This document shows positions 1-64,000 of a stretch of 64,000 nt of DNA, piece by piece (positions within the stretch are counted from its first letter, which is position 1; every line of letters begins with the position of its first letter). The notes under the pieces were generated by a model, which saw nothing but the letters and a program-made list of their open reading frames with translations, had not been told where the DNA came from and made no database searches. The position numbers and the translations under genes were made by a program. The stretch is from an uncultured Acidobacteriota bacterium (GTDB lineage Bacteria > Acidobacteriota > UBA6911): assembly GCA_963843575.1 (NCBI GenBank), contig CAWJKZ010000025.1:64001-128000 (forward strand). Direction: 5' to 3'.

Positions 1-53
1 GGGTCTGTCTCTGCCCACGCGCTCCAGGTGACGCCCGTTCTCACGTTTGCCAC
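1..53 (-). CDS. Possible N-terminus of a PP2C-family phosphatase (runs off window)
   Basis: GTG at 53 reads MANVRTGVTWSAWAETDP, resembling the PP2C start motif a.tD.G..R..NED; it lies downstream of an FHA gene. Only 17-18 codons are visible. Confidence 0.3.
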   Translation of the reverse strand, partial: MANVRTGVTWSAWAETD

Positions 54-56
54 GGG

Positions 57-167
57 TTATCTCGAATCCTCACCGGACGAGGATATCAGATGGGCGGCGC
101 AGATGTATGCCACAACGACGACGAGCAAAGCCAGGAACCCGTACCTCGCCCAGTAGTAGAAACTCAT
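57..167 (-). CDS. 36-aa single-TM peptide MSFYYWARYGFLALLVVVVAYICAAHLISSSGEDSR
   Basis: Read manually; its ATG overlaps the stop of the FHA gene (ATGA); hydrophobic core. Confidence 0.5.
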   Translation of the reverse strand: MSFYYWARYGFLALLVVVVAYICAAHLISSSGEDSR

Positions 168-958
168 AGGCTCTCGAACTCGATGACCACTTTGTCGGCC
201 AGTTTCAGTCTGGCCTTCGGCGGAATCCTCACCCACTCCTTGTGGGCGACGCGGGTGCCGTCGACGGCGGTGCCGAAACGGCTGACATCCTGGACATAGA
301 ACTCGCGGCTGGTCTCGTCCCGCCGTAGATAAAGGTGCTGGCGCGAGATGTCGGCCGGGCCGTCCAACTGGAGGTCGCAGTATTCAGCCCTGCCGCCGCG
401 CCCGATCGCGATCTCCGCGTTCGTCATCAGGTATTCCCGCCGCTGCCCTTCCTTGTCGATATAGATGAGACGCGCCAGGGGGGCTCCGGGCTCAGCCCGG
501 CCCTCCTCGGTCAAGCGGCTCAGCTTCCGGGTTTCCCCTCCTGAGCGGATCGTCACCATCCGCTGCGTCTTGGCGCCGGCGCCGAACTCCTGCTGTTGGG
601 GAAGAGTCAGACGCGAGTCTATCAGGATGTCCCCCGGGGCGAGCTCGTCGTCTTCGTCCAGGTGGAACTTCACGTACCAGTCGCTCTCGGCCGCTTCGGT
701 CTTGGGGCCGCTGCGTTTGAGCCCGGGGAGCAACGACTTGCGCGCGCCCTGGACACGGCCCAGTTCGTCCTTCAGGGCACTCCTGGCTTCGTCGCGGATC
801 CTTGGGAGGATGGCAGCCAGACGCTCGTAGTCCTGCCGGTGAAGATACACGTCGTAGTGGCTGGCGACCAGCGTGGTGAACAGCAGCGGCTCCTGCGATT
901 CCCTCATGTTTTCAAGTATCGCCAGAATGATCTCTTTGCCCGTGGCTCTCGCGTCCAT
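164..958 (-). CDS. FhaA-like protein (DUF3662-like N-terminus + C-terminal FHA domain)
   Basis: FHA motifs IGRGG, ISRQH, DVSRFGT; N-terminal SHYDVYLHRQDYERL resembles DUF3662. Confidence 0.8.
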   Translation of the reverse strand: MDARATGKEIILAILENMRESQEPLLFTTLVASHYDVYLHRQDYERLAAILPRIRDEARSALKDELGRVQGARKSLLPGLKRSGPKTEAAESDWYVKFHLDEDDELAPGDILIDSRLTLPQQQEFGAGAKTQRMVTIRSGGETRKLSRLTEEGRAEPGAPLARLIYIDKEGQRREYLMTNAEIAIGRGGRAEYCDLQLDGPADISRQHLYLRRDETSREFYVQDVSRFGTAVDGTRVAHKEWVRIPPKARLKLADKVVIEFESL

Positions 959-979
959 GAATGAAAAGCCTCGAAGGTC

Positions 980-1009
980 AGTTTAGACACATGCAAAATT
1001 TCCTGTCAA
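980..1009 (-). promoter_or_regulatory. Sigma70-type promoter of the FHA operon
   Basis: TTGACA-18 nt-TAAACT on the minus strand. Confidence 0.55.
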
Positions 1010-1163
1010 TTCGGGCAGAACTCGACCTGCAGGGGTGTCCAGGGATAACAACGGAAAAACTTCCGGATTTGTTCCCCTGAAGGCGTTACTTTCCGCTTTA
1101 CTCACGGCTCCGCGTTTGTTTATCCTGCAGCCAAGCGCGTCCCCCGGATTTACGGAGCCCCTT

Positions 1164-1580
1164 ATGCCACACCGCGTCGTGACGGCGTTTTCGTGTATCT
1201 TTCTGGCAATAAGCGGGTTCGGGCAGGCCCGGAGGCCTCAGAAGATCGATCCCCAGGCGCAGCTTTTCAGCTACTATCGCCAATACCCGGATCGGTACAT
1301 CCGCATCTCGCAGGAATCGTGGCGGTACAACCAGAGGACCCGGGTGGCTCAGCATTCCTTCACCCTCAACAACACGGCGATGGTCCCATATTGCGAGATT
1401 CGGATCCGTTTCGAGTACAAGGATGAAAAAGGGGCGACCTTGTTGACCCAGTCGCAACAGTTGGCGGGGATCCTCCAGCCCTACCGGCCCGTACAACAGA
1501 AGGACGTCACCCTCAAAGCCGTCCCGGCCCCGGCTGTGAATGTCGTGGTCTCCGTCGACAAGGCCCTCGTCTGCCGTTAA
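1164..1580 (+). CDS. Secreted hypothetical protein, FxLYD-like beta domain
   Basis: GGAG upstream of ATG 1164; signal-like N-terminus; FTLNN...[10 protein letters not shown] pattern. Confidence 0.6.
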
Positions 1581-1610
1581 TCCGCTTCCTGCTTCCGGCT
1601 TCCCGCTTTG

Positions 1611-2953
1611 TTACAGCAGGTTGCTGGCGAGCTCCGCGAGTTCTGATCGCTCCCCCTTCTCCAGGTTCACGTGAGCGTACAGGCGCTGCCCCTTGAAGTG
1701 GTCGATCAGATACGAGAGCCCGTTGGACTGTCCATCGAGATATGGGTGGTCGATCTGGTAGATGTCGCCGGTGAGGACGAGTTTGGCGCCCTCGCCGGCG
1801 CGCGTGATGATTGTCTTGATCTCGTGGGGCGTAAGGTTTTGCGCTTCGTCCACGATGAAGATGACCTTCGACAGGCTCCTGCCGCGGATGTAGCTGAGCG
1901 GTTCGATGACGAGCTTCTCGTCCCGGATCATCTGGTCGATCTGCTGGAACTGCTTGTCGTCTTCGCCGAACTGGCTCTGGATCACCCTCAGGTTGTCCCA
2001 CAGGGGCTGCATGTAGGGGGCGAGCTTGCTCTCGATGTCCCCGGGCAGGTAACCCATGTCCTTGTTGCTGAGCGGAACGACGGGGCGGGCCATGAAGATC
2101 TGCCGGTACTGCTTTTTCACCTGAATGGCGCTGGCCAGCGCGCAGCAGCGTTTTGCCGGTGCCGGCCTTGCCGGTCAGCGTCACGAGCGGGATGCTGGTC
2201 CGGGTGAGCGCGTCGATGGCAAAGGTCTGCTCCGCGTTTCTCGGTTTGATGCCGTAGGCCGGCGACCTTGTCCAACCGTCGCAGCGAGGCGGAGTCGGTC
2301 TCGAAGAACGCGAGCGCCGACCGGCTGGCGTTGCGCAGGATGAAGTACTTGTTGGCGACGAGATCGAGCTTTAGGGAGGCCACCTGGGCGGCCGGGAGCT
2401 CGTAGGGAGGCTGGTACAGGGCCGTCAGGATTGCGTCGTCGACGTCCTCGACGATTTCCTTTCCGCTGTAGAGCTCCTCGATGCTGCGCACACGGTCCGT
2501 CGTGTAGTCCTGGGCTGGGATGCAAAGCGCCTTGGCCTTCATCCGCAGATTCACGTCCTTGGTGACCAGGATGACCGACTTTTTCCTGTGCGCCTTCTTG
2601 AACAGGTCGAGGGCCACGCTGAGGATGCGGTGATCGGGGTTGTCCTCGCGGAACACCTCCTGGATCTCGGGGCTCAGTCCCTTGGTGATCGCAACCCGGA
2701 CCTTCCCCTTCCCTCTCCCGAGAGAGATGCCGCCGTCGAATACGGCGTTCCCCGAAAGCGAATCGAGTGTCCGCGCGAACTCGCGGGCGTTGTAGTTGAT
2801 GACCTGGCTCCCGCGCTTGAAGTGGTCGATTTCCTCGATCACGGCCAGCGGGATGACGACGTCGTTCTCCTGGAAACGGTGGATGCAGGTCGCATCGTGC
2901 AGGATGACGTTCGTGTCGAGGATGAAGGTCTTGGCCCGTTTGGGTTCCGGCAT
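1611..2953 (-). CDS. PhoH2/YlaK-family PIN + PhoH ATPase, split by two frameshifts (~2262, ~2143)
   Basis: PIN motif [10 protein letters not shown]; Walker A GKAGTGKT in a second frame; RGRSL and IVDEAQN in a third frame. Confidence 0.85.
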
Positions 2954-2965
2954 GCCCTGATTATG

Positions 2966-4150
2966 TCACAGGGCACCAACCGAGGCGAGCGCCTGCTCGA
3001 GGTCTGCCTCCAGGTCGGCGGCATCCTCGATGCCGCACGAGAGGCGCACGAGCGAATCCGTGATCCCGTATCGGAGCCTCTCCTGCTCCGGAGTGTCCCA
3101 GTAGGACATCAGGACGGGCATCTCAACGAGGGATTCGACTCCGCCCAGGCTCGGCGCGATGTAGGGGATCCGGCAGCTGTCGACGAACCGGACGGCGGCG
3201 GCGAAACTCCCGTCGATCTCAAAGCTCACGACGCCCCCGAACCCGCTCATCAGCCGGGCGGCGCAGGCGTGGTCGGGGTGGCTTTCCAGTCCGGGGTAGT
3301 GGACCTTGCGCACGCGAGGATGATGCTCCAGCATGCGCGCTATCCTCAGGGCGTTGTCGTTCTGGCGCGCCACCCGAAGTGCCAGGGTCTTCAGCCCGCG
3401 CAGCAGCAGATAAGCGGTGTGGGCGGTGCTTATCCCCCCGAGCACGCCGACGGCCTTGCGCAGCGGCTCGACTTCGGCCGACTTGCCGGCCGCGATGCCG
3501 GCCAGCAGGTCGTTGTGACCGCCGAGGTACTTCGTCGCGCTGTGCAGCACGAGGTCGGCGCCGCTTTCGAGCGGCCGGTGATTGACCGGGGTGGCGAAGG
3601 TCGAATCGACGATAAACTTCGCTCCGCGCGCGTGGGCGATGCGGACCGCCTCGGGCAGGTCGATGACCCTCAGATATGGGTTCGTGGGCAGTTCGGTGAA
3701 AACGACCGCGGCCCCGTCGCGGAGGGCTCCCGCGAGTGCGTCCAGGCTGGCCGGTTCGATCACGGTCGTCCGGACGCCCAGCTTCGTGAGGAATTCGGCG
3801 CAGAACTGCCGCGTCCTCCGGTAGCAGTCGCTGGTGAGGACCAGGTGCCCCCCCGGTTCCAGCAACGTCAGCAAAGTCGTGGTTATCGCCGACATCCCCG
3901 AACCGAACAGGACGGCCGCCTCGGCCCCCTCGAGGTCGGCCACCTTGCGTTCGACCGCGCGCCACGTCGGGTTGCCGTAGCGGCCGTATTCGTCGCGGGG
4001 GCAGCCCCCTTCCTGGTAGGCGCGGACTTCGGCCGAATCTTTGAACCAGAACGTGGCAGTCTCGTAGATCGGGGTGGTCAGGGAACCGTCCCGCGAGGTG
4101 ATCCTCTCCCCGGCGTGGACGCAACGACTCGAGTAGCCTCCCTTTGCCAT
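2966..4150 (-). CDS. metB: Cystathionine gamma-synthase (Cys/Met PLP family), plant-type signature
   Basis: YGRYGNPT, DSTFATP, HSATKYLGGHND (PLP Lys), IAPSLGGVES, LVRLSCGIED. Confidence 0.85.
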   Translation of the reverse strand: MAKGGYSSRCVHAGERITSRDGSLTTPIYETATFWFKDSAEVRAYQEGGCPRDEYGRYGNPTWRAVERKVADLEGAEAAVLFGSGMSAITTTLLTLLEPGGHLVLTSDCYRRTRQFCAEFLTKLGVRTTVIEPASLDALAGALRDGAAVVFTELPTNPYLRVIDLPEAVRIAHARGAKFIVDSTFATPVNHRPLESGADLVLHSATKYLGGHNDLLAGIAAGKSAEVEPLRKAVGVLGGISTAHTAYLLLRGLKTLALRVARQNDNALRIARMLEHHPRVRKVHYPGLESHPDHACAARLMSGFGGVVSFEIDGSFAAAVRFVDSCRIPYIAPSLGGVESLVEMPVLMSYWDTPEQERLRYGITDSLVRLSCGIEDAADLEADLEQALASVGAL

Positions 4151-4193
4151 GTGGCCTCCTAATGTCTTGCGCAGGGGCAGCTCGCCGCCCGCG

Positions 4194-5978
4194 TCAGGCA
4201 GTCATCTCAGCGCGGGCGCGCAGGTCGGAATCCAGCCGCGCCGGTTCTGCCCGCCCGGTCACGATTTCCAGGAGATCGGCGCAGACCGACAGGCTGGTGG
4301 GCCACCGGCCCGCCCCTTTGCCGCTCAGCAGCACATCCCGCTTCCGTCCGCGGACCCGGATGAGAACCCGGTTCTCGACCCCGGCGGCCCTGCTCAGCGG
4401 GTGCTGCGACGGAAGTTCCTCGGGTCTCACCTCCGCCTCCAGTCCGGCCGCGGTTCGCCGGCAGGTGGCCACCAGACGCACGGCCTTGCCCTCCTCCCGT
4501 GCACGGCGCACCCGTTCGGGGCCGATCCCCTCGATGCCGCTGCACCGGACGGCATCGGGGTCGAGCGTCGCGCCGAAGGCGGTATGCGCCAGCACCGAGA
4601 GCTTCTGGGCGCTGTCGGCACCGCTCAGGTCGAGGTGCGGGTCGGCTTCGGCAAATCCCTGTCGTTGCGCCTCGCCCAGTGCCACCGAGAATTCCACACC
4701 TTCGGCCAGCTTTTCCAGCATGTAATTGCACGTTCCGTTCAGCACTCCGGACACCTGCTCGATCGTGTGATGCCGTGCAAGCAGCCGGACGCGTTCGAGC
4801 ACCGGGACGGCGCCCCCCACGCTCGCCGAGTAAAGGAGGCGGGCGCCGCTGCGGCAGGCGATTTGCCGCAGGCCCTCGCCGTGGCGCGCGATCACGGCCT
4901 TGTTGGCGGTCACCACGCTGCGCCCGGCCGCGAGGGCGGACCGTATGAGGGATCCCGCGGGCTCCAACCCTCCGATCAGTTCGAGCACGACGTCGGTCGG
5001 CCGCTCAAGCAGGCGCGCGGGGTCGTCTGTCAGAAGCTCCCGCGGCACCCGACGGTCGCGTGATTTGCCGATGTTTCGCACCGCGATGCCGGTCAGCTCG
5101 AAGAGGTCGGGCCGGGCCGCCAGCTTCTCGAAGACCCCCATCCCGACCGTGCCCAGCCCGAGCAATGCGACGCGCAGGGGGCGCGCCCGCGGTCCGGGCT
5201 CCCCGGGTGCCGAGGTCGCCGTCCCGATCACGGTTTCGTCGGACGAACAGGCCGAAGCGAGCGCGAACGTGTACCCCCGCGCACGCGCAAATTGAAGGGC
5301 CTTGGGCTGGATCAGCCGACCCGAGACACGCGCTGCGTCCTCCCAGGAGATGGAGGAATACCGTCTCGCCGAGGCACCCGTTCGGGGATCCGTAGAGTAC
5401 ACGCCGTCGACATCCTTCAGCAGCCGGCATTTCCCCGCCCGAAGGCTCCATGCCGCAAACAGCGCGGTCAGATCGGAGCCGCCGCGTCCGAGAAGCGCCG
5501 GGCCGCCGGACGCGCTCCGGCCGAAAAAACCGGGCAACACGACGACGGGGGTGCGGGCCAGAAACCCGAGCAGCCTGCGGGTGTCGAGGGCCACCGGTTC
5601 GGAGTCGAGCGGGGGCCCGGCGACAAGCAACCCGACAGCTTCCGGGTCAACTACGGAGGCCGGCACGCCGGCCTCCTCGAGCGCCATCCCGAGCAGGGCC
5701 GCGGACGCGGTTTCGCCCGTGGCGAGCAGCCGGGCAAGGCAGCCGGGATCCGGGGCCGCGAAGCGCCGCCCGGCCAGGCCGGCCAGGCGGTCCGTGACTC
5801 CCGGGAAAGCCGACACGACGGCCAGAACGCGGAAGCCGCGCCGGAGCTCGCGGTAAATCTCCGCTACGGCGGCGTCCAGGTCGCTCGCACCGCGCAGGAC
5901 GGAGCTGCCGAACTTCAGTACGGCTACGGGTTCGGAACCGGCAGGAAGGGTGGAAACGGATGCAGGATCGTTCGACAC
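4194..5978 (-). CDS. Aspartokinase-like domain fused to homoserine dehydrogenase, no ACT domains
   Basis: KFGSS, VVSA, LGRGGSD, DVDGVYSTDP; then GLGTVG, VTANK, GVLNGTCNY, GFAEADP, GAGRWPT; SD GAGGAG before GTG. Confidence 0.85.
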   Translation of the reverse strand: MSNDPASVSTLPAGSEPVAVLKFGSSVLRGASDLDAAVAEIYRELRRGFRVLAVVSAFPGVTDRLAGLAGRRFAAPDPGCLARLLATGETASAALLGMALEEAGVPASVVDPEAVGLLVAGPPLDSEPVALDTRRLLGFLARTPVVVLPGFFGRSASGGPALLGRGGSDLTALFAAWSLRAGKCRLLKDVDGVYSTDPRTGASARRYSSISWEDAARVSGRLIQPKALQFARARGYTFALASACSSDETVIGTATSAPGEPGPRARPLRVALLGLGTVGMGVFEKLAARPDLFELTGIAVRNIGKSRDRRVPRELLTDDPARLLERPTDVVLELIGGLEPAGSLIRSALAAGRSVVTANKAVIARHGEGLRQIACRSGARLLYSASVGGAVPVLERVRLLARHHTIEQVSGVLNGTCNYMLEKLAEGVEFSVALGEAQRQGFAEADPHLDLSGADSAQKLSVLAHTAFGATLDPDAVRCSGIEGIGPERVRRAREEGKAVRLVATCRRTAAGLEAEVRPEELPSQHPLSRAAGVENRVLIRVRGRKRDVLLSGKGAGRWPTSLSVCADLLEIVTGRAEPARLDSDLRARAEMTA

Positions 5979-6043
5979 GACAGGTTCTCCTCGAGGTGAC
6001 GCGTTGACTGGACCCGGAAAGGCCGCCGGGCCGATCCGGGCAT

Positions 6044-6077
6044 AAAAAAAGCACCGCCCTTTTTTGCCGGGCCGTGC
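6044..6077 (-). terminator. Attenuator terminator upstream of the met operon
   Basis: Minus strand GCACGGCCC-GGCAAAAAA-GGGCGGTGC followed by T7 (8 of 9 stem positions pair). Confidence 0.7.
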
Positions 6078-6127
6078 CGCGTCACGCAGAGAAGAACTTT
6101 GGTGCCCAGTTCGTCAACGCGAACGCG

Positions 6128-6190
6128 TCACACGCCCGGCACGGGCATGTACATGCGCATTCGCATCGTAAAACGGGTCACGTCGCTCAA
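6128..6190 (-). CDS. Met-rich leader peptide MSDVTRFTMRMRMYMPVPGV
   Basis: TTG start 8 nt after GAGGA; ATG codons at 6166, 6160, 6154, 6148; TGA at 6130-6128. Confidence 0.75.
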   Translation of the reverse strand: MSDVTRFTMRMRMYMPVPGV

Positions 6191-6215
6191 TTTCGCAGTC
6201 CTCGAACTGATTGGA

Positions 6216-6245
6216 AGCGTAGCCGAGGTGAGGCGTGGCTGTCAA
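6216..6245 (-). promoter_or_regulatory. Sigma70-type promoter of the met leader
   Basis: TTGACA (6245-6240)-18 nt-TACGCT (6221-6216). Confidence 0.65.
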
Positions 6246-6371
6246 GCGGCAGGTGCGGGGCGACACCTGTGTCGTGCCGTCCCCTGCCGCGCCCTGCCTG
6301 ATTGAGTCTGCGGCGAAGCCCGAGGAGAGTGGTCGCCGAGATGAAAACGAATCCGGCGCGACGGGCACGGC

Positions 6372-6455
6372 GGCAATTCGGCTTGGCGCCAAGGCGCCGG
6401 GCATTCCGGCCGCAGGACGTATGTGCAAGCGGCGCCGAGGCGCCCGCACTCCAGA
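6372..6455 (+). repeat. Repeat family A, degenerate partial copy
   Basis: gcaattcggc..ggcgcc.aggcgccg.gcattcc.gccgcaggacg...agcggcgccgaggcgcc.gcactccaga matches about 7581-7660. Confidence 0.75.
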
Positions 6456-6508
6456 CTCGGCGCGCATTTTGCGGTGATGGCGGCCAGCCGATCCGCTATG
6501 CTGTGGCG

Positions 6509-7439
6509 ATGAGCCAGCGGGAATTTGTCGCCCTGGGCACCGCCAGCCAGGCGCCCGACGCGGGAGAGAAGCCACAACAGCTACTTTCTTCGGTGGGACG
6601 ACGGCGGGTTCCTGTTCGACCCCGGCGAGGGCACACAGCGTCAGCTCATCTACGCGGAGATCCCCGCATGCGCCATCCGGCGCGTCTGCATCACCCACTT
6701 CCACGGCGATCACTGCCTCGGGCTTCCCGGCCTGCTCCAGCGCATGTCTCTCGACGGCTGCGGCCACCCGGTGGAGGTGTACTACCCCGAAGAGGGGCAG
6801 CCCTACTTCGAGCGGTTGCGGTCGGCGTCGGTGTTCTTCCCGCAGCTGGACATCCTTGCGCGCCCGGTCTGCTCGGCGCGGGAGGGTTTGATCGAGTTGC
6901 GGCGGTCGGATGAGTACGTGTTATACGCGCATGCCCTGGAGCACTCGGTTCCGACGCTCGGCTACCGTATCGAGGAGTTGCCCCGGCGCCATTTCATTCC
7001 GGCAAGACTGGCGGAGGCGGGCGTTTCGGGGGCTGCCGTCGGCGAGCTGCTCCGGCACGGCGCGGTGTGCGTGGAGGGGCGGGAAGTCACACTCGAGGAG
7101 ACAACGGTGATGAGGCAGGGGAGCGTCGTCGCCTTCGTGATGGACACACGACCCTGTGCCGGGGCGACCGCGCTGGCGCGCGACGCCGACTTGCTGGTGA
7201 TGGAGGCGACGTTCGCCGCGCCGGAAGAAGCCCTCGCTGCATCCTATCGTCACTCGACGGCGCGGGAGGCCGCCCAGACGGCGCGCGACGCGAGCGCGCA
7301 CCGGCTGGCCCTGACGCACTTTTCGGCGCGCTACCCCGACACCACCCCCCTCCTCGCGGAAGCCTGCGAGGTGTTCCTGGAAACCATCGCCCTGCGGGAC
7401 TTCGACCGGGTCGGCATCCCCAGGCGCCGGCAGGGATAA
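6509..7439 (+). CDS. rnz: Ribonuclease Z (frameshift near 6555)
   Basis: MSQREFVALGTASQAP continues in another frame as TRERSHNS; DPGEGTQRQ, THFHGDHCLG, DTRPC, MEATF, HST, LTHFSARY. Confidence 0.9.
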
Positions 7440-7486
7440 TCAGCCCCACGCGACGCCACGACATGCGGATCCGGGCTGAAGAGGTC

Positions 7487-7699
7487 GTCCAACGGTTGAT
7501 TGTGGAGTGCGGCGGCTCAACGCCGCTTTGGTGGCGGCGGCTCGGCGCCACCAAAGGCCGAGGTCGCAGGGTTGCATCTCGCAATTCGGCGTGGCGCCGA
7601 GGCGCCGAGCATTCCTGCCGCAGGACGAGTGAAAGCGGCGCCGAGGCGCCGCACTCCAGATTACTTCAGTTCATCCGGATTGAACGTCAACCGTTGGAC
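7487..7699 (+). repeat. Repeat family A: MITE/REPIN-like element with nested inverted repeats
   Basis: Outer TIR GTCCAACGGTTGA/TCAACCGTTGGAC; inner TGGAGTGCGGC/GCCGCACTCCA; an inverted copy lies at 20086-20279. Confidence 0.85.
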
Positions 7700-7733
7700 A
7701 GCCTCTCAAGCCCGGACCCACATATCGGCCTGC

Positions 7734-8201
7734 CTATTTCTTCAGAATGTCGTCGAACTTGATCAGCTCGGCTTGGTACTGGGACGCAATCCCCTCCGCG
7801 CGCGTCCTGTCGCGGTACCCAAGAATCCCGCCCGCGACCTGTTTCTTGAACCCGTCGGAGCGCAGGTACACACCCTCGTCGGCTTTCATCCAGGTGCCCG
7901 AAGGGTAGTCGGTGGTGAAATAGGCCGCGATGTTCGCCTTCTTCACCTTGTTCGCATGCTGGACCATGCAGGCGATATCGTCGAACTTGCGTACGAACCC
8001 GTCCTTGGTGACGAATTCGGCGGCGTAGCGCTTCTCGAGAATGGGCTTCTTGCAGAACAGGCACGTGTCGTCCACAGTGATGTCCAGGGGTCTCGGGACG
8101 ACCTCGCCACCGCAGGCGAGCATCGCGGCAGCCGCACCGGAGAGCAGGATCGGGCAAAGGTACTTCCAGAACCGGGAATGGGGCCGGGGACTCGATCTCA
8201 T
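7734..8201 (-). CDS. NosL-family lipoprotein
   Basis: SD GGAGGT; lipobox MLAC; CLFC..I...YAAE...FDDIAC pattern of NosL. Confidence 0.7.
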   Translation of the reverse strand: MRSSPRPHSRFWKYLCPILLSGAAAAMLACGGEVVPRPLDITVDDTCLFCKKPILEKRYAAEFVTKDGFVRKFDDIACMVQHANKVKKANIAAYFTTDYPSGTWMKADEGVYLRSDGFKKQVAGGILGYRDRTRAEGIASQYQAELIKFDDILKK

Positions 8202-8447
8202 GGGGCAATCACCTCCTGGTAGAAATGAGTGCGACAAGATTGACTGGTCGGCGCCGCAACTGGCCGGGCGGCTTTGTTGCACCTCCGATAGTAGAAGCCA
8301 CAAGATTTTGTCCAGATAATAAATCGCCGGAGGCCGTCTGCAAACACATTTCGCACGGTCCGACGCCACAAAAAACCGGCCGGACGATGCTCTCCCCTGA
8401 TATCCTGCGTGGACGCTGTCGATCGATTTCATATGCCGGAGGCCACC

Positions 8448-9317
8448 ATGGACAAAAACCCTTCCGCCCTGCAGGTGTCCTGCGTTCAGCTGCGCTGGGC
8501 GCGTTCGCTCGAACGGAACCTGGAACGGACGCGGCACTTCATTAGGGCGGCCGCCGCGTGCGGCAGCCGTGTCGTCGTGTTCCCGGAAGCCAGCCTGACC
8601 AGTTACTATTTCCCGTACGTCATCGCGCTCGCACCCGAGGCGGTGGCCGCGGCGCTTTCCGAGACGTGCCGCGCGGCCGCCGAAAGCGGGATCTGGGTGA
8701 TCGCCGGGACGATCCGGAAGACGCCCGACTGGTTCCTGAACATCGCCCACGTGATTGCCCCCGACGGGCGCGTCGTGCACGAATATGCCAAGGTCAACCT
8801 CGCGGGACGCGACGAAAAGGCCTACTGCCGCGCCGGGACAAAAATGGCTTTCTTCGACGTCGACGGGATCCCCTGCACGCTGGTGATATGCCGGGACGGC
8901 CGCCACCCGGAACTTTACCGCGTCCCGGCGATGGCGGGCGCCCTCATCCTCTTCCAGCCGTCGTGCAGCTCCGACGAGATCGAGGATGTCTGCTGGAAGA
9001 GGACCGCCGGGCGGGCGCAGCAACCGGTCGGTCCCAACAGCAGGATCTTCCACTGTGTCGCCAACACGGTGGGGGAGTCTCCCGACGGCAAGCAGACTTC
9101 CAGCGGATCATCATTCATCCGGGAGCCCGGGGGCATCCCCCTGGCTGAGGCGGGATTCTACCAGGAGGAGATGATCACGGCGACTCTCGACCTGTCGCGC
9201 GCGGATCGTTCGTACATCCTGGACAGCATGAAAAACCCTCCCTTCATGGCCAAGTACTGGGAGGCGATGGTCGCGGAAATGCTGCAGCGCAAAGACAGAG
9301 AAGCGGGTGATGGGTAA
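8448..9317 (+). CDS. Carbon-nitrogen hydrolase (nitrilase superfamily)
   Basis: Catalytic triad FPEA / YAK / ICRD; SD GGAGG. Confidence 0.85.
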   Translation: MDKNPSALQVSCVQLRWARSLERNLERTRHFIRAAAACGSRVVVFPEASLTSYYFPYVIALAPEAVAAALSETCRAAAESGIWVIAGTIRKTPDWFLNIAHVIAPDGRVVHEYAKVNLAGRDEKAYCRAGTKMAFFDVDGIPCTLVICRDGRHPELYRVPAMAGALILFQPSCSSDEIEDVCWKRTAGRAQQPVGPNSRIFHCVANTVGESPDGKQTSSGSSFIREPGGIPLAEAGFYQEEMITATLDLSRADRSYILDSMKNPPFMAKYWEAMVAEMLQRKDREAGDG

Positions 9318-9393
9318 TGGGTGCTGGGTGCTGGGTTTTAGCGCGTGGTTCGCCCTGCGATCCGACACCCGGGGCCCAGAACCCAACACCCAC
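9305..9393. repeat. Inverted heptamer arrays (TGGGTGC-like / CCCA-like) between convergent genes
   Basis: gggtgat gggtaat gggtgct gggtgct gggt ... cccagaa cccaaca cccac. Confidence 0.55.
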
Positions 9394-9394
9394 T

Positions 9395-10747
9395 TTACGA
9401 CGGGCTGAGGCACTCGATGGCCCGCATGAGGAGGGAGTGGGCTTCCGGCTGGGTGGGAGCCTCGGCTATCAGCCGCAGTATCGGCTCGGTGTTGGACGGG
9501 CGGGCGTGCAGCCATCGATCGGGCCACAGCACCTTGACCCCGTCGGTGAGATCTACGGTCTCGCCCTGGAACAACTCCTGGAGCAGTCGAAGGGAGGGAG
9601 CCATGTCGCGCGCCGGGCACAAGAGCTTTTCCTTCACCATGGCATAGACCGGGATCCGTGCGCGCAGCGCGCTGAGGGTTCCCCCGGTTTCGGCCAGCGC
9701 ATCGAGGATCAGGGCCATGCCGACGAAGCTGTCGCGGCACGGATTGACCGAAGGGAGGATCACGCCCCCGTTTCCTTCTCCCCCGATTACGGCCCCGCAA
9801 CGGAAGATCTCCTCGACCACGTGTATCTCGCCGACCCTGGTGCGGTGCACGGGCACGCCGTGGGCGGCGGCGATGTCGTCGACCATCCGGCTGGTGGAAA
9901 CGTTGACGACCACCGGGCCGGGCGTGCGCTGCAGCTGGCGGAAGACAGCGAGTGCGACGCTGCAGTCCTCGCCGATCGGTTCACCGCGCTCGTTGACGAC
10001 GGCGAGGCGGTCGGCGTCGGCATCCTGGGCAAAGCCAACGTCCGCCCCCGCCGCGCTGACCAGCGCGCAGAGTTCGCCGATGTTTTCGGCCAGCGGCTCG
10101 GGGCCGCGGGGAAACGGCTTGCCGGTGTCGGTGTTGAGCCCGACGACCTCGCAGCCGAGTTCCGCCAGGAACTCCGGCGAAGCCTGGGACGCAGCCCCGT
10201 TGCAGCAATCGACGACGACCTTGAACCGGCGCGCGCGTATCGCCTCGACGTCGACGGCGGCCAGCACCGCTTCCCTGTGGCGGCGCAGCGTGGTGCCGTC
10301 GTGGCGTTCGTCCGGGATGTCCTTCGCCCCCACGCGCGAGAACACTCCCTGGTGGTACAGGTCGGTCAGTTCGGCAGCCTGGTTGGGGCGGAGCACGACG
10401 CCGTCGGGGCCGATGAACTTGAGGGCGTTCCACTCGATGGGGTTGTGGCTGGCGCTGATGCAGATGCCGCCGAAGGCGCCCGTTTGGCGCACGTGCAGCA
10501 TCAGGGCGGGGATGGGGACGATACCGACGTCGATCGGGGTGCAGCCCACGCTGAGGAGGCCCGCGACGGCTGCCTGCTTCATCATCTCGCGGGACGGCCG
10601 GTTGTCGGTGCCCAGGAGAATCGGGCCCGCGCCGCAGTAGTTGCCAAAGGCGGCCGCGAAGGAAGTGACGAGTTGAGGGGTGAGCGATTCGCCCACGATA
10701 CCCCGAACCCCCGAGATGCCGACCTTCAGCGAGAGTTGTCTCGGCAT
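9395..10747 (-). CDS. Phosphohexomutase (PMM/PGM/GlmM family), copy 2
   Basis: ISASHNP, QDADADR, GGEGNGG, RPSNTEP. Confidence 0.9.
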   Translation of the reverse strand: MPRQLSLKVGISGVRGIVGESLTPQLVTSFAAAFGNYCGAGPILLGTDNRPSREMMKQAAVAGLLSVGCTPIDVGIVPIPALMLHVRQTGAFGGICISASHNPIEWNALKFIGPDGVVLRPNQAAELTDLYHQGVFSRVGAKDIPDERHDGTTLRRHREAVLAAVDVEAIRARRFKVVVDCCNGAASQASPEFLAELGCEVVGLNTDTGKPFPRGPEPLAENIGELCALVSAAGADVGFAQDADADRLAVVNERGEPIGEDCSVALAVFRQLQRTPGPVVVNVSTSRMVDDIAAAHGVPVHRTRVGEIHVVEEIFRCGAVIGGEGNGGVILPSVNPCRDSFVGMALILDALAETGGTLSALRARIPVYAMVKEKLLCPARDMAPSLRLLQELFQGETVDLTDGVKVLWPDRWLHARPSNTEPILRLIAEAPTQPEAHSLLMRAIECLSPS

Positions 10748-12112
10748 TTACGCACCTCCGTGGCCGTGAGTTAAGCGCCTGGCGTGGGTGAGGGCGTCCT
10801 CCAGGAGCGCGTCGGCCGTGCCGGCGTCGTCCGCCTCCGCGATGATCCGCAGCAGCGGCTCGGTGTTCGAGGCCCGCACGTGGAGCCGCCCCTTCGGCCC
10901 GGCCAGCAGGACGCCGTCGGTGCAGTCGGGCGACTGGCCGGCGTAGTGCATGCGCAGCCTGTCCAGGACCCGGTAGACGAGGTTGGGGGGACAGGGCATT
11001 TCGTGCTTGCGCATCGCGTAACGCGGGAGTCGGTCGACGAGGCCCTCCAGGTTCTCCCCGCTGACGGCGATCTGCTCCATGACGAACCCGAGGGTCAGCA
11101 GGGCATCGAAGGTCATGCTGACGGGCAGGGCCGCGACGCCGCCCGAGCCTTCGCCGGCGAGCACCGCGTTTTCCGCCAGGCCCTGGTCGATGACGTGGCT
11201 CTCGCCGACCGCTGTGCGGATGACCTTCTGCCCGAACCCGGCGGCAACGGCCTCGATCATGCGCGAAGTGGAGTAGTTGGTCGCCACCGGACCCGGTCTT
11301 CGCTTCAGACGCGTCCCGGCGGCCAGGGGCAGGGCGTACTCCTCGGACAAGGCGCGGCCCGAGCCGGTGACGAACCCGATGCGGTCGCCGTCGATGTTCA
11401 GCGCGGCCCCGAAGTCCGCCTCCAGGCAGCGCATCAGCGCCGCCAGCTGGCGCATGTTGGTCGTGCTCGGAGCGGGGGCGTGGGCGAACTCCCCGGTCGG
11501 CTCCTCGTTGATGGGGAGCAGCGTGCAGCCGAGCGCCTCGAACAACCGGCCCGCGGCGGGGCCGCAGGCCCCGTTGCAGAAGTCTACGACGACCCGCAAG
11601 GCGCGCGCCCTTATGGCATCCACGTCCAGCGCGGCTAGGAGGTGGTCCAGGTAGCGGTCCATCAGTTCCGCCTCCCGCTGCACGGGACGAAGCTTGTCCC
11701 AGGAGGCTAGCAGGAAATTCGACCCGTGGTATATGTCGAGGAGTTCCTCGCTCTTGACCGCGTTGAGCAGCGCCCCGTCGGGGCCCGTGAATTTCAGCGC
11801 GTTCCAGCTCGCGTCGTTGTGGCTCCCGGTGATCGAGATCCCGCCGTCAGCGCCGGTCTCCCGGACCGCGAACGAGATCAGGGGGCTGGGGCAGATGCCG
11901 AGGTCCACCACTTCGCAGCCGGTCGACAGGAGCCCTGCCGTCACCGCGGCCCGCAGCATCGGGGAGGACCGCCGCGTGTCGCGCCCGATCACGACGGTCC
12001 CGCCGTCGCACCACGTGCCGAACGCGCCGGCGAAGTTGACTATCAGTTCCGGAGTGAGGGCTTCCCCTACCACGCCACGCACCCAGGAGGTTCCGATCTT
12101 CAGCTCTCTCAT
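10748..12112 (-). CDS. Phosphohexomutase (PMM/PGM/GlmM family), copy 1
   Basis: ITGSHND, NIDGDR, AGEGSGG, RASNTEP. Confidence 0.85.
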   Translation of the reverse strand: MRELKIGTSWVRGVVGEALTPELIVNFAGAFGTWCDGGTVVIGRDTRRSSPMLRAAVTAGLLSTGCEVVDLGICPSPLISFAVRETGADGGISITGSHNDASWNALKFTGPDGALLNAVKSEELLDIYHGSNFLLASWDKLRPVQREAELMDRYLDHLLAALDVDAIRARALRVVVDFCNGACGPAAGRLFEALGCTLLPINEEPTGEFAHAPAPSTTNMRQLAALMRCLEADFGAALNIDGDRIGFVTGSGRALSEEYALPLAAGTRLKRRPGPVATNYSTSRMIEAVAAGFGQKVIRTAVGESHVIDQGLAENAVLAGEGSGGVAALPVSMTFDALLTLGFVMEQIAVSGENLEGLVDRLPRYAMRKHEMPCPPNLVYRVLDRLRMHYAGQSPDCTDGVLLAGPKGRLHVRASNTEPLLRIIAEADDAGTADALLEDALTHARRLTHGHGGA

Positions 12113-13458
12113 CGACCTTCCCCCGGCCCCACCCCGATTCCGAACTCGGTCTTGAGGTCCTCGATGCAGCGCCTCGCCTCCGGCGATTTGGCGCGCAGCC
12201 TCTCGAAAAGCGTCAGCTGCACCATGGCCCGTGTCTTGTTGAGGTCGGGTGGGTCCGCGGGCCCGAGCCTGAAGTAACTGTCTCCGCGCAGATGGTCCGC
12301 CAGGAAGCGCAGCCCCAACTCCAGCGCGATGATCTCGACCGCATCGGTCATGAGATCGACCTCCGCCGCTCGCAGGTTACGCGCCGACCTCAGGAAGCCG
12401 CGCGCGACGGCACGATACACGTCCATGTCGACCTGGACCTTCTCCAGCCTCCGTTCCTTCTCGCCGGCGACGTTGACCAGGGACCGCACCATGTCCCCCC
12501 AGTCCGCCAGCCAGGTGTGGGGCATGATCGTGTCCATGTCTACGAGGGCCTTGACCCGGCGTGTGCGGGTGTTGAACAGGAAGTTGTCGAGCTTGGTGTC
12601 CCCGTGGATCGCCACCGTGCGGATTGCGCCCGACGCCATGCCGTCGAGGAGGGCCATACCGAATCGTTCCTCGTCCCCGGCCAAAGCGATGAAACGGCGG
12701 AGGTCCGGGTCTCCGGTGCGCCGGCGGCACTCGTCGTCGGGCAGGTGCAGCAGGAAGTGCTGTTCCGTGCTCTGCCGCACCACGGGGTCGGCCGGCAGCC
12801 AGCGCTCCGCCTGCTCGAGGCTGCGGCTCCCCTCCAGCACCGAGAAGAACTGGTTGTAGTACAGCCGGGTGTCCCGGTAGCCCGGGAGCGGGTTCTCCAG
12901 CCCCGAGACGTCCATGCCTGACGTCAGATAGCCGAACAGGGACAGCCCGCCGGCCGCCTGCGCGGCCACGTAGAGCCTCTCGTCGGGATCGCGTATCTCG
13001 CCCAGGCTCTTGAAGGTGAGCGCGTCGGGGATCTTGACCATCAGGCGCCAGCAACCGTATCCGCGGCGGTCCGTGACTTCGAGAAACGGCCGGTCGGCGC
13101 GGGTCGGGACGAGCGTGATGGTCTCCCACTCCTCGTCGTCTCTCAGGCGGGTCCGGGCCAGGCACTCTCTTTGCGCGTCGATGCAGGCGACCATCGCGTT
13201 CATCACCGAGCGCGGCCGGGTGAAAACCTGCTGGTTGATCCGCTGGAGCAGGTAGTCGCGCCCCGGGCCGGCGTGACCGGCGGTCAAGAGGTAGGTGTGC
13301 TGGTTGATGTTGCCCTTTTCCGGAAAGTCGTAGGCCTCCACAGGGGGCGGCAGGCGGAACCTGGACGCGAGCCGGTTGGCTTGAGCGACCGGGTACTCCT
13401 CCGAAATGCTCAGGCCCCTCGTGACTCGTCGCAGATCGGGCATGCCGATAGTCCCCAC
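12109..13458 (-). CDS. APH-fold sugar kinase (N-acetylhexosamine 1-kinase-like)
   Basis: GNIN..Y, LLQRIN..VF, IHGDTKLDNFLF, VDMDTIMP, DWGDMVRS, RFLADHLRGDSYF. Confidence 0.75.
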   Translation of the reverse strand: MGTIGMPDLRRVTRGLSISEEYPVAQANRLASRFRLPPPVEAYDFPEKGNINQHTYLLTAGHAGPGRDYLLQRINQQVFTRPRSVMNAMVACIDAQRECLARTRLRDDEEWETITLVPTRADRPFLEVTDRRGYGCWRLMVKIPDALTFKSLGEIRDPDERLYVAAQAAGGLSLFGYLTSGMDVSGLENPLPGYRDTRLYYNQFFSVLEGSRSLEQAERWLPADPVVRQSTEQHFLLHLPDDECRRRTGDPDLRRFIALAGDEERFGMALLDGMASGAIRTVAIHGDTKLDNFLFNTRTRRVKALVDMDTIMPHTWLADWGDMVRSLVNVAGEKERRLEKVQVDMDVYRAVARGFLRSARNLRAAEVDLMTDAVEIIALELGLRFLADHLRGDSYFRLGPADPPDLNKTRAMVQLTLFERLRAKSPEARRCIEDLKTEFGIGVGPGEGR

Positions 13459-13459
13459 G

Positions 13460-14755
13460 TTAGAGGCGCCAGAGGCTGACGCCGTCGGGTTTGGTCTCGC
13501 GTGGCAGCGTGTTCCGGATATCGGCGACGACCCCCTTACCCCCCCGCAGCAGCCTGGTCATCAACCCCCAACCCTCGGCGACGTACGCGTCGTGGGGGAC
13601 CGCGACCACGACGGCGTTGGCCGGCGTCAGTTTTTCGAGCGGGGTCAGCGTGATGCCGTATTCGTGCTGCGCCTCGTCCGGGTGCGCGATCGGGTCGTGG
13701 ATCTGCACGTCCATGTTGTACGACCTGAACGCGTGCAGGATGTCGATCACCCGGGTGTTGCGCAGGTCGCTCACATTCTCCTTAAACGTGAGCCCCAGGA
13801 TGGTGACCGTGGGCCGGGCGCCGTCGAACGTCACCCCGCCGCGCGCCAGGATGAGTTTCACCACCTCCTTGGCCACAAAGACGCCCATGCCGTCGTTGAT
13901 ACGGCGTCCCGAGAGTATCACCTGGGGGATGTATCCGAGCTGTTCAGCCTTGTGGGTCAGGTAATAAGGGTCGACCCCGATGCAGTGCCCCCCGACCAGC
14001 CCCGGGGAGAACCGCAGGAAGTTCCATTTCGTCCCGGCGGCGGCCAGCACGTCGTGGCAGTCGATCTTCATCCGGTGGAAGATGATGGCGAGCTCGTTGA
14101 CGAGCGCGATGTTCAGGTCGCGCTGCGTGTTCTCGATGACCTTGGCAGCCTCGGCCACCTTGATGGAGGCCGCCTTGAACACGCCCGCCTCGACCACCGA
14201 CCGGTACACTTCAGCCACGATGTCGAGCGTCTCCTGATCCTGGCCCGACACGACCTTGAGAATCCGGGTGAAGGTGTGTTCGTGGTCCCCGGGATTGATG
14301 CGCTCCGGGGAGTAGCCGACCTTGAACTCCCGGCCATACGCGAACCCGGATTCCTTCTCGAGAATCGGGACGCAGACCTCCTCGGTCGCCCCGGGGTACA
14401 CCGTCGACTCGTAGACGACGATGGCGCCGGGCGACAGGTTGCGGCCGACGGTTTCCGACGCCCGGACCAACGGGGTCAGGTCCGGCCGCTTCGCGTCGTC
14501 CACCGGGGTCGGTACCGCGACGATGATGAAATCCGCCTCCCGCAACCGGCAGGGATCGGAGGTGAATTCGGCCATCCCTTCCGCGAGATCCGCCCCGGAG
14601 ACGTCGTGGTTGCGGTCGTAACCGTTCATCAACTCCCGGATGCGTTGGTTGTTGATGTCGAAGGAGATTACCTTCCGTTTTCTGCCGAACGCGACTGCAA
14701 TCGGCAACCCGACGTAACCCAGCCCCACAACTGCGATCTTGCGGTCTTCACTCAT
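13460..14755 (-). CDS. UDP-N-acetylhexosamine 6-dehydrogenase (TviB/WbpO-like)
   Basis: GLGYVGLP, YESTVYPG, PERINPG, ENTQRD, GGHCIGVDPYYL. Confidence 0.9.
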   Translation of the reverse strand: MSEDRKIAVVGLGYVGLPIAVAFGRKRKVISFDINNQRIRELMNGYDRNHDVSGADLAEGMAEFTSDPCRLREADFIIVAVPTPVDDAKRPDLTPLVRASETVGRNLSPGAIVVYESTVYPGATEEVCVPILEKESGFAYGREFKVGYSPERINPGDHEHTFTRILKVVSGQDQETLDIVAEVYRSVVEAGVFKAASIKVAEAAKVIENTQRDLNIALVNELAIIFHRMKIDCHDVLAAAGTKWNFLRFSPGLVGGHCIGVDPYYLTHKAEQLGYIPQVILSGRRINDGMGVFVAKEVVKLILARGGVTFDGARPTVTILGLTFKENVSDLRNTRVIDILHAFRSYNMDVQIHDPIAHPDEAQHEYGITLTPLEKLTPANAVVVAVPHDAYVAEGWGLMTRLLRGGKGVVADIRNTLPRETKPDGVSLWRL

Positions 14756-14822
14756 GAAATCCCCCTAAAGCATATCGGATCCCGATACCGCCGCATTATC
14801 CGTACTTTGGCCGCCCGGACTT

Positions 14823-14988
14823 CAACAACACGGGCGATGAAAAACAAAAGCCAAAACAGAACGCAGATTCCGCGGATCCAACGGATTCACGCGGATCGAC
14901 CGCGGCCTGTCGCCAAGTCGATCTGTGGGGATCCGCGCGCATTCGCGTCCTGAAAAATACGTTAGCGTAGTTGTGAACATCAGTACTA
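14823..14988 (+). repeat. Repeat family B (MITE-like), left end missing
   Basis: Close match to about 55535-55698; ends in TACGTTAGCGTAGTTGTGAACATCAGTACTA. Confidence 0.85.
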
Positions 14989-15645
14989 AGGCACGTAGTC
15001 CCGGGCCACGGCATATTTCCCCAACTCGCCGTACTCCATTCCCCCGCCGCCCATCCCGGATGCCGGCGGTCTGGCATTCCCCCGCACCGCCCGAAATCGC
15101 TCCATGACGGCATTTCCCTCGTCCGCGCGTCCGCTCTGGATGAGCAGCATCCCGAGGTTGTAGAGTGCTCCCGCATGAGAGGGCTCCAGTTCCAGGCAAC
15201 GGCGCAAGGCGAGCTCCGCCGGCTCGAGCCGGCGCTCCCGCACATTGAGAACTCCGATGTGGTAATAACCTGCGGAGCACTCCGGGTCCAGTTCGATCAC
15301 CCGCCGGAAGCACTCGAGAGCCTCGGCGCTCGCGCCCTTGCCTTTCAGCACCAGTCCCAGGCAGTACTGGGCGGCCGCGTTTCTCTCGTTTCTTGTCAGC
15401 TCCCCGCGGAGCACGGACTCGGCGTCCGCGGGACTCAGGCCGTACAGGAGAGCGATCCCGAGATTGGTGCGCGCCAGATCGAAATCCGGGTCCGCCGCGA
15501 GAGCCTCCCTGAAGACGGCTGCCGCTTCCCGGAACAGGTGCTGGTTCATCTTGAGCACGCCCGCGCGGTTCAGTGCGACAGCCGCAGGAAACGGGGAGTG
15601 CGCCGTGGCCTGGATCAAGAGCAGCAGAAGGAGCACGCCCATCAC
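14986..15645 (-). CDS. Secreted TPR protein
   Basis: Signal peptide; TPR motifs ARTNLGIAL, AQYCLGLVL, GYYHIGVL, ALYNLGMLL. Confidence 0.8.
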   Translation of the reverse strand: MMGVLLLLLLIQATAHSPFPAAVALNRAGVLKMNQHLFREAAAVFREALAADPDFDLARTNLGIALLYGLSPADAESVLRGELTRNERNAAAQYCLGLVLKGKGASAEALECFRRVIELDPECSAGYYHIGVLNVRERRLEPAELALRRCLELEPSHAGALYNLGMLLIQSGRADEGNAVMERFRAVRGNARPPASGMGGGGMEYGELGKYAVARDYVP

Positions 15646-15715
15646 GACTCCGCCGATTCATCCGACATGTGCGGTCTCTTTCAGGTATTCTATCATTCTC
15701 GGTGGAGGATCCTTC

Positions 15716-16726
15716 ATGCTGATCAACCGGCAGGTTACGCTTGCAGCACGGCCCGTGGGGTACCCGAAGATCACCGATTTCAACCTGGTGGAAAAGCCAG
15801 TGCCGTCGCCGGCGGACGGGCAGTTGCTGATTCGAGTCGTCTACCTGTCGCTCGACCCCTACATGAGGGGCCGTATGAACGACGGACGTTCGTACGCGGT
15901 GGGACTGGGGATCGGCGACGTAATGGTCGGGGGAACGGTCGGCAAGGTAATAGAGTCCAGGCACCCGGACTACCGCCGCGGGGATATCGTGGAGGGTGGG
16001 TTGGGGTGGCAGGAATACGCCGTTTCCGACGGTTCGGACCTGCGCAAGGTGGATCCAAACCTGGCCCCCGTCTCGACAGCCCTCGGGGTATTGGGGATGC
16101 CGGGCCTGACGGCGTATTTCGGCGTGATCGAGATCGCCCAGCCGCGCGCCGGCGACACGGTGGTGGTCTCCGGCGCCGCCGGGGCAGTCGGCTCGGTCGC
16201 GGGGCAGGTTGCGAAAATACAGGGTTGCCGGGTGGTAGGGATAGCCGGATCAGACGCCAAGATCAACTACATCGTGGGCGAACTCGGGTTCGACGCCGCG
16301 TTCAACTACAAGAGCGTGGAAAACTATTACGAAGTGCTGCGGGAGATCTGCCCCGAGGGGATCGACGTCTACTTCGACAACGTCGGTGGGCCGATAAGCG
16401 ACGCCGTGTTGAGGTTGCTCAGGCCGAGGGCCAGGATCGCCGTCTGCGGCCAGATCTCCCAGTACAACCTGGAGAAACCGGAAATGGGGCCGCGCCTTCT
16501 GCCTGCGCTGCTGACCAGGCAGGCGCGCGCCGAGGGGTTCCTGGTGTTCCAGTTCGCGGAGCGTTATCCCGCCGGGTTGCAGCAGCTGGCACAGTGGCTG
16601 AAGGAAGGCCGGCTGAAATATCGGGAAGACATCGTGGAAGGCATTGAAAACGCCCCCGGCGCCTTTATCGGCATGCTGCAGGGACACAACATGGGCAAGC
16701 AGCTCGTCAAACTGTCCGTCCCTTAA
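15716..16726 (+). CDS. NADPH-dependent oxidoreductase (CurA/prostaglandin reductase-like MDR)
   Basis: YLSLDPYMRGRM, GMPGLTAY, SGAAGAVG, YFDNVGG, CGQISQYN; SD GGAGGA. Confidence 0.9.
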   Translation: MLINRQVTLAARPVGYPKITDFNLVEKPVPSPADGQLLIRVVYLSLDPYMRGRMNDGRSYAVGLGIGDVMVGGTVGKVIESRHPDYRRGDIVEGGLGWQEYAVSDGSDLRKVDPNLAPVSTALGVLGMPGLTAYFGVIEIAQPRAGDTVVVSGAAGAVGSVAGQVAKIQGCRVVGIAGSDAKINYIVGELGFDAAFNYKSVENYYEVLREICPEGIDVYFDNVGGPISDAVLRLLRPRARIAVCGQISQYNLEKPEMGPRLLPALLTRQARAEGFLVFQFAERYPAGLQQLAQWLKEGRLKYREDIVEGIENAPGAFIGMLQGHNMGKQLVKLSVP

Positions 16727-16860
16727 TACCCGATTTCATAAACACGCTAACGTATTCCTGGGATGGAACTGCCCACCGCACAGCAGAACGCGGATCGGGC
16801 GCGACCTGTCACCAGGTCGATCTCCTGGGAACGTGAGCGTATTTGTGAACACGAGTACTA
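16724..16860 (+). repeat. Repeat family B, short copy with both TIRs
   Basis: TAATACCCGATTTCATAAACACGCTAACGT ... ACGTGAGCGTATTTGTGAACACGAGTACTA. Confidence 0.7.
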
Positions 16861-16909
16861 AGTACGCGCCGGCCGATGCCTTTGCTTTTGATCCGCGTGG
16901 ATCTGTGTC

Positions 16910-17680
16910 CTATAGCCGTCTGATGGAGAACCCCCCGTCGACCTGGAGGACCTGCCCGGTGGAGTAGGGGAGGTCCCCGCGCACCAGCATGGCGACAGCC
17001 TTGCCCACGTCGTCCGGGGTGCCCCAGCGCGCCTGAGGGAGCATTCCCTGCCGGAGCAGCGCGTCGTACTTCTCCCGGACGCCGGCCGTCATGTCTGTCT
17101 CGATTATGCCCGGGCGGACCTCGTACACCGGGATGTCGAACTCCGCCAGCCGCGCCGCCCAGAGCGAAGTAGCCATGGCGACCCCTGCCTTGGAAATGCA
17201 GTACTCACCCCGGTTGGTCGAGGCCGCCGTCGCCGAGACCGACGACACGTTGACGACGCACCCCGAGAAACCGGGGATCGCCTTCTTTTGTTCTATCATC
17301 CAGCGCGCCACGGCCTGGGTCAGGAAATAGGGGCCCCGGAGGTTGGTGCGTATTACCCGTTCGAAGCTCTCCTCGGTGGCTTCGAGAATGTCGCGGCGTT
17401 CGATCGGGGCCACGCCGGCGTTGTTGACCAGGACGTTCAGCCGCCCGAGGGCCTCGCGCACCCCGGACACCAGGTTTAGGCGTGACGCCGGGTCGCCGAC
17501 GTCGGCCTGAAAATAGCAGGCGCGGCTCCCGCCATCCTCGAGTTCCCGCAGAACCGGTTCGACATCCTGCCGGGGCCGAACCCCGCAGAGCGCGAGATCG
17601 TATCCCTCCCGGCACAACCGGCGGGCGATGCCGAGCCCGATGCCGCGAGCTCCACCGGTGATGAGGGCCGCTTTTTTCAC
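16910..17680 (-). CDS. SDR oxidoreductase (3-ketoacyl-ACP reductase-like, probably sugar-acid)
   Basis: ITGGARGIG, NNAG, YCISK; GTG start overlaps the upstream stop. Confidence 0.85.
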   Translation of the reverse strand: MKKAALITGGARGIGLGIARRLCREGYDLALCGVRPRQDVEPVLRELEDGGSRACYFQADVGDPASRLNLVSGVREALGRLNVLVNNAGVAPIERRDILEATEESFERVIRTNLRGPYFLTQAVARWMIEQKKAIPGFSGCVVNVSSVSATAASTNRGEYCISKAGVAMATSLWAARLAEFDIPVYEVRPGIIETDMTAGVREKYDALLRQGMLPQARWGTPDDVGKAVAMLVRGDLPYSTGQVLQVDGGFSIRRL

Positions 17681-19080
17681 GGGGCGTTCTCCGCGGCAAC
17701 GACTTTCAGGCCGAAACTCAGGTAAGGCTCCCGGCGGTTGACGCGCTGCACGTACAGGGCGACTTCGCGGACGTGGTAATCGCCCCACATAGTGGATTCG
17801 CCGCACGGGATTTTGCGGCCCGGCGGGATGTAGTCCCACCCGTTCGGCCGGTGATAAACGGAGTGGAGCAGCAGCCCCTGATGTCCTTCGGCGACGCTGA
17901 GGTAGGGTTCCGCGAGCAGGGTGCGCAGTATCGTGAGGCCTGCCTGCCGGTACCGTCGTCCGGCCGGCTCCCGTCCGTTCCTGGACAGATGCGCGCCCAG
18001 CCTCAGGAAACCCTGGGCGGCGATGGCCGCGGCCGAGCTGTCCACGGGTTCCTGGTCGTTGTACGGGTCGGACGGGATTTCGAGGTCCCGGCCGTCCCGA
18101 TCGAGAGCCGGGGCGCCCGTATCCCAGTAGGGGACACCGTCGGTGGGAACGCACTGGATGTAGTAGTCGCAGACGGCTTCCGCGGCTCTCAGCAGGAGGG
18201 CGGAGGCCTGCGCCTTCCCACCGGACGACTCGAGTTCGGAATCGGAGACGGTGTCGAGAAACTCGAGGAGCTCGGCAAAGCCGCACACGGCCCACGCCAG
18301 CCCGCGGGTCCACGTGCTGAACGGAGAATAGCCCTGCTGGGTGGCCGGGCAACGGTAGTTGCCGTCCCGGATGTTGAATATGCTCTCGTGCGCCACGCGC
18401 CCGCGGACGTCGTAGGTGTCCCGCCCCTCGCCATAGTAGACGGCATGGCGGGCCGTAACGCGGGCATGCCGTACCAGGCGCTCGAGCAGCGAGACACGCC
18501 GGTCGTTCTCCGTCGCCAGGCTGTAGCCGAGCTGGTGCGCAACACCCAGGATTCGCAAGGTGCGGATCGTGTCGATAAACAGGGAGTGAGGTCCGTTGAA
18601 CGAGTAGATGTAGCCGTCGCCGTCGGGGAGCGCCGTCCACCGGCGGGCCTGCGTCGCGCCGGAACAGCCCAGGGCCAGGGCATAAAACCTCTCTTCCCAG
18701 GCGCAGGCGTCGATCCTTTTTTCGCGCGCGAGGCGCAGCAGGTTGCCATAGGTGCTGACGTTATTGAAGCCGTGGTCATGCACCCCAGCGTGTGTGAGGT
18801 GCCCCGACATCCGTTCCAGGGTGCGGCTTCGGCCAAGCTCCAGGAAACTGGCGTCCCCGGTCGCATCGAACTGCAGGATGGCCGAGCCGTACCGAAACCC
18901 CTGAGTCCACTCCGTCCACCCGCGCGACGTATACACGCCTGCCGCGGTGAAGACGGGTGCACCGGTGGAGGAGCCGGCGGACTGCTCGATCGCGAGGATC
19001 TTCGGGGCGGATGCCTGCCACAGCCGGTCGATGGCGGGCTGCAGGGAAGCGGGCTGCAGTCCGAAGTCTATCTTCAACAT
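17677..19080 (-). CDS. GH88-like unsaturated glucuronyl hydrolase
   Basis: WTEWTQGF, HDHGF, QQGYS..STWTRGLAW, YWD, DSSAAAIA, WGDY. Confidence 0.8.
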   Translation of the reverse strand: MLKIDFGLQPASLQPAIDRLWQASAPKILAIEQSAGSSTGAPVFTAAGVYTSRGWTEWTQGFRYGSAILQFDATGDASFLELGRSRTLERMSGHLTHAGVHDHGFNNVSTYGNLLRLAREKRIDACAWEERFYALALGCSGATQARRWTALPDGDGYIYSFNGPHSLFIDTIRTLRILGVAHQLGYSLATENDRRVSLLERLVRHARVTARHAVYYGEGRDTYDVRGRVAHESIFNIRDGNYRCPATQQGYSPFSTWTRGLAWAVCGFAELLEFLDTVSDSELESSGGKAQASALLLRAAEAVCDYYIQCVPTDGVPYWDTGAPALDRDGRDLEIPSDPYNDQEPVDSSAAAIAAQGFLRLGAHLSRNGREPAGRRYRQAGLTILRTLLAEPYLSVAEGHQGLLLHSVYHRPNGWDYIPPGRKIPCGESTMWGDYHVREVALYVQRVNRREPYLSFGLKVVAAENAP

Positions 19081-19260
19081 TTCAGGCCTCTTCAGGCCAA
19101 CCCTATACGAACCGGCGCTTTGCGTTCAAGCACAATCCCCTGCCCGAGCCGGGCGGTCGCCGCAGCCTACTCCTACCCGCAAGCCTGGATGGGCGCGTGG
19201 TGAGCCGTGTTGACAACTTCCCGGGGGGTCTGCTATCAATCAGCCATACCCGGAGCCCAT

Positions 19261-20079
19261 ATGTCTTCATACGCGCCGCAAACCGCGGCCGCCGAGCCGG
19301 AGCAGGCGCACGAGAACCTGCAGATCATCGCGCACGAGAGAACTCACAGGAAAGTGCTGGACATCTTCGCGCGCTTCCCCTACCGCGGGCAACTCCTCGA
19401 GGTCCCCGCAGGTGAAGGGGCGCTGGCCTGGCGGCTTCAGAAGCTCGGGTACAGCGTGATCGCCGGCGACATCGATCCGAAGTTTTTCAAGGTGGGCTCG
19501 ATCCCCTGCATCCGGGTCGACCTCAATGCCCGGTTCCCAATCGAAGACGGGCGGTTCCAGTTCGTGAGCTGCATCGAGGGAATCGAGCACTTGCAGGACC
19601 AGTTCCACTTCGTACGCGAGTGCCACCGGGTCCTTGCTCCGGGCGGACACCTGGTGCTGTCGACGCCAAACATCCTGAACCTGGCGTCCAGGCTGAAATT
19701 CCTGCTCTCCGGCTTCTACTCGCTGGTGCCCCGCCCAATCAACGAGTTCAGCCAGGTCCCCGTTTTCGACCACATCAACCCGGTCACCTATTACCAGCTC
19801 CGCTACATGCTGCACACCCAGGGGTTCGAAATCACACAGGTGACCACGGACTTTCCGCGCCGCAGTTCCATCGGCCTCTATTTCCTGAGGCCGCTCGTGG
19901 GCCTCTACACGCGCCGCACCATGCGCAAGGAATCGGACCCGCAACAGCGGAAGGCGAACGTGCAGATCCGACGCGTGCTCACCTCGCCGCCGGTTTTGCT
20001 CGGCCGCACTCTCATCCTGGTGGCCCGCAAGCACGCCCCGCGACAGGTGGTGCGCACGATACTCGCGTCGGACTTCTGA
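19261..20079 (+). CDS. Class I SAM-dependent methyltransferase
   Basis: LLEVPAGEG, EGIEHL, RVLAPGG.LVLSTPN. Confidence 0.8.
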   Translation: MSSYAPQTAAAEPEQAHENLQIIAHERTHRKVLDIFARFPYRGQLLEVPAGEGALAWRLQKLGYSVIAGDIDPKFFKVGSIPCIRVDLNARFPIEDGRFQFVSCIEGIEHLQDQFHFVRECHRVLAPGGHLVLSTPNILNLASRLKFLLSGFYSLVPRPINEFSQVPVFDHINPVTYYQLRYMLHTQGFEITQVTTDFPRRSSIGLYFLRPLVGLYTRRTMRKESDPQQRKANVQIRRVLTSPPVLLGRTLILVARKHAPRQVVRTILASDF

Positions 20080-20085
20080 CCGGGC

Positions 20086-20279
20086 GCTGTCCAACGGTGG
20101 ACGTTCAATCCGGACGAACTGAAGTAATCTGGAGTGCGGCGGCTCGGCGCCGCTTTCACTCGTCCAACGGCAGGAATGCTCGGCGCCTCGGCGCCACGAC
20201 GAATTGCGACATGCGACCCTGCGACCTCGGCCTTTGGTGGCGTCGAGCCGCCGCACTCCATAATCAACCGTTGGACAGC
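20086..20279 (-). repeat. Repeat family A, complete copy inverted relative to 7487-7699
   Basis: GCTGTCCAACGGT...ACCGTTGGACAGC ends; shared internal sequence. Confidence 0.85.
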
Positions 20280-20347
20280 CTCAGAAGCCACTTGTTTTAC
20301 TGGCAGGTCGGGTGGATTAACCGTTGGCCGGCCCCTGAGGCCCGGAC

Positions 20348-21673
20348 TCACCGGAAGGTGTACGAGAGACCGACCAGGGGAATGACCTTGTCCCGCAGAC
20401 CGCCTGAATTGAGAGCAAAGAGCACGTTGGCCGTCAGGAGCAGTCGGCCAGCGACGTTGTACTTCAGCCCCGCGGCCGCGTCCGCCACGCTGTAGGAGGC
20501 CTTCTCCAGGACGATCTGGTGGTAGGTCTGCCCGTCCGGCGCAGATGCGACGAAGTCTCCCGGCATCACCCGAGCGCCGTCGAAGACCCGTTGGGTCAGC
20601 AGGTCGGCGGAAAAAGTCAGGCCCCGGGCCAGCTGCGCGTCGGCGCCGGCCGCAAAGAAAAACTGGTCGGGCAGCGGCGCCTTGGTCTGTGCGGCGATGT
20701 TCCCGGCCAGGATGGACTTGCCGTTCCACTGGTAACCGACGTTAAGGTGAGGCGAAAGGGGGCCGGTGCGCAAGGACACGGCTGCGAAGGGCTTCACGCC
20801 GACCGCACCCGATCCGAGGAAATTGAGTTCGTCTCCTGTGGGGAGCCGCACGTCGGCCGCGAGCGCAACGGACACGTTTTCGCCGTGAAATGCCGTTCCT
20901 TTTACGCGCAGCAGGATGTCACCGATGCCGCTGGCATCGTTCCGGTCCGAGAACAGGGCGCGGGTGCTGTGTTCTGGGTCCGACGCGTCAAAGAAGTGCG
21001 CCTGCCCGAACACCGGGTCGGGCGGGGCGATCCGGTGTATGGAAGCCGTCGAGTGCACACTCATGTTCACCTTCAGGATCGGTACGGCAATGGAAACGTC
21101 GAGCCAGTTTGTCGCCCCGATCGTACCGAAGAGCGTGAACTGGTCCACCTTCAGTTCCACCGAGTTCTCCGTGGTGATGAAATCCTTCTTGAACGCGAAA
21201 TCGCCCGGGGGTTCGTCCGAGTGCAGGAACACGGCGGGGAAGTTGTTAACATCGAACCCGTCGATCTTGTCGAAACCGAACCTCTGGTAGGTGACCCCGA
21301 AGAACACCTTCCCCTTACCGATGGTTTCCGCCCGCTCGGTGAGAACAGGGCCGAAGCTCTGCGCGGAGCGCGTGTATACTCCCGCGGTCCGGTCGAAGCT
21401 GTAGGTAAACCCGGAGGCCGGGGAGGCCAGCGGCAGCAGCGTGAGTTGGCTGGCGATGGCGCTGTTGAGCGGCGTGAAGTTCTGCTGGAAGTCGTTGTCG
21501 AAATGGGCCCGGTGAAAGTTGTTGGGAAGTGTGAGACCCGTCTTTCCGAACACGTTCGGGATCAGGCATCCCAGTTTCGAATTGTCCGCGCACACGCCAC
21601 CCGTCTGGGCGAGCGCGAGCGGGCAAAGCGCGGAGAGAGACAGTACCGCAAACAGAAGCGACCTTCTGGCCAT
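20348..21673 (-). CDS. Secreted outer-membrane beta-barrel ('transporter'/MetA-pathway-like) protein
   Basis: Signal peptide; SGIGDILLRVK..LPTGD..LGSG motif; C-terminal VGLSYTF. Confidence 0.65.
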   Translation of the reverse strand: MARRSLLFAVLSLSALCPLALAQTGGVCADNSKLGCLIPNVFGKTGLTLPNNFHRAHFDNDFQQNFTPLNSAIASQLTLLPLASPASGFTYSFDRTAGVYTRSAQSFGPVLTERAETIGKGKVFFGVTYQRFGFDKIDGFDVNNFPAVFLHSDEPPGDFAFKKDFITTENSVELKVDQFTLFGTIGATNWLDVSIAVPILKVNMSVHSTASIHRIAPPDPVFGQAHFFDASDPEHSTRALFSDRNDASGIGDILLRVKGTAFHGENVSVALAADVRLPTGDELNFLGSGAVGVKPFAAVSLRTGPLSPHLNVGYQWNGKSILAGNIAAQTKAPLPDQFFFAAGADAQLARGLTFSADLLTQRVFDGARVMPGDFVASAPDGQTYHQIVLEKASYSVADAAAGLKYNVAGRLLLTANVLFALNSGGLRDKVIPLVGLSYTFR

Positions 21674-21767
21674 TGGTGCCTTTCCTTCCTTGATGTTGAA
21701 GCCACCTGCACCCATGTGATGATGCCGACGTCTCCCGTAGACGCCACGCCCGGTTATGCCTGAACCA

Positions 21768-26661
<4,894 letters not shown>

Positions 26662-26732
26662 GATCTTCCAGCTTGCGTTCGCGCGCCCGCACCCAAGTCT
26701 CCCGGAAGGCCGGAAGCCGCCCGGGCAACAGT

Positions 26733-27503
26733 TCAGTCGGGACTATACCGGAGCATCACCGCCGTGATGTTGTCTCTCCCCCCCGCCGCGTTTGCCGCCG
26801 CGATCAGGTCGTCTACGGTACTTTTCAGGCTTCTGCCATTGGCGGACACAATGCCGAGGATCTCACCTTGGCCGAGCATTCCGTGCAAGCCGTCGGAGCA
26901 AAGAAGGAACGATTGTCCGCTCTGCACGGGCTGTTCGAACACCTCGACGTCGATGGTCTCTCGGGCCCCGACCGCCTTGGTGACAATGGAACGTAGGGGG
27001 TGCGACGGAATCGCCTCCGCCTTGAGGATCCCCGCCGAGTAGGCCGCCTGAACCCAAGAGTCGTCGGTGGTGAGCTGCTCGAGCTTCCCGGGCAGGACTC
27101 GGTAGGCCCGGCAGTCGCCTGCGCTGCAGATGTTCAGGAGGCCTTCGTCGGCAAGCGCCGCGACGATGGTCGTCCCCATGCCGGTGTATTCCTGCCGGCT
27201 GTCGGCCTCCCGCCACACGCGGCGATTGGCAAGCAGCACCGCTGTGCGGAGACGGTTGGCGCCGTACGAGAGGCCGGGTTCAATGCCGAATGGCCACGTC
27301 AGCTTTTCGAATTCGCGGCTGCGCCGGATGAAGGCCGCAATCGTTTCGACGGCGAGACTCGAGGCGACTTCACCCGCGTTGTGGCCACCCATGCCGTCGG
27401 CGACTATATACAGACCAGCGTCGTCGTCCACGAGGAGGCTGTCCTCGTTGAGCTGGCGACGGTGCCCGACATCGGTCGCACCGAAGCTTTCGATTCCAAT
27501 CAC
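26733..27503 (-). CDS. PP2C-family Ser/Thr phosphatase (Stp1/PrpC-like)
   Basis: TDVGHRRQLNED, VADGMGGH, GMGTT, LCSDGLH, GGRDNIT. Confidence 0.92.
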   Translation of the reverse strand: MIGIESFGATDVGHRRQLNEDSLLVDDDAGLYIVADGMGGHNAGEVASSLAVETIAAFIRRSREFEKLTWPFGIEPGLSYGANRLRTAVLLANRRVWREADSRQEYTGMGTTIVAALADEGLLNICSAGDCRAYRVLPGKLEQLTTDDSWVQAAYSAGILKAEAIPSHPLRSIVTKAVGARETIDVEVFEQPVQSGQSFLLCSDGLHGMLGQGEILGIVSANGRSLKSTVDDLIAAANAAGGRDNITAVMLRYSPD

Positions 27504-27673
27504 GTACTTTGCTTTCCCGAGAGAGCCTGAAAATCCCTACACCCTTGTTGGCAAAAGTTTAACATCGGTACGGGTGCCCGTCAACGGTGGGGCGTGCGCA
27601 AATCAAGACTGGAGCGGCTCGAGCACCGAGACTCGGAGGGCTCGAACCGTCGCGGGGATCCACTGCCCGGGCT

Positions 27674-27867
27674 AGGGGTCTGCCACAGAATAACAGGTCC
27701 ACTTTGCTGCAGGCCTGCGGGCCGCAGTCCGGAGGGGCGCGGCGCCGGGCGGGCATCTGCGGCATAGCCGCTCCTCGACGATGTGACCACATTGCCTGCG
27801 TCGCGGCGCCTTGCATCTGCCGCCCGGTGCTCGCGCCAAAATGCGAACTGATTCTTGCGCGAACCCT
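27674..27867 (+). repeat. Repeat family C MITE-like copy (left TIR degenerate)
   Basis: Core gcatctgcggc..gccgctcctcgacgatgt..cacat.gcctgcgtcgcggcgccttgcatctg and right TIR match 47606-47848. Confidence 0.8.
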
Positions 27868-28047
27868 AAGGGGTCGATTGCATGGATACGGTGAGGTTTT
27901 TTCGGACGCGGATGGACGCGAACCCACATGGTGCGCGCCGGCTGCGCGACTTCCGATTGCGGGCATTGTCGCCTTGTCGCTATTCGGGGGGCGGGCGGCT
28001 CGGCGCCGCCCCCCGCGAGAGCGGCGTCGAGCCGCTACGCTTGCATA

Positions 28048-29901
28048 TCAGAACAGGTCCGGGACCTTGGTCATGTCGGGCGGTTCGGTTCCCTGGTCGT
28101 GAGCGGGGACGGCGCGGCTGGCAATGTAGTCGCCGGTGGTCATGTCCTTGTAGCCTTGGCCGGGGCCTACCATCGGGTAAACGCACGCGTCCTGATCGAT
28201 CATGACTTCGAGGAAAGCGGGTCCGGGGTGTTTCAGGAACTCCGTCAGCACCTCTTTCACCCTGGCCTTGTCGGACAGGCGGGCCGCGAAGGTAAAGCCG
28301 TCCGCCTCGGCAGCCTTGACGAAGTCCTTCGAGTGAAGCGACTTGTCGGTGCCCGAGAAGCGGTTTCCGAAGTACATCTTCTGCCACTGGCGCACCATGC
28401 CGTCGCCCAGGTTGTTCAGCAGCAGAACCTTCACCGGGAGATTGTAGGTGGTCACCGTTTCCAGCTCGCCGAGGTTCATCCTGATGCTGCCGTCCCCATC
28501 GACGTCGATGACCAGGCGTTCGGGACAGGCGACCTGGGCGCCGATAGCGGCAGGCAGACCGAATCCCATGGTGCCCATCGATCCCGAGGTGATCCAGGAC
28601 CTGGGGCGTTTGAAATCGAAGTACTGGGCGGCCCACATCTGGTGCTGCCCGACCCCGGTGGTGACGATGGCTTCGCCGCGGGTGAGTTCGTTCAGGCACT
28701 CAATGACATAGTACGGCTGGATTTTTTCGCTCTCCCGGTCGTAGTTCAGCGCGTGTTTCTTGCGCAGCTTCTGGACGTGGGTGAGCCATTTCGAGAAGTC
28801 CTTTTTAAAGGTCTTCCGCGCCGCCAGGAGGTCTTCTATGGCGGTCTTGGCGTTTCCGACGTGTGACCAGTTGACCCTTTTCACCTTCCCTATTTCGGCC
28901 GCATCGATGTCGATATGGGCGAAGAACCGTGCCTTGGGGGCGAACTCGGAGACTTTCCCCGCGACCCGATCGTCAAACCGGGCGCCGACACAGATGAGGA
29001 AATCGCAGTCCTCGACGGCGTAGTTGGCGTAGGCCATGCCGTGCATGCCCAGCATGTGCAGGGCCAGGGGGCTGGTCGTGTCCATCGACCCGATTCCCAT
29101 CAGGGTCGTGACCACGGGGATCTGGAGCGTCTCGGAGAACCTGCGCAGCTGCTCGGACGCGCCTCCATTGATGATGCCTCCCCCGGCGTATATGAGCGGG
29201 CGCTCGCTGCGCCGGAGCAGGTCGTAGAAGCCGGCGCACTTCTCCTCCGGAACACGCGACGCGCTCAGCGCCCTCATGCGCCCCTCGTAGCCGCGGTAGC
29301 TGAGCAGGCCGCCTCCCTTGAAGAATCCCTCCCAGTTCTGGACGTCTTTCGGTACGTCAATCACCACCGGGCCCGGCCGGCCGCTGCGGGCGATCGCGAA
29401 CGCCGTGCGGACGGTGGCCTCGAGCTCCTCCGGGTCCTCGACGAGGAAGACGTGCTTGGCGCAGGAGCTCATGACGTTGAAGACGGGAGCTTCCTGGAAC
29501 GCGTCCGTACCGATGGAGTGGCGCGGCACCTGGCCGCAGATCAGCACGACGGGGATGGAGTCGGCCATGCAGTCGCGGATCGGGGTGACGCTGTTGGTGG
29601 CTCCCGGGCCGGAGGTTACGAGGAACACTCCCACCTGGCCGCTCGCCCTGGCGTAACCCGCCGCCATGAATCCCGCCCCCTGTTCATTGGCGGGGACGAT
29701 GAGCCGGATCTGCTCCTCCCGGTCTCCCTTGTGGGCTGCATTGAACCTGAAAATGGCGTCGTAGGTGGGGAGGATCGCCCCCCCGCTGTAGCCGAATATC
29801 GTGTCGACGCCTTCGTCCGCCAGCACCTGGATGATCATCTCCGCGCCGCTCATGCGTTTTCCGGCGAAAGGGTGCGCGTTTGCTTCCGATCGTGCTCTCA
29901 T
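28048..29901 (-). CDS. ilvB: Acetolactate synthase large subunit
   Basis: FGYSGGAILP, EQGAGF, TSGPGATN, GTDAFQE, GQHQMW, GDGS..NN; SD GGGAGGA. Confidence 0.95.
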   Translation of the reverse strand: MRARSEANAHPFAGKRMSGAEMIIQVLADEGVDTIFGYSGGAILPTYDAIFRFNAAHKGDREEQIRLIVPANEQGAGFMAAGYARASGQVGVFLVTSGPGATNSVTPIRDCMADSIPVVLICGQVPRHSIGTDAFQEAPVFNVMSSCAKHVFLVEDPEELEATVRTAFAIARSGRPGPVVIDVPKDVQNWEGFFKGGGLLSYRGYEGRMRALSASRVPEEKCAGFYDLLRRSERPLIYAGGGIINGGASEQLRRFSETLQIPVVTTLMGIGSMDTTSPLALHMLGMHGMAYANYAVEDCDFLICVGARFDDRVAGKVSEFAPKARFFAHIDIDAAEIGKVKRVNWSHVGNAKTAIEDLLAARKTFKKDFSKWLTHVQKLRKKHALNYDRESEKIQPYYVIECLNELTRGEAIVTTGVGQHQMWAAQYFDFKRPRSWITSGSMGTMGFGLPAAIGAQVACPERLVIDVDGDGSIRMNLGELETVTTYNLPVKVLLLNNLGDGMVRQWQKMYFGNRFSGTDKSLHSKDFVKAAEADGFTFAARLSDKARVKEVLTEFLKHPGPAFLEVMIDQDACVYPMVGPGQGYKDMTTGDYIASRAVPAHDQGTEPPDMTKVPDLF

Positions 29902-29953
29902 AAGGTCCTCCCAAACCGATTTACCCGCTGCGCCTGCATCTCGATCACCGCGC

Positions 29954-30517
29954 TCATTGGTGCGCCGCCATGGCGGATCCCTTGGCACCCTCGCTGTCTG
30001 CCGACCTGCGGTGCAGGGCGACCTTGCCCGTTCTGACCATTTCGTCGATCCCGTAAGGCCGGACGACGTCCAGGAACGCCTCCACCTTCCCCGTGTCGCC
30101 TGTGACCTCGAAGACATAGTTCTCGGGCGTCGCGGTCACGACCCGCGCACGGAAGATCTCCGCCTCGCCCAGGAGCGTCGTCCTCTTCCCTTCCGCGGCC
30201 CGCACTCGCACCAGGACAAGCTCCCGCTCGACGGTGTTGGCGTCGGTCAGGTCCACGGCCTCCACCACGTCGACGAGCTTGTTCACCTGCTTGAGGATCT
30301 GCTGTGCGAAGAGAGGCGCGCACCGCACCACCATCGTGATGCGGGAGAGGCCGGTGTCGGCGCTCCCCGCCACGGTCAGGCTTTCGATGTTGTACCCGCG
30401 CGCGCTGAACAGACCCGCCACGCGGGCCAGCACGCCGAACTTGTTCTCCACCAGGACCGAGATGGTGCGTGTGGGCCGGTCGAGTTCCGGAGTGTCTTGC
30501 GGTGGACGGTTAAGCAT
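29954..30517 (-). CDS. ilvN: Acetolactate synthase small regulatory subunit
   Basis: ISVLVENKFGVLARVAGLFSARGYNIESLTV, ERELVL, EMVRTG. Confidence 0.95.
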   Translation of the reverse strand: MLNRPPQDTPELDRPTRTISVLVENKFGVLARVAGLFSARGYNIESLTVAGSADTGLSRITMVVRCAPLFAQQILKQVNKLVDVVEAVDLTDANTVERELVLVRVRAAEGKRTTLLGEAEIFRARVVTATPENYVFEVTGDTGKVEAFLDVVRPYGIDEMVRTGKVALHRRSADSEGAKGSAMAAHQ

Positions 30518-30545
30518 GGTTCCGAGGCCTCCTGTTGCCTGCGCC

Positions 30546-30585
30546 AAAAAGAAAAGGGCCGTCATCCCGGTTCGGGTGACGGCCC
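30546..30585 (-). terminator. ilv attenuator terminator
   Basis: GGGCCGTCACCC-GAACC-GGGATGACGGCCC followed by TTTTCTTTTT. Confidence 0.9.
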
Positions 30586-30610
30586 CTGGTGTTCCAGGTT
30601 CTCCTAGCCG

Positions 30611-30727
30611 TCATCCGAACCGCACGAGGCGGACGATGATAATGCCGATAATAAGTACGAGTACTACGGACAGGGATGTATCGCGCGCTGCGGTCCGGCC
30701 AAATTCGTTCAGGCTCTTCAGTGACAT
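30611..30727 (-). CDS. ilvL: ilv leader peptide MSLKSLNEFGRTAARDTSLSVVLVLIIGIIIVRLVRFG
   Basis: Run of Val/Leu/Ile codons; its 3' end GGTTCGGATGACGGC pairs with the terminator 5' arm. Confidence 0.88.
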   Translation of the reverse strand: MSLKSLNEFGRTAARDTSLSVVLVLIIGIIIVRLVRFG

Positions 30728-30736
30728 CGGATCGTG

Positions 30737-30765
30737 AAGCTATCAGTATCGCTCGACCAAGTCAA
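30737..30765 (-). promoter_or_regulatory. Promoter of the ilv leader (near-leaderless)
   Basis: TTGACT-17 nt-TAGCTT with extended TG; the -10 ends 9 nt before the leader ATG. Confidence 0.65.
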
Positions 30766-30878
30766 CAGTTTTGGTAATGAGTAGCCCCGCGGCGGCGCGA
30801 CGCCCGCCCTCCACATTCACCTGCCGCAATCTCGAAGGGATTGAAACAGGACCTCCATAGGGATTATGTTTCCTGCCG

Positions 30879-31811
30879 ATGGAACCTGGCGGAAACGCGG
30901 CGAAAATCGTCGTCACATTCGAGGGCGGGCCGGAGCAGGTCATCGAACTGGCCGATCGTCTCACGGTGGGTCGCTCGACGACCAACCAGCTCGTCCTGGA
31001 AGATCAGAAAGCCTCCCGCAACCACGCCGAGATCCGGCATCTGGGGGGCGGCCGATACCGGGTGAGCGACCTTGGCAGCGCCAACGGCACGTGGCTTAAC
31101 GGCCGCCGCGTCACCGCCCCCAGGGAATTGGAAAACGGGGATCAGCTCGTCATCGGCGCCACGCGGCTCCGTTTCGTGGCGCAGGTCAATGCGGAGGTGC
31201 AGAACGCGGTGTCGGCGACGGGGACGGCGCTGTTCCTGCGCGACGAAAAGGTCGTCGTTCTGGTCGCAGACATCCGCAACTACACCTCGATGAGCGAGGT
31301 CCTGCCCGGGCGCGGATTTTCCCGGATCGTCTCCGACTGGTTTCGTCAGGCCAGCGAGATCATCGAGAAGCACGGGGGCACGATCGACAAATTCATCGGG
31401 GACGCCGTGATGGCCTACTGGGTCAGCGCGAGCCGGTCCGACCCGTCCAACGAGGTAAACGCGGCGCTGCGCACGGCCCTCGGTCTGATCGACCGGGCTA
31501 CTTCGTTTTCCGCCCGCCTCGGGGCCGAGTTCCCCGGGCACTCTTTCCGCATCGGGGTGGGATTGAACGTCGGCGACGCGATGCTGGGCAACGTCGGCAC
31601 CGGCGAGAACCAGTCCTTCACGGTGGTCGGGGACAGCGTCAACGTCGCGTTCCGTCTCGAATCGCTCACCAAGGAGAAATCCACGCCCGTCGTGGTCAGC
31701 CGCAGCATCGTGGATGCAGCCGACCGGGGGTTCGGCTTCCAGGACCTCGGGCTGGGCGAGGTGAAGGGGCGCAAGGAGCCGGTTTCCATCTGGGCGCTCG
31801 AGCTGCCGTAA
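30879..31811 (+). CDS. FHA domain + class III adenylate cyclase
   Basis: FHA VGRS, SRNHAEI, DLGSANGT; cyclase VADIRNYT, DKFIGDAVMA, TVVGDSVNVAFRLE. Confidence 0.9.
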   Translation: MEPGGNAAKIVVTFEGGPEQVIELADRLTVGRSTTNQLVLEDQKASRNHAEIRHLGGGRYRVSDLGSANGTWLNGRRVTAPRELENGDQLVIGATRLRFVAQVNAEVQNAVSATGTALFLRDEKVVVLVADIRNYTSMSEVLPGRGFSRIVSDWFRQASEIIEKHGGTIDKFIGDAVMAYWVSASRSDPSNEVNAALRTALGLIDRATSFSARLGAEFPGHSFRIGVGLNVGDAMLGNVGTGENQSFTVVGDSVNVAFRLESLTKEKSTPVVVSRSIVDAADRGFGFQDLGLGEVKGRKEPVSIWALELP

Positions 31812-31820
31812 CCCTGCCAT

Positions 31821-32591
31821 ATGAGAATTCGGCTCCTGCCAGGCAATCTGACCGATCCGGCCCGCCTGCAGCCGCTCACCACTTTCATCATCAACGATTT
31901 CCTCGCCGTCGACGGCGGGAGCGTGGGGATTGCGCTCGGGCTCGAGGCGCAGCGCGCGCTACGTCACGTCGTGGTCACGCACGCGCACGTCGACCACATC
32001 GCCACCCTGCCGATCCTGGTCGCGGAGGTGTTCCCGTTCCTGAACGAGCCCGTGTGTATTTACGCCGCTCCGGAGGTTCTCCGCAGCCTGCGCGAACACG
32101 TGTTCAACGACGCGATCTGGCCGGATTTCCGCCGCATCACGCTCGCCGACGGGAGCGCGCCGGGACTCCGGTACCAGGAAATCGCCCCGCCGACGCCGTT
32201 CCACGTCGGAGAACTCCGGCTGACCCCCGTGTGGACCAACCACACGGTGCCGACGGTCGGGCTGGCGGTCGAAGACGCCGAGGGCGCGGTGATCATAACT
32301 TCGGACACCTACCACACCGACGAGATCTGGGCCGTGGCGAACAGGCTGGCGGGGCTGCGGGCGGTGTTTGTGGACGTGTCCTACCCGAACGAGATGGAGG
32401 CACTGGCCCGGGATTCGAAACACCTGACGCCCGCCGGCCTGGACGTCGAACTGAGGAAGCTCCGGGACTCGGTGCCGGTCTTCGCAGTGCACCTCAAACC
32501 GCAGTTCCGCGACCGCACCGTCGAGCAGCTCGCCGCCCTCGGACGTCCCAACGTCGGGGTGGGCGAAATCGGCAGGGAGTACCGATTCTGA
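31821..32591 (+). CDS. Class II cyclic-nucleotide phosphodiesterase (MBL fold)
   Basis: THAHVDHI, HVFNDAIWPDF, NHTVP, HLTP, HLKP. Confidence 0.8.
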   Translation: MRIRLLPGNLTDPARLQPLTTFIINDFLAVDGGSVGIALGLEAQRALRHVVVTHAHVDHIATLPILVAEVFPFLNEPVCIYAAPEVLRSLREHVFNDAIWPDFRRITLADGSAPGLRYQEIAPPTPFHVGELRLTPVWTNHTVPTVGLAVEDAEGAVIITSDTYHTDEIWAVANRLAGLRAVFVDVSYPNEMEALARDSKHLTPAGLDVELRKLRDSVPVFAVHLKPQFRDRTVEQLAALGRPNVGVGEIGREYRF

Positions 32592-32670
32592 GCGGCCGAC
32601 GGACTCGCTCGAGGCGTCTGCGATCTCCAGGCGGCGAAAATCAAAAAACTGCCACGGAATTCTCGGAATT

Positions 32671-33759
32671 TCAATTGTGGGTCTTGCGGGTTCCTCGGTG
32701 TTTCCGTGGCGAGTTTTGGCTTGTGTGCGCCCGCTCCAATACAGCCTCAGCGCGATCCGGGAGCCCGCGCCGCCTCAGGGCCGATTCGGTGGCACGGCGG
32801 TTGCCCTCGACCGTGGGCGGCCAATTCCCGGTCGATTCCGCCCGGGGATAGACGGGCGCGGAATATCCCCGGTAGAGTTCCGTCCGCAGGTGGGCGAGCA
32901 TCTGGTGCCCGGCGCGGCGCGCCCGCTCAACCCTGAGCGCCTCGACATCGACCGGCCCGACCACGATGCGCTCTCCCGGTCCCGGTTCGGCCTGAGCCAG
33001 TATCCTGCCGTCGAAATCGACGATCATGCTCCCGCCGGGCCAGCTGAACGGAGGGTAGTGTGCGAGCCGGGCTCCCTGGTTCGCTGCCACGACGTAGGCC
33101 ATGTTCTCGAGGGCACGGCAGCGGTTGACGACCGTCCACCAGTCCAGCGGCGCGGCGGTACCCCACGGATCCATGTAAGCGGAAACCCGTATCAGCACCT
33201 CGGCCCCTTTCAGCGCGAGCTGCCGGATGGCTTCGGGGAAGAGCCAGTCGTAGCAGATCGCCGCGCCGAGCAGACCGATCTCGGTCTGAACCACGGGGAA
33301 AGGATCTGCCCCGTATTGCGAGAGGTCGTGAGGGCTGGCGTGCACCTCCCAGGGGACCCAGGGGTGCGTCTTGCGGTACTTCGCCAGGACTCCGCCCGGA
33401 CCGATCAGGCAGGTCGTGTTGAACACGACGCCCGGGAAGGCGGCGTCCGACTCGAGGAAGGTCCCGGTCTGAATGTAGATGCCGTGGTGCCTGGCCCGCT
33501 GCTCGTAGCGTCGCGTGTGCTCGTTAGGAACCGGCACCGCCAGCTTCTCGGCCAACTCCGCGACGGTGGGGTACACCGGCGGCGTGTGCGCAAATTCAGG
33601 GAAAACCACGAGCCGCACCGGGAAAAAAGGCTCATAGCCGAGGACAGCGTGATCGATCATTTCGACCATGCGATCAACTCGAGCCGCAATGTCGGCGCGC
33701 GAGGCCGCACTCGGGAAATCCGTCTGGCAGCAGGCGGCGTAATAGCGAAGCTCGTTCAT
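32671..33759 (-). CDS. Nitrilase-superfamily amidohydrolase
   Basis: FPEF / YRK / ICYD triad. Confidence 0.85.
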   Translation of the reverse strand: MNELRYYAACCQTDFPSAASRADIAARVDRMVEMIDHAVLGYEPFFPVRLVVFPEFAHTPPVYPTVAELAEKLAVPVPNEHTRRYEQRARHHGIYIQTGTFLESDAAFPGVVFNTTCLIGPGGVLAKYRKTHPWVPWEVHASPHDLSQYGADPFPVVQTEIGLLGAAICYDWLFPEAIRQLALKGAEVLIRVSAYMDPWGTAAPLDWWTVVNRCRALENMAYVVAANQGARLAHYPPFSWPGGSMIVDFDGRILAQAEPGPGERIVVGPVDVEALRVERARRAGHQMLAHLRTELYRGYSAPVYPRAESTGNWPPTVEGNRRATESALRRRGLPDRAEAVLERAHTSQNSPRKHRGTRKTHN

Positions 33760-33810
33760 AGGCGACGAGGATATCACACGTGTCATTCTCGCCGACCCAT
33801 CGACGGCCAA

Positions 33811-33917
33811 GTGGGTCCGGGCTTCAGCCCTGACAACGCCTTTAAAACCGTCTCATACCGTGACACATGCACTGCATAGCTACCGCACACAGCGTCCGGG
33901 CTGAAGCCCGGACCCAC
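33811..33917. repeat. REPIN-like doublet (GTGG-type REP)
   Basis: Perfect 20-bp inverted repeat GTGGGTCCGGGCTTCAGCCC / GGGCTGAAGCCCGGACCCAC. Confidence 0.8.
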
Positions 33918-34105
33918 GGAGAGGGGACCCCATTGTCAACGGGTCGGCCCAGGGCGTAAGCTTCAATCGATTAGTCCCAAGACCGCGGCGGCCACCCTCG
34001 GGTGAGTGACCTCCGCGAAGGCAGCACTAAAAAAGAAAACCAAGGCCCACGGGCGGTGCACGCCGTCCGGCGCAGCATCTGTTGTTCGGGCCCAGGGGTC
34101 GGCGC

Positions 34106-36895
34106 ATGAAAACGGACTGGCTTGCCAGGTGGACTGGTTTGTTTCTGATCGTACTTCTGGTGAACACCGCCTACATCGCCGCCTTCGCGTCGCCTACGGT
34201 CTTCTACATGGCGAACGTCGCGCTGCATCTCGGGCTGGGGGCGGCGCTGGCCCTCGCCGGCATCACCCTGCTGGCGCGTCATCCGGATCTTCGGCGTGCG
34301 CTGCGCTTCGCAACCCCGGGATTCGCCGTATCGCTCGCGCTGGGGCTATACCTGGCCTGGGCGGGGAACACCACCGAGAACCGCTGGGTGTTGTGGGGGC
34401 ACATAGCCTCGGCGGCGCTCGGCCTCGCAGGGATGACCCCGTTCGTCTGGCGGTCCGCCTCCCGCGAAGGCTGGCGGCAGTTCAGAACCGCCTTTCAGTA
34501 TTCGGCCATGCTTCTCGTACTCCTCCCGCTCGGCATGACCGCGTATCGGAAGGCGGTCCCCAATCCCGCCGACACCATCCGCAACCCGCTGACCGTGCCT
34601 GTTTCGATGCACGAAGAGGGCGGAGGGCCCGGTTCGCCCTTCTTCCCTTCCTCGGCCAAGACCAACGTGGGTGGAATCATCCCGTCAAACTTCTTCATGG
34701 ACTCCGCGACCTGCGGCGAGTGCCACAAGGACATCTACGCGCAGTGGCAGAGCTCCGCCCACCGCTTCGCCTCCTTCAACAACCAGTTCTACCGGAAGTC
34801 CGTGGAGTACATGCAGGACGTCGTCGGCACGCAGCCGAGCAAGTGGTGCGCCGGGTGCCATGATCACGCCGTGTTCTTCAACGGGCGCTTCGAACGGCCG
34901 ATCAAGGAACAGATCGACACGCCCGAAGCCCACGCCGGCCTGGCCTGCACGTCGTGCCACTCCATCGTTCACGTGGACAGCACGATGGGCAACGGCGGCT
35001 TCACCATCGAGTACCCTCCGCTGCACGAGCTTGCCAACAGCAAGAACAAGTACATCCGGATGATGGACCGGTTCCTCACCTACCTGGACCCGGAGCCGCA
35101 CCGCCGCACCTTCATGAAGCCGTTCATGCGAGGGCCGGACTCGCCCGAGTACTGCGCGTCCTGTCACAAGGTGCACCTCGACGTCCCGGTGAACAGCTAC
35201 CGGTGGTTCCGCGGGTTCAACGACTACGACAACTGGCAGGCCAGCGGGGTATCCGGGCAGGGGGCGCGCTCCTTCTACTACCCGGGGCAGAGCTCGACGT
35301 GCATCGACTGCCACATGCCGCTCGTGAACTCGCGCGATCCGGGCAATCACGGCGGCAAGGTCCATTCGCACCGGTTCCCCGGCGCGAACACGGCGTTGCC
35401 GTTCGTGAACCGGGACGAGGGACAGATGAAGGCCGTGCTCGACTTCCTCCAGTCCGGCTTCATCTCCGTCGACATCTTTGCCGCGACCCCGGTCGAGGAT
35501 CAGCCGGGGCAGATGCAGATGGTGCGCCGCTCGAACCAGACGCCGCAGCCGATGTCCTCCTTCGCGGTCGGAGAAGAGGCCGAAAGCTCGGCCCCGATCA
35601 TGATCCGTGAGGTAGGCAAAGTGGCCGCCCCGGTCGACCGCTCCGCCCTGACACTGGTCCCGGGGAGCACGGTGCGGCTCGACGTCGTGGTCCGCACCCG
35701 AAAGATCGGGCACTTCTTCCCCGGCGGCACAGTGGACGCCTTCGATGTCTGGCTCGAACTGCAGGGGACCGATGCCGCGGGCAAGATCGTGTTCTGGAGC
35801 GGCCAGGCGACGGACGAAGGCCGTGGGCCCGTGGAGCCCGGGGCTCACTTCTATCGTTCGTACCAGCTCGACGGCGAGGGAAACCCGATAAACAAGCGCA
35901 ACGCCTGGCAGGCGCGCAGCGTCCTGTACGTGCGCTTGATCCCTCCGGGGGCCGCCGACGTGGCGCACTACCGGGTGAAGATACCCGAGGACGCCCGCGG
36001 GCCCCTGACCTTCACCGCCCGGTTGAACTACCGCAAGTTTGCACACTACTACACGCAGTTTGCCTATGCCGGGCAGCCGAGGCCGGGCCAGGACCCGTCG
36101 CTGTTGAACCCACGCCACAACAGCCTGGAGTACTCCTTCGAGAAGAGCAACATCCCGGCGAACGTCTCCGGGAAGATCAAGGACCACATCCCCGATCTCC
36201 CGACGACCGTGCTGGCCCAGGCAACGGCCCGGATCGAGCTCGGGCAGGAAACCCGCTGGGCCCCGGTGGCCGGCAAGAAGGATCGCGAGCGCTGGAATGA
36301 CTGGGGGATTGGGCTGCTGTTGCAGGGCGACCTCAAGGGGGCCGAGTATGCGTTCAAGAAAGTCACCGAGGCCGAGCCCGGGTACGCCGACGGCTGGCTG
36401 AACGTCGCGCGGGCCTTGATCCAGGAAGGGGAGACCGACGCCGCAAAGCCGTACCTCCGGAAGGCGCTCGAACTCGATCCCGAACTCGGCCGCATCCATT
36501 TCTTCAAGGCGATGACCGAAAAGGCGGACGGGAACTACGATGCCGCCCTCGCGTCGCTGGCGCTCGTGGAGCGCAAGTACCCGCGCGACCGCGTGGTGCT
36601 CAACCAGACCGCGCGCATCCTGTTCCTGAAGCGCCAGTACGCTGAAGCTCTCCAAGTCCTCGAGAGGGTCTGTGCGGTGGATCCCGAAGACGTGCAGATG
36701 CACTACACGGCCATGCTCTGCTATCGCGGCCTGGGCGACGCCCAGAAAGCCGAGCGCGAGGAGAGGCTGTTCAGGAGGTTCAAGGCCGAGGAATCGTCGC
36801 AGTCGATCACGGCCAGACGCCGTCTGCTCAGCCCGGAGGACAACAACGAGCGGCAGCAGATTCACGATCACGAGGGCACGGCCGGGGGGATGTGA
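34106..36895 (+). CDS. Membrane-anchored pentaheme cytochrome c with C-terminal TPRs
   Basis: About 5 N-terminal TM segments; CGECH, CAGCH, CTSCH, CASCH, CIDCH; TPR tail. Confidence 0.85.
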   Translation: MKTDWLARWTGLFLIVLLVNTAYIAAFASPTVFYMANVALHLGLGAALALAGITLLARHPDLRRALRFATPGFAVSLALGLYLAWAGNTTENRWVLWGHIASAALGLAGMTPFVWRSASREGWRQFRTAFQYSAMLLVLLPLGMTAYRKAVPNPADTIRNPLTVPVSMHEEGGGPGSPFFPSSAKTNVGGIIPSNFFMDSATCGECHKDIYAQWQSSAHRFASFNNQFYRKSVEYMQDVVGTQPSKWCAGCHDHAVFFNGRFERPIKEQIDTPEAHAGLACTSCHSIVHVDSTMGNGGFTIEYPPLHELANSKNKYIRMMDRFLTYLDPEPHRRTFMKPFMRGPDSPEYCASCHKVHLDVPVNSYRWFRGFNDYDNWQASGVSGQGARSFYYPGQSSTCIDCHMPLVNSRDPGNHGGKVHSHRFPGANTALPFVNRDEGQMKAVLDFLQSGFISVDIFAATPVEDQPGQMQMVRRSNQTPQPMSSFAVGEEAESSAPIMIREVGKVAAPVDRSALTLVPGSTVRLDVVVRTRKIGHFFPGGTVDAFDVWLELQGTDAAGKIVFWSGQATDEGRGPVEPGAHFYRSYQLDGEGNPINKRNAWQARSVLYVRLIPPGAADVAHYRVKIPEDARGPLTFTARLNYRKFAHYYTQFAYAGQPRPGQDPSLLNPRHNSLEYSFEKSNIPANVSGKIKDHIPDLPTTVLAQATARIELGQETRWAPVAGKKDRERWNDWGIGLLLQGDLKGAEYAFKKVTEAEPGYADGWLNVARALIQEGETDAAKPYLRKALELDPELGRIHFFKAMTEKADGNYDAALASLALVERKYPRDRVVLNQTARILFLKRQYAEALQVLERVCAVDPEDVQMHYTAMLCYRGLGDAQKAEREERLFRRFKAEESSQSITARRRLLSPEDNNERQQIHDHEGTAGGM

Positions 36896-38610
36896 GGCCG
36901 TCACGTGTCGGGTTCTGGCAACTGGGGGGGATTCCGTTGAGAAACTGGGCAGTGTTGATGACGGCGGTGGTTTCGCTCGCGGCAGCGGCCGGAGCTACCT
37001 CGGAGGTGACGTTCACCGACATCACGTCGCGCGCCGGGATCAGGTTCGTGCACAACAGCGGAAAGACCGGGAAGAAATACCTCCCCGAAACCATGGGGTC
37101 GGGTTGTGCGCTTTTTGACGCGGACGGTGACGGCCGCCTCGACATCCTCTTCGTCAACAGCCGGGACTGGGTCCCGGGAACCCGCAGGTCGCTGCATGCC
37201 CTGTATCGCAACAACGGCGACGGCACATTCCGCGACATCACGGCCGGCAGCGGTCTGGATATCGAGATGTACGGGCTTGGAGTTGCGGTCGGCGACTACG
37301 ACAACGACGGCCGGGACGACGTCTACATCACCGCGCTCGAAGGGGACCGTCTCTTTCAAAACGAGGGAGGCGGCCGGTTTCGCGACGTGACGAAGGCCGC
37401 GGGCATAGCAAACGCAAACTTCGGCACGAGCGCCGCATGGCTGGACTACGACCGGGACGGCAACCTCGACCTGTTTGTCGCCAACTACGTGCAGTGGAGC
37501 ATCAAGGGCGATCTCTGGTGTTCGCTGGACGGGGGGACGAAATCCTACTGCACCCCCGAATCCTACAAAGGCACGCCTTCGCGACTGTACCGGAATCTGG
37601 GGAACGGCCGGTTCGAAGACGTCGGCCGGAAAGCCGGGATCGCCGACCCGACCAGCAAATCCCTTGGGGTCGCGGTGCTCGATTTCGACGGGGACGGCTG
37701 GCCCGACCTCTTCGTGGCCAACGACACCCAGCCCAACAAGCTCTACCGCAATAACCGGGACGGCACCTTCCGGGACGAAGGGATGCTCGCCGGGGTCGGT
37801 TACGGCGAGGACGGCGTCGCTCGCGGCGCCATGGGCGTCGACAGCGCGGATTACGACCAGTCCGGACGGGCGCACCTCCTGGTCGGCAATTTCTCCAACC
37901 AGATGCTCGGGCTCTACCACAACGAGGGGAACGGGCTTTTCGTCGACGAGGCCCCCTCGTCCACCGTCGGGCGCGCCAGCCTGCTCACGCTGGCCTTCGG
38001 CGTCTTCTTCTTCGATTTCGACCTCGACGGGAATCCCGACATCTTTGCCGCCAATGGCCACATCGAGGAAGAGATCGGCCGCGTCCAGCCCAAGGTGCAG
38101 TACAAGGAGCCGCCGCTTCTGTTCCGCAACATCGGCAAGGGCAAGTTCGAGAACGTGTCGGAGGCTGTGGGCCGGGACTTTGCCAGGCCGGCCGTGGCGC
38201 GCGGGGCAGCCTACGGGGACCTCGACGGCGACGGCGATCTCGACCTCGTCGTCACCTCCAATCACGGTCCCGCATGTGTTTTCCGAAACGACGGCGGCAA
38301 CCGCAACAACTGGCTCTGCGTGAAGACGATCGGGACCAAGTCCAACCGCGACGGCATCGGCGCTGTCGTGCGGGTCCAGACAGCTAACACGCGGCAGTGG
38401 AGCGTCGTGCGCAGCGGTTCCAGCTACTGCTCGCAGAGCGATCTCGCCCTCACCTTCGGACTGGGCCGGGACACGGTGGTCCGGACGCTGGAAATCGAGT
38501 GGCCCAGCGGCCTGAAACAGAGGTGGGCGAACCTTCGACCCAACCAGCGCATCACCGTTGAGGAAGGCATAGGGATGGAGGGAGCGGCGGCCGCCACCCC
38601 CAGCGACTAG
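36892..38610 (+). CDS. CRTAC1-family FG-GAP repeat protein with ASPIC/UnbV domain
   Basis: Repeated DxDxDGxxD motifs; NRDGIGA, GSSYCSQS...FGLG, EWPSG. Confidence 0.9.
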   Translation: MRPSRVGFWQLGGIPLRNWAVLMTAVVSLAAAAGATSEVTFTDITSRAGIRFVHNSGKTGKKYLPETMGSGCALFDADGDGRLDILFVNSRDWVPGTRRSLHALYRNNGDGTFRDITAGSGLDIEMYGLGVAVGDYDNDGRDDVYITALEGDRLFQNEGGGRFRDVTKAAGIANANFGTSAAWLDYDRDGNLDLFVANYVQWSIKGDLWCSLDGGTKSYCTPESYKGTPSRLYRNLGNGRFEDVGRKAGIADPTSKSLGVAVLDFDGDGWPDLFVANDTQPNKLYRNNRDGTFRDEGMLAGVGYGEDGVARGAMGVDSADYDQSGRAHLLVGNFSNQMLGLYHNEGNGLFVDEAPSSTVGRASLLTLAFGVFFFDFDLDGNPDIFAANGHIEEEIGRVQPKVQYKEPPLLFRNIGKGKFENVSEAVGRDFARPAVARGAAYGDLDGDGDLDLVVTSNHGPACVFRNDGGNRNNWLCVKTIGTKSNRDGIGAVVRVQTANTRQWSVVRSGSSYCSQSDLALTFGLGRDTVVRTLEIEWPSGLKQRWANLRPNQRITVEEGIGMEGAAAATPSD

Positions 38611-38742
38611 CGCTACCGCTGCCCGAACCCGTGCACCGATCACCCGACTTTATCTACGTGGCCGAATCTACGTGCCGGGTCAAATGACCCGGGCCGCCCC
38701 GGGGGCATGAGCGGCTTCCGGCACTGGCGCAGACGCCGTATA

Positions 38743-39714
38743 ATGGGGGCCGTGGACGACACCAGCGCCGACGAAAAGGAATCGCAATTGGAGGAACCCG
38801 AAACAACGGGGGATCCAGACTCCGCAAGTGAACTCGAGATTGCGCCCACCGGGCTCGCCCACTACGACCCGCTCAGACGATACCTGTGGGAGATCAGCAA
38901 GTTCGCGGCGCTCAGCCGCGACGAGGAGCAGCGCCTGGCTGACCTCTACCACGAAACGGGCGACCGTCACGCGGCCTACCACCTGGTCACATCCAACCTC
39001 AAACTTGTGGTCAAGATTGCGATGATCTACCACAAGGTCTACCAGAACATCATGGACCTAGTCCAGGAGGGCAATCTCGGGTTGATGCAGGCTATCCGGC
39101 GCTTCGACCCGCGCCGCGGCACCCGGCTCTCGACCTACGCGGTCTGGTGGATCAAGGCCTACATCTTGAAGTTTCTCCTCGACAACTCCCGTATGGTGCG
39201 CATCGGCACCACCAACGCGCGCCGCAAGATCCTCATGAACCTTAACCGGGAAAGGCGCGAGTTGGAGGCGAAAGGAATCGTCCCGACCTCGCAGTTGCTG
39301 GCACAGAACCTCGGGGTCGATGAAAGAGATCTGCTCGAAGTCGAGCAAGGCATGACCGGACCCGACATCTCGCTCGACGCCCCCGTCGGCGAAGGGAGCG
39401 ACCTCCGGTTCGAGGACACCCTGAACCTCATGGAGCAGAGCGTCGACGAGAAAATCGCTCAGGGCGAGTTCCGGCACCTGCTGGAACAGAAGTTCGAGGA
39501 GTTCGCCGGGACGCTCTCCGAGCGGGAGCGCGTCATCCTGAACCGGCGCCTCATCGCGGACAACCCACAAACTCTGCAGCAGATCGCCGATCTCTACGGC
39601 ATCTCCCGCGAGGCGGTGCGGGTGGCAGAGAAGAAACTGGTCGCGAAGATCAAGAAGTACATGGTCGAGTCTTTCGGTGATGTGCGTGAAATCGAGTTCA
39701 ACCTGCGAGGCTAA
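38743..39714 (+). CDS. RNA polymerase sigma factor, RpoH/sigma32-like
   Basis: YLWEISKF, SNLKLVVKIA, DLVQEGNLGL, RLSTYAVWWI, region 4 SREAVR; start uncertain (38743 or 38752). Confidence 0.85.
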   Translation: MGAVDDTSADEKESQLEEPETTGDPDSASELEIAPTGLAHYDPLRRYLWEISKFAALSRDEEQRLADLYHETGDRHAAYHLVTSNLKLVVKIAMIYHKVYQNIMDLVQEGNLGLMQAIRRFDPRRGTRLSTYAVWWIKAYILKFLLDNSRMVRIGTTNARRKILMNLNRERRELEAKGIVPTSQLLAQNLGVDERDLLEVEQGMTGPDISLDAPVGEGSDLRFEDTLNLMEQSVDEKIAQGEFRHLLEQKFEEFAGTLSERERVILNRRLIADNPQTLQQIADLYGISREAVRVAEKKLVAKIKKYMVESFGDVREIEFNLRG

Positions 39715-39716
39715 TC

Positions 39717-40718
39717 GTGCGAAACTCCGGCGCCCGTATCACAGACCGCTTCCGTCTCGACAACCTGCAAACCGTCATTCTCGAAAATGAGTTCCTGCGC
39801 GTCACGGTCCTGGCAGACCAGGGGAGCGACATTTTCGAGCTCGTGTACAAGCCCAAGGACATCGATTTGCTCTGGCATTCGCCCCAGGGGGTGCGCCGCC
39901 GGGAGAATTTCGTCGCCTCGAGCTACAACAGCCGCCCGTTCTTCGATTACTACGAAGGCGGCTGGCAGGAACTTTTCCCGCATGGAAGCGCGCCGACACA
40001 GTATGCCGGGACCGAGCTGGGGTTCCACGGCGAAGTCTGGGGCCTTCCGTGGGAACACCAGATCCTGGCCGACGGACCCGGCGAAGTTTCGGCCCGGTTC
40101 AGAGTGCGGACGGCCCGGATGCCGTTCCTGCTCGAGCGCACGATGACGTTGCGAGCGAACGATCCGGTGCTGCGCATGAAGGAAACGGTGGTCAACGAGG
40201 GCCGGCGGCCGCTCGAGTTCATGTGGGGGCATCACCCGGCCTTTGGCCCGCCGTTCCTCGACCGGAATTGCGTGCTGGACGCGCCTGCACGCCGCATCCG
40301 GCTTGGCGACGAACTGCACCCGTGGCCGGTGGACCGCACCGGGAAGGACCACAGCCGCCTCGTCCCCGAGTCTTCGGACCAGGAGATCATGAAATACCTG
40401 CACGACCTGCGGCAGGGATGGGTGGCACTGACCAACCCGGGCATGAAACTCGGGGTCGGTCTGGTCTTCGACCCCGCGGTGTTTGGCTGTGTTTGGCTCT
40501 GGCATGAGTTCGAATACACCAAGGACTACCCTTGGTGGGGACGGGCGCATGTGTTTGGGCTCGAGCCCCAGAGCAGCCTTCCAGGCGCCCACGAGAAGGG
40601 GTTGCGCCTTCTGGAGCTGGCTGCCGGTGCCCGGATGGACACGGAGCTCCTGGCCGTCGTCTACGAAGCTGCGGGCGTGCGGCGTATCACACCGGCCGGA
40701 AAAGTCATACCCAAGTAA
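39717..40718 (+). CDS. Galactose mutarotase-like (aldose 1-epimerase fold) protein
   Basis: LENEFLRVTVL..GSDI, GGWQE.FP, HGEVW, WGHHPAF, GLEP. Confidence 0.7.
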   Translation: MRNSGARITDRFRLDNLQTVILENEFLRVTVLADQGSDIFELVYKPKDIDLLWHSPQGVRRRENFVASSYNSRPFFDYYEGGWQELFPHGSAPTQYAGTELGFHGEVWGLPWEHQILADGPGEVSARFRVRTARMPFLLERTMTLRANDPVLRMKETVVNEGRRPLEFMWGHHPAFGPPFLDRNCVLDAPARRIRLGDELHPWPVDRTGKDHSRLVPESSDQEIMKYLHDLRQGWVALTNPGMKLGVGLVFDPAVFGCVWLWHEFEYTKDYPWWGRAHVFGLEPQSSLPGAHEKGLRLLELAAGARMDTELLAVVYEAAGVRRITPAGKVIPK

Positions 40719-40935
40719 TCGACCCGGGCGGCGGCCCGAGCCCTTTGCCCCAGCCGGGCCGCCGCCGGTCGAAATCCGGGTTTCTTTGGGTTTTTTTAGC
40801 CGATTACTTGACTTTTTGGCCTTTGTCTGCAAAAAGTTGCACCCACCTGATCCTCCTCAGTTGAGTTCTTGTGCCCTCGTCCGAGGATGGACTTGAAATC
40901 ATGTAGATAGTTGGGAAGTTTTCAGGGGAGACGAA

Positions 40936-43900
40936 ATGCGAAAGTGCCGCCGCCTGATCGTCCTTGCGCTGCTGCTTTTCCCTCCGACGGCCTTTGGCCA
41001 GTCCAACCTCGCCTCCGGCGAGCTCAAGGGAACGGTATCCGACCCGTCCGGTGCGGTGGTGCCGAGCGTGAGTGTCACGGTCACCCACACCAGCACGAAC
41101 CTGCACCGTGTCGTCATCACCGACGAGCGCGGGGAGTACCGGGTTCTGTCCCTGCAACCCGGCACCTACGACGTGAAAGCCGAGCTCACGGGCTTTGTCA
41201 CCCAGCAGCGCAGCGGGGTGCAGGTGACGGTGGGACAGACGGCGGCCGCGGACTTCCAGCTGCAGGTCGGGTCTTCCGTCGAGACGATCACGGTGACGGA
41301 CGAAGCTCCCGTGATCGAAACCGAGCGGGCCCAGCAATCCGAAACAATCAACGAGAACTACATCCGGCACCTCCCGATCGACCGGCGGGATTACCTGAGC
41401 TTCACCCTCCTCGCCCCCGGCGTGGTCGATTCCAACGCCATGGCCGACAACACCGATTTCCGGGCCGCGCAGACTCCGCAGAGCGGGCTGTCCTTCTATG
41501 GGAGCAACGGCCGCGGCAACAACGTGACCGTCGACGGGGCCGAGGCCAACGACTCCGCGGGCGGTGTGCGCGAGACCCTCAGCCAGGAAGCGGTCCAGGA
41601 GTTCCAGATCAACCGCAGCAACTATTCGGCCGAACTCGGCGGCGCGAGCGGCGGCGTCATCAACATCGTGTCAAAATCGGGTGGGAACGCGACGCACGGT
41701 AGCGTGTTCGGATTCTTCCGCGACCAGCACCTGGACTCGGCCGACCCATTCGCCTACTCGCTGGTCGCCGACCAGCCCCAGCGCGTCAAGCCGCCGGCCA
41801 ACCGACAGCAATTCGGCGGCAGGATCAGCACGCCGCTGATCAAGGACCGGACTTTCCTGTTCGGGACCTACGAAGGCCTGAGGCGGAACGAGTCTTCGAC
41901 CGTATCGGTCCTGACGGACCTCTCGATCTTTAAGCCGACGCCCCAGCAGAACGCGGTGTTGTCCGCCCTGGCGGCCAACACCAATCCCGCCCCCATCCCG
42001 TGCCTGCCTTCCGTCGCGGGAGCAGCCGCTCTCCCGGCAGCCGTGTGCGCCAACGTGCTGCGAGGCGCGCTGACCAGCAAGGCCAGTACGGTCGACCTGT
42101 TCAAATCCAACAGCGGCGTCTTTCCCTTCACCACCGACTCGAACGCCTTCTCGGTGCGCCTCGATCACCGGGCGACGGACAACAACCAGTTCTTCCTGCG
42201 CTACAATTTCACAAAAAAGAGCGACGGCAACCAGAGTACCCGGGCGCTGCTGGGGTTTTCGCGTTCGAACGACGTGCGCATCCTCGACAGCAACGCCGTG
42301 CTCGGTTGGACGGGGATAGCCAGCGCCGCCCTGGTCAACGAAGCTCGCTTCCAATGGAATTACCGCAATTTCGACGTGATCCCGAACGACCCTAACGGAC
42401 CGGAGTTCAACATCACGGGGTTCGGCTTCTTCAATCGCGACATCTTCTTGCCCAACTATTCCATCGAACGCCGCTACGAGGCCTCCGACAGCCTTTCCTA
42501 CCTGAAAGGAGGCCACCGATTGAAGTTCGGCGGCTCCGTCCTGACCCGCGCCACCCCGACTTACTCCCACACTTTTCTCGGCGGGCGTTTCGGGTTCGGC
42601 ACCCTGCCGGGTGCGCTCGTCAGCCCCACCCTGGGTGCCCTGCCGATCACCGCGCTGCAGGCCTTCGATCTGGGACTGCCCCAGTCGTACCAGCAGGGGT
42701 TCGGCGACCCGGGCGTCACCGCCACCCTGACCTACGTTTCCGTATACGCGCAGGACACCTGGAACGTGCGGCGCAACCTGACCTTCAACCTCGGGATCCG
42801 GTACGAGGTCGACGACCGGCGCGATCCCATTCCGACGGACAGGAACAACTTCGCACCGCGCGTCGGCTTCGCGTGGGATCCTGCGGGCAACAAGAGAACC
42901 GTCCTGCGCGGCGGCTTCGGCATTTTCTACTCGCCCGTCTATTTCCAGATCGATCACGTCGTCAACTCGCTGGGCGAAGTCAACGGCTACCGCCAGATCG
43001 CCCAGGTGCTCACTACCCTGAACGCTGCCAACCCGCTCGCGGCATCGGGCCCGATCAACGTCTTCCGGACACTGCGCGCGCAGGGGATCGTCGGGGTGCC
43101 CAAGTCGCAGCGGCCGATAGCGGCGACGGACCTGGCACAGTTCGGGATCCAGGTGTCCAACACGGGGCCCCGGCCCCCCCTGACGGTACTCTTCAAGATA
43201 GACCCCAACTACCGGAGCGCCTATTCGGAACAGGCGAGCCTGGGAATCGAGCACGAGGTCACCAAGGGGCTGAGCGCCGCGATCAACTACACCTTCGTCC
43301 GGACACTCAAGATCACCCGGGCCCGCGACACCAACATCCTGACGCGGCCCAAGGGAGCGCTCGGGATTCCGCTATGGACCGCCGCCTCTGGCTGCGCCGG
43401 AGCCGGGCTTTACTCTTGCTTCCGCGACCCGCTTCTCTTCCAGGAGAACATGTACGAATCGTCGGCGAGCGCCTTCTATCACGGTATGATCGTGGAGCTG
43501 ACGCGCCGCTTCGGGGCCAATTTCAGCATCGCGGGGAATTACACGTTCAGCAAGGCCATGGACGAGGTCACCGACTTCAACACGGATTTTCAGGCGAACG
43601 ATCAGACACAGCTGCGGCTCGAACGCGCCCTCTCCGCTTTCGACCAGCGTCACAAGTTCGTGCTATACGCCTACCTACAGTCCCCGTCGGCTTCGGCTTC
43701 CCGCTCCCTGCTCGTCAAGGCGGTCTCGGATTTTGCGCTCACCCCTATCTTCCGCACCAACAGCTCCCGGCCTTTCAATCTCCTGGTGGGTGGGGAGTTG
43801 AACGGAGACCGGCATTCGACGACTGACCGCCCGGTGATGGCCGGGCGCAACACGGGGATCGGCCCGGGGTTCTGGACGTTCGACCTGCGCCTGTCGCGGC

Positions 43901-44124
43901 AGTTCCGGCTGGGTGAGGAAAACCGGGTGCTCGAGCTGACGGCCGAGGGATTCAACCTGCTGAATCACCTGAATTTCTCAAGCGTCAACAACACCGTCGG
44001 CCCCGCTTTCCAGGGCCCGTTTCGCGTCGAAGCCGATCCCGTGCTCGGCGCAAGCTCGCCGCTGGGATTCACTTCGGCGTTCGACGCCCGGAGGTTTCAG
44101 CTCGGGGTCCGGTTCAGTTTCTAG
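40936..44124 (+). CDS. TonB-dependent receptor, Oar/Acidobacteria type with carboxypeptidase-regulatory-like N-domain
   Basis: Signal peptide, GTVSDPSGAVVP, VQEFQI..SNYSAELG, YAQDTW, FAPRVGFAWD, terminal QLGVRFSF. Confidence 0.9.
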   Translation: MRKCRRLIVLALLLFPPTAFGQSNLASGELKGTVSDPSGAVVPSVSVTVTHTSTNLHRVVITDERGEYRVLSLQPGTYDVKAELTGFVTQQRSGVQVTVGQTAAADFQLQVGSSVETITVTDEAPVIETERAQQSETINENYIRHLPIDRRDYLSFTLLAPGVVDSNAMADNTDFRAAQTPQSGLSFYGSNGRGNNVTVDGAEANDSAGGVRETLSQEAVQEFQINRSNYSAELGGASGGVINIVSKSGGNATHGSVFGFFRDQHLDSADPFAYSLVADQPQRVKPPANRQQFGGRISTPLIKDRTFLFGTYEGLRRNESSTVSVLTDLSIFKPTPQQNAVLSALAANTNPAPIPCLPSVAGAAALPAAVCANVLRGALTSKASTVDLFKSNSGVFPFTTDSNAFSVRLDHRATDNNQFFLRYNFTKKSDGNQSTRALLGFSRSNDVRILDSNAVLGWTGIASAALVNEARFQWNYRNFDVIPNDPNGPEFNITGFGFFNRDIFLPNYSIERRYEASDSLSYLKGGHRLKFGGSVLTRATPTYSHTFLGGRFGFGTLPGALVSPTLGALPITALQAFDLGLPQSYQQGFGDPGVTATLTYVSVYAQDTWNVRRNLTFNLGIRYEVDDRRDPIPTDRNNFAPRVGFAWDPAGNKRTVLRGGFGIFYSPVYFQIDHVVNSLGEVNGYRQIAQVLTTLNAANPLAASGPINVFRTLRAQGIVGVPKSQRPIAATDLAQFGIQVSNTGPRPPLTVLFKIDPNYRSAYSEQASLGIEHEVTKGLSAAINYTFVRTLKITRARDTNILTRPKGALGIPLWTAASGCAGAGLYSCFRDPLLFQENMYESSASAFYHGMIVELTRRFGANFSIAGNYTFSKAMDEVTDFNTDFQANDQTQLRLERALSAFDQRHKFVLYAYLQSPSASASRSLLVKAVSDFALTPIFRTNSSRPFNLLVGGELNGDRHSTTDRPVMAGRNTGIGPGFWTFDLRLSRQFRLGEENRVLELTAEGFNLLNHLNFSSVNNTVGPAFQGPFRVEADPVLGASSPLGFTSAFDARRFQLGVRFSF

Positions 44125-44136
44125 CAGACGCCAGCC

Positions 44137-44763
44137 TCAGACTTGGCTGATCTTCTCGGCCGCCTCGCGCTCCAGGCGCTGTGTTGTCGGGCTGTCCAGG
44201 CCCAGGGCCAGCGCCAACTGGGCAAGATAGATCCGCTCGGCCCCCGAGACGCCGTGGTCTGCGCGCGCGACCGCGAAGGCCAAGGTGTACAAGTCCTGCT
44301 TCTTTTCGGCGCCGTCGACGCCCGCGACGATTTCCGCCAGGGGGATCGTCCGGGTCAGTTCCGTACGGACGATCCGGTCAGCCCCCGCCTCGCGCGCGTG
44401 GGCCAGGATCAACTCCTTCTCCGCCTCGGAAAAGTCCCCATCGGCCCTGGCAGCCGAGATCGCGAGCCGAAGCACCCGGAGCAGGTCCGCGGGGATTGCC
44501 GGGACGGCGGGATCGGTGGGCGGTGCGGCCCCTGGCAGCGGAGGAAGCGGCGGTGGGGGGACGGCGCTGGCGCCCGGCACGGTTGTCCTGGGGCCGGCAG
44601 ACTCCAGCAGGCCCCAAGCGAGCCCGGCCACGGTCAGGAGGCTGCTGGCGGTCAGGAACGATCCGCGCCCTCCGGTGAGAAAGCGCAGGGTACGATCACC
44701 CCGCTTCCTCCTGCTCGAAAACGCACCCTGGACCAGGGATCCGATAAGCCGTTCAGCATCCAC
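44137..44763 (-). CDS. DUF533/YebE (TerB-like) protein
   Basis: ISAARADG, ERIYLAQLALALGL; GTG start inferred. Confidence 0.7.
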   Translation of the reverse strand: MDAERLIGSLVQGAFSSRRKRGDRTLRFLTGGRGSFLTASSLLTVAGLAWGLLESAGPRTTVPGASAVPPPPLPPLPGAAPPTDPAVPAIPADLLRVLRLAISAARADGDFSEAEKELILAHAREAGADRIVRTELTRTIPLAEIVAGVDGAEKKQDLYTLAFAVARADHGVSGAERIYLAQLALALGLDSPTTQRLEREAAEKISQV

Positions 44764-44863
44764 CTCAACCCCCTTGAGTGAGCGCGTCCATTGCCGCGCG
44801 ATTGGCGAAAATGAAACTTTACCTGCCCGGTGGAATCTTGTATAGCATGGGAGGAAAACAGCC

Positions 44864-45328
44864 ATGATGAGAAGAGCCGTCATGTTGGGGGCTGGATTGC
44901 TCGTGGTCCTGGGCGCGGCGACGCCACCGGTCCGGGCGCAGTACGGTGATCGCAGTGCGCGGGACCAGACCTTGATCATCGCGGGGGGAACCGCGGCAGG
45001 AGCGGTCTTCGGCGGCATGGTCGGGGGAAGCAAGGGAGCCCTGGCCGGGGCCATCGCCGGCGGAGCCGGCGGGGCGATTTATAACGAGGCAACCAAAGAA
45101 GATCCGGAATACGGGGCCGAACGGTCCACCCGGGACAAGCTCACGATCATCGGAGGAGGTGCGGGTGCGGGTGCCGTGGCCGGCGGCATCGCCGGCGGAA
45201 AGAAGGGTGCACTGATCGGCGCCGCAATCGGCGGGGCCGGCGGATACATCCTGCATAAGAAGACGGAAAACCGCGACCCATACTACCGCGACCGCTACTA
45301 CCGTGATCGTTACTACTATCGCCGGTAA
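44864..45328 (+). CDS. Secreted glycine-zipper protein with Arg/Asp/Tyr tail
   Basis: SD GGAGG; signal peptide; two GxxxG zipper units; RDPYYRDRYYRDRYYYRR tail. Confidence 0.8.
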   Translation: MMRRAVMLGAGLLVVLGAATPPVRAQYGDRSARDQTLIIAGGTAAGAVFGGMVGGSKGALAGAIAGGAGGAIYNEATKEDPEYGAERSTRDKLTIIGGGAGAGAVAGGIAGGKKGALIGAAIGGAGGYILHKKTENRDPYYRDRYYRDRYYYRR

Positions 45329-45333
45329 GGAGT

Positions 45334-45510
45334 TCAACAACAGCGGTTGGGGCGACGGTACTTCTGTTCCAGGCGGGCGACGTAGAACTCTCCCGCCGTC
45401 ATCGGTCTCACTTCCGGGTGACGCGCCTTCAGGTGCTCACAGTAGCGCTCGTAGGCGTCGTCACCCATCACCGCCGCGAAAGTCGTCCACATCCGGATCA
45501 GCAATTTCAT
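45334..45510 (-). CDS. YbdD/YjiX (DUF466) small protein, 58 aa
   Basis: Read manually: MGDDAYERYCEHLKARHP...EFY...RPNRCC, directly after cstA. Confidence 0.85.
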   Translation of the reverse strand: MKLLIRMWTTFAAVMGDDAYERYCEHLKARHPEVRPMTAGEFYVARLEQKYRRPNRCC

Positions 45511-45522
45511 CGCCCTACCCGG

Positions 45523-47586
45523 CTATTCAGTCAACGCCGAAAGCACGTACTCCGCTTCGCGCAGCTCAGGAACCTTGCGCTTCCTGAGCATCGCCAACCA
45601 CTCCCGCGCCGAGTCGAACACGATCACCAGCACGAGAAACGCGAACATCGCAGTAACACCGGCATCCAGCTGGTTGTTGAAAACAAGGCGGCGGGTCGCC
45701 GCGGCCGCGTCCACTGGCACCTGCCCGGCGTCGAGGGATTCCTGGAGACGCTCCGCTTCGGCCAGGAAGCCGATGCGGGGGTTCGAATCGAACATTTTCT
45801 GGTATGCGGCCGTCTGAGTGGCCAGCACGAGCCACAGCATCGGCAGCAACGTGATCCAGGCGAAGCGGGCCTTTCGCATCTTTATCACGATCGTCGTGGC
45901 CACGCACAGTGCGACGCACGCCAGCAACTGGTTTGCGATGCCGAAGAGGGGCCACAGGCTGTTGATGCCGCCCAAGGGATCCATGACCCCCTGGTAGAGG
46001 AAGTAACCCCACCCGCCCACGATCAGCAGGCTGGTGAATATCACCCCCGGATACCAGCCGGTGCGCCCCAGCGGTCTCCAGAAATGCCCGAGCAGGTCCT
46101 GGAGCATGAACCTGCCGACGCGGCTGCCTGCATCCAGCACCGTCAGGATGAACAGGGCTTCGAACATAATGGCGAAGTGATACCAGATCGCCATCAGACG
46201 GTATCCCCCCAGCGTGCCGGAGAAAATGTGGGCGATCCCGACGGCGAGGGACGGCGCACCGCCGGTCCGGGAGAACATTGTCTGTTCGCCGACCATGTCG
46301 GCCAGGGACTGCATGTCCTGGGGCCCGACCGGGTACCCCCACGACGAGATGGTCGCGGTTGCGGCCGCGGGATCGGCGCCGACGATGCCGGCCGGGCTGT
46401 TGACGGCAAAATAGATCCCGGGCTGCAGCACGCACGCCGCGATCATGGCCATGATCCCGACGAACGACTCCATCAGCATCGAGCCGTAGCCGATCATGCG
46501 GGCCTGCGATTCCTTTGTGATCAGCTTGGGAGTAGTCCCGGACGAGATCAGCGCGTGGAAGCCGGAGATCGCGCCGCACGCGATCGTGATGAAGGCGAAG
46601 GGGAAAATGTTGCCCGCGAAAACGGGGCCGGTGCCGTCGATGAACCGCGTCAGCGCAGGCATCTGCAGGTTCGGGCGAACGGCGAGGATGCCGAGGGCAA
46701 GGAGCAGGATCGTCCCGAGTTTCACGAACGTGCTGAGGTAGTCGCGCGGGGCCAACAGCAACCAGACGGGGAGCACCGACGCGGCGAAGCCGTAGACGAT
46801 GATCATCCACGCGAGCGTGCGGGCGTCATACGTGAACAGCCGCGCCAGCACGGGGTTTTGGGCGACGTACTGTCCGGCGACCACGGACGAGATCACGAGC
46901 ACGAAACCGAGCAGCGAGGCCTCCATGACGCGTCCCGGGCGGAGGAAGCGCAGGTAAATGCCCATCAGGATGGCGATCGGGATCGTCATCGCCAGCGTAA
47001 ACGTCCCCCAGGGGCTCGCCTTGAGCGCGTTGGTCACCACCAGCGCGATGACGGCAAGCAGGATCACGAGTATGGAGATGATGGCGAACAAGGCCGTGAA
47101 CCCGGCGACCGGACCGACCTCTTCCTTGGCGATCTGCCCGAGAGACTTCCCGTTGCGACGGATGGAGGCGAACAGGATTACGAAATCCTGTACGCACCCC
47201 CCGAGGACCGCGCCGATGACGATCCAGAGCGTGCCCGGCAAATAGCCGAACTGCGCGGCCAGGGTCGGTCCCACCAACGGACCCGGGCCCGCTATGGCGG
47301 CGAAGTGGTGTCCCAGGACAACCCACTTGTTGGTCGGCACGAAGTCTCGACCGTCTTCCAGCCGTTCGGCGGGGGTGGCGCGGCGATCGTCGAGCTGCAT
47401 GACCCGCAGGGCGATAAACCGGCTGTAGAAACGGTAGCCTATGGCATAGACGCAGATCGCCGCGACGATGAGCCACATCGCGTTGACGGGCTCGTGCCGG
47501 TGAAACGCGATCGCCCCGAGCGCTCCAGCGCCGAGAAAGCTGACCAGGGCCCAGAACACGACTCGGACGAATCGGCCAAATTTCAT
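45523..47586 (-). CDS. cstA: Carbon starvation protein A (peptide/pyruvate transporter)
   Basis: [52 protein letters not shown]. Confidence 0.95.
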
Positions 47587-47605
47587 TGTGCTTGGCTCCA
47601 CCGCT

Positions 47606-47848
47606 AGGGCTCGCGCAAGAATAATTTCACATTTTGCCGACGGCTCCCGAGCCAACAGATCCTACAGCAAGCAACGAGTCGGAGATTGCTATTAACGGAG
47701 CCGTCAGCCTTCCGGGGCGCGGCGGCGGGAGGGCATCTGCGGCGTTGCCGCTCCTCGACGATGTCCCCACATCGCCTGCGTCGCGGCGCCTTGCATCTGC
47801 CCGCCCGGCGCTCGCGCCAAAATGTGAAATTATGCTTGCGCGAACCCT
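47606..47848 (+). mobile_element. Repeat family C MITE with 31-bp TIRs
   Basis: AGGGCTCGCGCAAGAATAATTTCACATTTTG / CAAAATGTGAAATTATGCTTGCGCGAACCCT (2 mismatches); no transposase; located 20 nt upstream of the cstA start. Confidence 0.8.
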
Positions 47849-48132
47849 TAAAGGAACGAGCTTAGCGGCTTCCACCCGGGAATGCAATCCAGGCCAGGTG
47901 CCAAGCGGGCCGCGTCGGCCCGACGCGGCCCCAGGGTTTCGCTCCCCACCATCCAACTTGGCGTCGGGGGCGAGCCGCCGCCCCCCACTCTGCCCGGTTT
48001 TTGTTTGGCGCTCCGCGGCAGGAGTGTTATCTTGAGGCTCAGTGAGGTCGCGCCTGCCCGGAGCGGCTTCTGCTGTCATGATTTCGGCCGAATCGCTTCC
48101 TCAGAAGACCCATCAAACAGAAAGAAAGAACG

Positions 48133-48801
48133 ATGAGCAAGATACTCACGCTTTACAGTTCTTCTGTCGGACAGAAGTTCATCGTCGGGTTGACGGGCCT
48201 TTTTCTGTGCTCGTTCCTGATAGTCCACCTGTCGGGGAACATGCTGTTGTTCAGGAATGACGGCGGTCTGGCCTTCGAGCACTATTCCGAGTTCATGTCC
48301 ACCAACGTCGGTATCCGGACGATGGAGATCGTGCTCGCCGCGGGTTTTCTGATCCACATCATCGTGGCGGTGCTGGTGTGGGTCGAGAATCGCATGGCCC
48401 GGCCGGTTCGCTACGTGGTGAACAGGCCTTCGGAAAACAGCGCCCTCCCGTCGCGCATCATGTTTATATCCGGCAGCGTTCTCTTTATCTTCCTCGTCGT
48501 GCACCTCAGGACTTTCTTCGTGCCGGCCCGGTTCGCGAGCGGGGTGAAGCCGTCGATGTACGAGCTGGTGCAGGCGGCGTTCAGGAACCCGTACTACGAC
48601 GCCTTTTACGTCGTGGCCCTCGTCCTGCTGGGCTATCACCTCAAGCAGGGGTTCCAGTCGGCCTTTCAGACGTTCGGGATCCGCCCCCGCTGGCGGTGGG
48701 CCATCGACATGGTTGCGGTTTTCTTCTGGCTGATCGTCCCGGCCGTCTACGCGGCGATGCCGCTGTATTTCCTCTGGCAGGCTCACAAGGGGGTCTTCTG
48801 A
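48133..48801 (+). CDS. sdhC: Succinate dehydrogenase/fumarate reductase cytochrome b subunit
   Basis: SSVGQK..GLTG, four heme-ligand His (HLSGN, IHI, VHL, YHL). Confidence 0.9.
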
Positions 48802-48803
48802 CT

Positions 48804-50721
48804 ATGGCTCTGATGAACGCAAAAATCCCGGATGGACGGATAGAGCACAAGTGGGACAATCACCGTTTCAACCTGAAGCTGGTCAACCCCTCCAACAAGC
48901 GCAAGTACCACATCGTGGTGGTCGGTACGGGCCTGGCGGGAGGGTCCGCCGCCGCGTCGCTGGCGGAACTCGGCTATCGCGTGACCTCGCTCTGCTATCA
49001 CGAGTCTGCGCGGCGAGCGCACAGCATCGCCGCGCAGGGGGGCATCAACGCTCCCAAGAACTACTCCAACGACGGGGACAGCATCTAACGCCTGTTCTAC
49101 GACACGGTCAAGGGGGGCGACTACCGGGCGCGCGAGGCGAACGTCTACCGGCTGGCGCAGGTCAGCGGCAACATCATCGACCAGTGCGTCGCCCAGGGCG
49201 TGCCGTTCGCCCGTGACTACGCGGGCTTGCTCGACAACCGCTCCTTCGGGGGCGCGCAGGTCTCGCGCACCTTCTACGCACGCGGGCAAACGGGGCAGCA
49301 GCTCCTGCTCGGAGCCTACCAGGCCCTGTGCCGGCAGATCGGCGAGGGGAACGTAACCTATCACGGCAGGACGGAGATGCTCGACCTCGTCGTCGTCGAC
49401 GGTCAGGCCCGCGGCATCGTGGTGCGCGACCTCCGCAACGGCAGGGTCTCCTCGATTGCGGCGGACGCGGTGATCCTGGCCACCGGCGGCTACGCCAACG
49501 TCTTCTTCCTCTCGACCAACGCGAAGATGTCCAACGCGACGGCCATCTGGCGGGCCCACAAGCGCGGGGCGCTGTTCGCCAACCCGTGCTTCACCCAGAT
49601 TCACCCCACCTGCATCCCGGTGTCGAGCGAACATCAGTCCAAGCTGACGCTGATGAGCGAGAGCCTGCGCAACGACGGCCGCATCTGGGTGCCCAAGAAC
49701 AAGGGGGACAAGCGCCGGCCCACGGACATCCCCGAGGCCGAGCGGGACTACTACCTGGAGCGGCTTTACCCCTCGTTCGGCAACCTGGTGCCCCGCGACG
49801 TCGCCTCCCGCCGCGCGAAGGAGGTCTGCGATCACGGCTACGGCGTCGGCGAAACGGGCCTCGCCGTCTACCTCGACTTCTCCGACACGATCAAACGCCA
49901 CGGCAAGGTGTGGGTCGACGAAAAGTACGGCAACCTCTTCGACATGTACCAGCAGATCACGGGGGAGAACGCCTACGAGGTCCCGATGCGGATCTACCCG
50001 GCGGTCCACTACACCATGGGCGGGCTCTGGGTCGACTACAACCTGATGAGCACCATCCCGGGGCTGTACGTGCTGGGGGAGGCCAATTTCTCCGATCACG
50101 GGGCCAACCGGCTCGGCGCAAGCGCGCTCATGCAGGGGCTGGCCGACGGCTATTTCATCATCCCGTACACCATCGGCGACTATCTGGCCTCCACGAAGTT
50201 CAAGCCCATCGACACCTCGCACCCTGCCTTCAAGGATGCGGAGCAGGAGGTCGAGAAGCTCACCGCCAGGCTGCTTTCGGTGAAGGGGACGCGCGCCGTG
50301 GACGACATCCACAAGGAACTCGGCACGATCATGTGGGAAGACTGCGGGATGCAGCGCAGCGCCCGGGGCCTCAACAACGCGCTCGAGCAGATCCCCCGGC
50401 TGCGCGAACGCTTCTGGCGCGAGGTGAGCGTGCCGGGCAGCGCGGACAACTTCAACCAGGAGGTCGAAAAGGCCCACCGGCTGGCGGACTTCCTGGAGCT
50501 CGGCGAACTGATCGCGCGGGACGCGCTGCACCGCAGACGAATCCTGCGGCGGCCATTTCCGGGAGGAATACCAGACCGAGGAAAACGAGGCCAAGCGGAA
50601 CGACGCCGAGTTCTCCTACGTCGCGGCCTGGGAGTACACCGGGTCGGGCAGCCCGGAGCGGCTGCACAAAGAGCCGCTCACGTTCGAGTATGTGAAACCT
50701 TCCCAGAGAAGCTACAAGTGA
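48804..50721 (+). CDS. sdhA: Succinate dehydrogenase flavoprotein (in-frame TAA at 49086, frameshift near 50536)
   Basis: [44 protein letters not shown]; [10 protein letters not shown] in the shifted frame. Confidence 0.9.
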
Positions 50722-50734
50722 GGAGCCCTGTAAC

Positions 50735-51475
<741 letters not shown>

Positions 51476-51555
51476 TGGATGAGGCGCCTCGGCGCCGCTG
51501 TCCGCTCAGCTGCTGCGCCCGGCACCGCGCCTCGGCGCCATCCCAGCATCACAAG

Positions 51556-51579
51556 GCGGGCGGGTCGAGCCCCGCCCGC
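51556..51579. terminator. Hairpin between convergent sdhB and mdh
   Basis: GCGGGCGGG-TCGAGC-CCCGCCCGC; no clear U tract. Confidence 0.4.
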
Positions 51580-51587
51580 ACTTCACC

Positions 51588-52544
<957 letters not shown>

Positions 52545-53798
52545 TCAGGACTGCATGTTCTCAATCACCGCCGTTGCGAATTCCGAGGTCTTGAGCTTGG
52601 TCGCCCCCGGCATCTGCCGCTCGAAATCGTAGGTGACGCGCTTCTGCGCTATGGTTTTTTCGAAGGCCGAGACGATCGCGCTCCCCGCCTCCTTCCATCC
52701 CATGTACTCGAGCATCATCACGCCGGAGAGGATGACCGAACCCGGGTTGACGACGTCCAGCCCCGCGTACTTCGGCGCGGTGCCGTGCGTGGCCTCGAAC
52801 AGGCCCACTCGGTCGCTGATGTTCGCCCCCGGGGCGATACCGAGCCCCCCGACCTGCGCGGCGCAGGCGTCGGACAGGTAATCGCCGTTCAGGTTGGGTG
52901 TGGCGAGCACCTGGTACTCTCCGGGCCGGAGGAGCACCTGCTGGAACATGGCGTCGGCGATGCGGTCGTTGACCATCACCCTGCCCGCGGGCGTCTTCCC
53001 GCCGTGATTCCTGTAGACCTCGTCTTCGCTGATCGTGACGGTCGCCGAATTCCTCGCGGGCGACCTGATAACCCCAGTCGCGGAATGCGCCTTCCGTGAA
53101 CTTCATGATGTTTCCCTTGTGCACGAGGGTGACGACAGACTTGCCGTGGTCGATGGCGTGCCGGATAGCCTTGCGCACCAGGCGCTTGCTTGCGAATTCC
53201 GAGATGGGCTTGATCCCTATGCCGGAGTCGGCCCGGACTTTTTGGCCCATCGGGCCGTTCAGGAACTCGATAACCTTCGTCGCCTCGGGTGTGCCCTGCG
53301 CCCACTCGATGCCGGCGTACACGTCTTCGGTGTTTTCGCGGAATATGACGACGTCCATCTTCTCGGGATGTCTTTACCGGCGAGGGCACGCCCGTGAAAT
53401 AGCGCACCGGACGCACGCAGGCATACAGGTCGAGAACCTGCCGCAGCGTGACGTTCAGGCTCCGGATGCCGCCGCCCACGGGCGTGGTCAGCGGGCCCTT
53501 GATCGCCACCGAATACTCGTCGATGGCGCGCAACGTCGCCTCGGGCAGCCACTCGCCCGAGTCGTTCTTCGCCTTTTCACCGGCAAGCACTTCCATCCAG
53601 CAGATCCTTCTCCTGCCGCCGTAGGCTGCCTCGACCGCGGCATCGAAACACCCTCCTGCTCGCGCGCCAGATGTCCGGGCCGGTACCGTCTCCTTCGATG
53701 AAGGGGATGACCGGGTTGTCGGGCACGACGAGCTTTCCGTCCTGAAACTGGATCTTCCCGCCTCGCGCCGGAGGCATGCTGGGGGACTCAGAAGACAT
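52545..53798 (-). CDS. icd: NADP-isocitrate dehydrogenase (three frameshifts, ~53647, ~53372, ~53041)
   Basis: [54 protein letters not shown] spread over successive reading frames. Confidence 0.9.
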
Positions 53799-53964
53799 GG
53801 TGCGCCTTTCTTGATCCTTCACTTTGAGTTGGACTGGTGCGTGGACCCGTTCCGGTACCTACGAGCGGTTTGCGTGGATCGGCAAAACGCGCGGAGCTAT
53901 ATAACATCAGACCAAAAGTAGAATCAAGAAGGAGTGCGGGGAGTACAGTGCGGTGGGGCAAAAA

Positions 53965-54047
53965 CCGGAAGCCGGAAGTGGGAAGCCGGAAGCAGGAGGT
54001 CCTCAATCCGGCAGTCCGGCTTCCCACTTCCGGCTTCCGCCTTTCGG
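53965..54047. repeat. Inverted heptamer arrays (CCGGAAG-like)
   Basis: ccggaag ccggaag tgggaag ccggaag ... cttcccacttccggcttccg; a similar tract lies at about 1582-1609. Confidence 0.6.
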
Positions 54048-55037
54048 CTACACTACTTTCTTGAACGATCCCCTGGATTGCTCCAGCTTCTCGAGCAGTT
54101 CGACCGGGAAGTTGATGGAGAGCCGGATCTGCTTCTTGTCCTGGGTCACGCTGATCCCCCGGAGCAGTTCGGAGAATTCCGGGTTGTCTGCACCCGCCAG
54201 CTGTCCAAGGGCCACGAGGCCGTTAGTCACGTCGGCCAGCTTCTTCGCGGACTCCTCGTCGGCGATGTTGGCCACGATCCTGCCGGTGACCTCGGTGGTG
54301 AGGTTCAGCGTTCCGACCACGTTCTGTATTTTGGAGATGCTTCCGCCCAGCGGGTTGGTGGTCGGCGCCTTGGATAGCACGCTCCCGGGGTCGCCGGCAA
54401 ACCAGAACATCTCCTGGGGATTGAGTTCCTTCAGCAGCGGCCAGAGCGTCGCGTTGCTCTCCAGCCCAAGTTCGGGCTTCTCACGCACGTCGAGCACCGC
54501 CTTGAGCGACTCCAGGTCTCCCAGGGCGATCTCCCCGTCACGAAGGAAGGCAATCCCCTTTTCCACTTTGTTGCCGTTCTCCTCGGGAATCATGAGCACG
54601 GTCGCGTCCTTGTAGTCGACCTTGATCGGCGTCCCCTTGCTGTGGATGAAGGTGGTGATCGATGCCGCGTTGAACTGGCCCACCGCGATGATCACCCCTT
54701 TGCCGCTCCCCTGGGACAGGGACTTGCCCCCGGCAACGATGTAGGAGATGTCGCGCCGCGGGTCGACGCCGGTCTTGGCGATGAACTCGCCCAGGTCCTT
54801 CCCCACGTCCTGACCGTGCTTCTCCTCGAACTTGGCGTAAATCGGAGACGCAATGAACTTCTGCACGTTCATGCCGAAGACCGCCTGGCAATCCGCCGGC
54901 AGGTAGGCCACCGCCTCCGGGAGCCCGGGGATGGAGGCCTTCACGGCGAAGCTCGTGTACAGTGCCAGGCCCGCAACGGTCCCGGCGATCAGAAACATCA
55001 CGACGGTCGAGGTTATGACGAATTTTCGATGATTCAT
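54048..55037 (-). CDS. Membrane-anchored hypothetical protein (DUF3352-like)
   Basis: N-terminal TM segment; YLPAD, GVDPRRDI; coding-like composition. Confidence 0.7.
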   Translation of the reverse strand: MNHRKFVITSTVVMFLIAGTVAGLALYTSFAVKASIPGLPEAVAYLPADCQAVFGMNVQKFIASPIYAKFEEKHGQDVGKDLGEFIAKTGVDPRRDISYIVAGGKSLSQGSGKGVIIAVGQFNAASITTFIHSKGTPIKVDYKDATVLMIPEENGNKVEKGIAFLRDGEIALGDLESLKAVLDVREKPELGLESNATLWPLLKELNPQEMFWFAGDPGSVLSKAPTTNPLGGSISKIQNVVGTLNLTTEVTGRIVANIADEESAKKLADVTNGLVALGQLAGADNPEFSELLRGISVTQDKKQIRLSINFPVELLEKLEQSRGSFKKVV

Positions 55038-55215
55038 GGCCTTGCTCCTGACGGCGGTTGCCTTGTCTTGTTTCCAGCAGCCCTTCGACTCTCCAACCTC
55101 TGCTTCTCTTCTGGCTCAGATAACGCAAACCGGCCGCCGAAAGGTTCACGCGATTTCCGTTCCGATGAATGCGGGCGGTCACCACATTGTATATGCGACC
55201 CGGGAGGAAACGAAA

Positions 55216-55363
55216 ATGGCCGGATGCCTTTTGCTGCCGTTTAAGCTCGTCCTGGTCGTGGTCAAGCTTGCCCTGCTGCTTGGCGTTGTTCGTCATGTCG
55301 CTGATAATGCTGCCTTTCCTGGTCCTGTTCGGGATCGTGGTGCTGCTGAAAGCGCTGTTCTGA
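55216..55363 (+). CDS. Small hydrophobic membrane protein (~48 aa, probable frameshift near 55280)
   Basis: SD GGAGG; MAGCLLLPFKLVLVVVKLALL continues in another frame as LALFVMSLIMLPFLVLFGIVVLLKALF. Confidence 0.5.
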
Positions 55364-55487
55364 CGGCGACCGCGCCGTCCGCAGGGATTTGTTAATTATA
55401 ACAGAGCTTGGTTCGGGCACACGTCGGACATTAAGATGGGCGCGCGTAGAGGCCCGGCGGGTGCCCCACGAACCCCGGACCCACCCT

Positions 55488-55698
55488 AAGTACACAGTCT
55501 CATATGTACGCTGACGTATTTTTTTTGGACGCAGAACAACACGGGCAATGAAAGACAAAGCCAAAACAGAACGCAGATTCCGCGGATCCAATCCAACGGA
55601 TTCACGCGGATCGGCGTGTCGCCAGGTCGATCCGTGGGAATCCGCGCGCATCCGCGTCCTGAAAAAATACGTTGTGCGTATTTGTGAACATCAGTACT
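55488..55698 (+). repeat. Repeat family B, complete copy
   Basis: AAGTAC..TACGCTGACGTATTTTTT ... AAAAAATACGTTGTGCGTATTTGTGAACATCAGTACT. Confidence 0.85.
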
Positions 55699-55743
55699 CG
55701 GGACTTCGCGCCGTTGCGTATCGGATTTTACGGGAGGAACCGG

Positions 55744-56754
55744 ATGTCCCAGGAATGGATGCCGCGGATACTCGAGGCGAGGCAGCGCATCGCCGCCCAC
55801 CTGAGCCCGACACCCCTGCATTACTACCCCCTGCTTTCGGATCTGGTCGGCGCGGAGGTATACGTCAAACACGAGAACCATCAGCCGATCGGCGCCTTCA
55901 AGGTGAGGGGAGGCGTCAACCTGATGGCGTGCCTGTCGCCGGAGGAGAGAGCGCGCGGCGTCATCACCGCCTCGACGGGAAACCACGGCCAATCGGTGGC
56001 CTACGCGGCGCGGCTGTTCGGGGTCAGGGCGGTCATCGGGGTCCCGGAGAACAGCAACCCCAGCAAGGTCGCCGCGATGAAGTCGTGGGGGGCGGAAATC
56101 CTGGTGTACGGGAGGGATTTTGACGAAACCCGGGAGAAGGTCGAATCCGTTGCGGCGGAGCGTGGCCTGCGTTACATCCACTCGGCCAACGAGCCCCTGC
56201 TGATCGCAGGGGTGGCGACCATGGCGCTCGAGGCTCTCGAACAGCTGCCCCAGGCGGATGCGATCATCAGTGCCGTGGGCGGGGGCAGCGGTTGCGCCGG
56301 CACGACGCTGGTGACCAGCGCCCTGAAGCCGTCGACCACGGTCATCGCCGTGCAGGCCGCGGGCGCCTCGTCGGCCTATGAATCGTGGCGCCGGAAGGAA
56401 CTCGTCACCACGGGCAGGGCGGACACGTTCGCGGAGGGCATCCAGACCCGGGTCGCCTTCAGCATGACCCAGGAGATACTCTGGGAGTGCCTCGAGCGCT
56501 TTGTCCTTGTGGAGGACCAGGAAATTCGCGAGGCGATGGTTTACTACCTCGAACTGGCCCGCACGCTGGCCGAAGGAGCCGGTGCGGCGCCGCTGGCCGC
56601 GGCCCTGAAATGCCGCGAGGAGTTGCGCGGCAAGAAGGTGGTGCTCTACCTGAGCGGCGGCAACGTGTCGCGCGCCAACCTGGCACGCATCCTGACGCAA
56701 TCCGACCGGGAGGGTCTCGTCCTGCCGGTCGGGAATTCGCCCCGGCAGGGTTAA
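55744..56754 (+). CDS. Threonine/serine dehydratase-like PLP enzyme (no ACT domain)
   Basis: KHENHQPIGAFKVRG, ASTGNHGQ, VGGGSG, LSGGN. Confidence 0.88.
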   Translation: MSQEWMPRILEARQRIAAHLSPTPLHYYPLLSDLVGAEVYVKHENHQPIGAFKVRGGVNLMACLSPEERARGVITASTGNHGQSVAYAARLFGVRAVIGVPENSNPSKVAAMKSWGAEILVYGRDFDETREKVESVAAERGLRYIHSANEPLLIAGVATMALEALEQLPQADAIISAVGGGSGCAGTTLVTSALKPSTTVIAVQAAGASSAYESWRRKELVTTGRADTFAEGIQTRVAFSMTQEILWECLERFVLVEDQEIREAMVYYLELARTLAEGAGAAPLAAALKCREELRGKKVVLYLSGGNVSRANLARILTQSDREGLVLPVGNSPRQG

Positions 56755-56773
56755 ACTTGCTACACTTAAGCCG

Positions 56774-57775
56774 ATGCGCAAGAGGCTGGCTCTGATCGCC
56801 GTGTTGGTCCCGTCGCTCGTGGTTTTGCGTGCGCAATCGCAGGCGCCGCAGGAGGTGCCCAACTTTTCGGTCGCCGTCAATCTCATCAAGGTGCCGGTCA
56901 CCGTGTTCGACCGGCAAGGGGGGATCGTTTCGGACCTGCGGCGTGATGACTTCCGGCTGTACGAAGACGGGGTGCTCCAGGACATCCGGAGTTTCGGAGT
57001 GGATCGGAACTCCGTCTCCGTCGTCCTCCTCATCGACACCAGCGCGACGGTCGAGAAGGAGCTGAAGAACATCAAGGCCGCCGCCAGCGGCTTCACCTCG
57101 GCGCTTACGGACGACGACCGTGTCGCGATCATCACCTTCGGCGACGAGGCCAAGCTCATACAGGACTGGACCGACGACGAGAAGCTGGTGCGCAAGACGC
57201 TGCGCAAGCTCGAACCGGGCCTCCGCACCGCGCTCTACGACGGCATGTACATGGCGGCACACGATCAGCTGCGGGGGGTCGAGGGGCGCAAGGCGATCAT
57301 CCTCCTGACGGACTGCCTCAACAACCAGAGCACGATCACGTTCCCCGACGCTGCGCTCACCGTCATCCAGTCGCAGGCATCGCTCTACGTGGTTTCCAAG
57401 ACCATCATGGTACGGCGTGACGCCTACAGGCAGCGACGGGTGGTCATGCTGTCGGACATCTACAGGCGGCTGTTTGGGAACGAAGACTACATACAGGAGT
57501 TTTTTAAGAAACGGGAGGAGGAAATGACCTCCCTCGCCGAGAGGACGGGCGGACGCATCTTCTTCCCCTCGAACTACGACCAGATCCCGGCGAATTACGC
57601 CGACGTCGCGCGCGAACTCAAGAACCAGCACTTCCTCACCTATGTCTCGAGCCTGAGGAAACCCGCCAACACTTATCACGAGATCACGTTGGAATACCTT
57701 GGAGAGGCCAGCAGGGTGAACTACCGGCGCGGTTACTACTTTGAACCCCATGTCGTTCACAAGCGCCGCTATTAA
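56774..57775 (+). CDS. VWA domain protein (Acidobacteria VWFA-related type)
   Basis: Signal peptide; VPVTVFDR, DF.LYEDG, DTSAT, TALYD, LLTD, TGGR. Confidence 0.85.
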   Translation: MRKRLALIAVLVPSLVVLRAQSQAPQEVPNFSVAVNLIKVPVTVFDRQGGIVSDLRRDDFRLYEDGVLQDIRSFGVDRNSVSVVLLIDTSATVEKELKNIKAAASGFTSALTDDDRVAIITFGDEAKLIQDWTDDEKLVRKTLRKLEPGLRTALYDGMYMAAHDQLRGVEGRKAIILLTDCLNNQSTITFPDAALTVIQSQASLYVVSKTIMVRRDAYRQRRVVMLSDIYRRLFGNEDYIQEFFKKREEEMTSLAERTGGRIFFPSNYDQIPANYADVARELKNQHFLTYVSSLRKPANTYHEITLEYLGEASRVNYRRGYYFEPHVVHKRRY

Positions 57776-57891
57776 CGCGCGTCTTGCACAACCGCACGTT
57801 CTGTGGAACTATTTTGAGGATTTCCGCTCAGGTGTATCTGCCTAGGATCCTGGGTAGTTTCAAGACAAACGTAACGTAGCTGGAGGTAACC

Positions 57892-58539
57892 ATGGCTAGA
57901 TCCCGCCATTCCGAGACCAAGCCCGAGAAGGGCTTATCCCGCCGCGCCTTCCTCTCGAGGAGCGCCGGGCTGGCGGTCGCCACCCCCGTGGTCACAGGGA
58001 TGGGGTTGGCCGCACCTGCCGGCCCTGCGGCGGACGTCAAGATCCTCGGTCCAGGAAAGGTCCCCGTAGCGCTTCGCATCAACGGCAAACCGCACACCCT
58101 CAGCATCGAACCGAGGGTGACGCTGCTCGAAGCGCTCCACGACCAACTCGACTATACCGGCGCCAAGAAAGTGTGCGACCGGGGGACGTGCGGGGCCTGC
58201 ACAGTTCTGCTGGGCGGCAAACCCGTATACGCCTGCAGCGTGCTCGCACTCGAGGCCCAGGGGAAGGAAGTTGTCACGGTCGAGGGCCTGGCGACCGAGG
58301 GCAAGCCGCACCCGGTCCAGGCCGCATTCGTCGAACACGACGCCCAGCAGTGCGGATTCTGCACCCCGGGCTTTGTCGTGGCCGCCAAGGCGTTTCTCGA
58401 CAGGAACCCGAACCCGACAACGGAGCAGATAAATAAAGGGCTGGGCGGCAATCTCTGCCGTTGCGGAACCTATTCGGGGATCCGTCAGGCTGTTCTCGCA
58501 GCCTCCAAGGCGGCCAAAGGAGGGACGACCAATGCCTGA
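57892..58539 (+). CDS. Molybdo-oxidoreductase 2x[2Fe-2S] subunit with Tat signal (PaoA-like)
   Basis: SRRAFL; CDRGTCGAC..C; QCGFC; CRC. Confidence 0.9.
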   Translation: MARSRHSETKPEKGLSRRAFLSRSAGLAVATPVVTGMGLAAPAGPAADVKILGPGKVPVALRINGKPHTLSIEPRVTLLEALHDQLDYTGAKKVCDRGTCGACTVLLGGKPVYACSVLALEAQGKEVVTVEGLATEGKPHPVQAAFVEHDAQQCGFCTPGFVVAAKAFLDRNPNPTTEQINKGLGGNLCRCGTYSGIRQAVLAASKAAKGGTTNA

Positions 58540-60665
58540 TTACAGGTGGCCAGAAGCTTCGAAGCGGGCCCTCATGGGCAAGCGGATTTCCCGGCTTGAC
58601 GGCCCGGACAAGGTTTCGGGAAAAGCCAAGTACACGTACGACGTCAAGAGGCCCGGCATGCTGTACGGCGTCATCGTGCGTTCTCCGCACGCGCACGCAA
58701 AGATCGTGTCCATCGACACGAGCGCCGCGGAAAAACTGCCCGGCGTGAAAGCAGTGTACGTGATCAATGGCCCCGGCACCGAGGTGCAATGGGCGGGATT
58801 CGAGGTCGTGGCCCTCGCCGCCGAAAGCGAGCAGCTTGCCGAAGACGCCGCCCGCGCCGTGCGGGTTCAGTACGAGGTGTTGCCGCACGTCGTGCAGGAA
58901 GAGAACCTCGCCGCGGCGGGGGACCGGGTCAAGCAACCCGAGGAAAAATCACTGGGTGATCCCGACAAGGGATTCCAGGACGCGGAGGTTGTCGTCGAGG
59001 GTACCTACGGGATGCCGGTCATCACGCATTGCACCCTGGAGCCGCACGGGTCGGTCAACGAGTGGGAAGGGGATAAGCTGAACGTCTTCATCTCCACCCA
59101 GGCGCTCTCGAGCATCGCCTCGGAGATGGCCGAGCCGCTCAACGTGCCTGCCGCCAACATCCATGTCCACCAGGACCACATCGGCGGCGGTTTCGGCAGC
59201 AAGTTCGGCCCCGACGTGTGGGACATCGCCGGTGCGCGGCTCGCAAAGAGCGCCGGCAGGCCCGTCAAATTGATGAATGACCGGGAATCGGAGCTGATGG
59301 TTGCCGGGTCGCGGCCCTCGACGTTTGCCAGCGTCAAGGTGGGGGCAAAGAAAGACGGCACCCTGACGGCCTGGGAATCGAAGTCCTGGGGGACGGGCGG
59401 CATGACCGGCGGGGGGGCTCCCCCGATCCCGTACGTGTGGCGCATCCCGCACAAGATGAGCCACACAAGCGTGGAAACCAACATCGGCTCGTCGCGCGCC
59501 TGGCGCGCCCCGAACCACCCCCAGGCGTGCTTCGTGACGATGTGCGCCCTGGAGGACCTCGCGGCCCAGCTGCAGATGGACCCGATGGATCTGCTGCTGA
59601 AGAACATCGAACTGGCCGCACCGCGGGCGGCGCTATACAAAGAGGAGCTCATCAAGGCTGCCGAGCTCAGCGAGTGGAAAAAGCGCTGGCACCCGCGAGG
59701 GGACAAGACTGCGGGAACGGTCAAACGGGGCATGGGGCTTTCACTGCACACCTGGGGCGGCCTCGGCCACGAGAGCGAGTGTCGCCTGACCATAAACCCT
59801 GACGGGTCTGTCGCCGCCGAGCTCGGCTCCCAGGATCTCGGGACCGGGACCCGCACCGTGATCGGCATCGTCGCCGCGGAGACGCTCGGCCTCCCGTTGT
59901 CGGCCGTGCAGGTCAGGATCGGCGACACACGCTATCCGCCCTCCGGATCATCGGGCGGGAGCACCACGGTCGGCGGGGTCAGCGCCTCCACCCGCCGGGC
60001 GGCCGTCGACGCGCGGGACGCCGTCTTCAAACAGGTGTCCGCCAGCCTGAACGCCGACCCGGCCAACCTGGAAGCCGTCGGCGGAAAAATCCAGGTCAAA
60101 GGCGACCCGAGCAAGAGCATCAGCTGGAAACAGGCCTGCGCCAAGATCGGGGTCAACCCGATCTCGGTGATCGGCAAACGTCTGGAAGGCAAAGACGAGC
60201 TGATCAGCCAGGGCGTCGGCGGCGTGCAGGTCGCCGAAGTCAGCGTCGACACGGAAACGGGCATCGTCAAGGTGGAGAAGATGGTGGCCGTCCAGGACGT
60301 CGGCCTGATCGTCAGCATGAAGACCGCCGAGAGCCAGGTGCGCGGCGCCCTCATCATGGGGATCAGTTACTCGCTCTTCGAAGAAAAGATCATGGATCGC
60401 ACGACCGGCAGAATGCTCAATCCAAACATGGAGTTTTATCGGCTTGCCGGGCTTGGGAGACATCGGCAACCTCGTGGTCCACATGATGACCGGCAAGGCT
60501 CAGGACGACCGCGGCGTCATCGGGCTCGGGGAACCGCCCGTGGTGTCCCCGGGAGCCGCCATTTCCAACGCGGTCGCAAATGCGATCGGGATTCGCGTCG
60601 GCAACCTGCCGCTCACCCCTGATCGCGTCCTGGCGGCTCTGGAAAAGAAAGGAGGGCTCGGCTAA
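58532..60665 (+). CDS. Xanthine-dehydrogenase-family molybdopterin subunit (frameshift near 60457)
   Basis: GGGFGSK, WRAPNHP, QDLGTG, SGGSTT; catalytic GLGEPP in the shifted frame. Confidence 0.9.
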
Positions 60666-61652
60666 TGCGCTCATTTGAATATGCAAGCCCCACGACCAAG
60701 GAACAGGCGGTCGACCTGCTCGGGTCCCAGTGGGGAGAACGGGAAGTGCTTGCCGGGGGAACGGATCTGCTGGCCCTCATGAAGGACTCCGTCGTCACGC
60801 CGAAGCGGCTCGTGAACATCAAGGAGATCGGCGAACTGCGGGGATTGAGATACTCGGGCACCGAGGGGTTGCGACTCGGGGCGCTCGTGACGCTCCAGGA
60901 ACTCGTCGACAACGGCACGGTCAAAAAACAGTACCCGGCCCTCCTGCACGCGGCCGAAGGCGTCGCCAGCGCCCAGGTGCGCAACATGGGCACCGTCGGC
61001 GGCGATCTCTGCCAGCGGCCCCGCTGCTGGTATTTCCGGGGCGGCGCGGGCCTCCTGGCTCAGGACCCCTCCGGCAAGTCGCTGGTGGTCGCCGGGGAGA
61101 ATCGCTATCACGCCATCCTCGGCAATTCCGGTCCGGCATATTTCGTCAACCCGTCGAGCCTGGCCCCGGCGCTGATCGCACTGGGTGCAAGGGTCCGGCT
61201 CTTCGGTCCCAAGGGTTCACGCGACGTCGCCGTCGAGAAATTCTTCCTGACGCCGCAATCCGAATCCGACCGCGAATACGTTCTGGCACCGAACGAGATC
61301 GTCACCGAAGTGCTGGTCCCGCCCGCGGCCGGAGGGAACGCCGCCTACGAGGTCCGACAGGGCGAGTCCCTCGATTGGCCGCTCGCCGCCGCGGCGGTCA
61401 GCCTCAAGTTCTCCGGAAAGACCGTCAGCGCGGCCCGCATCGTCCTCGGGCACGTCGCGCCGGTGCCCTGGCCCGCGCCGGCGGCCGAGACAGGTGCTGG
61501 CCGGCAAGTCCGTGACGGCCAAGCTCGCCGATGAAGCGGGCATCGCGGCGGTCAAGGAGGCAAGGCCGCTGAGCCAGAACGGGTACAAAATCCAGTTGGC
61601 CCGCGTCGCCGTCAAACGCGCGATATTGCGTGCCGCCGAAGGGAGGGCGTGA
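60665..61652 (+). CDS. Xanthine-dehydrogenase-family FAD subunit (frameshift near 61489)
   Basis: AGGTDL, QVRNMGTVGG, QRPRCWYFR, GHVAPVPW; PLSQNGYKI in the shifted frame. Confidence 0.88.
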
Positions 61653-61653
61653 C

Positions 61654-61872
61654 ATGATGGACAAGCCGTACAGTAACCTGCCACACGAGCCGTGCCGGCG
61701 CCTGCGCTGGAAGGCGATGTTCATCCAGTCGGAAAACGACCCGACGGTGCCTGCGTGCAACGACCAGATCTACTGGTGTGCCCTGACCCAGATCTGCCTG
61801 GGCCCGGACGGCCGCGTGGCTGCACCGTCCGGCTGCGGCCCCGGACGCACTTGCTACGATGAACTGACCTAG
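61654..61872 (+). CDS. 72-aa Cys-rich protein
   Basis: ATG 1 nt after the FAD-subunit stop, SD GGGAGG; six Cys (C..LRWK, YWC..TQ.C.GPD, C.PGR.CY). Confidence 0.7.
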   Translation: MMDKPYSNLPHEPCRRLRWKAMFIQSENDPTVPACNDQIYWCALTQICLGPDGRVAAPSGCGPGRTCYDELT

Positions 61873-61938
61873 ATCACGGAAGCGGGGCGCCAGACCACAC
61901 CGGCGCCCCGCCTCCGCCCTCATCCGACGGGAGCGGAA

Positions 61939-62604
61939 ATGTCCTGCAGAATTCGAGTTTTCCTGGTTGCCCTGGCAGTCCTGCCAATCGCCCTCGCCAG
62001 GGCGACACCCCAGAGTTACAAGGCGGAATCCATCGGCGAGTGTGCCGTCGCGGGTCTGGACCCGGCCGTCAAGGCCGCCCTGCAGCCCGAAGGAGTGAGG
62101 ATCGCCGGACCGGACGGCGCGTTCTGCGAATTGTGGCTGGGCAAATCGTTGCCGCAGCGGTCCGCCGGAGGCGAATACACGACCCTCGCCAATGGCACCT
62201 TCGCGGGGGTCATCACCTACTCCCAGGATGGCGGTGATTATCGGGGACAGGTGATCAAACCCGGCAGCTACGTCATGCGCTACCAGGCGCTGCCCCAGGA
62301 TGGGAACCACATGGGAGTAGCTCCGACCCGGCACTTCTTCCTCCTCTCTCCGGTCTCCGAGGATAAGGATCCGGCGGGCTTGCCCGACTACAAGACCCTG
62401 ATCGCCCTGAGCCGTAAGGCCTCGGGCACGAATCACCCCGTCACCCTTTATCTCACCAAGCCCTCTGCTGAGCAAAAACCGGCCTTCCGCTCCCTCGACG
62501 AGGGGCATTGGGCGGTGGAAGCCAGGACGAAGGCAGCACCGGCCGGCGGCCCGGAGACGGACTTTGCCGTGGCGATCGTCCTGATCGGAAAGTCCGAGGC
62601 CTGA
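61939..62604 (+). CDS. Secreted hypothetical protein
   Basis: Signal peptide; DYRGQVIKPGSY, QDGNHMGVAP, GTNHP motifs. Confidence 0.75.
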   Translation: MSCRIRVFLVALAVLPIALARATPQSYKAESIGECAVAGLDPAVKAALQPEGVRIAGPDGAFCELWLGKSLPQRSAGGEYTTLANGTFAGVITYSQDGGDYRGQVIKPGSYVMRYQALPQDGNHMGVAPTRHFFLLSPVSEDKDPAGLPDYKTLIALSRKASGTNHPVTLYLTKPSAEQKPAFRSLDEGHWAVEARTKAAPAGGPETDFAVAIVLIGKSEA

Positions 62605-62752
62605 CGCGTACCGTAAGCCCACCCGGTCAGATCCTTGCCGTTGAAGAGCTCGGTGAAGCCCGGTTCGGCACCGGATACCTCGGACACCTCACCGACGCAG
62701 ACGAGCGCCAGCACAAGCCCAGCTGTGCAGCACGCGAGTGATCTCGACAGAT
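62605..62752 (-). pseudogene. 5' remnant of a DUF1080 (3-keto-disaccharide hydrolase) gene
   Basis: Signal-like segment followed by GFTELFNGKDLTGW, then the frame runs into the convergent gene. Confidence 0.5.
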
Positions 62753-62762
62753 TGCCCCCCGG

Positions 62763-62805
62763 AAAATAAAAAGGCCCCTCCCGCGGCCCAGCCGCGAGAG
62801 GGGCC
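62763..62805 (-). terminator. Intrinsic terminator of the cold-shock gene
   Basis: GGCCCCTCTCGCGG-CTGGG-CCGCGGGAGGGGCC followed by TTTTTATTTT. Confidence 0.8.
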
Positions 62806-62822
62806 ATCACAAATATGGCTCG

Positions 62823-63032
62823 TTATTCAGCCTTCGTTACGTTCTCCGCCTGCAAACCCTTGGGGCCGCGGGTGACTGTGAAGGCCACCGATTCTCCTTC
62901 CGCCAAAGTCCGGAACCCACTCATCTGAATGGCGGTGTGGTGGACGAAAACATCCCCGCCCTCGCCTCTCTCGATAAAACCATAACCCTTGGCGTTGTTG
63001 AACCACTTTACTTTCCCAATTTCCTTTTCCAT
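62823..63032 (-). CDS. cspA: Cold-shock protein
   Basis: [35 protein letters not shown]. Confidence 0.93.
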
Positions 63033-63200
63033 GGGAACTTCACTCCTTGCGAATGTTTCCACATCTGATCCAGGGTTCGTCCGTGATCCTCAAATGAAAA
63101 GGCCGCCCTAATTCTGGCGGCCGTCACCCGATGATCCGGCGGTACAGAAATTAACTTGTGGAGCGGCCCCATGCTACTCGCAATTATCCGCGAATGTCAA
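63033..63200 (-). promoter_or_regulatory. csp promoter and ~130-nt structured 5' UTR
   Basis: TTGACA (63200-63195)-18 nt-TAGCAT; UTR hairpin GGCCGCC-AGAATTAG-GGCGGCC-TTTT. Confidence 0.55.
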
Positions 63201-63267
63201 TGAAAATATGAGGTTTCCGAGGTTCCGGAAGCTCATTTCCTACCGGGGGTGAGGCCGGCTTCCGGAC

Positions 63268-64000
63268 TCAGTTGATGCGGGAGCGTTGAGCTTCGAAGAA
63301 CGGCATGAAGTTGCGCGTAAAGGCACCCCAGTACCGGCGGAACATGCGCGGGCTCTTCATTTTCAGGAGGATTTTGACGAATCGTAAGCGCGTGAGGAAA
63401 AACAGGAAATAGGCTTTGCGCTGCATGCGGCGGAGTTTGCGCTGATCCCACTCCTCGGACTTGACCTTGACGACCCCTTCCCACTCGTCGTGCAGGTCGT
63501 TCCCCTCGTAGGCCCCGGTGGCGCGCACGAGGTCGTTCAACTCCGTCCCGGCATAGGGGGTCGCGATGGAAAACAGCGCCTCGTCGAAGTGGGAATTGCA
63601 CGCGAAGCGGATCGTCTGATCGATTTCCCTGATGGTCTCGCCGGGGAAGCCCAGCATGAAGAAGCCGAGCGTCTCGATCCGATACTTGCGCGCCCAGCCG
63701 AGCACCTCGTTGAACCGGTCCAGCTTGAGATTCTTCTTGATCAGCTTCTGGATGCGGTCGTTGGCCGACTCTACGGCGATCGCCATGTGATGAGTCCCGG
63801 CCTGGGCCAGTTTGCGCATCAACTCCTCGTCGAAACGCTCGAGCCGAACCCCGTTGCCGAACTGGAACCCGATCTTTATGCCGCTCGCGATCACGAGATC
63901 GCAGATTTCCTTGGCACGGGCCAAGTCCATGTTGAAGATGTCGTCCTCGATCATGAACTCGCGGATGCCGTAGGTGTCGTACAGGAACTTGATCTCCTGC
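63268..64000 (-). CDS. B12-binding radical SAM protein, C-terminal part (5' end outside the window)
   Basis: EDDIF, GVRLE, AVESAN, FFMLGFPGET, ATPYAGTEL. Confidence 0.8.
   Translation of the reverse strand, partial: QEIKFLYDTYGIREFMIEDDIFNMDLARAKEICDLVIASGIKIGFQFGNGVRLERFDEELMRKLAQAGTHHMAIAVESANDRIQKLIKKNLKLDRFNEVLGWARKYRIETLGFFMLGFPGETIREIDQTIRFACNSHFDEALFSIATPYAGTELNDLVRATGAYEGNDLHDEWEGVVKVKSEEWDQRKLRRMQRKAYFLFFLTRLRFVKILLKMKSPRMFRRYWGAFTRNFMPFFEAQRSRIN

What the first reader, a model, noticed from the sequence alone, without database searches (positions are those of the whole stretch)
6044..6245. Candidate methionine-sensing leader-peptide transcription attenuator
Seen on the minus strand, in order: promoter TTGACA-18-TACGCT; SD GAGGA; a 20-codon ORF MSDVTRFTMRMRMYMPVPGV with four internal ATG codons spaced every 6 nt (6166, 6160, 6154, 6148) plus two Thr codons; then a terminator hairpin with T7 (6077-6044) about 65 nt before the AK-HSDH/CGS operon. 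The leader's last codons are complementary to the terminator's 5' arm (CCGTGCC 6144-6138 with GGCACGG 6078-6072; TGCCGGGC 6141-6134 with GCCCGGCA 6072-6065). A ribosome stalled at the early Met codons would leave this antiterminator free, while one reaching the stop would mask it. Known: classical attenuators are established for trp, his, phe, leu, thr and ilv, whereas met genes are normally controlled by MetJ/MetR, SAM riboswitches or T-boxes. I know of no established Met-codon attenuator, but I could not check the literature. The ilv attenuator at 30.6 kb has the same architecture.
Basis: partly seen in the sequence, partly recalled or inferred. Interest (0 to 1): 0.92.

Follow-up and report, generated by a model that had tools for sequence, protein, structure and literature searches.

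The report
Methionine-codon leader peptide transcription attenuator
A tiny upstream reading frame with four methionine codons, followed by a switchable terminator hairpin, most likely lets this soil bacterium turn on a methionine-synthesis operon when charged methionine tRNA runs short, a specificity I did not find described for this classical mechanism.

Summary

**Structure in the window**
- The leader has the classical four-region layout: region 1 (Met codons, 6168-6142), region 2 (6141-6115), region 3 (6090-6065), then the terminator and U7 (6078-6044).
- Pairings 1:2 and 2:3 are much stronger than shuffles (0/1000 and 1/1000). The non-cognate pairings are at chance.
- Masking a ribosome on the early Met or Thr codons favours the antiterminator by about 10 kcal/mol.

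**Comparative evidence**
- The window's leader has no close relative. More distant orthologous operons (Cys/Met-PLP enzyme with ACT-less AK-HSDH) carry the same kind of leader.
- L150 encodes ...CMRMHMPMPM....
- Thirteen Terriglobales genomes encode ...RMxMAM..PGG....SGV*. Their antiterminator covaries (97% paired, 5 compensatory pairs, 0/500 shuffles).
- A covariance model built only from the Terriglobales set hits the window leader (29 bits, E about 2-5e-5) and L150.
- Other orthologous operons carry SAM-II-like or SAM-I/IV-like elements instead. Alphaproteobacterial thrABC-type operons carry Thr/Ile/Met leaders.

**Limits**
- Nothing is shown experimentally.
- Nine literature searches found no Met-specific attenuator.

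**Verdict:** a real, conserved leader-peptide attenuator with Met specificity, which is a new variant of a known kind.

The parts
6240..6245 (-). -35 hexamer TTGACA
   Evidence: Read. A TTGACA followed 17 nt later by a TAnnnT hexamer stands upstream of the leader in the family members L111, L150 and L205-L213. The consensus scan did not call a promoter here.
6216..6221 (-). -10 hexamer TACGCT, 18-nt spacer, 3 of 6 matches to consensus
   Evidence: Read. It resembles the TATGCT of L211-L213. The inferred transcription start is near 6209.
6199..6203 (-). Shine-Dalgarno GAGGA, 8 nt before the TTG start
6128..6190 (-). Leader ORF: TTG start, 20 codons plus TGA, peptide MSDVTRFTMRMRMYMPVPGV
6146..6166 (-). 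Regulatory run ATG-CGA-ATG-CGC-ATG-TAC-ATG, four Met codons at alternate positions
   Evidence: The motif CGAATGNNNATGNNNATG is shared with L150 and the Terriglobales family.
6142..6168 (-). Region 1, the 5' arm of the 1:2 hairpin, holding the Met codons
   Evidence: Minimum-energy folds. The 1:2 duplex is -35.4 kcal/mol, with 0/1000 shuffles as good.
6115..6141 (-). Region 2, which pairs either with region 1 or with region 3 (antiterminator); it covers the last leader codons, the stop codon and 13 nt beyond
   Evidence: The 2:3 duplex is -38.7 kcal/mol, with 1/1000 shuffles as good.
6065..6090 (-). Region 3, the 3' strand of the antiterminator, which includes the terminator's 5' arm
   Evidence: The covariance model aligns it to the family's conserved GCCGCCUGGG strand.
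6044..6078 (-). Intrinsic terminator: stem 6078-6069 with 6059-6050, a 9-nt loop, and U7 at 6050-6044
   Evidence: Near-identical environmental contigs vary at three places. One is 6051, where the change keeps a G.U pair. One is 6062, in the loop. The third is one extra base at the end of the T-run.
4194..5978 (-). First structural gene: 594-aa aspartate kinase (no ACT domains) fused to homoserine dehydrogenase
   Evidence: NCBIfam and Pfam scans: AA_kinase at residues 18-231, NAD_binding_3 at 274-383, Homoserine_dh at 392-570.
2966..4150 (-). Second gene: 394-aa Cys/Met-metabolism PLP enzyme (cystathionine gamma-synthase family), 43 nt after the first gene
   Evidence: Pfam PF01053 at E 4.6e-128. 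All NCBIfam equivalog hits fall below their cutoffs, so the exact reaction is not assigned.

Best explanation
This is a classical ribosome-mediated transcription attenuator whose regulatory codons are methionine codons.

**Proposed mechanism**
- Transcription starts near 6209, and a ribosome begins the 20-codon leader at TTG 6190.
- When Met-tRNA(Met) is plentiful, the ribosome runs to the TGA at 6130 and covers region 2. Region 3 then pairs with region 4 (terminator 6078-6050 plus U7), and the transcript ends near 6044.
- If the leader is not translated at all, the 1:2 hairpin forms and the outcome is the same.
- When charged elongator tRNA(Met) is scarce, the ribosome stalls on the early AUG codons (6166-6154). 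This melts region 1 but leaves region 2 free. Region 2 then pairs with region 3 over about 26 bp, the terminator cannot form, and RNA polymerase reads into the operon.
- The operon encodes an ACT-less aspartate kinase-homoserine dehydrogenase and a cystathionine-gamma-synthase-family enzyme, which together feed methionine synthesis.

**Status of each step**
- Shown: the sequence features, the alternative pairings and their energies, and the conservation and covariation of the same design in related operons.
- Inferred: the transcription start, termination at 6044, stalling at AUG codons, and the response to methionine.
For: **Anatomy and energetics**
- All features are present at the stated coordinates.
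- The free fold gives the 1:2 hairpin plus terminator at -72.0 kcal/mol.
- With region 1 masked, the antiterminator state is -52.8 against -42.4 kcal/mol with the terminator enforced.
- Only the cognate pairings beat shuffles.

**Same design in orthologous operons**
- L150 has the closest AK-HSDH (53% identity over 288 residues). Its ORF reads ...HQHCMRMHMPMPMRGPG... and is followed by a hairpin and T7, upstream of a Cys/Met-PLP gene and then AK-HSDH.
- L111, L112 and L127 encode MTPLTGTRMYMGMCTPGG... followed by a terminator.
- A DNA search with the L111 leader found 13 of 301 Terriglobales genomes. All 13 hits lie upstream of a Cys/Met-PLP gene.
- Twelve of the 13 carry an R-M-x-M-x-M ORF, and one (L216) has only two internal Met codons.
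- In 8 of the 13, an AK-HSDH N-terminus follows within the fetched flank.

**Coding constraint in alignment A1**
- The ATG codons at columns 15-17 and 21-23 and the TGA stop are invariant.
- There are no gaps between columns 9 and 69.
- The only gap in the ORF is 3 nt long and in frame.
- The downstream spacer has many gaps.

**Structure conservation**
- RNAalifold's consensus is the antiterminator.
- 97.1% of cells are paired, against 36-54% in the slid controls.
- Five pairs show compensatory changes, in 12 cells.
- The covariation score is 0.330 against 0.233 in shuffles, reached by 0/500.
- The 1:2 hairpin plus terminator is 83.4% paired, against 31-54% in slid controls.

**Membership**
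- Model R1 was built only from the Terriglobales set.
- It matches the window at 6168-6034 (minus strand) over its full length: 29.0 bits, E 4.8e-5 in 139 kb and 2.3e-5 in 67 kb.
- It matches L150 at 25.6 bits.
- The next best hit scores 9.3 bits.

**Pathway logic**
- Orthologous operons elsewhere carry SAM_alpha-like elements (L118: 34.3 bits, E 3e-6; G182: 28.1 bits, E 0.001) or a SAM-I/IV-like element (G061: 32.8 bits, E 0.009), each before a terminator-like hairpin.
- This marks the operon type as under methionine/SAM feedback.

**The organism uses this mechanism elsewhere**
- An ilv-type leader, MSLKSLNEFGRTAARDTSLSVVLVLIIGIIIVRLVRFG*, followed by a terminator, stands at 30727-30545.

**Weak hint of transcription**
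- A 264-nt contig from a metatranscriptome run covers 6194-5931, from the leader across the terminator into the gene.
Against: - There is no experiment. No transcript 5' or 3' end and no methionine response is shown.
- The window's leader has no close relative. Nothing real was found in 137 genomes of its class.
- The fused gene is absent from the 40 relatives searched, including the same-genus genome, which is 81% complete.
- The comparative support therefore comes from distant members.
- A sequence-only profile of the family does not pick the window leader out of its own genome. In nhmmer it ranks third, at 9.7 bits and E = 3.
- The 29-bit covariance-model hit would scale to roughly E 2e-3 genome-wide, and its calibration is rough.
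- The -10 hexamer is weak, and the consensus scan called neither a promoter nor a terminator.
- The stall window also holds 3 Arg, 2 Thr, 1 Phe and 1 Tyr codon.
- Methionine starvation should also lower charging of the initiator tRNA and so reduce leader initiation. With a 1:2 hairpin, that would favour termination. This is general knowledge, not a call.
- The second gene's reaction is unassigned, and its best NCBIfam hit is methionine gamma-lyase, below cutoff.
- The RNA-library contig could derive from contaminating DNA.
Confidence: 0.78

Rival explanations
1. The same terminator/antiterminator switch operates, but the conserved nascent peptide (R-M-x-M-A-M-C-x-P-G-G...) acts as an arrest peptide. 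It would stall the ribosome in response to free methionine or SAM in the exit tunnel, rather than sensing uncharged tRNA(Met).
For: - The peptide is strikingly conserved across 13 Terriglobales genomes, including the tail PGG....SGV*.
- The Met codons alternate rather than run consecutively.
- Ligand-sensing arrest peptides exist. That is recalled, not from a call.
Against: - Most of the conserved non-Met codons lie in conserved, partly covarying helices. CGA is in the 1:2 stem. CCNGGNGG is the antiterminator strand. UCGGG is the 3' arm. RNA structure therefore explains their conservation.
- The positions between the Met codons vary in amino acid: Y, T, S or F at one, A or G at another, C, R or P at a third.
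- The window and L150 share only the Met run and a following P-G with the Terriglobales peptide.
- An arrest triggered by abundant methionine or SAM would switch the operon on when the product is plentiful, which is the wrong sign.
Confidence: 0.06
2. The short ORF is incidental. Control is by a DNA- or RNA-binding protein that recognises the palindrome GCATGTACATGC (CATGGCCATG in the family), acting as a roadblock or an antiterminator protein.
For: - A perfect 12-nt palindrome lies at 6156-6145.
- CATGGCCATG is present in 12 of the 15 A1 rows, including L216, which has lost the first Met codon.
- L046 (Myxococcota), which has the same gene order, has long palindromes at its promoter instead of a leader.
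Against: - Any C-ATG-NN(C)-ATG run is close to palindromic because CATG is self-complementary.
- L205, L111 and L112 have ATGGGCATG, which is not a palindrome, yet keep the Met codons and the frame.
- The element lies about 50-60 nt inside the transcript, not at the promoter.
- This reading does not explain four observations: the invariant stop codon, the absence of frame-breaking gaps, the start codons, and the covarying antiterminator.
Confidence: 0.05
3. It is an unrecognised riboswitch that binds SAM or methionine directly. Translation of the ORF plays no part.
For: - Orthologous operons use SAM riboswitch-like elements with terminators.
- The leader is highly structured.
Against: - No Rfam family matches, even at E up to 10.
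- The structure is a simple pair of mutually exclusive hairpins, with no conserved unpaired pocket.
- The invariant features are ATG codons, a reading frame and a stop codon.
Confidence: 0.04
4. It is a general translation-coupled attenuator that reports overall translation capacity, or Arg/Thr supply, rather than methionine specifically.
For: - The stall window contains 3 Arg codons (one of them CGA) and 2 Thr codons.
- CGA is nearly invariant in the family.
Against: - Only the Met codons are conserved as codons across the window, L150 and the Terriglobales family.
- The Thr codons are not conserved.
- CGA sits in a stem whose pairs are kept (pairs 6:53, 7:52 and 8:51).
- The operon content and the SAM-sensing alternatives in orthologs point to methionine.
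Confidence: 0.05

Closest known systems
E. coli-type thr operon leader (thrL; Rfam Thr_leader RF00506)
   Same: - A leader-peptide attenuator directly upstream of an aspartate kinase-homoserine dehydrogenase gene.
- A short ORF, an intrinsic terminator and mutually exclusive hairpins.
   Different: - Its regulatory codons are Thr and Ile, not Met. This is recalled, not from a call.
- Its thrA carries regulatory domains and sits with thrB and thrC.
- Thr_leader was not among the matches to the window at E up to 10.
- Here the partner gene is a Cys/Met-PLP enzyme.
trp and his operon attenuators (classical 1:2 / 2:3 / 3:4 model)
   Same: - The same four-region logic.
- A ribosome stalled on the regulatory codons frees region 2. 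A ribosome at the stop codon masks it.
   Different: - The amino acid sensed is different.
- The Met codons are at alternate positions rather than adjacent.
- The host phylum is different: Acidobacteriota, inferred.
Thr/Ile/Met-rich leaders before ACT-less AK-HSDH-thrB-thrC operons of Sphingomonadales and Caulobacteraceae
   Same: - The same gene family downstream, at 40-45% identity.
- Leader ORFs ending 50-60 nt before a GC hairpin and a T5-T7 run.
- Many include 2-4 Met codons, for example ...TMMLTIITTRMRDGTG*.
   Different: - They are dominated by Thr and Ile.
- Twenty of the 28 sit before thrB, with or without thrC.
- There is no nucleotide similarity to the window leader.
- They were not matched by Rfam Thr_leader in the one case tested.
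Pasteurellales thrA attenuator predicted to respond also to methionine (Vitreschak et al. 2004, FEMS Microbiol Lett)
   Same: Met codons used as regulatory codons in a leader before an AK-HSDH gene.
   Different: - As I recall it, Met codons there accompany Thr and Ile codons in a thr leader.
- The paper is not held, so this comparison rests on recall of its abstract only.
SAM-II (SAM_alpha, RF00521) and SAM-I/IV (RF01725) riboswitches
   Same: - They occupy the same position, upstream of the orthologous Cys/Met-PLP and AK-HSDH operons, and end in a terminator-like hairpin.
- The output is the same: premature termination when the pathway product is plentiful.
   Different: - They sense SAM by direct RNA binding, with no ORF.
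- The window shows no match to any SAM riboswitch family.

Membership tests
Classical leader-peptide transcription attenuator | A short ORF with ribosome binding site and start codon between the promoter and the first structural gene | tested here: met
   GAGGA, then 8 nt, then TTG, then 20 codons and TGA.
Classical leader-peptide transcription attenuator | A cluster of codons for the amino acid made by the downstream operon | tested here: met
   - Four ATG fall within 7 codons.
- Only 71 such six-frame windows exist in 6.68 Mb.
- The operon encodes AK-HSDH and a Cys/Met-PLP enzyme.
- The assignment of the operon to methionine synthesis is inferred.
Classical leader-peptide transcription attenuator | An intrinsic terminator upstream of the structural gene | tested here: met
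   - A GC-rich hairpin at 6078-6050 with U7 lies 65 nt before the GTG.
- The simple scan did not call it.
Classical leader-peptide transcription attenuator | Mutually exclusive 1:2, 2:3 and 3:4 pairings, positioned so that a stall at the regulatory codons frees region 2 | tested here: met
   The stall holds for Met2 and Met3 and for the Thr codons. Met4 lies too close to region 2, and a Met1 stall still gave the terminator in the minimum-energy fold.
Classical leader-peptide transcription attenuator | Readthrough rises when the cognate tRNA is uncharged | not testable with these tools
   This needs a reporter assay, Term-seq or Ribo-seq under methionine limitation.
Met-run leader family defined here from Terriglobales (alignment A1, model R1) | A significant full-length match to the covariance model | tested here: met
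   - The window scores 29.0 bits, E 2.3e-5 to 4.8e-5, over model positions 1-135.
- The sequence-only nhmmer profile is not significant genome-wide (E = 3), so the window is a distant member.
Met-run leader family defined here from Terriglobales (alignment A1, model R1) | The motif CGA-ATG-NNN-ATG-NNN-ATG in frame, followed by a CCNGG strand that pairs with the terminator's 5' arm | tested here: met
Met-run leader family defined here from Terriglobales (alignment A1, model R1) | Location upstream of a Cys/Met-PLP gene linked to ACT-less AK-HSDH | tested here: met
   - The same two genes are present, but in the opposite order in the window.
- In every case the leader precedes whichever gene comes first.
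SAM riboswitches (SAM-I, SAM-II, SAM-I/IV and others) and T-box | A match to the Rfam covariance model | tested here: not met
   - No hits at gathering thresholds over the whole window.
- Only four chance-level hits (E 5-8) to unrelated families in 5950-6300.
Rfam Thr_leader, Trp_leader, His_leader and Leu_leader | A match to the Rfam covariance model | tested here: not met

The most novel reading that the evidence does not exclude
This element and its relatives are a previously undescribed 'Met leader'. It would be a family of classical leader-peptide attenuators in Acidobacteriota that senses charging of elongator tRNA(Met) through alternating AUG codons.

- It controls a dedicated methionine branch: an ACT-less aspartate kinase-homoserine dehydrogenase plus transsulfuration-type PLP enzymes.
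- It has repeatedly changed places with SAM-II and SAM-I/IV riboswitches on orthologous operons.
- That would add methionine to the amino acids governed by ribosome-mediated attenuation.
- It would also show that a cell can use AUG both as the start signal and as the starvation sensor of the same leader.
Probability: 0.6. Interest if true: 0.72.

Novelty: new variant of a known kind. Interest (0 to 1): 0.66.

Why it matters
**Amino-acid range of attenuation**
- In passages of a 2013 survey (PMC3766115), attenuator specificities are given as His, Leu, Thr and Trp, plus Ile/Val and Phe.
- In a term search of a 2014 survey of methionine regulation in Proteobacteria (PMC4239095), 'leader peptide' and 'attenuat' do not occur.
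- A methionine-codon attenuator would extend the mechanism to an amino acid usually handled by SAM riboswitches, T-boxes or repressors.

**An open mechanistic question**
- Methionine limitation should also reduce charging of the initiator tRNA. How the leader still gets translated under those conditions becomes directly testable here.

**Regulatory turnover on one gene family**
- The same ACT-less AK-HSDH gene family carries four different sensors in different lineages: a Met leader, a Thr/Ile/Met leader, a SAM-II-like element and a SAM-I/IV-like element.
- Which sensor is present tracks the operon partner. thrB/thrC goes with the Thr/Ile/Met leader. The leaders and SAM-like elements seen next to a Cys/Met-PLP enzyme all point to methionine or SAM.

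**Practical use**
- It assigns a function to an operon and to leader ORFs in Acidobacteriota. [quoted passage not shown]

Tried and rejected
**Close relatives of the window**
- The fused AK-HSDH was not found full-length in 40 relatives.
- It was found in only 5 of 401 phylum genomes, counting G000.
- The window-leader DNA search in its class (137 genomes) gave only the self hit and two 30-nt matches at E 0.007-0.008.

**Searches for more family members**
- The covariance-model search through the genome search (151 genomes) returned nothing, not even G000. It is therefore uninformative.
- The pattern CGAATGNNNATGNNNATG matched in 123 of 401 phylum genomes. The reversed control pattern also matched often.
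- Of 20 hand-picked matches that I fetched, only one (G327) is a real leader. It is the same sequence as G471/L215. The other 19 showed no leader-like layout, and most look like coding sequence.
- About 150 matches were not examined.

**Scans of the window's own genome**
- My crude scan for a terminator preceded by a short ORF was too noisy to use, and it missed the ilv leader.
- A look-alike peptide at C24:13074 lies in coding sequence.
- nhmmer hits at C12 and C21 are also coding sequence.

**Rfam**
- At gathering thresholds, Rfam found nothing in 20 homologous loci.
- The SAM-like elements appear only below their gathering scores.
- My count of 25 'SAM-II-like' loci rests on a regular expression. 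Only L118 and L196 were scored, and L083 and L088 may be false.

**Phylogeny**
- The tree does not resolve whether the Met-leader operons form one clade.
- The window sits in a polytomy, and L150 (partial) joins a long branch.

**Sequencing runs**
- All 15 listed runs hold small shares of the query words (0.18 or less).
- One RNA run (X6) laid nothing.
- No transcript ends can be read from contigs.
- The absence of cover upstream of 6194 in X8 is not evidence.

**Tools and papers not available**
- Vitreschak 2004 is not held.
- Supplementary files were not consulted and may list further leaders.

**Literature searches**
- Searches found no Met-specific leader-peptide attenuator.
- The library lacks most subscription journals.
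Full report
**1. The observation**

- Promoter: TTGACA 6245-6240, an 18-nt spacer, TACGCT 6221-6216.
- Ribosome binding site: GAGGA 6203-6199, 8 nt before the start.
- Leader ORF: 6190-6128, translating to MSDVTRFTMRMRMYMPVPGV*. The start codon is TTG.
- Internal ATG codons: 6166, 6160, 6154 and 6148.
- Terminator: hairpin 6078-6050, with U7 at 6050-6044.
- Downstream genes: the T-run lies 65 nt before the GTG (5978) of a 594-aa protein. That protein has an aspartate kinase catalytic domain without ACT domains, fused to homoserine dehydrogenase. After a 43-nt gap comes a 394-aa Cys/Met-metabolism PLP enzyme of the cystathionine gamma-synthase family.

The run of Met codons is rare. The 6.68-Mb, 64.1% GC genome has 71 six-frame windows with at least 4 ATG in 7 codons. 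The simple consensus scan called neither a promoter nor a terminator here. The -10 hexamer matches only 3 of 6.

**2. The structure**

The minimum-energy fold has two parts. One is a long hairpin whose 5' arm carries the Met codons (region 1, 6168-6142) and whose 3' arm is region 2 (6138-6115). The other is the terminator. The fold z-score is -3.25.

I then masked a 30-nt ribosome footprint at successive positions.

| A-site codon | Predicted outcome |
|---|---|
| Thr5, Thr8, Met2, Met3 | antiterminator |
| Met1 | terminator (only a short inner hairpin remains) |
| Met4, stop | terminator |

In the antiterminator, 6141-6118 pairs with 6090-6065 over about 26 bp, which takes up the terminator's 5' arm.

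Pairwise duplex energies against 1000 shuffles:

| Pairing | Energy (kcal/mol) | Shuffle mean | Shuffles as good |
|---|---|---|---|
| 1:2 | -35.4 | -16.9 | 0/1000 |
| 2:3 | -38.7 | -23.5 | 1/1000 |
| 3:4 | -18.6 | -12.8 | 25/1000 |
| 1:3, 1:4, 2:4 | at chance | | |

With region 1 masked, the antiterminator state is -52.8 kcal/mol, against -42.4 with the terminator enforced. This is the classical four-region architecture.

**3. Known RNA families**

Rfam gave no hit at gathering thresholds in the whole window. In 5950-6300 it gave only chance-level hits to unrelated families, at E 5-8. The element is therefore not a known SAM riboswitch, T-box or leader family.

**4. Relatives of the operon**

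The fused AK-HSDH is not found full-length in 40 relatives, including the same-genus genome, which is 81% complete. It is found in only 5 of 401 genomes of the phylum, counting G000.

Scans of genome and metagenome collections returned 80 loci each, with identity of 53% or less. I classified 108 loci that hold the fused form. Some rows are duplicates between the two collections.

| Upstream element or neighbour | Loci |
|---|---|
| Thr/Ile/Met-rich leader ORF ending 50-60 nt before a hairpin and T-run | 28 |
| SAM-II-like motif, by my regular expression | 25 |
| Adjacent Cys/Met-PLP gene | 12 |
| None of these, but with upstream sequence | 40 |
| None of these, upstream sequence not available | 3 |

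- Of the 28 Thr/Ile/Met leaders, 20 are followed by thrB, with or without thrC. They come from Sphingomonadales and Caulobacteraceae.
- One SAM-II-like locus (L118) was scored by Rfam: SAM_alpha 34.3 bits, E 3e-6, just below the gathering score of 36.

**5. The key comparison**

In the closest homologs the gene order is reversed, with the PLP enzyme first and AK-HSDH second. The regulatory region therefore lies upstream of the PLP gene.

There, L150 (53% identity over 288 residues) encodes MSNLNEQPQHAVLHQHCMRMHMPMPMRGPGSGTFVGVSSIA*, followed by a hairpin and T7. L111, L112 and L127 encode MTPLTGTRMYMGMCTPGGDLSTSGK*, followed by a terminator. L113 holds only the 3' part.

Masked folds of L111 behave like the window. 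A stall at the first two internal Met codons gives the antiterminator, and later positions give the terminator. In L150 the antiterminator strand lies inside the ORF, so a ribosome that translates through disrupts it.

Other orthologs carry SAM-like elements at the same place:

| Locus | Element | Score |
|---|---|---|
| L037 (Pyrinomonadaceae) | SAM_alpha-like | by eye only |
| G182 | SAM_alpha-like | 28.1 bits, E 0.0011 |
| G061 | SAM-I/IV-like | 32.8 bits, E 0.009 |
| G127, L032 | look like SAM-I/IV | by eye only |
| G391 | nothing recognisable | |

All scored elements are below their gathering thresholds.

**6. A family**

In the tree, L031 (a Terriglobales MAG, Acidobacteriota) is nearly identical to L127. 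It lies in genome G425. A DNA search with the L111 leader in that order hit 13 of 301 genomes.

- All 13 hits lie upstream of a Cys/Met-PLP gene.
- Twelve encode ...R-M-x-M-(A/G)-M-(C/R/P)-x-(P/L)-G-G-....-S-(G/E/V)-(V/K/A)*.
- One (L216) keeps only two internal Met codons.
- In 8 of the 13, an AK-HSDH N-terminus follows within the fetched flank.
- In 4, a second PLP-enzyme fragment follows. In 1, nothing was seen.

Alignment A1 holds 15 rows, 14 of them distinct.

- The second and third ATG codons and the TGA stop are invariant.
- The only gap in the reading frame is 3 nt long and in frame.
- The spacer after the stop has many gaps.

The structure is also conserved.

| Structure | Cells paired | Slid controls | Other measures |
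|---|---|---|---|
| Antiterminator (RNAalifold consensus) | 97.1% | 36-54% | 5 compensatory pairs in 12 cells; covariation 0.330 vs 0.233, reached by 0/500 shuffles |
| 1:2 hairpin plus terminator | 83.4% | 31-54% | |

RNA pairing explains much of the peptide's apparent conservation. CGA lies in the 1:2 stem. CCNGGNGG is the antiterminator strand.

**7. Is the window a member?**

Model R1 was built from A1 alone.

- It matches the window at 6168-6034 over its full length: 29.0 bits, E 4.8e-5 in 139 kb and 2.3e-5 in 67 kb.
- It matches L150 at 25.6 bits.
- The next best hit scores 9.3 bits.

The alignment places the window's CGAAUG...AUG...CAUG, its GCCGGGC/GCCCGGC pairing and its GGCGGU-U7 on the family consensus.

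Against this, a sequence-only profile ranks the window leader third in its own genome, at E = 3, and the other hits there are coding sequence. I therefore call it a distant member, or at least the same design. I cannot say whether the similarity reflects common descent or convergence. The tree does not resolve this either.

**8. Other support and its limits**

- The same window holds a clear ilv-type leader (MSLKSLNEFGRTAARDTSLSVVLVLIIGIIIVRLVRFG*) with a terminator before an acetolactate synthase small-subunit-like gene. The organism therefore uses this mechanism elsewhere.
- A contig from a metatranscriptome run covers 6194-5931, from the leader across the terminator into the gene.
- Three near-identical environmental contigs differ from the window only at three places in this stretch. 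The first is 6051, which keeps a G.U pair in the terminator stem. The second is 6062, in the loop. The third is one extra base at the end of the T-run.
- Contigs cannot show transcript ends, and DNA carry-over is possible.

**9. Mechanism and rivals**

The best explanation is ribosome stalling at AUG codons when charged elongator tRNA(Met) is scarce. This frees region 2 and prevents termination.

Open points are these:
- The start-codon problem under methionine limitation.
- The three Arg codons in the stall window.
- The unassigned reaction of the PLP enzyme, whose best NCBIfam hit is methionine gamma-lyase, below cutoff.

Four rivals were considered: an arrest peptide, a protein operator at the CATG palindrome, a direct riboswitch, and a general translation sensor. 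They fit the invariant frame, the variable inter-Met residues and the covarying antiterminator less well.

**10. Novelty**

- Nine full-text searches found no Met-specific leader-peptide attenuator.
- Passages of PMC3766115 list the attenuator specificities as His, Leu, Thr and Trp, plus Ile/Val and Phe.
- PMC4239095, searched by term, has no occurrence of 'leader peptide' or 'attenuat'.
- Passages of PMC1262725 report no RNA element upstream of methionine operons in Actinobacteria.
- From memory only: the abstract of Vitreschak et al. 2004, which is not held, predicted Met codons alongside Thr and Ile codons in Pasteurellales thrA leaders. Cys-codon uORF attenuators are known in mycobacteria.

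I rate this a new variant of a known kind.

**11. Phylum**

The assignment to Acidobacteriota is inferred. G327 is in the same phylum as G000 and holds the same leader sequence as G471, which belongs to the order of the Terriglobales MAG. In addition, the AK-HSDH of G182, another same-phylum genome, groups with that of a Pyrinomonadaceae MAG.

Noticed in passing
window 30545-30727 (minus strand): An ilv-type leader ORF, MSLKSLNEFGRTAARDTSLSVVLVLIIGIIIVRLVRFG* (30727-30611), is followed by a GC hairpin and a T-rich run. It stands directly before a gene whose N-terminus I read as an acetolactate synthase small subunit. No large-subunit gene lies between them.
   Followed up: partly
L044, L045, L052-L057, L060, L071, L077, L091, L094 and 15 metagenome loci (L117-L170): In Sphingomonadales and Caulobacteraceae, the ACT-less AK-HSDH sits behind leader ORFs rich in Thr, Ile and Met, for example ...MTIMFTMITTRMRGGAG*. 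Twenty of the 28 continue into thrB, with or without thrC. Rfam's Thr_leader did not match L054, where the best hit was the sRNA Atu_C7 at 22 bits.
   Followed up: partly
L033-L043, L047, L048, L050, L114-L118, L122, L124, L130 and others: Stand-alone ACT-less AK-HSDH genes of Steroidobacteraceae and of unnamed soil contigs sit behind a SAM_alpha-like element and a terminator. The element scores just below Rfam's gathering threshold (L118: 34.3 against 36 bits), so such genomes may be missed by standard annotation.
   Followed up: partly
L046:2740-2960: A Myxococcota locus has the window's gene order (AK-HSDH then PLP enzyme) but no leader. Instead it has a 14-nt inverted repeat spanning a promoter-like TTGACG...TATGAC, plus further TGACGCG-type repeats, which may be a protein operator.
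   Followed up: no
window 6231-6300 (minus strand): A strong hairpin (GGCAGGGGACGGCAC...GTGTCGCCCCGCACCTGCC) lies immediately upstream of, and overlapping, the -35 hexamer. It sits in the divergent intergenic region facing the RNase Z gene (6525-7439, plus strand).
   Followed up: no
window 2117-2953 (minus strand): A 278-aa PIN_4-domain protein resembling the N-terminal part of PhoH2 starts 12 nt after the PLP-enzyme gene. It may be co-transcribed with the methionine operon.
   Followed up: no
L058-L090 and L137-L146 (Robiginitomaculaceae: Hellea, Litorimonas, Algimonas): About 38 marine alphaproteobacterial loci carry the same ACT-less AK-HSDH with none of the leaders, T-runs or SAM-like motifs that I screened for. 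How they are regulated is unknown.
   Followed up: no
L111-L113, L192, L193: In several operons the AK-HSDH gene is flanked on both sides by paralogous Cys/Met-PLP genes. This would fit a complete transsulfuration pair, but neither paralog was assigned.
   Followed up: no
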